From positions 30,001-62,000 of the forward strand of contig JAWBCC010000001.1 in assembly GCA_038823825.1 (NCBI GenBank): a stretch of DNA of 32,000 nucleotides. Reading direction: 5' to 3'. A model generated the notes under the pieces. It was not told where the DNA came from and did not search any database. It saw only the letters and a program-made list of their open reading frames with translations. Both the position numbers and the translations under genes were made by a program. Source of the DNA: Candidatus Hadarchaeales archaeon (GTDB lineage Archaea; Hadarchaeota; Hadarchaeia; Hadarchaeales; Hadarchaeaceae). Below are positions 1-32,000 of this stretch, in pieces. Every line of letters starts with the position of its first letter. The stretch's first letter is position 1.

Positions 1-1
1 A

Positions 2-445
2 GCTGCTTTAGCCGTGAACAATTCCTGTAGGTACGAATGCAGATGGGTCTATCTAAGAGTGGAAAAAAGCAAATGCATTTTCATGAGCAAAGTTGATAAA
101 AAAACTCTCTTTCTTCCGGTCGCGCACGCGGAAGGAAAATTCATTTTCGATCTAAATAGACAAGACGAGGATATTAAGAAGCTCGTGCAAAACAAGCAAT
201 TGGTCTTACGATATGCCGATGAGAGCGGTCGACCGGCGCAGGGAAGATATCCACATAATCCTAACGGGTCTATTTTCGATATCGCTGGAGTTTGCGATCC
301 ATCTGGAGTGGTATTTGGTTTGATGCCACATCCTGAAAGGGCTTTTTACTGGTTCCACAGACCGGACTGGACGGCTTCAAAAGATGAGGAATGGGCCGAT
401 GGGCGTCTGATTTTCGAATCTCTTGCGGATTATCTCAGGAGGTGA
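2..445 (+). CDS. purQ: Phosphoribosylformylglycinamidine synthase subunit PurQ (glutaminase), 3' portion; 5' end lies outside the window
   Basis: The frame is open from the window edge. C-terminal PurQ-type strings are present: RYECRWV, PVAHAEGKF, YPHNPNGS, GLMPHPERAF. Confidence 0.85.
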   Translation, partial: AALAVNNSCRYECRWVYLRVEKSKCIFMSKVDKKTLFLPVAHAEGKFIFDLNRQDEDIKKLVQNKQLVLRYADESGRPAQGRYPHNPNGSIFDIAGVCDPSGVVFGLMPHPERAFYWFHRPDWTASKDEEWADGRLIFESLADYLRR

Positions 446-1596
446 GTTCTCTGCCTTTAAATGTTAGCAAAATCAGGCGGGATTTTCCCATTTTGTCTTC
501 CGGAAAGATATATCTTGATAGCGCGGCAAGTAGCTTAACACCTGAACCCGTAATAAGAAAAGTTTTGGAGTTTTACAGAGAGTACAGAGCCAACGTCGGG
601 CGTGGTGTTTATTCTTGGTCAGCAGAAGCTACAGACGAATATGAGAGAGCCAGAAAAGAGGTAGCAAAATTAATAAATGCTAAAGATGCAAGCGAGATAA
701 TCTTTACTAAAAACACAACCGAAGGCATAAACACGGTTGCTCACGGACTAGAATGGAAAAGCGGTGACAAGATAGTTACCACAATTGTTGAGCATCATTC
801 AAATTTTATCCCTTGGTTAAGAATAACCAAAAAATTGAGCTTAAAGATTGAGATAGTTAAATCCGATGGCGCTGGCAGGTTTGAAATAACCGATTTTGAA
901 AAAGCAATCGATGAACGTACGAAATTAATCGCGATTTCCCATGCTTCAAATGTTCTTGGAACAGTCTTGCCGGTAAAGGAAGTTACGAAAATCGCGCATG
1001 AACGAGGAGCAAAAATTCTAATCGACGGCGCCCAATCTGTGCCGCACATGCCTGTAGATGTCTCCGAAATAGGTTGTGATTTTCTAGCGTTTTCTGGCCA
1101 TAAGATGTTGGCTCCAACTGGCATTGGAGTTTTATATGTTAACAGTGATAGCTCCGATGTTTTGGAGCCTTTAGCTGTAGGAGGAGGGACAGTCGATCAT
1201 GTTTCAATATCGGACTTCAGTTTAACGAGATCGCCCGACCGGTTCGAGGCAGGAACACCACCAATTGCTCAAGCTATCGGGCTTGGAGAGGCGGCCAAAT
1301 ATTTGCGAAGACTTGATATGGAGGACATCGCTGTTCATGAACGTAAACTGACCGAGAAAATCATTTCCGGTCTTTCAGAAATCGAGGACACAGAAATTTA
1401 CGGACCACTGACTTGTGATGATATAATAGGAATTGTCGCATTCAATGTTCGGGATTTAGATCCAAACGGAGTGGCAGAAATTCTCGATGAAAAAGGAGGA
1501 ATAATGGTCAGATCAGGTCATCACTGTGCGATGCCACTTCATGTCGAGCTTCTCAGAAGACCACTGGGAAGCGTCAGAGCTTCTGTTTATATATAA
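442..1596 (+). CDS. sufS: Cysteine desulfurase, class V aminotransferase (SufS/CsdA-like), C-terminally truncated by an apparent frameshift
   Basis: N-terminal IRRDFPIL, PLP-lysine region FSGHKMLAPTGIGVLY, and active-site RSGHHCAMPL (group II desulfurase wording). There is no in-frame ATG. GTG at 442 overlaps the purQ stop (GTGA), so the start is uncertain. The stop at 1594-1596 falls inside a TATATATA tract. Confidence 0.85.
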   Translation: MSSLPLNVSKIRRDFPILSSGKIYLDSAASSLTPEPVIRKVLEFYREYRANVGRGVYSWSAEATDEYERARKEVAKLINAKDASEIIFTKNTTEGINTVAHGLEWKSGDKIVTTIVEHHSNFIPWLRITKKLSLKIEIVKSDGAGRFEITDFEKAIDERTKLIAISHASNVLGTVLPVKEVTKIAHERGAKILIDGAQSVPHMPVDVSEIGCDFLAFSGHKMLAPTGIGVLYVNSDSSDVLEPLAVGGGTVDHVSISDFSLTRSPDRFEAGTPPIAQAIGLGEAAKYLRRLDMEDIAVHERKLTEKIISGLSEIEDTEIYGPLTCDDIIGIVAFNVRDLDPNGVAEILDEKGGIMVRSGHHCAMPLHVELLRRPLGSVRASVYI

Positions 1597-1660
1597 CACT
1601 GCTAGAGAAATCGATAAATTAATCGAAATGATCGAAAGAATCGCAAAGATGAAATCCTGA
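1595..1660 (+). other. Out-of-frame continuation encoding the conserved C-terminal tail of the desulfurase (NTAREIDKLIEMIERIAKMKS)
   Basis: Shifting frame at the stop gives ...RASVYI/(Y)NTAREIDKL.... This matches the SufS-family ending RAS-x-Y-x-YNT-x-EE-I/V-D-x-L. The tail ends at TGA 1658-1660. Confidence 0.7.
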
Positions 1661-1689
1661 GGTTTCTTTATAACTTACTAGTCTGAAAT

Positions 1690-2925
1690 TTGACTGGAGA
1701 TCTGGAGGGCGAGAAAATCCCAGATATACCGAGGGAAAAGCTCGAGAAGTATCTTCATCTGAGGCGGGAATTTAGGGAAGAGAGATATATAAACCTCAAT
1801 CCGCTTCAGCGTGGAGGAATTCTGACACAAGCTGCCAGAGAGGCACTACTTGAATTTGGTGATGGTTACTCTGTTTGTGACTGGTGTCCTCCAAAAATGG
1901 CTAGATTAGATAAAATCGGGACCCCGCCGATAGCAGATTTCTATGCAGATTTGGCCGAATTTCTTGGCATGGATGTCGCAAGAGTTGTGACTAGATGCAG
2001 AGAAGCGAAATTCATAGCTTTCAGGATGCTCGGTGAGCCGGGAGATTATGTTGTAATAGACAGCCTCGCACACTACTCGACGTACATCGCCGCAGAGTTG
2101 GCTAGACTTAAAGTTAAAGAGGTTCCGAATAGTGGATACCCAGAGTTTCGGCTCAACTTGGATGCCTATGCCGAAAAAATAGAAGAAGTGAAGAAAGAGA
2201 TAGGAAAGCCACCGGCGTTGGTTCTTCTTACACATGTCGATTATCTCTATGGAAACCTGAATGATGCGGAGAAAGTTGCGAAGATCGCCCATGAATATAA
2301 TGTTCCGGTTCTTCTGAATGCCGCATATACAGCGGGCGTAATGCCGGTTGATGGAAAAAGGCTAGGTGTGGATATAATCACTGGAAGCGGTCACAAATCT
2401 TGGGCTGCGAGCGCCCCGACCGGAATTTTAGCAATGACGGAAGAGATAGCCGAGCGGATCTTGGCACCCTCCAAAATCCGGGGAGATTTGACCGGCAGGA
2501 CTTTTGGTGTAAAAGAGTACGCATTGCTCGGTTGCACAGTAATGGGCGCACCATTGATCTCTCTTATGGCATCTTTTCCTTACGTCGTCGAGAGAGTCAA
2601 GCGATGGCCAGAAGAAGTCGAGAAAACGAGATGGTTGGTTGATCAGCTTGAAAAGATAGAAGGAACCAAACAACTCGGTGTGAAACCGAAGGAGCATACA
2701 CTAGTCCACATCGAGTCAGAGGGATTTTTCAAAGTATCACAAACTCATAAACGTCGTGGCTACTTCCTTTATGACGAACTAAGGGAAAGGGGAATAGTCG
2801 GAATTCAACCCGGGTTAACCAAGCATTTCAAACTCAACACATATGGTCTTGATTGGGAAAAGATAAAAAAGGTAGGAGAAGCTTTCTTGGAGATAGCTGA
2901 GAAATATGAACTAAAGATAGGATAA
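1690..2925 (+). CDS. pscS: O-phosphoseryl-tRNA(Cys):Cys-tRNA synthase (SepCysS)
   Basis: INLNPLQRGG, EFGDGYSVCDWC, PLP-lysine motif GSGHKSWAASAPTG, LLGCTVMGAPLISLMASFPYVVERVKRW, GIQPGLTKHFKLNTYGL. These closely parallel the Archaeoglobus/Methanocaldococcus SepCysS sequences as I recall them. The only start candidate is TTG at 1690. Confidence 0.9.
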   Translation: MTGDLEGEKIPDIPREKLEKYLHLRREFREERYINLNPLQRGGILTQAAREALLEFGDGYSVCDWCPPKMARLDKIGTPPIADFYADLAEFLGMDVARVVTRCREAKFIAFRMLGEPGDYVVIDSLAHYSTYIAAELARLKVKEVPNSGYPEFRLNLDAYAEKIEEVKKEIGKPPALVLLTHVDYLYGNLNDAEKVAKIAHEYNVPVLLNAAYTAGVMPVDGKRLGVDIITGSGHKSWAASAPTGILAMTEEIAERILAPSKIRGDLTGRTFGVKEYALLGCTVMGAPLISLMASFPYVVERVKRWPEEVEKTRWLVDQLEKIEGTKQLGVKPKEHTLVHIESEGFFKVSQTHKRRGYFLYDELRERGIVGIQPGLTKHFKLNTYGLDWEKIKKVGEAFLEIAEKYELKIG

Positions 2926-2926
2926 C

Positions 2927-3838
2927 CTACTGTTTTAATCGCTGTAGATACTCATAGGCTGAAATTGATGCTTTTGCTCCTTCTCCAGCCGCAACTACGA
3001 TTTGTTTTTGTGGGACATTCGTCACATCTCCAGCCGCAAACAACCCATCCACATTTGTACGACATCTTGCATCAACTATTATCTCTCCTTTTTCGTTCAG
3101 TTCTACCAAATGGCGTACAATGTCTGAGTTTGGGATTTGTCCTATTTCGATGAAGACCCCATCCACTGGTAATGTGAACTTCTTTCCTTCTCTTTCGACA
3201 ACAATCTCTTTTACAAATCTATTTCCCAATATCTCCAGTACTTTTGTGTTTGTCAATATCGCGACCTTGTCGCTTTGTATAACTTTCTCTTTCATTATTT
3301 TGTCGCCCTTTAACTCAGAGGAAATTTCTATTAGATATATTTGTCTAGCGATTCTCGTAAGTTGCAAAGTCGCATCAAGTCCAGCATTTCCTCCTCCGAT
3401 CACAGCCACATTTTTGTTCATAAATAAAGGAGCATCACATGTCGCACAATATGTGACCCCACGATTTTTAAATTCGTCCTCACCAGGCACACCTAGTTTC
3501 TTAGGTTCGGTCCCGGTGGCGACTATCACAGATCTGCTTTTGTACCGACCCCTCGTGGTTTGAACTTCAAAACCTTCGGGGATTTTTTCAATATGTTTGG
3601 CCTCTTCGAAAAGAATTGTGATGTTGAAAGCACGGACATGTTCTTCAAATTTTTGGGCTAGCTCAGATCCGGTTATGAACTGATATCCAGTATAATTTTC
3701 TATGTTTGCACTCCAAGCAGCTTTGCCTCCTATGTCTTTTGTTATTAAAACAAAATTTACTCTTTTTCTCGCAGAGTAAATGGCTGCAGTTATTCCCGCC
3801 GGACCGCCACCAACTATAATAAGTTCGTATATCGTCAT
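2927..3838 (-). CDS. trxB: Thioredoxin reductase-like FAD/NAD(P)H disulfide oxidoreductase
   Basis: N-terminal VGGGPAG FAD motif, redox-active CATCD (CxxC), second dinucleotide motif GGGNAG, C-terminal FAAGDV. Its stop is 1 nt from the convergent SepCysS stop. Confidence 0.85.
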   Translation of the reverse strand: MTIYELIIVGGGPAGITAAIYSARKRVNFVLITKDIGGKAAWSANIENYTGYQFITGSELAQKFEEHVRAFNITILFEEAKHIEKIPEGFEVQTTRGRYKSRSVIVATGTEPKKLGVPGEDEFKNRGVTYCATCDAPLFMNKNVAVIGGGNAGLDATLQLTRIARQIYLIEISSELKGDKIMKEKVIQSDKVAILTNTKVLEILGNRFVKEIVVEREGKKFTLPVDGVFIEIGQIPNSDIVRHLVELNEKGEIIVDARCRTNVDGLFAAGDVTNVPQKQIVVAAGEGAKASISAYEYLQRLKQ

Positions 3839-3915
3839 ACATCACCCGCCCTCGATTTTTGTTCCTTTGTTCGGCGCATGTCCGCATCCACACAACTTTA
3901 TCTCAGATAAACCGT

Positions 3916-4293
3916 TTAGCTAGATCCCCAAAGACCGTGGATGTTACAGTATTCCCTCGATTTTACCTGTTCTTCTTGTACTGGAAAGAAAGCTTCTGGA
4001 GCATCGCCAGGCTTAAGGAATTTTCTGTACGATCCTCTATCTGTAACGAGCTCTATCCATTCTATGTAGTGTTTTTCTTCCATCGGATGGGGTATCGAGC
4101 CCACTTTGACTATTACCCCACCTTTAACCCTTTCGATTATCGGGACATGCTTTTCCTTGCCGACATCTACGGTTTTTTCCTGCAAGAGCTCCATCGGTTG
4201 TCCGCAACAAACAAGCTGTCCAGCACCAGCGTGAAGCACGGTCACAATGTTTCCACAGATTTTGCATCTGTATACTTGGCTAATTTCAGTCAT
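3916..4293 (-). CDS. dfx: Desulfoferrodoxin (2Fe superoxide reductase)
   Basis: 125 aa. Centre I cysteines CKICGN...VCCGQPM; centre II ligands in [25 protein letters not shown]. It lies upstream of and co-oriented with the trxB-like gene. Confidence 0.9.
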
Positions 4294-4320
4294 TTCATCA
4301 AAGTACTTCCATGAGCAGCG

Positions 4321-4328
4321 TTTATATA
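4321..4328. promoter_or_regulatory. TATA-box-like element (TTTATATA) in the divergent dfx / thiI-like intergenic region
   Basis: An A/T octamer about 30 nt from the dfx start (4293, implying a near-leaderless transcript) and about 50 nt from the thiI-like ATG (4378). Assignment is by position only. Confidence 0.3.
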
Positions 4329-4377
4329 GATAACGGAGCTTTACCTGTTAATAGCTCGAAAAGCGAGCTTATAGTTG

Positions 4378-5040
4378 ATGGAAAAAGTCATATGCTTAGT
4401 TTCCGGTGGAATAGACTCTCCACTTGCTTGTGCTTTAGCATCGAAAAATTTTGAGATAATTCCACTTCATTTCTGTGTTTATCCTTACGTGAGTGACGAG
4501 ACATTTTTTACAACAATTGAAATTCTCAAGAAGTTGAAAGACAGATTAGACGTAGAAAAAATTCTGATTTTTCCTTGGTCTAAAATTCTGCGCAGAATTT
4601 CTCATGCTGGTGGAAGGTACACTTGTGTTCTTTGCAGAAGGGGGATGCTGAAAGCTGCAGAAGCGTTATGTGAGAGAGAAAAATGTTCGGCGATAGTCAC
4701 CGGGGAGTCAATCGGTCAGAAGGCATCCCAAACTCTTGACAATCTTGCCGTGACATCATTTGGGATCAAGTTTCCGATCATTAGACCACTTCTGACGATG
4801 GACAAACTCGAGATAGAAAGAGAGGCGAGGAAAATTGGAATTTGGAGCGAGAAACATGCCGGATGCTGTACTGTTGTTCCGAGATATCCCTCGACAAGCG
4901 CAAAAACAGAAACTGTGGAACGCTTATTCGCGAAGATCGGATTAGAAAAAGAAATTGAAAACGAGTTGGGCAATGTTGTGGAAATTCGTAGTTTTAAAGA
5001 CGTAGAAAAATTTCAAAATTCACTGAGAAAAGAATCTTGA
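4378..5040 (+). CDS. PP-loop ATP pyrophosphatase, ThiI-like sulfurtransferase lacking the THUMP/ferredoxin-like N-terminal domains
   Basis: PP-loop LVSGGIDSP at the extreme N-terminus; ThiI-type IVTGESIGQKASQTLDNL and IIRPLLTMDKLEIE; cysteines CVLCRR and GCC. ATG at 4378 is preferred over the TTG at 4375 used by the ORF track. Confidence 0.75.
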   Translation: MEKVICLVSGGIDSPLACALASKNFEIIPLHFCVYPYVSDETFFTTIEILKKLKDRLDVEKILIFPWSKILRRISHAGGRYTCVLCRRGMLKAAEALCEREKCSAIVTGESIGQKASQTLDNLAVTSFGIKFPIIRPLLTMDKLEIEREARKIGIWSEKHAGCCTVVPRYPSTSAKTETVERLFAKIGLEKEIENELGNVVEIRSFKDVEKFQNSLRKES

Positions 5041-5049
5041 TTTAATTGT

Positions 5050-5661
5050 TCAAGCAGTTTTTTCCAGAATTTTTCTTATCTGCTTTAATTCCTCCAAGAT
5101 TTCTCTTTCCAGACCCACCTGAGCCTGCGCAAAGAGAGGCCTGTTTTTTACAGATTTTAGGATGATTTCCCGGATTTCCAAAAAATTTGGAATCCCCCAT
5201 ATTGACGCTTCAGCCCCTCTCGTTCCAGGTCCAGCAGTGCCACCAGCGGCCCCAGTGTATCCGGCGGTATATATGTGAACGGATCCCAGACCAAAAAATC
5301 GGGAAATCGGACCCTGTATCACATCAGCACACATAACGCGAGAATAAGGAACTGTATGTTTCATTTTCCACCAAACTCCTCGCTCTACTGTTGTTTCGTC
5401 TTCCTCTATTGTGAAGAAAATAGTGTCGTAGTATCGCGGAATCCAATATGCAACAAACAAAATACCTATTGTGACAATGCCGAGAGGTATAAATGTAAAT
5501 ATTTTGTATTCTCGCCAGATTTCCGGAGCGAATTTGTATGCTCCCCAGACGGGTATGCTAGCAATGAAGAAAAGCGGCAATCCAGCAAGTAAAAGATAGA
5601 TCCCATAGACCTTCTTCAGATTCGGATCGGGTTTGAACTTATTTTGGACCATACTTTTCAC
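5050..5661 (-). CDS. Membrane protein with bacterial-PH (bPH_2, YdbS/YdbT-like) domain
   Basis: Two N-terminal TM helices, then YSRVMCADVIQGPISRFFGLGSVHIYT (bPH_2-like wording), a Gly-rich insert (GAAGGTAGPGTRG), and a C-terminal amphipathic helix. The 4-nt overlap with the upstream gene implies co-translation. Confidence 0.6.
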   Translation of the reverse strand: MKSMVQNKFKPDPNLKKVYGIYLLLAGLPLFFIASIPVWGAYKFAPEIWREYKIFTFIPLGIVTIGILFVAYWIPRYYDTIFFTIEEDETTVERGVWWKMKHTVPYSRVMCADVIQGPISRFFGLGSVHIYTAGYTGAAGGTAGPGTRGAEASIWGIPNFLEIREIILKSVKNRPLFAQAQVGLEREILEELKQIRKILEKTA

Positions 5662-6368
5662 TCAAGTCTCTTTCCACAGTTAGGACAGAATTTTGCCTCT
5701 TTAACACTTATCCCCGCACCACAAAACGGACAGTAGCTCACTCCGGACGCTTTAGGTTGTTTTTCTAAACTTTTCGCGATTCTTTTTAGATAGGGTGCCT
5801 CTGCGTATTCTTCCTGATATTTAAATATAATGTTCTTTACAGCGAATGGATCTTTCACACCATAGACGCAAGTAGATGGGCTAGCAACAGGAACGACTTG
5901 CCCTCCGACTGGCCCTCCGACGACAATAGTTCCGGAAGGTCCTACTCTTCCTCCACCCGCCTGCCATCCGACCATTCCGGTTCCAAGTCCGGATTTCGTT
6001 ATCGGTATTACATTTCCGAAGCCGAAAATCCTACCAATTATGCCTTGGTCTACTACAACATCAGATATGTCGTCGTATTGGATTTGTCTAGATGAGATAG
6101 TTATGAATTTGCGATAGATCACGATTCTTTTATTTGTGAGATAGTAAGTAAACGCTTGTGAGTAAAAAATCACTGCGATTATCCCGATTATTCCGAAAAA
6201 TGTTACTAGTATTCCCAACCACCAGAGATAGCCTAGAAGAATTAGACCGATTATAAAAATGATCCCTGAAAGAATGAAATGGCCCAAAAAAGCTAGCCTT
6301 TGTGGTTTTAAAATTTTTAGTAGCTTTTCTTTTGGGAGTAAAGATATTGGGAGTTTTTCTTGTGCCAT
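5658..6368 (-). CDS. Membrane protein with bPH_2-like domain and C-terminal zinc ribbon
   Basis: Two TM helices, YYLTNKRIVIYRK...DDISDVVVDQGIIGRIFGFGNVIPIT, a long Gly-rich insert, and a C-terminal CPFCG-x11-CPNCG zinc ribbon. Confidence 0.6.
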   Translation of the reverse strand: MAQEKLPISLLPKEKLLKILKPQRLAFLGHFILSGIIFIIGLILLGYLWWLGILVTFFGIIGIIAVIFYSQAFTYYLTNKRIVIYRKFITISSRQIQYDDISDVVVDQGIIGRIFGFGNVIPITKSGLGTGMVGWQAGGGRVGPSGTIVVGGPVGGQVVPVASPSTCVYGVKDPFAVKNIIFKYQEEYAEAPYLKRIAKSLEKQPKASGVSYCPFCGAGISVKEAKFCPNCGKRLE

Positions 6369-6424
6369 TCTGAAAATAATTGTACACTAGGATTTAAAAT
6401 AGATGCTTCTGAGATTTCGAAATC

Positions 6425-6502
<78 letters not shown>

Positions 6503-6576
6503 AACAATCAAATTTTCACATGTTTTCCTCATAAAACTTATTTTTGCCTCTATCGGTATAAAATCGGGGGGCGATC

Positions 6577-7491
6577 GTGAGAAGAAAAGTGATAGAGGTT
6601 AGAAATCTTGTCAAGCGGTATGGCAACATTTTAGCCCTGTCTGGAGTTTCCTTCGATGTCTATCGTGGAGAGATTTTTACAATGGTCGGTCCGAACGGCG
6701 CCGGCAAAACGACTACGGTCGAAATCCTTGAATGTCTTAGAAACCCGACGAGTGGAAACGTGAAAATCTTTGGAATGGATATCGAGGGGCACGAAGAGGA
6801 GATAAAACAGCGGATTGGAGTTTTACCACAGGAATTCGGTACCTTTGAGAGACTTACAGTAGAAGAAAATATTCGCTTTATCGCAAAGATTTATGAACGC
6901 AGAGTTGACGTCTCAAATATTCTTCAGACCCTCGGCTTGCTCGAGCATCGAAAGAGAAAATTTGGAGAGTTATCTGGAGGGATGAAGAGACGCGTAGGAA
7001 TTGCCATGGCTCTTGCATCCTGTCCAGAAATAATCTTTCTTGATGAACCGACTACCGGTCTTGATCCTCAAGCAAGACAGGAGCTTTGGCAAACAATAAA
7101 GAATTTGAGAAAGGAAGGCATGACAATTTTTCTGACTACTCATTACATGGAGGAAGTAGAAGCTCTCGCGGATCGAGCTGCGCTGATTCTCAATGGTAAA
7201 ATATTGATAACGGATTCTGTGCGATCCCTAATTTCCAAGTATGGCGGTGGTTTCAGGGTGTCTATTTCGGAGAAAAGAGGCATAAGAATTTTGAGGAAAG
7301 TCGGCGAAAAAATCGTTCAGCAAGATGGTAAAACAACAGCGTTTTTCAAATCTCGCGAAGACATGCTCGAGGCTTTCCTTTATCTTAGTAGGCATGGTCT
7401 GAAACCAGAAATGAAAGAACCCTCTATGAATGAAGTTTTCCTGAACTTGGCAGGAGGGAGAATAAACGAGCATGGAGAGTTGATACAGTGA
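6577..7491 (+). CDS. ABC transporter ATP-binding protein (ABC-2/DrrA-like)
   Basis: Walker A GPNGAGKTT, signature LSGGMKRR, Walker B IIFLDEPTTGLD. GTG start. Confidence 0.9.
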   Translation: MRRKVIEVRNLVKRYGNILALSGVSFDVYRGEIFTMVGPNGAGKTTTVEILECLRNPTSGNVKIFGMDIEGHEEEIKQRIGVLPQEFGTFERLTVEENIRFIAKIYERRVDVSNILQTLGLLEHRKRKFGELSGGMKRRVGIAMALASCPEIIFLDEPTTGLDPQARQELWQTIKNLRKEGMTIFLTTHYMEEVEALADRAALILNGKILITDSVRSLISKYGGGFRVSISEKRGIRILRKVGEKIVQQDGKTTAFFKSREDMLEAFLYLSRHGLKPEMKEPSMNEVFLNLAGGRINEHGELIQ

Positions 7492-8738
7492 AGACTCTTC
7501 ACTTAACTGTAGTGCTTTTTAAAAACTGGATCAGAAGCAGAATGGGGGTTTTCTTTTCATTTCTCTTTCCGGTCGTTCTCCTTTTGATTTTTGGATCAGT
7601 CTTTGGAGGAGGAGCCGGGAGGTACAGCATATGGGTGCAAAATCGAGACTTGGAAAATGGGTCTCCGAGCGACCTATCGATTGCCTTCATATCCGCAATG
7701 GAGAATTCGGGTGTTTTCTCAATCAAGATGATACCACCCTCTGTCGAAATCTCGAGCTGGGTTAAGGAGCACATACCTTCGTTTACCAGCTACAGAGTTC
7801 TAGTGATACCGGAAAATTTCGGGAAAAAGGCTGCCGAGAAGGGCATCAAGGTCCGTGGCATGATAATTCTGAGTAGTTTAGATCTGATAGTCGAAACTTA
7901 TGGGGAATATATGGATGAGAACAATCTTAGATCCATTCAAGAAGGCAAATCGGCTCTGGAGAACTGGGTAACAGGAATTACACCTGAGGAAGCAACACTT
8001 ATTTTATATGTTCAAGAAGGAGATGCATCGGCTCAAGTAGTTAGCAGCGCAGTGCAGAGCATAGTTCAAGCATTCAACAATTCTCTGATAAGCGCACAAT
8101 CGGTTATCGAGGTGAAATTTACAACGCTCTCGGAGAGAACGCTCAAGCCGGCAGATTATTACGTGCCAGGATATACCGCAGCTTTCATAATGACGAATGG
8201 TGTAATTGGTTTGACATCGAACATTTCCGAGTTCAGGCGAAATGGAATTCTTAAAAGAGTGGCCGCAACACCTCTTTCGAAGAAATCTTGGATTCTGGCA
8301 AATCTGATTACGCAGGTCATACTTGCTTTTCTTCTCACGATTATAATGATTTTTTTGGGACGCCTAATATTTGGAACCAGCGGAACCCCAGACATTTTCT
8401 TCATTTGCTTGGTTCTGCTGGGAGCAACCCTTTTCTGCGCAATAGGTATAACTATGGGAGGATTGATAAAAGATGTCGAAGCAGCTAGCGCAGCGGGGAA
8501 TCTTGTTGCGTTTCCGATGATGTTCCTTTCTGGTGCGTTTTGGCCAATAGAGATAATGCCAGAAATTTTGCAGACAATTGCAAAGTGTATGCCTCTCTAT
8601 TACTTCCATCAAGGTCTCAGGCAGACACTCATCCTCGGGAATCCTGCCGGTGCTCTAACATCTTTCGTTGTACTCGGGGCTCTTTCTGTAGTTTTCGTTT
8701 TATTGGCTGTGAAAATCACAAAATGGAAAGAAATATAA
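7488..8738 (+). CDS. ABC-2 type transporter permease with large extracytoplasmic loop
   Basis: Its start overlaps the ATPase stop (GTGA). One N-terminal TM helix, a ~190-aa soluble loop, then five or six TM helices typical of ABC-2 permeases. Confidence 0.8.
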   Translation: MKTLHLTVVLFKNWIRSRMGVFFSFLFPVVLLLIFGSVFGGGAGRYSIWVQNRDLENGSPSDLSIAFISAMENSGVFSIKMIPPSVEISSWVKEHIPSFTSYRVLVIPENFGKKAAEKGIKVRGMIILSSLDLIVETYGEYMDENNLRSIQEGKSALENWVTGITPEEATLILYVQEGDASAQVVSSAVQSIVQAFNNSLISAQSVIEVKFTTLSERTLKPADYYVPGYTAAFIMTNGVIGLTSNISEFRRNGILKRVAATPLSKKSWILANLITQVILAFLLTIIMIFLGRLIFGTSGTPDIFFICLVLLGATLFCAIGITMGGLIKDVEAASAAGNLVAFPMMFLSGAFWPIEIMPEILQTIAKCMPLYYFHQGLRQTLILGNPAGALTSFVVLGALSVVFVLLAVKITKWKEI

Positions 8739-8775
8739 AAAAGAAAAAAGCTAGAGCCACGATAATCAGATTTTT

Positions 8776-8934
8776 CTATCTACCCGCGGCTCTTCTCTTC
8801 TGCCAGCAATCCCGGCAGTAAACCGGTCTGCCCTCCGTCGGCTTGAAGGGGACCTCGCACTCGGCACCGCAGTCAGAACAGACTGCTTTATACATTTGCC
8901 TTGGTCCTCTTCTGCCGAACCTTCCATATGCCAC
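8776..8934 (-). CDS. Small CxxC-x17-CxxC zinc-ribbon protein (not in the supplied ORF track)
   Basis: Hand translation gives (VAYGRFGRRGPRQ)MYKAVCSDCGAECEVPFKPTEGRPVYCRDCWQKRRAAGR*. The spacing is exactly C-x2-C-x17-C-x2-C. The start is either GTG at 8934 or ATG at 8895. Confidence 0.7.
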   Translation of the reverse strand: MAYGRFGRRGPRQMYKAVCSDCGAECEVPFKPTEGRPVYCRDCWQKRRAAGR

Positions 8935-9048
8935 TTTTCCTACTTCTCCTAGAACTTCAGCGAGAAACAGCCGAAAAGCTGTCCCGGGTTTCCCAGGTTA
9001 ATCTCGCTGTAGTTCTGCCTTCATTTCTATGCTTCCAGTATATAAGGA

Positions 9049-9798
9049 TTGTTAGGTATCACGTTTCTATCCCTTCACAAGTTGCATCGTCATTCCGCGC
9101 TGAATGATTTTAAAGAGTATGTGAGGAGGTTCAAGGATCATCCAGCAGTCTTGATGTGGTGTGTTGGAAATGAGGTCGAGTTTCAGATTCAGAATTTATG
9201 GCCGGGCGACGAAACGAAGCTGAGGGACTGGTTTTCGCTTCTGAATGAATTGGCAAAAGCAGCTTTTGAAGTCGAGGGTCAATCCTACCATCCAGTTATA
9301 ACCTCAGCGGCGGAAATTTATGTCATCGGAGAAAATTCGATAGGATCTGATGACGGTTCTTTAAAGTTTCTAGATGCTTGGGGAGCGACTCTTTTCCGTG
9401 GTAGGTCTTTTGAAGGGGCTTTTGATCAGTTCAGAAGCAGAAGCTTGAAACCTCTCGTGGTCACCGAATTTGGAATAGACGCTTGGGACAATCTTCAGAA
9501 AAAAGAGGATGAAAACGCTCAGGCTGAGTACGCCAAAGATCTTCTGAGGGAGTTATTCGAGGCTGGGGAAAGAATTCTTGGCGGATGTTATTTTGAATGG
9601 ACAGACGAATGGCAAAAGAGCGGAAATCCCAGCGCACACGATATTGGAGGATTCTCAATGCCATCATTCCCGGACGGCGTGGCAAACGAGGAATGGTTTG
9701 GTGTTTGCAGAGTTCTTGAGAACCGCGCGGGAGGCGTAGACATCCTTCAGCCGAGGTCAGTTTACAATATTATAAAAGAGAAATATCTCACCAGCTAA
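9049..9798 (+). CDS. 5'-truncated paralogue of the glycoside hydrolase at 11607-13664 (C-terminal half of the barrel only; possible pseudogene)
   Basis: FKDHPAVLMWCVGNEVE, VVTEFGIDAWD, FEWTDEWQKSGN and NEEWFGV align with WKDHPAVLMWAFGNEVD, LLAEWGCDALD, FEWSDEWWKAGN and NEEWWGI of the 685-aa protein. An in-frame stop at 9043-9045 sits just upstream. The start codon is uncertain (TTG at 9049). Confidence 0.6.
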   Translation: MLGITFLSLHKLHRHSALNDFKEYVRRFKDHPAVLMWCVGNEVEFQIQNLWPGDETKLRDWFSLLNELAKAAFEVEGQSYHPVITSAAEIYVIGENSIGSDDGSLKFLDAWGATLFRGRSFEGAFDQFRSRSLKPLVVTEFGIDAWDNLQKKEDENAQAEYAKDLLRELFEAGERILGGCYFEWTDEWQKSGNPSAHDIGGFSMPSFPDGVANEEWFGVCRVLENRAGGVDILQPRSVYNIIKEKYLTS

Positions 9799-9807
9799 AA
9801 ATTCTGT

Positions 9808-11607
9808 TTAGTAATCTTCCACGACGATGTGAAGCGTGAAAGTCTCGCCCGACTGCGCAGTCGATGTACCTCCGACTGTCAGTTTTAGATATCTGGAGCT
9901 TCCTGGAGCAAGCACGAGCGGGTAGATTACCCCATTAACAAAGACGTTTTGTCCATCCATAGTGTAAATGTTTGACCAGAGTTTACCTCCTGAAGCATCC
10001 CAAGCGTCGCAGATAACCTTCAGAGTTTTAGTCTCGCTGGTGCTGTTGTTCAGAAGAATATTAGTTATGGTCACCGATCCTATGCGTGGAATGTTAACCG
10101 CAGACGGGATACCAGAAAGAGTCACGACTCCTGGAGGTGGAGGAGGCGGAGGAGGTGGGGGTGAAATGGGTGAGGAAACAACTATCGTCAAGCGACAGGA
10201 AGCAGAGGTTCCGCTGTTGTCGATCACCGTGAGTGTCACCGTGTAACTTCCAGGATTTAAATATCTGTGGGTGGGGTTGCGATCTGTTGAGCTAGTTCCG
10301 TCTCCGAAATCCCAGATCCATCTCACTATATGACCGTCCGGATCGTACGAGTTGTCAATGAATTGTATGGTGTCAGAGGTCGTCGGAGAAGTTGGAGAAT
10401 ACGTAAATCTAGCCACCGGCGCACCAACAACGGAGACTCTTTTTACAAGAATTATGTAATCGATATAGACGATCACATTTTTTCCGGTGATGCCGTCCGA
10501 GAAAGCGATGTTCCACGGAACTCTTATGTTGGAGAGGTCTTCCCCAAATGCTCCTAGTGGAATAACTACTCTACGCCACGAGGTTGTGATATGTGCGTAG
10601 TCGCTTACTCTGACTTTTCCTCCTGTGCCATAGATGTCTTCAAGAATTATCTCAAAGTCTTCGCCGCCTCTTTCTCCTTTTACCCAGAACACTAGGTTTT
10701 CATAATCGGAGAGATTTTTCGGGCCGCTCGTGAATTCACAGTAAAATCCAGCCCACCCTCCGCTTATGTTTGAATAGATAAATTTCCAAGCTTTATCGGA
10801 GTCAGACTCCCATCCGCCAGTCTGAATCTCGAGCAGCGAAAGATGTTGTCCGTTGTTTGGATGTCCGTAACGAGCCGGAGCACCGATATCCTCACCCATT
10901 CCCCCATCCCAGTAGATAATGTAAATTAACTCTGAAGGCGGAAGCGATACAGAGACAATAGTCTCGAATCTTCCCTCATTCCCGTCATTGTCCACGACTG
11001 TGAGGATGACCCTGTATGAGCCCGCTGCATGGAAAATGTGTGTTGGGTTCTGACTTCTGCTGAAGGTTCCATCTCCGAAATCCCAAAGCCAACTTACGAT
11101 ATGGCCGTCTGGATCGTACGAGTTGTCGATGAATTGAAGAGTGTCGAGCACCGTTGGATGTGGGGGAGAAAATATGAAAAATGCGCGGGGGATTCCTGAA
11201 GGTCTCACTCTTATAACTTTAGTTTTTGTTGCATTTTCACCGGCATTATCGGTTACGAGCAGAGTTACTGTGTATTCTCCATCCCTCAAGTATCTGTGTG
11301 TGGGGTTTTGTTCTGTGGAACGGGTGTTGTCGCCAAAGTCCCAAAGCCAACTTACGATATGGCCGTCTGGATCGTACGAGTTATCGATGAACTGGACGAC
11401 CTCGTTTTCTTGCGGTTCAACGTTATCACCTGTCAGAGAATCAACAGACCACGTGAAATCTGCGACTGGTGGGATATTGACAACGGGTTTGGGTCTGGGT
11501 CGTAATAGGAGAACAAAGATTATCACAGTGAGGATGATCACTATTGCGAGAACATATATGAAGCGAATTTCGCCGTATACACGTTTTTCTTCGTGTTTAT
11601 CTTTCAT
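9808..11607 (-). CDS. Membrane-anchored surface protein: 3 PKD domains, a CBM-like module, a poly-proline linker and a C-terminal Ig-like domain
   Basis: N-terminal TM anchor. Three PKD units occur, two before and one after a CBM-like module: FIDNSYDPDGHIV(S/R)W(L/I)WDFGD...NPTH(R/I)...YTVTL. The CBM-like module reads WAGFYCEF...LVFWVKG...VYIDYI. A run of 10 Pro follows, then a terminal domain homologous to the 155-aa protein. ATG at 11607 overlaps the GH stop (TAATG) and is preferred over GTG at 11616. Confidence 0.85.
   Translation of the reverse strand: MKDKHEEKRVYGEIRFIYVLAIVIILTVIIFVLLLRPRPKPVVNIPPVADFTWSVDSLTGDNVEPQENEVVQFIDNSYDPDGHIVSWLWDFGDNTRSTEQNPTHRYLRDGEYTVTLLVTDNAGENATKTKVIRVRPSGIPRAFFIFSPPHPTVLDTLQFIDNSYDPDGHIVSWLWDFGDGTFSRSQNPTHIFHAAGSYRVILTVVDNDGNEGRFETIVSVSLPPSELIYIIYWDGGMGEDIGAPARYGHPNNGQHLSLLEIQTGGWESDSDKAWKFIYSNISGGWAGFYCEFTSGPKNLSDYENLVFWVKGERGGEDFEIILEDIYGTGGKVRVSDYAHITTSWRRVVIPLGAFGEDLSNIRVPWNIAFSDGITGKNVIVYIDYIILVKRVSVVGAPVARFTYSPTSPTTSDTIQFIDNSYDPDGHIVRWIWDFGDGTSSTDRNPTHRYLNPGSYTVTLTVIDNSGTSASCRLTIVVSSPISPPPPPPPPPPGVVTLSGIPSAVNIPRIGSVTITNILLNNSTSETKTLKVICDAWDASGGKLWSNIYTMDGQNVFVNGVIYPLVLAPGSSRYLKLTVGGTSTAQSGETFTLHIVVEDY
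11082..11124. repeat. 43-nt tract identical to 11340-11382 (inside PKD unit 2)
   Basis: cccaaagccaacttacgatatggccgtctggatcgtacgagtt occurs twice, 258 nt (one PKD unit) apart. Flanking codons are clearly diverged. Confidence 0.9.
11340..11382. repeat. 43-nt tract identical to 11082-11124 (inside PKD unit 1)
   Basis: Same 43-mer. A third, synonymous-diverged copy lies near 10320-10365. Confidence 0.9.
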
Positions 11608-13664
11608 TACGTCCACTTCTCCTTGAGAGCGTAGTACGCAAGTCTAGGAATCTTGACGGGACTTTCGAGCGAGGTGAGCTTCATTATCCCCCACCATTCC
11701 TCATTCATGTTGTTCTGGCCGGCGACGTAGTCGTAGTAGTTGGGATTCGCCCAAGTCGCCAAATTGTCATGGATTTCATAATTTCCGGCCTTCCACCACT
11801 CATCGGACCACTCGAAGACCGTTCCTCCAATGCAAACGCGATTTTCGTTTTCCGCGCTCAGATTTTCTGAAATTTCATCCCAAAGATTTTCTATATACAG
11901 CTTCTGCATGAGCTGGTTCTCTGTGTTGTCCCTTGCGTCCAGAGCATCGCACCCCCACTCCGCCAGAAGAAGGGGTTTGCTACTCTTGACTTTGTAGTTG
12001 CTGAAGAGATTGCCGAAAGAGGAACCATAATACACGTTTACTCCCCATATGTCCAAGGACGTCAGGTTTTCGTCAGCCGAACCGATGCTTGGATCCCCTA
12101 TACGCGTGATGTCTTGGTTAACTGTCATAACAGGATGGTTGTCGTCTACTTGTTTGGCGGCAAATGCCACAGCCTGAACGAGCGAGAACCAGTTTTCCTT
12201 TCTCGCCGGGTATACATCGACCTCATTTCCGAATGCCCACATCAGAACTGCCGGGTGGTCTTTCCATTTATTAACCAGTTTGAGAAAACCTTCTTTCAGG
12301 TTCTCTCTCACCCAGCTTTTACTCATGTCTACGGATCGATCCACCCAGTATCCCATGATAACATATAACCGTTGGCTCCAAGCGGCATCCAGAATATCTC
12401 GGTTTTCTAATATTGCATGCTGGGGCGGTGGGACAAAATTTTCCCACCGGACGAAATCTACATAAAACGTCTGGTTTGTTTCCACGGTGATCATGAAGGG
12501 ACTGTAAACTTTGTCAAGATTTTCCCAGTTCTCTGCAGGAATAGTGATCTCCTGCCAGTTGTTTGTTCCATCCCATCCAAACTGGCTGATGTAATAACTC
12601 TGGATGTTCCCCTTCGGAGCCTCAATCTCGATCTTCAGGTTAACGGGTGTCTTAACCCAGAACTTCAAAGCGGAGGCGCCAGAGAGGTCAACGGTGTGAT
12701 CATGCGGGAGTGCGAGAAAAAGACCCCAGCCGGCATAGCTCCCAGAAGGCTGTGTGAGGAAGCATCTCCCTCCTTCGGGAACGTTGCCCGGTCCGAACCC
12801 AGTATATCTGGCTTCAAAATAGCCACCCCCCCACGTTAGGATTTTGACGCCTCCAGGTATCCCGCCATCAGAGTAAGGAGAAAAACCGGTCCATCTAACT
12901 TTGTCTATGTAAAACGTTCCGCTAGTCTCCATCGTTATTTTGAAAGGACAGTAGACTTGGTTCAGGTTACTCCAGTGACTGGCGGGAATCGTTATCTCTT
13001 GCCAGTTGTTTGTTCCATCCCAGCCGTAATTGCTTATGTATTTAGTCTGTGTGTTTCCCTGTGGTGCTTCTATCTCAACCTTCAGATTTGCGGTAGTTTT
13101 GACCCAGAATTTGAGCGCCGTAGCACCAGAGAGATTTATTGTGTGAGCAGAAGGGTTCGCTAGGAAAATTCCCCAGCCAGCCCAGTTTGCGCTCACAGTT
13201 TTAAACGATTTTGTTCCTTCGGGAGGGGTTATTTCATGTGTTTCTGTGAAGCTTCCACCACCCCCTTGCCATGTCCAGAGATAGGAATCCAGAGGAATTC
13301 CATCGTCGTGGTAAACCCAATAATAGGCATCGTTAAAGTAGGTTACGCCGGCATTATAAGTTCTGATGGTATTCGCTCCCATGCTTCGGATGTTCTCGAA
13401 ATCGTTTTCATAGATTTCTTGCGCATGCCACCAGAAGAAGTCGGGCCCCTCTCCTGGCGGAGTTGGTGAATAGCAAACCCCTTTTACGGTGAAAGGAGAT
13501 CCGTTTACGAGCAGCCGACGTCCGTCTACGGTCACGACTGTTTTCTCGATGATTTCTGCGGAAAATTTTGTCTCACAGTATGTATAGTAAACCACACCAG
13601 AGGCCACCGATGAGAGAACAAGAGAAGCAAGTATGATCGCAAGCGGGCATGTGTTTTTTTGCAT
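11607..13664 (-). CDS. Secreted clan GH-A (beta/alpha)8 glycoside hydrolase/transglycosylase with two tandem CBM-like modules inserted in the barrel
   Basis: N-terminal hydrophobic leader. Barrel start VNGSPFTVKGVCYSP...SMGANTIRTYN. Two ~140-aa repeats (WAGWG...LKFWVKT...NLK(V/I)EIEAP(Q/K)GN...GWDGTNNWQEITIPA...FY(I/V)D.VRW). Barrel resumes with HPAVLMWAFGNEV (acid/base NE) and LLAEWGCDA (nucleophile E). GGTGA RBS before the ATG. Confidence 0.8.
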   Translation of the reverse strand: MQKNTCPLAIILASLVLSSVASGVVYYTYCETKFSAEIIEKTVVTVDGRRLLVNGSPFTVKGVCYSPTPPGEGPDFFWWHAQEIYENDFENIRSMGANTIRTYNAGVTYFNDAYYWVYHDDGIPLDSYLWTWQGGGGSFTETHEITPPEGTKSFKTVSANWAGWGIFLANPSAHTINLSGATALKFWVKTTANLKVEIEAPQGNTQTKYISNYGWDGTNNWQEITIPASHWSNLNQVYCPFKITMETSGTFYIDKVRWTGFSPYSDGGIPGGVKILTWGGGYFEARYTGFGPGNVPEGGRCFLTQPSGSYAGWGLFLALPHDHTVDLSGASALKFWVKTPVNLKIEIEAPKGNIQSYYISQFGWDGTNNWQEITIPAENWENLDKVYSPFMITVETNQTFYVDFVRWENFVPPPQHAILENRDILDAAWSQRLYVIMGYWVDRSVDMSKSWVRENLKEGFLKLVNKWKDHPAVLMWAFGNEVDVYPARKENWFSLVQAVAFAAKQVDDNHPVMTVNQDITRIGDPSIGSADENLTSLDIWGVNVYYGSSFGNLFSNYKVKSSKPLLLAEWGCDALDARDNTENQLMQKLYIENLWDEISENLSAENENRVCIGGTVFEWSDEWWKAGNYEIHDNLATWANPNYYDYVAGQNNMNEEWWGIMKLTSLESPVKIPRLAYYALKEKWT

Positions 13665-13690
13665 ATCATCTCACCTTTTCTTTTTTTGGG

Positions 13691-13728
13691 AAAAATAAAA
13701 GGGCGGTGAGCCGACAAGGCGGCTCACC
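13691..13728 (-). terminator. Stem-loop plus T-runs between the 155-aa gene and the GH gene
   Basis: A perfect 9-bp stem ggtgagccg/cggctcacc (13705-13713 / 13720-13728) with a 6-nt loop. On the coding strand it is followed by CCCTTTTATTTTTCCC. It lies 13 nt after the 155-aa gene stop. Confidence 0.45.
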
Positions 13729-13740
13729 TTTCTAGCCCCT

Positions 13741-14208
13741 CTAGTAGAGCGCGTTGTCCATCAGATAGAGCTGCAGGTTGTTCCATGAGTTGCCCGGAAC
13801 GGCTGGACCAGCATCTCCAACGGTGACCTTTAGCTCCAGTGATTGGCCGCTGTTAAGGGTGAATCCATAGTTGACTCCGTCTGCCCAGACTTTGTTGGCT
13901 GAAGTTGGCCACGGATAAGCGCAGGCATACCACAGTCTGTCTCCAGTAACGCTATCAACGTTACTTATCAGGGTCAAAGTTTTTGTCTCTCCGCTCTGGT
14001 TATAAACAGTATATTTGATATTTGCAGCTCCGTTGTCGGGTATCTGGAAATTCGTGTTTTCCATCACTCCCCAGACTCCGACGTTTTCAACTATTGTTGC
14101 GGTAAAAGTCGTTGTCTGGTATGTGTAGAGAACTGCACCGGACGCGACTGCAGCTCCGAGGACCACGAGCAACCAGAGGGGAACGATTCTTCTTGTAGCT
14201 CTTTTCAT
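13741..14208 (-). CDS. Small secreted/anchored Ig-like (CARDB-like beta-sandwich) protein
   Basis: Basic N-terminus plus hydrophobic leader. The mature part is homologous to the C-terminal domain of the PKD protein (ETKTL, G.(R/K)LW, LK(V/L)TVG, terminal Y). Strong GGAGGT RBS. Confidence 0.75.
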   Translation of the reverse strand: MKRATRRIVPLWLLVVLGAAVASGAVLYTYQTTTFTATIVENVGVWGVMENTNFQIPDNGAANIKYTVYNQSGETKTLTLISNVDSVTGDRLWYACAYPWPTSANKVWADGVNYGFTLNSGQSLELKVTVGDAGPAVPGNSWNNLQLYLMDNALY

Positions 14209-14323
14209 TTTTTACCTCCGATTGCTCCTGATTTTCGGGATATTTAAAAGAGTGGAGCTAATTTTGGATATTTTTTGAAGACGAACGGAGAAATTTTATT
14301 AATTTCACAGCTAAGAGCTACTT

Positions 14324-14806
14324 ATGTTGCTCAGAGATTGGATTGCGCCGATGTTGGGAATTGTGGGCGGGATCCTTGTCTTATTGAGTGTTTTTGCCCC
14401 ATGGTATCCTGCTAGCGGAAGGTTCACTTTCTCATGCATAACTCTGCTCATGAAAAGGAGCGGCGGCCCTCTCATGTTCCATATTTTTCTGCTGTTTTTC
14501 GGAGGGTTCATCCTTTTGTTTGGCGGAATTCTAGCAAGATTTCTATCGAGGAAAGACATGGGGAATATTTTTTTCATCGGCTCCGTTATCGGAATAATCG
14601 GGGTCGCGTTAACCCTTTGGTATCTGAAAGGTGGTTTTACATTAAGTAATCCGGCGCCCGGCTTGTACATGTTTTTCTCTTCTCCTGTTGGGTGGTGGAG
14701 GCTGCTTACAGATCTCTCGTACGGGTTTTACATGGCGATTGCTGGAGTACTGGCGGGGATTTCTGGATTTTTCCTCTCGACTTCGTGGCGTGAAAGGAAA
14801 GATTAG
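14324..14806 (+). CDS. Hypothetical integral membrane protein (about 4-5 TM helices)
   Basis: Hydrophobic-segment pattern. Preferred over the antisense ORF 14311-14670, which is low-complexity. Its stop abuts the 3' end of the convergent tRNA-Lys. Confidence 0.6.
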   Translation: MLLRDWIAPMLGIVGGILVLLSVFAPWYPASGRFTFSCITLLMKRSGGPLMFHIFLLFFGGFILLFGGILARFLSRKDMGNIFFIGSVIGIIGVALTLWYLKGGFTLSNPAPGLYMFFSSPVGWWRLLTDLSYGFYMAIAGVLAGISGFFLSTSWRERKD

Positions 14807-14881
14807 CGGGCCCGAGGGGATTCGAACCCCCGACCTGCCGGTTAAGAGCCGGCCGCTCCGACCAGACTGAGCTACGGGCCC
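14807..14881 (-). tRNA. tRNA-Lys (anticodon CUU), no encoded CCA
   Basis: Reverse complement GGGCCCGTAGCTCAGTCTGGTCGGAGCGGCCGGCTCTTAACCGGCAGGTCGGGGGTTCGAATCCCCTCGGGCCCG. The anticodon loop is CTCTTAA. Confidence 0.93.
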
Positions 14882-14969
14882 GTCAGTTTGTTATTAGTTT
14901 TCCAAAAATTTAAAAATCAAGCCACATCTGTTATTAACCAATTTGGGCTATCCTTCTTCGGAGGAGTCG

Positions 14970-15761
14970 ATGGTTCTGGTGTTTGTTGGCCTTGGCCTCG
15001 AAAAAGGAGGGATTTCACTACGTGGGATAGAAGAGGCAAAGAAGGCCGATGCGGTATATCTTGAGACATATACCAGCATAGTTCCCGGGTTAAGCGTCTC
15101 TTACTTGCAGGAACTCACAGGAAAAAAAGTGAAGGTACTGGACAGGAGGGTGCTTGAGGAGGAGCCTCATGAGATTCTCGAAAAAGCAAGGGATGGCAGG
15201 GTGGTTCTACTAATTCCGGGAGATCCAATGGTCGCCACAACTCACATCGATTTGAGACTGAGAGCCGCAAAGATGAACGTGGAAACAAAAATAGTTCATG
15301 CAGGTTCGATTCTCTCCGCCGTGGCCGGGGTTTGTGGGCTCCAGAGTTATAAATTCGGTCCCTCGGCAACAATTCCCTTTCCGGACAATCCCTCAGCAAG
15401 ACCATATGAGGTTCTCGCGGATAACAGAAAAAGAGGATTTCACACCCTTCTTTTTCTAGATATCCGGGCTGAGGAAGGAAGGGTGATGAGCGCAAACCAA
15501 GGGATGGAGATAATGCTTGGGCACGAACTCGTGCGCCGGGAATCGATTTTCACTCCGAAGACTCTTGTGGTAGTTGTGGCTAGGGCAGGTTGCGAAGATG
15601 AGTTGGTCAGAGCTGGCAGAGTGGAGGAAATGCTGGGTGTGGATTTTGGTCCTCCGCCTCACTCTTTGGTGGTTCCTGGCAGGCTTCACTTCATAGAAGC
15701 TGAAGCTCTGAAGGTTTTTGCTCGTGCGCCGGAGGATGCCGTAGATGAGCTTGTCGGATGA
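14970..15761 (+). CDS. dph5: Diphthine synthase
   Basis: MVLVFVGLGL...ADAVYLETYTS, PGDPMVATTH, GLQSYKFG. GGAGG RBS before ATG 14970; the ORF track starts upstream at 14943. Confidence 0.9.
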   Translation: MVLVFVGLGLEKGGISLRGIEEAKKADAVYLETYTSIVPGLSVSYLQELTGKKVKVLDRRVLEEEPHEILEKARDGRVVLLIPGDPMVATTHIDLRLRAAKMNVETKIVHAGSILSAVAGVCGLQSYKFGPSATIPFPDNPSARPYEVLADNRKRGFHTLLFLDIRAEEGRVMSANQGMEIMLGHELVRRESIFTPKTLVVVVARAGCEDELVRAGRVEEMLGVDFGPPPHSLVVPGRLHFIEAEALKVFARAPEDAVDELVG

Positions 15762-16002
15762 CCTCTTGAACGAAATTGAGAAGTGGAAGGCGAAATTAGA
15801 TAAAGGTATCTTGACCGCTGCTCCGATCGATTCAGTAGGTGAAGCAATGCTTTCGAATATAAAAGCGTATAGACAAGACTGCGATCACTTTCTGAGGAAG
15901 GGGGATCTGGTTAGGAGTTTTGAGTGCTTGGTCTGGGCTTGGGCTTATCTCGAGATTGGACAGAATCTTGGACATATTGTGAAGAAATCTCCGTCTGCAT
16001 AG
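15745..16002 (+). CDS. Small conserved archaeal protein (DUF357-like)
   Basis: 85 aa, helical. It overlaps the dph5 end by 17 nt. The wording AYRQDCDHFLRKGDLVRSFECLVWAWAYLEIG resembles DUF357 family members from memory. Confidence 0.55.
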   Translation: MSLSDDLLNEIEKWKAKLDKGILTAAPIDSVGEAMLSNIKAYRQDCDHFLRKGDLVRSFECLVWAWAYLEIGQNLGHIVKKSPSA

Positions 16003-16075
16003 ACCCGAAAATTTGCGATGGATTTCTTTAGATAGACAGATTTAAAGCATGCTTTGATGATAGATTGGGGAGAGC

Positions 16076-16741
16076 ATGAAGCTTGATGAAATAGTGAGAG
16101 AAAAATACCCGAACTTTATCGCTGGATACGTGCTCGCTACCGGCGTGACCGTAGAAACGGATGTGGAAACCCTGAACAATAGATTGTCATCTGTGCTTTC
16201 CGAAATCAAAGCCAAGTTCGCGCAGACTCAGGTAACGGAAATACCGGAGATAAAGGCTTACAGAGAATTCTTCAAGCAGATGGGTAGAGACCCGTCGAGT
16301 TTCAGACCCTCTGTGGAGTATTTGCTTAGGAAAACGCTCGAAGATCAGTTTCCGAGGATAAACAACGTCGTGGACTCCTGCATGCTGGCTTCCGTTGAGC
16401 ACATGGTGTCGGCCGGAGTTTACGATCTTCAGAAAGTTGTGGGAGAGCTCCGAACGACTCTGGCCAGTCCAGACGATAAACCGATAGAGTTGATAGATGG
16501 TCGGAAACTTCAGCCTCTGCCCGGCGAGATAGTTTTGAAAGATGACCAAAAGATACTTTCGGCTTACACACTTGGCGACTCGAAGATAAGCAAAATAACC
16601 TATGGGACATCTTCCGTGATTTTCGTTCTCTGGAATGCGCCGGGGATTCCGAGAGAGAATGTTGAAAGAGCAGTCGAGAGTCTTGCGCTTTACGCTAGGA
16701 AATACTGCGGCGGTTATGTGGACAAAAAAGAGATTCTGTGA
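16076..16741 (+). CDS. B3/B4 tRNA-binding-domain protein (PheRS beta-subunit-related, COG3382-like)
   Basis: FRPSVEYLLRK, NNVVDSCMLASVEHMVSAGVYDL, and ~220 aa length are typical of stand-alone B3_4 domain proteins. Confidence 0.7.
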   Translation: MKLDEIVREKYPNFIAGYVLATGVTVETDVETLNNRLSSVLSEIKAKFAQTQVTEIPEIKAYREFFKQMGRDPSSFRPSVEYLLRKTLEDQFPRINNVVDSCMLASVEHMVSAGVYDLQKVVGELRTTLASPDDKPIELIDGRKLQPLPGEIVLKDDQKILSAYTLGDSKISKITYGTSSVIFVLWNAPGIPRENVERAVESLALYARKYCGGYVDKKEIL

Positions 16742-16750
16742 GAGTCGGAG

Positions 16751-16966
16751 ATGTATCCGCTCAGTCTACTGGGCATCGTCCTGATCCTGCTCGGTTTAGC
16801 TTTTCTCATAGCTCCGATAATTGCGCGCTATTTTGACGTGGAGCGGATTCCTTCTTGGCTTATTTACGTTTATCGGTCAGATGGTTTCTACTTCGTCACC
16901 TCGCCGATCTTGATCCTGATTTCTTTCGTTTTGCTTATACTTCATCTGCTGGAGGTTCTACGGTGA
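16751..16966 (+). CDS. Small membrane protein (2 TM helices)
   Basis: 71 aa with two clear hydrophobic helices. No family recognised. Confidence 0.5.
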   Translation: MYPLSLLGIVLILLGLAFLIAPIIARYFDVERIPSWLIYVYRSDGFYFVTSPILILISFVLLILHLLEVLR

Positions 16967-17091
16967 CATCAAATTTTCATACCGTTCATATTCGGAAAGG
17001 TATGAATTCTGAAAATACGGCTATATTGGGGCCTGGCTGGGGACTCGGTAAATTTCTGACATTTTTCGAAAATCCAGTTGAGGTGGTGATC

Positions 17092-18141
17092 ATGAAGGGA
17101 TCAATTCGTAGATTTTTTAGAAAATTGTCTACGCTTCTTGACGATGGTTTGATTGGAATCGGATATTTCGGCTACGAGCTTTCACAGGATTTCTTGCCCG
17201 TAAGATTTCGTGCGAATAAGCTAAAGATTGGAATTCCACCATCGGCGTTCATGTTTTTCGACGGCGGTGCCAAGATTTCGAAAATGTTTGTAGGAAAAGA
17301 CGGTGAGACAAAAATAGAACCAACGATTGAGAAGAGAGAATTCCTCCGAATGGTCGAAAGAATAAAGGAATACATCGCGGAGGGCGATGTGTATGAAGTC
17401 AACATCTCGCAGCGTTTCGACTTTGTAAGCAGCTGTAAACCTTTGGAAATCTTTTCAAACCTCATTAGGGCTCAGCCCGCACCTTTTACGTGTTTTCTCG
17501 ATTTTTCAGATTTTCAGATAATCAGCGGATCTATGGAGCTCTTTCTGAAAAGAAATGGAAAAAGAATTATGACCAGACCGATAAAGGGCACCAGACCGAG
17601 GCATCCGAACGTGAGGATTGACAGAGAGATGGTTAAAGATCTCAGAGAAAGTGAAAAGGAAAGAGCCGAGAATCTGATGATAGTTGACCTCATGAGGAAC
17701 GATTTGTCTAAAGTCTGCGAATTTGGAAGTGTTCGAGTTACGAAATTATTTGAAGTTGAGGGTTTCTCTACTCTCTATCAAATGTTCTCAGAGGTTATTG
17801 GCAGACTGAGAAACGGAATGAGTTTGCAGGACATCTTGGTGGCAACGTTTCCGCCAGGCTCCGTTACCGGGGCGCCCAAAATGCGGGCAATGGAAATCAT
17901 CGAAGAGCTCGAACCACACAGAAGGGAACCATACTGTGGTGCAACGGCGGTTGTCATGCCAGCTGGAGACTTCACAATGAGTGTTGCGATAAGGACAATG
18001 GCAATGAGAAATGGTTATGGGGCTTTTTGGGTTGGCGGGGGAATAACATGGGACTCGGATCCGGAGGCGGAATATGATGAGACCGTTGTGAAAGCCGTTG
18101 CAACCTGCAAAGCCCTGGGATTGGAAAAACTTGAGGTGTGA
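17092..18141 (+). CDS. pabB: Aminodeoxychorismate/anthranilate synthase component I family (PabB-like chorismate-binding enzyme)
   Basis: YIAEGDVYEVNISQRF, NLMIVDLMRNDL, FPPGSVTGAPKMRAMEIIEELE, PYCGA. ATG 17092 has a GAGGTG RBS. Alternative starts at 17002 or 16855 would overlap or abut the small membrane gene. Confidence 0.8.
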   Translation: MKGSIRRFFRKLSTLLDDGLIGIGYFGYELSQDFLPVRFRANKLKIGIPPSAFMFFDGGAKISKMFVGKDGETKIEPTIEKREFLRMVERIKEYIAEGDVYEVNISQRFDFVSSCKPLEIFSNLIRAQPAPFTCFLDFSDFQIISGSMELFLKRNGKRIMTRPIKGTRPRHPNVRIDREMVKDLRESEKERAENLMIVDLMRNDLSKVCEFGSVRVTKLFEVEGFSTLYQMFSEVIGRLRNGMSLQDILVATFPPGSVTGAPKMRAMEIIEELEPHRREPYCGATAVVMPAGDFTMSVAIRTMAMRNGYGAFWVGGGITWDSDPEAEYDETVVKAVATCKALGLEKLEV

Positions 18142-18144
18142 GGC

Positions 18145-18909
18145 TTGATTTGCAGGTCGACGCTTTACGGGGAAGGGGTCTTTGAAACTTTCAGGTGTTT
18201 TCACGGTCTTCCCGTTTTTCTGAGGAAGCACTTTGAGAGGATGAAGATGGGAGCCAAGCTTCTTAGAATCCCGACTCCGGGCTGGAGGGAATTCAAACAA
18301 ACAGTTAAAGAGAAGATCGATGTCTCTGCAGATCTGCGCGTGAAGGTCTGTCTGTTTTCATTTGGATCGCAAGTGTTTGATGAGAAACCTAAGGAAAGCG
18401 AGCTCGTCTGCTTTATTTCAAGATATGAGCGACCAAGAAAACCACTTAGATTACATTTGGTTTCCTTTCCGAGAAACTCGAAGTCACCAGTCGTCAGGAT
18501 AAAATCTCTAAACTACTTGGAAAACGTTCTCGGGAGAAGAGAAGCCAAGGAAATGGGTTTTGATGAGGGACTATTCTTAAATGAGCGAGGAGAAGTCGCG
18601 GAATGTTGTGCTTCAAACATCTTCTGGATGAAGGACGAGGTCATTTATACACCCGATGAATCTTGTGGTCTTCTTCCGGGAATAACCCGAGAATTGGTTC
18701 TTTCTCTTGCTCCCAAGCTAGGATTTAAGGTTAAAGAAGGGAGATACGGACTGAAAAATTTGCTGGAGTCCGACTGTGTTTTTTTGACAAATTCTCTCAT
18801 CGGGGCGCACAGAGTTGAAGAGATAGAAGGTTTTAAGATTCGGGGAAAGAATAAAAATTTTGCAGAACTACAGCTGGAAATCTTCCGCACACTGAAATGG
18901 CTTCCGTGA
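18145..18909 (+). CDS. pabC: Aminotransferase class IV, aminodeoxychorismate lyase-like (PabC)
   Basis: ~254 aa, [34 protein letters not shown], and its position directly after pabB. TTG start. Confidence 0.7.
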
Positions 18910-18970
18910 AGAGCCGAACGAACAGACATCTTTTTATTCTTTCACTTTTGATTTCTTTCGAGGTGGACAT

Positions 18971-19957
18971 TTGGCAAAAATATATTATGACAAGGATGCG
19001 GATTTGAGTATCCTAAAGGACAAGACTATTGCGATTATAGGTTATGGAAATCAGGGACATGCGCAGGCGAACAATCTGCGCGATTCCGGTTGCAGGGTTA
19101 TAATCGGAAGCATAAGAGATGCGAGTTATGAGCAAGCTGTCCGCGATGGTTTTGAAGTCTATTCGATTTCGGAAGCGGCTGAAATCGGAGATATTGTCCA
19201 CATGCTGATTCCAGATGAATATCAGGCCGAGGTTTACAACAGGGACATAGCAAAACACATGAAACACGGGAAAGCTCTCTGCTTTAGTCATGGGTTTAAC
19301 ATTCATTTCAAGCAGATCGTTCCCCCCAAAGACGTCGATGTTATAATGATCGCTCCAAAGGGACCGGGCGCTCTTGTTCGTCGTATGTATCTTCAGGGAA
19401 GCGGAGTTCCGGGCTTGCTTGCCGTTGAACAGGATGCAAGCGGTATGGCTAAACAGATCGCTCTGGCACTGGCGAAGGGCGTGGGCTTGACTCGCATAGG
19501 CGTTATTGAGACGACCTTCAAGGAGGAGGTGGAAACCGATCTCTTTGGTGAACAGGTAGTTCTCTGTGGTGGCGTAACTGAACTCATAAAAGCAGGTTTT
19601 GAGACGCTAGTCGAAGCGGGATATCAGCCGGAGGTCGCTTACTTCGAATGCCTGAACGAACTCAAACTGATAGTAGATCTAATCTATGAACACGGCATAG
19701 AAGGTATGTGGAAAGCAGTAAGCAATACGGCAGAATACGGCGGAAGAACGAGGGGTCCGAGAATAATAGATTCTCATGTTCGGGAGACTATAATGAAGAT
19801 TCTTAAAGATATCCAGAGCGGAGATTTCGCGAGAGAATGGGTGGAGGAAGCCAAAAAGGGAATCCCAACGCTCAAGCGCATGAGGGAAGAAGGAAAAGAG
19901 CATCTCATAGAGAAGGTGGGGAGAGAACTTCGCAAGTGGGCGGGAATAGAAAAGTAA
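18971..19957 (+). CDS. ilvC: Ketol-acid reductoisomerase
   Basis: [54 protein letters not shown] start with a GAGGTGG RBS. Confidence 0.95.
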
Positions 19958-20065
19958 AAGTGCAATCTGTGCTACCGCCGCGTGAATATTCATAGTTTTC
20001 GTTTTTTCCCAAAGATTGGAAAAATTTTAAATTGAAACAGTTCAAAGGATACGCCGGAGGTTGCC

Positions 20066-21742
20066 TTGAAGTTTAGGAGTAAAGAGGTTGTTGAGGGACT
20101 TGAAAGTCTGCCCAGAAGAGCACTTCTGAAAGCGGTTGGAGTAACCGATGCGGAGATGGAAAAACCTTTTGTCGGGATAGCGAATTCTTATACGAACGTA
20201 GTTCCCGGTCACATTCATCTTCGTGAGATTTCCCGCGCAGTCGCGGAAGGGGTAATTGCTGGTGGAGGAATTCCTTTCGAGTTCAACACAATTGCGATCT
20301 GCGATGGAATAGCGATGGGAACAAAAGGGATGTGTTATTCTCTTCCATCCCGGGAGCTTATTGCCGATAGCGTGGAGACGATGGTCGAAGCACATAGATT
20401 TGATGCTCTGATTTGTGTGGCAAGCTGTGACAAGATAGTTCCTGGAATGCTTATGGCAATCGCCAGACTAGACATCCCGGCGATAATGGTGACCGGGGGG
20501 CCAATGTTTCCAGGTAAGTGGCAGGGACAGAACCTAGACGTCATAAGCGCTTTCGAAGCTGTTGGTGCTGTGAAAGCTGGGAAAATGACGCAGGCGGAGG
20601 CTCTAGAAATCGAAGATAGGGCTTGTCCGGGGTGCGGCTCATGTGCCGGTCTCTTCACAGCCAACACAATGGCATGTCTCACAGAAGCGCTCGGCATGTC
20701 TCTGCCGGGAACCGCGACAGCCCACGCAGCAGACGCAAAGAAAATCAGACTAGCCAAGAGGGCTGGACTTCAGGTGTTGAAACTTCTTAAGATGAAACTC
20801 ATCCCGAGCAAAATAATGACGCGCAAAGCCTTTGAGAACGCGATCACAGTGGATATGGCTTTAGGAGGTTCCACGAACACGCTGCTCCATCTTCCGGCAA
20901 TCGCCAATGAACTCGGAATAAATTTGGATTTGAATATTTTCGATAGAATAAGTCGACGCGTTCCAACGATTTGCTCCATACGACCAAACGGTCCGCATAC
21001 GATGTGGGATCTCGAACAAGCGGGTGGGATCCCAGCTGTTATGAAGCGTCTTGGTAAGCTGATCTGTGGAAGTCCTCTCACGGTAACCGGCCGAACAGTT
21101 GCTGAAAATCTTAAGTATGTCAAACTAGTTGAGACGGACGTCATAAGACCTCTCGGCAGACCATACATGAGAGAGGGGGGCATAGCGGTTCTTTACGGCT
21201 CACTTGCTCCGGCTGGTTCGGTTGTTAAATTTGCCGGCGTTCCACCCCAGATGCGCAAGCACAGAGGCCCGGCAAAAGTTTTTGACAGCGAAGAAGACGC
21301 AGTCAAGGCGATCTATAATGGTGAGGTAAAGAATGGCGACGTTGTGGTCATAAGGTATGAAGGGCCTAAGGGAGGACCTGGCATGAGGGAGATGTTGGGC
21401 CCGACTTCTGCGATCTCTGGCATGGGTATCCGGGCAGCTCTAGTAACAGATGGGAGATTTTCTGGGGGGACTAGAGGACTCTGCATTGGTCATGTCTCCC
21501 CAGAAGCAGCTGAAGGAGGACCGATTGCGGTGGTCAAAGATGGCGACGAGATTCTGATTGATCTTCCGAATAGAAAAATCGATTTGTTAATTCCGAGAGA
21601 TGAGTTGGAGAGCAGACTTAAGAGGCTAAAGCCTAAACCACCAAAATTCAAGAAAGGATATCTTGCTTTTTACTCTCGCATAGTTTCTTCAGCAGCCGAG
21701 GGCGCAGTCAGGAAAATCGCCAAACTTTCTAACAAAATGTAA
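20066..21742 (+). CDS. ilvD: Dihydroxy-acid dehydratase
   Basis: [75 protein letters not shown] start with a GGAGGT RBS. Confidence 0.95.
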
Positions 21743-21804
21743 AGCTTCTTAAAGTCCTATCAAAAAAGTTAAAAACTTTTCACTGTTTATTCTGCTGGAG
21801 AAAA

Positions 21805-22953
21805 ATGCAGAAACTGAAGGTTGGAATTCTGGGTGCGACGGGCGAGGTAGGCCAGAAGTTCGTGGTAAATCTTCAAAATCATCCATGGTTTGAAATTCAA
21901 AGTCTTTTCGCCTCAGAAAGGTCTGCGGGCAAGACATATGGCGAGGCCTTAGGTTATGGAACTGACTCATCAAGATGGTTTCTTCAAGAAGAGCCCCGGC
22001 CAGAGATCTTGGAGATAAGAGTAGAAAACGTCAAAGAGGCGGTCAGAGAAAAGTGTGATCTCATCTTCTCCGCTCTCCCTTCTGAGATAGCTCTAGAAAT
22101 AGAGGGAGAAGTCGCTAAAGAAAAACCGGTAGTCAGCACAGCCTCCGCCTACAGATATTTTGAAGACAGTTTCACATACCTTCCAGGAGTCAATGAAGAT
22201 CACGTGCAGATGATAGAAGTTCAAAGGAGAAACAGGGGATGGAAGGGCTTCGTTGTTCCTCAGCCAAATTGCACAACAATTGGGCTGGTTTTATCTCTGA
22301 AACCGATTTACGATGCCTTCGGTCTGGAGAGCGTGATAATGGCCTCAATGCAAGCTGTATCCGGAGCCGGTTATGAAGCCGTCGTTGAATGGGCAAAGCA
22401 GAGATCGGAAGTCGGTTCGAAATTACCATCCGTTCTTCAGGAGTACAGACCGAGAATGTTCGAAGGGAATGTGATTCCATACATAAAGGGCGAAGAAGAG
22501 AAGGTCAAGAAGGAAACGGTGAAACTCTTAGGTCGCTTTGACGGGGGTAGAATAATTCCAGCAGATTTAAAGATCACGTGTAAGTGTAACAGAGTTCCGG
22601 TTCATCACGGTCATACAGAGTCGGTCTTCATCCAGACGAGAAAAGATTGTTCTGTTGAAGATTTGATAAATGTGTGGAAGAGTTATAAAGGAGAACCACA
22701 GAGACTTGGTCTACCGACTGCGCCCAAGAACCCGATTGTTGTGATGGAGGAAAGAGACAGACCACAACCTAGGTTTGACGTGCTCATTGAGGGAGGAATG
22801 GCCGTAGTTGTCGGAGGAATTGAAGCCAACTGTTTTGAAAGAGGTTTCCAGTACACCGTGTTGTCCCATAACACGGAGTTGGGGGCAGCAAAAGGAGCCG
22901 TTCTAGCTGCAGAGTATCTCTACAAAACCGGATGGATTCCGCTGCGAGCATGA
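21805..22953 (+). CDS. asd: Aspartate-semialdehyde dehydrogenase (archaeal type)
   Basis: VGILGATGEVGQ, active-site PNCTTIG, RVPVHHGHTESV. Confidence 0.85.
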   Translation: MQKLKVGILGATGEVGQKFVVNLQNHPWFEIQSLFASERSAGKTYGEALGYGTDSSRWFLQEEPRPEILEIRVENVKEAVREKCDLIFSALPSEIALEIEGEVAKEKPVVSTASAYRYFEDSFTYLPGVNEDHVQMIEVQRRNRGWKGFVVPQPNCTTIGLVLSLKPIYDAFGLESVIMASMQAVSGAGYEAVVEWAKQRSEVGSKLPSVLQEYRPRMFEGNVIPYIKGEEEKVKKETVKLLGRFDGGRIIPADLKITCKCNRVPVHHGHTESVFIQTRKDCSVEDLINVWKSYKGEPQRLGLPTAPKNPIVVMEERDRPQPRFDVLIEGGMAVVVGGIEANCFERGFQYTVLSHNTELGAAKGAVLAAEYLYKTGWIPLRA

Positions 22954-22960
22954 AAAATTT

Positions 22961-23605
22961 TCACTTGAAGACTTCACCTGTTTTTCTGTACCAAAGCACG
23001 AAATCCAAATGCGACATGGGAATTCCCAATTCATCCGAGAATTTTCTCATCTTTTGCTCGATCGAAAGGTAAGTTTTTTTATTCAGGTTTTTTGGAATCT
23101 CGTCTATAACTCCGAATTCCAGCAGGCTTCTGAGTATATGCCTGTCGAGTATCGCCAGATCTCTCCCCCAGCCGATATTTCTCAGAAAGTGGCTGGCTTC
23201 TTTGTATCCAAGCCCCTTGACCTCTTTTACAAGGAATTCTCTGGCTTCCATGGGATTATTCAAGAATTTTGTAAGCTCTTCTCTTATCACAAGTTTTCCA
23301 CCTTTTGTGAATCTCTTTCTGGCTTCAATGATATATCTCGCCTTTTTTCTCCAGAATCTTATCGGACGTAGAAATTCCGCAATTTCTTTTTCTCCTCCAG
23401 AGAAAAGTGTCCGACTTTTTTCGAGTTTCTCAACTGTCTCCCAGCAAACTTTCGCTTTCGACTGAGGCGTAAGAAGGCAGAAGGCTAGCTCAGAGAAGAC
23501 TTTCTCATCGTCTGTTCTCCACGTTTTTTCGAACTCCCGAAGCCTGCGCTCTATTTCGCTTTTTATTTTTCCATGAATTTCGAGGAGTTCTGTCTTCCCC
23601 TTCAA
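22961..23605 (-). CDS. ogg: N-glycosylase/DNA lyase, archaeal Ogg (type 2) 8-oxoguanine glycosylase
   Basis: FCLLTPQSKA, FWRKKARYIIEAR, VKGLGYKEASHFLRNIGWGRDLAILDRHI (HhH-GPD with catalytic K and D). A TTG start at 23605 overlaps the permease stop (TTGA). The track's longer 279-aa ORF runs into the permease gene. Confidence 0.8.
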   Translation of the reverse strand: MKGKTELLEIHGKIKSEIERRLREFEKTWRTDDEKVFSELAFCLLTPQSKAKVCWETVEKLEKSRTLFSGGEKEIAEFLRPIRFWRKKARYIIEARKRFTKGGKLVIREELTKFLNNPMEAREFLVKEVKGLGYKEASHFLRNIGWGRDLAILDRHILRSLLEFGVIDEIPKNLNKKTYLSIEQKMRKFSDELGIPMSHLDFVLWYRKTGEVFK

Positions 23606-24465
23606 GCGAATTCCCTTCTTTCGGTTAGGATAATGCTCGCGAGGAGGAGAAAAACTGAGTAGGAGAGTAAGAGTATAGAGCTCGTGAGAGGTTCTGGGGT
23701 CTTTATCTGAGCCGATATTCCGAAAGCGCCATAAACGCTTTCGAGGCTCACATTGTAGGTTGCGCTTATCGCGTCCGCGGCTCTGTCTGGCATGAACCAT
23801 GGGTCATAGCCGGCGTAAACCAAAGACGTTGATATTATGCTGAAGATGATCATGTATGTAAGTAGCGTGGCAACCGTTGCCCCCATGCCTCCTCGCATCA
23901 ACGAACTGAAGATGAACGTCATTGCAACCATGAAAGTGGCCACGGCGAAAGCCACTCCCAGGGATCCGAGCATTCCGAACGGTACCGTGCCGTATAGTCC
24001 AAGAATGGAGAGAGCGGAAACCGCATAGCCAACTGCGAGGAGGGATATCGTGGCTATCAGACAGGCGAAATATTTACCCGCCACGATTGTTTTTCGCCCC
24101 ACCGGTGAGGAAAACAGAAAGACTCCTGTTTTTCGCTCAAACTCTGAAGCTATTGCATCTCCAGCGAAGAATACGGAAAATAGGAGGGCTATAGACGGTC
24201 CAACAGAGCCAGTAAAGACTGCGAAAAACTCCGGACTATCTTTTATTCCGTACTGATCGAGGATCATCTCTCCGGTTTCCCTAGGAATATTCTCAGGCAA
24301 ACGTTCGAGAAGACTTTCACGCATCTTTCCCGGAATGTCTATAGAACGGTAAAGAAAGGTCATCAGAAAGGTCGCGAGTAGAACTGCTGCCAACGCTCCG
24401 TAAAAGCGCTTTCTTCGCAAATGTTTCAGCAGCTCATACTTGAAAACAGTCTTGAACTTGTTCAT
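23602..24465 (-). CDS. ABC-2 family transporter permease
   Basis: Six hydrophobic helices. It sits immediately after the ATPase gene. ATG 24465 (GGTGG RBS, 1 nt after the ATPase stop) is preferred; GTG 24474 is the alternative. Confidence 0.75.
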   Translation of the reverse strand: MNKFKTVFKYELLKHLRRKRFYGALAAVLLATFLMTFLYRSIDIPGKMRESLLERLPENIPRETGEMILDQYGIKDSPEFFAVFTGSVGPSIALLFSVFFAGDAIASEFERKTGVFLFSSPVGRKTIVAGKYFACLIATISLLAVGYAVSALSILGLYGTVPFGMLGSLGVAFAVATFMVAMTFIFSSLMRGGMGATVATLLTYMIIFSIISTSLVYAGYDPWFMPDRAADAISATYNVSLESVYGAFGISAQIKTPEPLTSSILLLSYSVFLLLASIILTERREFA

Positions 24466-24466
24466 G

Positions 24467-25177
24467 TCAACCACCCGTCAGTCTTATGTAAGCTCTTTCC
24501 AGTGAGCCGTACTTCCTCTTCAGATTTCTCACGCTGTTGAACGCTTGAAGTCTTCCTTCATTCATGATTGCGATTTTATCACAAACCTGTACGACTTCAT
24601 TCAGCAGATGAGATGACAGGAGAATGGTTTTTTCTCCTTTTATAGACTTCAAAATGTTTCTGATTTCCACCATCCCTTTTGGGTCAAGACCGGAAGATGG
24701 TTCATCTAAAATTAGAATGGGCGGGTCGTGAAGAAATGCCTGAGCGATCGCGAGCCTTTGCTTCATTCCGCTTGAGAAATTTTCGATTTTGACTTTTGCC
24801 CACTTTTCCAGCCCAACCATTCTGAGGACTTCCTTAATTTTTTCCTTCAGGTTTTTTACGCCCCGGAGATGTCCAAAATATTTCAAGATCTCCTCCGGTG
24901 TAAGAAACGGATAGAACTCTGGGGTTTCAACAATCACGCCCAAATTTTCGACCGCCGCCTCATGCTCTTCGATGACATTGAAGTCGTTGACATACGCTCT
25001 TCCTCCGGAAGGTCTTATGAGCCCGCACAGAAGCTTTATGGTTGTGCTTTTCCCGGCTCCATTCGGGCCTAGAAGCCCGACGCTTTCTCCCCGCTTTATT
25101 TTCATGTTTAGATTGTCCAGCGCGAGCAGCTTCCCGTAGTATTTTGTTAGATTTTCGGTCACAATCGCTTGCGGCAT
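24467..25177 (-). CDS. ABC transporter ATP-binding protein
   Basis: Walker A GPNGAGKST, signature FSSGMKQRL, Walker B ILILDEPSSGLD. Confidence 0.9.
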   Translation of the reverse strand: MPQAIVTENLTKYYGKLLALDNLNMKIKRGESVGLLGPNGAGKSTTIKLLCGLIRPSGGRAYVNDFNVIEEHEAAVENLGVIVETPEFYPFLTPEEILKYFGHLRGVKNLKEKIKEVLRMVGLEKWAKVKIENFSSGMKQRLAIAQAFLHDPPILILDEPSSGLDPKGMVEIRNILKSIKGEKTILLSSHLLNEVVQVCDKIAIMNEGRLQAFNSVRNLKRKYGSLERAYIRLTGG

Positions 25178-25212
25178 CCAGATTAATGAGATTTGCCGAA
25201 TTTAAAGGAAAA

Positions 25213-25290
25213 TGGTAGCGGGGGGAGGACTTGAACCTCCGACCTCCGGGTTATGAGCCCGGCGGGCACTCCACGCTGCCCCACCCCGCT
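25213..25290 (-). tRNA. Initiator tRNA-Met (anticodon CAU), CCA encoded
   Basis: Reverse complement AGCGGGGTGGGGCAGCGTGGAGTGCCCGCCGGGCTCATAACCCGGAGGTCGGAGGTTCAAGTCCTCCCCCCGCTACCA. The A1:U72 pair and three G:C pairs closing the anticodon stem are hallmarks of the archaeal initiator. Confidence 0.92.
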
Positions 25291-25328
25291 CCAATATGAT
25301 TATTTACAAGTTTTGTGGGATAAAATAT

Positions 25329-25775
25329 TTACCGAGGTTTTCTCATCAGATTTCCAATCATTACACCCATTGCTCCTCCTATCCCAGCAAGCATGATATC
25401 TCGGAGAATCATGAAAGCGACGACAGAGCAGAATTCGCCAAGTCCAACGATTATATCGGGATCCCTTAAGCCGATGAAGAGCCCGAGAGCTAACAGGGTG
25501 GAAAGGTTCATGAGAAGGCCGGACATTCCCCCTCCTTTGAATCCGTCCATTGCTCCTCTCCCGGTTTTCGATAAAAGGTAGCCGGCGAGCATGCCGCCGA
25601 TCAACAATCCAAAGAGTCCAATACCAAAGAATTGACCGATTAGTCCCATCATTAGGCCGTAGATGACTGGACGCATGAAGCTCTTGTCGCTCCTAATGGC
25701 GAGGAGGACAAAAAGTATGAGCCAAGTTAGCCCGGCGAAGATAGAATATCCGACGAGGAATGCTGTGTCTGTCAC
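25329..25775 (-). CDS. Hypothetical Gly-rich integral membrane protein (4 TM helices)
   Basis: Hydrophobic pattern with GxxxG-rich helices. No family assigned. Confidence 0.6.
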   Translation of the reverse strand: MTDTAFLVGYSIFAGLTWLILFVLLAIRSDKSFMRPVIYGLMMGLIGQFFGIGLFGLLIGGMLAGYLLSKTGRGAMDGFKGGGMSGLLMNLSTLLALGLFIGLRDPDIIVGLGEFCSVVAFMILRDIMLAGIGGAMGVMIGNLMRKPR

Positions 25776-25840
25776 GGAGAATAATGGAATAGATGGATTT
25801 TTACCTTTTTCTGAGGGTTTTCACTTTAAGCTAGTAGCCA

Positions 25841-25870
25841 CTTTCAATCCCATTTTCAGGGACGTTTCGC
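25841..25870 (-). repeat. Solitary CRISPR-repeat-like sequence (half repeat carrying the ATTGAAAG 5'-handle)
   Basis: The minus strand reads GCGAAACGTCCCTGAAAATGGGATTGAAAG. The last 16 nt (AAAATGGGATTGAAAG) equal the 3' end of the Archaeoglobus-type repeat GTTGAAATCAGACCAAAATGGGATTGAAAG as I recall it. The first 14 nt are diverged. No second copy was found at spacer distance. Confidence 0.4.
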
Positions 25871-26071
25871 CACAACTGTTGTATGATGTGTTCAGGCATC
25901 AAAGAATTAGGACGTATTTTGGAGGCAAAAAAAGGGAAAAATGTAAAAAGATTGGAATTTATAGTACGGGAAAGAGTCCTAAACCACTTGTAGAACCCCA
26001 CCGTGCTCGTTTTTTCTTTAAAAAGGACCTCCACCCAGAAGATTGAGGGGGAGAAAAATGAGTCATGCTAG

Positions 26072-26824
26072 ATGCCGAAAATATTTAGACTACATGAGAA
26101 GAGTATTTTTATGAAAGAAGGGATTTATATGAAAAATGAACGTGAACTCAAATTTCCCGACGATTTTATCAACAAAATAATTTGTGGTGATTGTTTTGTA
26201 TTAATCAAGAAGATACCAGATGGTTGTGTTGATGCGATTATCACCGATCCCCCTTACGGATTGTATAAGGAAGGAGTATGTAGCGATGAAGATTTGACTA
26301 CTTTCTATAAAGTGCTCCCCGAATGCTACAGGGTTTTAAAAAAGAATGCTTTTTTTATAACATTTTTTAGCACAAAATTTCTTCCCAAGTTATTTAAGAA
26401 TAATCCCTTCACTTATTTTTGGCAAATTATACTCTACTGTCCAGAGGGAGCAGTTAAATCACCAATAGGGATTACAAAGTATATGTCTTGTCTTGTTTTC
26501 AAAAAAGGAAATCCACGGATTGTTTTGCGAAATAAAGATATTTTTGTTGATACTCCTGGAAAAATGATTGAACCTGACGAAGGCTTCATAAATCATCCGA
26601 CCCCAAAACCAAAACATTTCATAAGGGAGATTCTACGAATGTTTACAAAGGAGGGAGATCTAATCCTAGATCCTTTTATTGGTAGCGGAAGCACTGCGGT
26701 AGCTTGTAAACAATTAAACAGACGGTTCATCGGTTTTGAGATCAACGAAAAATATTGCCAACTTGCAAATAGAAGATTATCATCACTTAATCTTTTTTCT
26801 AAAAAAAAGATTCAACTGCGATAA
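26072..26824 (+). CDS. DNA methyltransferase, beta-class N4-cytosine/N6-adenine (N6_N4_Mtase family)
   Basis: Motif IV IITDPPYG precedes HPTPKP and AdoMet motif I DPFIGSGSTAVAC...FIGFEINEKY (beta-class circular order). Start is ambiguous: 26072 (longest), 26111 (coupled to a uORF stop) or 26129. Confidence 0.85.
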   Translation: MPKIFRLHEKSIFMKEGIYMKNERELKFPDDFINKIICGDCFVLIKKIPDGCVDAIITDPPYGLYKEGVCSDEDLTTFYKVLPECYRVLKKNAFFITFFSTKFLPKLFKNNPFTYFWQIILYCPEGAVKSPIGITKYMSCLVFKKGNPRIVLRNKDIFVDTPGKMIEPDEGFINHPTPKPKHFIREILRMFTKEGDLILDPFIGSGSTAVACKQLNRRFIGFEINEKYCQLANRRLSSLNLFSKKKIQLR

Positions 26825-26854
26825 CTAGTTCTTCTTTGCGAATAGAATCCTAAG

Positions 26855-27529
26855 TTAAACGCCATGAAACTTTTTCACAATAGATACGATGTCTTTCAAA
26901 TGCTTCTTGGACATCACGGAGAATCCTTTCATGAGTTCAATGATATGTTCTTCTGTGGGGAACCATAATACCACCTCATTTCGGTGTGCTGGTCTATCTA
27001 CTATAGGATTACGATCAAGTTTAGATATAACACTTCTTATCGGAATAAAGATATATAACATAGCCTGATATCCTACTGCTTTCTGTTTGTGTCTTAGTTC
27101 AATATGAATAAATGATCCGTCCGACAGCTGTTTTCTTAAGATTGGCGCTTTCTTGTACAGTAAGGTAAATCCTTCGAATTTCTTGGCTTTCTCGTCTTTT
27201 TCTATATTGATAAAAAAAGTTTCCTCGAAGAAAACATCTCTATTTTTTAGATAACTGTATAATTCTTTTATCCTAGCTTCATTTATTACTTTTTTAGTGA
27301 CTAATAATCTAAACATTTCCCCTAACTCCACAAGCCGCCTATTTTCATCAAAGTAAGAAATCTGCCATTCTATATACCAATTCTCTCTTAAATTTTGTGA
27401 TCTAACGCTACCTATTGGACTTCCATCTACATCTTTAACTCTAACTAAACTTGTTTGTAAAGTAATGGGCAACTCTACGACGATTTTTCTCGCCTTCTCG
27501 TCATAAAATACATTACATTTGATATTCAT
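26855..27529 (-). CDS. Hypothetical protein, 224 aa (candidate effector/endonuclease of the RM-like operon; function unknown)
   Basis: GGAGG RBS 7 nt before ATG 27529; last gene of the MTase operon; convergent with the beta-class MTase. I could not find a PD-(D/E)xK, HNH, GIY-YIG or PLD motif by eye with any certainty. The only weak candidates are D..IHIELRHK and NIEKDEK. Confidence 0.65.
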   Translation of the reverse strand: MNIKCNVFYDEKARKIVVELPITLQTSLVRVKDVDGSPIGSVRSQNLRENWYIEWQISYFDENRRLVELGEMFRLLVTKKVINEARIKELYSYLKNRDVFFEETFFINIEKDEKAKKFEGFTLLYKKAPILRKQLSDGSFIHIELRHKQKAVGYQAMLYIFIPIRSVISKLDRNPIVDRPAHRNEVVLWFPTEEHIIELMKGFSVMSKKHLKDIVSIVKKFHGV

Positions 27530-27752
27530 TTTCGCTTCCTCCCGTTCTCAAACATTTTCCAACCTTTGAGACAACAAAGAATGTCTTTAATTCTTGATAG
27601 GCTACTATTTTAAAAAAATCACGCTTCTGGATTTGGTGGTCTAAAATTTTGTCCGCAGATTTTTCGCCATTTATTCTATTTTTCCACAACTTTTTAGTTT
27701 GAGTTGAAGAAAATCCTACAACGATTTTATTTTCTTCAACTTTTACTCTCAT
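27513..27752 (-). CDS. Hypothetical protein, 79 aa
   Basis: Its ATG overlaps the MTase stop (ATGA, 27749-27752), and its 3' end overlaps the 224-aa gene by 17 nt. No recognisable motif. It could instead be the N-terminal part of a frameshifted longer gene. Confidence 0.5.
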   Translation of the reverse strand: MRVKVEENKIVVGFSSTQTKKLWKNRINGEKSADKILDHQIQKRDFFKIVAYQELKTFFVVSKVGKCLRTGGSENEYQM

Positions 27753-29233
27753 AATTTTTCTTCTCCTGATATTTTTTCGACCATTTCAATGGCTTTCTGG
27801 AAAATTTTTCTCGCCCTGTCCTCATTTTGTTGTCTGCACTTTATCATTTCTAGATAGTATTCTTTGAATTTTTGCAATTGGGCCTCAGAGGGAATTGGAA
27901 CAACCAAATTTTTCAATAGGCGTTGTGGTATTGTAACTGTTCCAACACCTCTTTTCAACGCGTTTATTTGAGAAGTTCCATATTTTGATTGCAAGTAAAA
28001 CGCCAAGTAGTATGCAAGCGATTCTTTCTTTGGTCTGATGATGTATATCCAATCATCGGCAACTCCTTGTTCATCTGGCGTAGTAACAACTGCAGCTCTA
28101 CCTATACAACCAACGCCCACGCGAACAAAAAGAAGATCACCTATTTTGACATGCGCTTTTGGGTGGTACATCTCGCTGTTTGGGTCGATATAGTGTCTGC
28201 CTCGATTCTCTCTGCTAAAATCTATTCCCAAAGGAGTAACAGTTTTCGCAGAAATGAAGCGAACCCCTTTAGTTACGAATTGCCTTTTTGGCCCATATTT
28301 TGTTTTTCCACAAAACATTTCCGAAACTAGCTCGCCCAACTTCACTATTTTTTGATTGCTCTTCAAGTGGATGGGTACAAAGTAAAATTCTGGGGACAAG
28401 ACATCAACATTGGTTTTAATCCAAAATGCTGGAGGGTTATTCATCTTTTTTTTCTCTTGGTAAGCCCTCAGAACTAAAGAAAGGTCTTCAAGCTTGTTCA
28501 CTATTCCCATGAAGATATTACCATCATCATTTTCAGCATCCTTTTTTGCGAACAAAACATTAGTTTTTGACGTCGTGTTTTTTGTCCCCCGAAATATTCC
28601 TCTTGGAAGGGAGATTATGCCAAGAATCGAAGTGTTACTATTGATAAATTCTCGCACATCTTGAAGTAAAACATTAGAAAAGATGCTTGAAGGTAGGATA
28701 ATTCCTATCACTCCACCACTAGAGGCCAACTGTATAAACCGCTCTAGAAAAAGGATTTCTATTGCTTGACTTTTTCTCCCTTTCCCAAGTTCAAATTTTG
28801 ATAAAATTTCTTTGTCCTTTACTCTCCCATATTTCGCACTAAAAGGAGGATTACCCACTACGATGTCTGCATGTCCCTCCAATTCTTCACTTAATGGAAG
28901 GAGCCCATTTCTCGGAGCAAAAATCTCGCATGCAGTCTTCAGATTGTCGGGTATTATACTCTCGTCAATATCGATTCCTACAATCCGATTGATTTTTTTC
29001 TTGATTAAAGCTTTAAGGAAAACCCCATCGCCGCAAGCAGGATCAATGGCAAGTTTGGGTCTGCGATCCAAAGATATGACTGCGAAATCTACTATGAAGT
29101 TTGCTACTTCTGGGGGGGTCATGAACTGTCCAAACACCTTTTCTTTTCTCGCAAAGTGTTTTTCTTTTTGATTAATTTCTTTCAATATTCTTCCCCTTAA
29201 GTTCGTTGTGGGATAAGCTTCGGGTTCATACAT
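27749..29233 (-). CDS. N6-adenine DNA methyltransferase (gamma-class) fused to a single HsdS-like target recognition domain
   Basis: Motif X GQFMTPPEVANFIV, motif I AIDPACGDGVFL, motif IV VGNPPF. The C-terminal ~190 aa have type I S-subunit TRD wording (KLGEL...G.T....., IGDLLFVRVG, IPSEAQLQKF plus a conserved helix). GAGGAG RBS. Confidence 0.85.
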   Translation of the reverse strand: MYEPEAYPTTNLRGRILKEINQKEKHFARKEKVFGQFMTPPEVANFIVDFAVISLDRRPKLAIDPACGDGVFLKALIKKKINRIVGIDIDESIIPDNLKTACEIFAPRNGLLPLSEELEGHADIVVGNPPFSAKYGRVKDKEILSKFELGKGRKSQAIEILFLERFIQLASSGGVIGIILPSSIFSNVLLQDVREFINSNTSILGIISLPRGIFRGTKNTTSKTNVLFAKKDAENDDGNIFMGIVNKLEDLSLVLRAYQEKKKMNNPPAFWIKTNVDVLSPEFYFVPIHLKSNQKIVKLGELVSEMFCGKTKYGPKRQFVTKGVRFISAKTVTPLGIDFSRENRGRHYIDPNSEMYHPKAHVKIGDLLFVRVGVGCIGRAAVVTTPDEQGVADDWIYIIRPKKESLAYYLAFYLQSKYGTSQINALKRGVGTVTIPQRLLKNLVVPIPSEAQLQKFKEYYLEMIKCRQQNEDRARKIFQKAIEMVEKISGEEKL

Positions 29234-29527
29234 CTTCTCCTCAAAATATTATTAAGAGATGAGTAAAAATAAAATTTAACCCCCCGCTGGCCAGTCTCCT
29301 CATTCGGGGCAAATCATCTCTCAAGCCCAAGAAAGACTCCTATAGTCGAGTCCAGAAAATCGAAAGGAAGGACGGAGACCAGCACCCATCCTCTCCAGCC
29401 TCTTCCTTCCAAGGATATCTTCACTTCCTGGAAGAGATGACCTCCTCCGGGGAGGCCCCTTAAAGCAAATCTTGGTGGAGAAAGGGGGAATTGTAAGCTC
29501 CCAGAAGGGAGATTTAAACAAGTTAGA

Positions 29528-29615
29528 TGGTGCGGGGGAGGGGATTTGAACCCCCGAACCCCTACGGGACCAGCGCCTCAGGCTGGCACCTTTGACCTGG
29601 CTCGGCCACCCCCGC
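29528..29615 (-). tRNA. tRNA-Leu (anticodon GAG), long variable arm, CCA encoded
   Basis: Reverse complement GCGGGGGTGGCCGAGCCAGGTCAAAGGTGCCAGCCTGAGGCGCTGGTCCCGTAGGGGTTCGGGGGTTCAAATCCCCTCCCCCGCACCA. The anticodon loop is CTGAGGC. Confidence 0.92.
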
Positions 29616-29655
29616 CAATTCTAACTGGAAGAAAACTTTCCTTTAACTTTTATGC

Positions 29656-30435
29656 CTATTTAAACGCCTTGCCCGCGTCTTCAAAACCCTTACGCAGACT
29701 TTCCACCGCCTTCAGCACGATCTCCTCAGGAGGAAGAGCTCCGCTAGACTCCACCTTGAATATAAACTTCGTCGGATCTCCTTTCACCTCTATCGCATTC
29801 CTCGGACAGACCTCCACACATGCGCGACAGAGTATACATTCCATGAGTCTCTTCACCTTCAGTTCCTTCTCCTCCACCGCTAGCACTTCTCTCGGACAGG
29901 CCTCAACACATTTTCCACACCCGTTGCACTCTTTCCCCACTTCAATGACGGGGAAATATCTGTAAAACACGAGACCAGGCATCCATTTCGCATGATCTTT
30001 TCCAAGCCCCAGCCTAGCATAAATGTTCAGCACGAGCCTTTGTCCTGGCTGAAGCTCTACTATTGGAATCTCATTCGAGACCGGCACGACTTCTTTATCA
30101 GACGATTGTATGTCTCCGCTTTTCACGATCGCTGGTCCTTCCACATCCAGAGACATCTCAACAGTGCATTTTGGACACCCTTTTCCACCACATTTGCATT
30201 CATCCGGGAGAACGTATCCTTTTGCCGGAGTCCTCAGCGGGATCATCGCAAGTCTGTGAGCGATTATCTCGTCGTAAAGAGGAGACTCATTTTCAATTAC
30301 TTCGATTTCATCAACCGCCATCGTTGGAACTTCTCCGATAGCGGCTCTCCTAAGAGAGTTGGCGAAAGCCGGATCACTCCCATTCAGGATGAACTCAAGC
30401 TTTAAACCATCCTTTTTGACGATTTCGATTTCCAT
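29656..30435 (-). CDS. rpoD: DNA-directed RNA polymerase subunit D (Rpo3) with two ferredoxin-type 4Fe-4S motifs
   Basis: FANSLRRA, VIENESPLYDEIIAHRL, plus CNGCGKCVEACP and CILCRACVEVCP. Canonical position after S13-S4-S11. Confidence 0.9.
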   Translation of the reverse strand: MEIEIVKKDGLKLEFILNGSDPAFANSLRRAAIGEVPTMAVDEIEVIENESPLYDEIIAHRLAMIPLRTPAKGYVLPDECKCGGKGCPKCTVEMSLDVEGPAIVKSGDIQSSDKEVVPVSNEIPIVELQPGQRLVLNIYARLGLGKDHAKWMPGLVFYRYFPVIEVGKECNGCGKCVEACPREVLAVEEKELKVKRLMECILCRACVEVCPRNAIEVKGDPTKFIFKVESSGALPPEEIVLKAVESLRKGFEDAGKAFK

Positions 30436-30437
30436 CC

Positions 30438-30833
30438 TTACACTCTCCTTCCCCTTCTTCCTCCTGGTTTTCTAGTCCCGTCATGCGGTATGGGTGTTAC
30501 ATCCTCTATCCTCCCGATTTTTAAACCTGCTCTAGCGAGTGCTCTTATCGCCGCCTGAGCACCCGGTCCTGGAATTTTCGGTCCGTGTCCTCCAGGAGCC
30601 CTGACTTTTATGTGTACGCCAGCTATTCCCTTATCCATCGCCTCTTGCGCAGCCTTCATGGCAGCCTGAATTGCAGCGTAGGGAGAAGCCTCTTCCCTGT
30701 CCGCTTTGACCATCATCCCTCCAGAAGCCTTCGCAATCGTCTCCGCACCGGTTAAGTCAGTTATGTGAATGATCGTGTTGTTGAAAGACGAATAGATGTG
30801 CGCCACTCCCCACTTTTCTCTCTGTTCAGGCAT
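30438..30833 (-). CDS. rps11: 30S ribosomal protein S11 (uS11)
   Basis: [44 protein letters not shown]. Confidence 0.95.
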
Positions 30834-31339
30834 TACTCACCAGCCTCCACCGCGGCGCCTTTTCCAATTTTCTCAAGCGGAAGGGTGACTTCTATTATAT
30901 CTTCCTCGGCAACTGGAACCATATAGCTCGGAGATTTCATAGCTCTTCCGCCGATCTTTACATGTCCGTGGACAATCATCTGTCTGGCCTGCTTTGGTGT
31001 TCTTGCCAATCCTTTCTTGTAAACTATCCATTGAAGATATCTCTGGATGATGTCTTCGACTGTCAAACCAAGGACATCGTCAAGTGTTGCGTTTTCCCCA
31101 ACCAGCCCAAACTTCTGCAACCTTCTTATGAGTGCTGCCTTCTCCTTCTCAGCCTGCGGGTCGCTCCTCGCCATTAGCTCCCTAGCCTGTGCTCTAAATT
31201 TCCTAAGAACTGTTTGCGCCCTCCAGATCTCTCTCTTTCTTCTCAAACCGTATGTTCGCAAGAGCTTGTCTTCTGCATCCATCCTTGCCTTGTCCCAAGG
31301 ATGCCTTGGTGTTTCATATTTCTTCTTAATCCTCCTCAT
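30833..31339 (-). CDS. rps4: 30S ribosomal protein S4 (uS4)
   Basis: [21 protein letters not shown], and the S4 RNA-binding domain [16 protein letters not shown]. Start/stop overlaps with its neighbours. Confidence 0.95.
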
Positions 31340-31824
31340 TTCTTCTTCTCCTCCTTCTCTTCAGCCTTCGGTTGAGCTCCTTTCTTTCTAACAACTCCAA
31401 CCGTCATTCCTCTTCTACCAGTGGTTCTGGTTCTCTGCCCTCTGACAGGCAACCCGAGCTCGTGTCTGATGCCCCTTCTGCTTCTTATTCTTTTCTCTCT
31501 GTCGATGTCCATCTTCACATAGAAATCGATTTCCGGTCCGACGAGATGCATATCCTTCCCGGTCTCATAATCCTTTCTCCTGTTGAGCATCCATGCGGGA
31601 ATACCATGAGCCAATGGATCCTTTAGAACATCTTCTATTTTCTTCACCTCCTCTTCCGTAAGTGTTCCGATTTTCCTGAATGGGTCGATGTTTGCAGCAT
31701 ATGCCACCGCTCTCGCTAAACTAAAACTCACTCCCTTTATCCCGAGCAAGGCATGGTGAACTGCCTTTTTTCCGTCTAAGTCATGCCCCGCGATTCTGAC
31801 TATGTGCTTTATCTCTTCTGCCAT
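31336..31824 (-). CDS. rps13: 30S ribosomal protein S13 (uS13)
   Basis: [44 protein letters not shown]. Confidence 0.95.
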
Positions 31825-31902
31825 CTTTATAGACTACTGACGTAAGGGTTTTAATCCTTAGGCTTTTCTCCTTTTGTGTGATTTTTCGGTGAAAAACTTG
31901 AG

Positions 31903-31987
31903 CGCCGGGGGAGGGATTTGAACCCTCGAGGCCCAACGGGCCACGAGCTCTCCAGGCTCGCGCCTTACCTGGCTAGGCTACCCCGGC
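31903..31987 (-). tRNA. tRNA-Ser (anticodon GGA), long variable arm, no encoded CCA
   Basis: Reverse complement GCCGGGGTAGCCTAGCCAGGTAAGGCGCGAGCCTGGAGAGCTCGTGGCCCGTTGGGCCTCGAGGGTTCAAATCCCTCCCCCGGCG. The anticodon loop is CTGGAGA. Confidence 0.9.
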
Positions 31988-32000
31988 TCCAATTCTAAAA

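Follow-up and report, generated by a model that had tools for sequence, protein, structure and literature searches.

A predicted PabI-type restriction-modification cassette with a second methyltransferase and a broken HALFPIPE paralogue in Candidatus Hadarchaeales

The closest described counterpart of the locus considered here is R.PabI/M.PabI from Pyrococcus abyssi, a restriction-modification (RM) pair directed at GTAC. Homologues of M.PabI are gamma-type methyltransferases with a C-terminal target-recognition domain (PMC4615327), and a 2015 survey distinguished two gene orders in the PabI family: the methyltransferase gene is upstream of the restriction gene and co-oriented with it in the bacterial lineage, while the two genes are arranged tail-to-tail in the archaeal lineage (PMC4615327). 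R.CcoLI and R.HpyAXII from Campylobacter and Helicobacter belong to the same family, and R.CcoLI has an insertion that follows the catalytic Tyr and carries Lys71, the AP-lyase residue (PMC7806768). A further point of comparison is provided by type II systems with two methyltransferases, e.g. DpnII with DpnM and DpnA as well as many type IIS systems, in which methyltransferases of different classes lie on either side of a single restriction gene. According to a 2023 review, PabI homologues are found only in Helicobacteraceae, Campylobacteraceae and a few hyperthermophilic archaea.

The cassette described here lies in a window of 32,000 nucleotides (the whole stretch of DNA that was analysed) from a Candidatus Hadarchaeales genome, where it adjoins a tRNA-Leu gene (Table 1). 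Like R.PabI/M.PabI, it pairs a PabI-like protein (R1) with a gamma-class adenine methyltransferase bearing a C-terminal target-recognition domain (M1), and it resides on a mobile island, in place of which a sister genome has different DNA. Unlike in the Pyrococcus pair, M1 is located upstream of R1 in the same orientation, which is the same-strand order of R.CcoLI and R.HpyAXII, while a second, beta-class methyltransferase (M2) holds the tail-to-tail position and the remnant of a second HALFPIPE paralogue (X) is situated between M1 and R1. The host, a member of the Hadarchaeales, differs as well.

Table 1. Features of the cassette and its surroundings (window positions).
Feature	Position	Strand	Description
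M1	27749-29233	minus	494 aa, gamma-class N6-adenine DNA methyltransferase with C-terminal HsdS-like target-recognition domain
79-aa ORF	27513-27752	minus	X remnant; homologous part 27565-27752 only (about 62 codons)
R1	26855-27529	minus	224 aa, PabI-family (HALFPIPE) restriction DNA glycosylase, predicted
M2	26072-26824	plus	beta-class N6/N4 DNA methyltransferase; NCBI start at 26111
tRNA-Leu (anticodon GAG)	29528-29615	minus	found with ARAGORN; the island is bounded by its 3' end
Low-GC strain-variable island with RM cassette	25884-29527	not assigned	from GC content and blastn against L032

The three minus-strand reading frames had been singled out in an original prediction made from the sequence, and their layout is as described there. 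GAGGAG stands 3 nt upstream of the M1 ATG at 29233, the M1 stop and the start of the 79-aa ORF share an ATGA, and the 79-aa ORF overlaps the R1 ORF by 17 nt. The GGAGG before the R1 ATG is likewise present, at a measured spacing of 8 nt instead of the 7 nt given. The convergent M2, which is separated from R1 by a 30-nt gap and lies outside the coordinates of that prediction, was missed there, as were the low-GC island and the tRNA-Leu boundary. A scan for sigma-70 promoters and terminators, a procedure unsuited to an archaeon, returned counts equal to the shuffled expectation.

What the prediction had presented was an undescribed defence module with an effector licensed by methylation, whose components could not be placed in any family. 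The defence module and the licensed effector stand, but the effector can be placed: the 224-aa protein R1 matches a characterised type II restriction family, that of R.PabI, in agreement with its NCBI name ('R.Pab1 family restriction endonuclease'). By sequence comparison, R1 is a full-length homologue of this HALFPIPE restriction DNA glycosylase, with scores of 36.2 bits for Pfam PF09522 (cut-off 25), an E-value of 8.7e-32 for the PADLOC profile REase_II PDLC03538 (residues 13-221 on profile positions 15-222 of 226), 2.7e-29 for R.PabI itself (PDB 2dvy, residues 13-221 on 15-222) and 9.5e-8 for R.CcoLI (PDB 7cfa). Identity to R.PabI is about 37-40%. Y59, H210 and D213 of R1 align with the catalytic Y68, H211 and D214 of PabI, and K148 is the equivalent of PabI K154 (for residue roles in R.PabI and R.CcoLI, see PMC7806768 and PMC7229829). 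This triad is invariant in the 12 homologues aligned, as are E54, W55, Q56, K148, Q149, Q155, M157 and F203. A dN/dS of 0.12 against the related cassette L030 indicates purifying selection. Direct reading of R1 and the 79-aa ORF reveals no PD-(D/E)XK, HNH, PLD, GIY-YIG or P-loop motif. A lack of classical nuclease and ATPase motifs had been observed before, and it is accounted for by the PabI family, since its enzymes have none. R1 and R.PabI both lack the beta-sheet insertion that bears the AP-lyase lysine in R.CcoLI; hence, strong AP-lyase activity is not expected of R1.

The predicted reaction of R1 is the excision of adenine at unmethylated 5'-GTAC-3', most probably its recognition site. 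Nine of ten base-contact residues are identical in R1 (R30, E54, Q56, I57, Q149, Q155, M157, Y159 and F203 are retained), which supports GTAC specificity without proving it. The set was derived from R.CcoLI K17, R19, E47, Q49, I50, Q158, Q164, M166, Y168 and F215 (PMC7806768), with the CcoLI numbering transferred to PabI by motif spacing. The single change concerns the guanine pocket, where PabI K30 is replaced by L28, so that the specificity of R1 could differ. Avoidance of the site was considered as a test of specificity and dropped: over the 32-kb window, GTAC has an observed/expected ratio of 0.76, a mild deficit no stronger than that of GATC, GGCC or CGCG, and 32 kb is uninformative in this respect.

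M1 had been described as a gamma-class N6-adenine methyltransferase with an HsdS-like target-recognition domain, and this description holds. Motif I reads DPACGDG and motif IV reads NPPF in the translated sequence, Pfam returns N6_Mtase (1.9e-20), Eco57I (9.7e-12) and, weakly, Methylase_S, and the PADLOC profile MTase_II PDLC03311 is matched over the full length (2.2e-133). The PDB matches are the BsaXI, BseCI and TaqI methyltransferases, NCBI names the protein 'N-6 DNA methylase', and dN/dS against L030 is 0.10, again indicative of purifying selection. Located directly upstream, M1 supplies the adjacent adenine methyltransferase expected of PabI systems. By its architecture, it is the probable M.PabI-type partner of R1. 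Assignments of M1 to MADS, BREX or type I RM were rejected on NCBIfam scores far below the respective cut-offs (MAD2, 76 versus 720 bits; PglX, 23 versus 500 bits; hsdM, 32 versus 243 bits), and no partner genes of these systems (HsdR, PglZ and others) were found within the island.

M2 is assigned to the N6_N4_Mtase family (PF01555, 1.2e-33, 117.4 bits versus a cut-off of 26.7), with DPPY (motif IV) at about residue 59 preceding FIGSGS (motif I, FxGxG) at about residue 203. It matches PADLOC MTase_II (1.4e-39) and, in the PDB, CcrM, MboIIA, DpnA and N4C methyltransferases; DpnA-like and CcrM-like beta-class enzymes are its closest solved relatives. In over 12 distinct loci, an M2 orthologue (330-500 bits) lies beside a homologue of R1, and dN/dS against L030 is 0.07 (purifying selection), which marks M2, at the level of sequence, as a conserved member of the cassette. 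It probably protects host DNA as well. The arrangement of one restriction gene flanked by two methyltransferase classes is that of DpnII and many type IIS systems, but in contrast to these the restriction component here is a predicted base-excision enzyme.

The 79-aa ORF, previously regarded as a novel component, turns out to be a deletion remnant. An exhaustive phmmer search of 1.8 billion representatives retrieved only the query itself and P0018, a 201-aa protein that represents intact X, with 53% identity between residues 1-59 of the query and 1-60 of P0018 (E 8e-9). In the blastn alignment, a segment of 547 nt in L030 (5193-5739) is replaced by 42 nt in the window (27523-27564); the sequence of X beyond codon ~64 is deleted, and the last ~15 codons of the ORF are junction sequence running into the R1 gene. 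A 3-nt loss has in addition removed a conserved Trp codon and with it the nearly invariant EW motif. Amino acid identity of the 79-aa ORF to intact X is 58%, compared with 76-81% among intact X N-termini, and its nonsynonymous divergence is about twice theirs. The ORF does not display full-length X homology with the EW..Y, KQ and F..S..H positions, has no match in Pfam, NCBIfam or the PDB, and shows in these searches no helix-turn-helix of a type II RM controller (C) protein. On the sequence comparison, it is the leftover of a ~200-aa gene, X, after a deletion of ~505 bp, and is no working component. As the frame is still open into the R1 start, it may only serve to couple R1 translation to M1.

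X itself is, judged by profile comparison and modelling, a distant, un-annotated HALFPIPE paralogue of ~200 aa that is intact in related cassettes, among them L030 and L028. Comparison of X with the PabI family by hhalign gives a probability of 97.5% (E 7.8e-12), and the AlphaFold2 model (pLDDT 92.9) has R.PabI and R.CcoLI as its only significant PDB matches (TM-score 0.70); the alignment underlying this model combined X with PabI-family sequences and is therefore biased toward the PabI fold. An earlier model from a shallow alignment of 9 sequences was unusable (pLDDT 48.7). The kinship is visible only by profile-profile and fold comparison, as an HMM search of the X profile against PDB sequences gave no significant match. 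X retains the Tyr/His, KQ and Phe positions and is devoid of an equivalent of Asp214 and of several base-contact residues. Two further candidates were rejected as X: a 199-aa gene downstream of M1 in L007 with an X-like 'IEWQI' motif (hhalign probability 0.9%), and a 183-aa gene in L002, the fold likeness of which is confined to the first ~43 residues.

Apart from the deletion, M1-X-R1-M2 is collinear with L030 at 78-79% nucleotide identity, the homology being limited to window positions 29173-25982. Across 20+ loci, homologues of R1 are accompanied by M1 alone, by M2 alone or by the two together. R1 appears to be independent of X, because many loci combine intact R1 and both methyltransferases without X (L005, L014, L015, L018 and L009). 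The same loci led us to reject the notion of two stacked RM pairs (M1 with X, R1 with M2), and no X-specific methyltransferase was found. An EVE gene is located upstream of M1 in L002, L003, L005, L007 and L030 and is absent from the window.

The island of 3.64 kb starts at the 3' end of the tRNA-Leu gene and has a GC content of 33-41%, versus 45-50% in the flanks. Its edges were set by the blastn breakpoints against the sister-strain contig L032, which is 99.4% identical down to window position 29527 and again from 25883; between these breakpoints, the ORFs of L032 (2.16 kb) are unrelated and of membrane and ion-channel type. A search of the island's flanks for att-like repeats, direct or inverted, gave only short, chance-level matches. 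By comparison with L032, the island is strain-variable.

Taken together, the segment adjoining the tRNA gene is very probably a horizontally acquired type II RM cassette of the PabI (HALFPIPE) family. By homology with R.PabI, R1 would act as a homodimer that bends and unwinds its site and flips out guanine and adenine. Breakage at the resulting abasic sites would then come from heat, from a weak AP-lyase activity or from AP endonucleases of the host. M1, with its own target-recognition domain, would be the M.PabI-type protecting partner, and N6-adenine methylation would protect the host DNA, including the 4 GTAC sites within the island, and so license a toxic, DNA-damaging effector.

That a self-marking methyltransferase licenses novel 79-aa and 224-aa effectors of no known family would fit their shared lack of classical nuclease and P-loop motifs and the empty domain searches of the 79-aa ORF, but is extremely improbable given that the former product is a truncated HALFPIPE paralogue and the latter a full-length PabI-family protein with intact triad, named as such by NCBI. 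A functional 79-aa product that stands in for a controller protein, be it as a regulator or as an N-terminal piece of the HALFPIPE fold able to modulate R1 or bind DNA, would fit an open frame that is linked to both neighbours, by ATGA to M1 and by the 17-nt overlap to the R1 start; moreover, residues 1 to ~60 of X form N-terminal beta-strands of the fold in the AlphaFold2 model. The isolated position of the ORF in the phmmer search, the loss of the EW motif, the accelerated nonsynonymous divergence, the 15 junction-derived C-terminal residues and the lack of a helix-turn-helix or other domain all speak against this, and we regard such a function as quite improbable.

Alternatively, the cassette might be decaying, with R1 inactive or dependent on X, so that the locus works as one or two solitary methyltransferases. 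X has been cut to 62 homologous codons without the conserved Trp, the EVE gene of several relatives is missing, R1 is frameshifted in L016, L019 and L023, and inactivation of the restriction gene is frequent in the PabI literature (PMC4615327, PMC10273834). Yet the R1 ORF of the window is intact, retains its catalytic and contact residues with the exception of K30 and evolves under purifying selection, and X is dispensed with in the five loci named above, which makes decay improbable. A more substantial, though still unlikely, alternative is that R1, as a PabI-family glycosylase, recognises a sequence other than GTAC and that M1 and M2 differ in the site or base that they methylate. It is favoured by the low identity to R.PabI, the altered guanine pocket, the conservation of two methyltransferase classes and the lack of distinctive GTAC avoidance, and is opposed by the nine base contacts shared with R.PabI and R.CcoLI (PMC7806768) as well as by the recognition of GTAC by all characterised family members (PMC10273834).

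The module as such is an ordinary PabI-type RM system, in which a second methyltransferase and the broken copy of a related gene are the unusual features. It adds one archaeal member to the base-excision restriction enzymes, a small family with an unusual mechanism, and illustrates the mobility of RM systems beside a tRNA gene. PabI homologues occur in numerous phyla of uncultured bacteria and archaea, usually together with two methyltransferases, and the HALFPIPE paralogue family X had previously been un-annotated. The set of glycosylase, two methyltransferases and X that is conserved in the relatives is the only part worth pursuing. Tentatively, and with more doubt than confidence, this cassette family may represent an undescribed multi-component base-excision restriction system that combines a PabI-type glycosylase with two methyltransferase classes and, in fuller forms, an EVE-domain protein and X. 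Conceivably, X would then act as a second subunit or regulator, for example by heteromer formation, altered specificity or control of toxicity, while the methyltransferases would guard different bases or DNA states, and the version in the window would be a derived one, after loss of X and EVE.

The 224-aa protein R1, for which the original prediction had seen an unrecognisable effector, is a member of the PabI restriction enzyme family. It passes the Pfam RE_R_Pab1 profile with 36.2 bits (threshold 25 bits) and matches a type II REase profile of PADLOC across its whole length (8.7e-32). In a comparison with crystallised R.PabI (2dvy, E 2.7e-29), its residues 13-221 pair with 15-222, and it aligns with R.CcoLI (7cfa) as well. 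Since NCBI already names it 'R.Pab1 family restriction endonuclease' (MEM1688937.1), R1 falls into a characterised restriction family, which is the outcome that the original prediction itself had named as speaking against it. R.PabI-family enzymes adopt the HALFPIPE fold and are sequence-specific DNA glycosylases, not phosphodiesterases. [quoted passage not shown] The R1 counterparts Y59, H210 and D213 are invariant across 12 homologues, as are E54, W55, Q56, K148, Q149, Q155, M157 and F203. Nine of the ten base-contact residues given for R.CcoLI and R.PabI (PMC7806768) are identical in R1 when their numbering is carried over by motif spacing, the sole change being PabI K30 to L28, which makes GTAC a likely, if not proven, specificity. 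While R.CcoLI harbors an insertion bearing an AP-lyase lysine, R1 lacks it and thus resembles the thermophilic R.PabI.

The three predicted minus-strand ORFs are present, along with the ATGA at the junction of the M1 methyltransferase (MTase) gene with the 79-aa ORF and the 17-nt overlap of the latter with R1. A GGAGG motif precedes the R1 ATG as well, at a distance of 8 nt rather than the proposed 7 nt, and GAGGAG lies 3 nt ahead of the M1 ATG. Three features had been left out: a fourth gene, M2, which converges on R1 with a gap of 30 nt, the low GC content of the block (33-41% vs 45-50% in the background), and the adjoining tRNA-Leu(GAG). By eye, an AT-rich TTAAATTTTATTTTT box (29265-29279, minus strand) with a preceding G-run can be discerned ahead of M1, ~32-46 nt from its ATG. 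Plausibly an archaeal BRE/TATA promoter, it would yield a short leader that contains the GAGGAG.

Coordinates of features in the window and in homologous loci
Feature	Locus	Coordinates	Strand	Remark
M1, gamma-class MTase, 494 aa	window	27749-29233	minus	ORF
79-aa ORF	window	27513-27752	minus	ORF
R1, PabI family, 224 aa	window	26855-27529	minus	ORF
M2, beta-class PF01555 MTase	window	26072-26824	plus	DPPY ... FIGSGS
tRNA-Leu(GAG)	window	29528-29615		directly upstream of block
109-aa ORF	window	25717-26046	plus	NCBI call
Collinear block 1	window / L030	29173-27565 / 3584-5192
Collinear block 2	window / L030	27522-25982 / 5740-7294
X	L030	5001-5612
X	L028	5001-5615
X	L026	5001-5606
X	L003	5692-6309
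EVE-domain gene	L002	3011-3424
EVE-domain gene	L003	2999-3421
EVE-domain gene	L005	2223-2567
EVE-domain gene	L007	4279-4749
EVE-domain gene	L030	3090-3500
Island replacement	L032	8910-11069		349-aa membrane protein, 216-aa ion-channel-like protein, 78-aa membrane ORF

M1 was correctly proposed to be a gamma-class N6-adenine MTase with a target-recognition domain: it contains the motifs DPACGDG and NPPF, matches Pfam N6_Mtase and Eco57I as well as PADLOC MTase_II (2e-133), and its C-terminus is weakly Methylase_S-like. M.PabI homologues have been described with this architecture, being gamma-type and carrying their target-recognition domain at the C-terminus (Kojima and Kobayashi, PMC4615327). 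Relative to the homologous locus L030, dN/dS amounts to 0.10 for M1, 0.12 for R1 and 0.07 for M2, in contrast to the decay seen in the 79-aa ORF (below).

The 79-aa ORF had been regarded as a novel component, and it indeed gave no match in Pfam, NCBIfam and PDB searches and retrieved only itself in a word-indexed search. Exhaustive phmmer against 1.8 billion representatives returned, besides the ORF, a single protein, P0018 (201 aa), a member of a ~200-aa family termed X, whose residues 1-60 are 53% identical to residues 1-59 of the ORF (E 8e-9). The loci L030/L031 exhibit the gene order of the window, with an EVE-domain gene that the window lacks followed by M1, X (203 aa), R1 and the convergent M2. 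L030 and the window are collinear in two blocks of 78-79% nucleotide identity, between which 547 nt of L030 correspond to 42 nt of the window; this difference marks a deletion of ~505 bp, which took away the spacer between X and R1 along with codons ~65-203 of X. The ORF also lacks the conserved Trp codon of the EW motif and is only 58% identical to X of L030, compared with 76-81% for the N-termini of intact X proteins encoded in more distant loci, which points to further decay. Together, the homology to P0018, the deletion and the Trp loss rule out a novel component; judged by its sequence, this 'gene' is a fragment of a pseudogene, a deletion remnant of X.

X itself carries no Pfam annotation. 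When the R1 and X alignments were compared as profiles (hhalign), the probability was 97.5% (E 7.8e-12, 168 columns), and the invariant positions common to both correspond to PabI P23, E63, W64, Y68, K154, Q155, F204 and H211. An AF2 model of P0018 built on the joint alignment, which includes PabI-family rows, reached pLDDT 92.9 and pTM 0.89; a model from an X-only alignment was unusable. In the PDB, the former significantly matched only chains of R.PabI and of R.CcoLI (E 4.6e-7, TM-score 0.70); the hit ranked below them had E 0.2. X lacks an equivalent of Asp214, an acidic residue usually being located one position earlier, and also of Gln65, Gln161 and Met163. Hence, X is a divergent R.PabI paralogue that is possibly non-catalytic or of different specificity. 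Its members (P0018-P0026) always reside within cassettes containing a PabI homologue and two MTases. As intact copies of X occur in four distinct loci (L003/4/8, L026/27, L028/29 and L030/31) and many triads of R1 and two MTases have none, X is an accessory gene without an MTase of its own.

Cassettes were annotated in the window and the fetched loci through L031 using HMMs for R1 and X and phmmer for M1, M2 and the EVE-domain protein. R1 homologues are accompanied by both a gamma and an M2-type beta MTase in the window, L002, L003/4/8, L005, L007, L009, L014, L015, L016, L018, L026/27, L028/29 and L030/31, by gamma M1 only in L010, L012, L019 and L022, and by M2 only in L011, L017 and L020/21. 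Gene order varies, and the gamma MTase of L009 and L026/27 is shorter (~375 aa) and divergent. In five PabI-type cassettes, a gene for a small, PUA-like, modified-base-binding EVE domain lies directly upstream of the gamma MTase gene, often overlapping it. A second MTase or a paralogue is mentioned neither in a 2023 review (PMC10273834) nor in a 2015 survey (PMC4615327). According to a scan of genome contigs (L008-L025), the hosts, represented by MAGs, comprise archaea (Hadarchaeota, Methanobacteriota, Woesearchaeota) and bacteria (Chloroflexi, Poribacteria, WOR-3, Elusimicrobia, CPR (Saccharibacteria/Parcubacteria), Armatimonadota, Clostridia, Bacteroidota), a broader range than that review states; the PabI homologues of L016, L019 and L023 are frameshifted. 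M1 of L013 (Acidilobaceae MAG) is ~90% identical to M1 of L015 (WOR-3 MAG), which suggests that the gene crossed between domains very recently or that a contig was binned wrongly.

The sister-strain metagenome contig L032 follows the window at 99.4% identity from 32000 down to 29527, immediately past the 3' end of tRNA-Leu, and identity resumes at 25883. In between, 2.16 kb take the place of the 3.64-kb RM island (25884-29527), and the tRNA-Leu-adjacent site is thus a strain-variable hotspot; no att-like repeats of the island were found. Similarly, PabI of P. abyssi is substituted at the orthologous site in P. horikoshii (PMC4615327). A 109-aa ORF devoid of Pfam hits starts just outside the island and crosses its boundary at 25883; the DNA shared with L032 encodes its N-terminal portion and the island its C-terminal portion. 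It may reflect a gene broken by the insertion or an erroneous annotation.

Mechanistically, R1 would remove adenine from unmethylated GTAC in incoming DNA, with strand breaks arising from the resulting abasic sites, while host sites would be shielded by m6A from M1 and probably also M2. The overlaps between M1, the 79-aa ORF and R1 suggest translational coupling, so that R1 would only be made downstream of M1. The window contains 40 GTAC sites, four of them within the island; the observed/expected ratio of 0.76 reveals no distinctive avoidance, which fits recent acquisition and is otherwise uninformative. Taken together, the module is not undescribed but a PabI-family base-excision RM system, and public annotation already lists it as one. 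Two points still merit interest: that two MTases are conserved companions of R1, and that related cassettes contain X, a HALFPIPE paralogue so far un-annotated.
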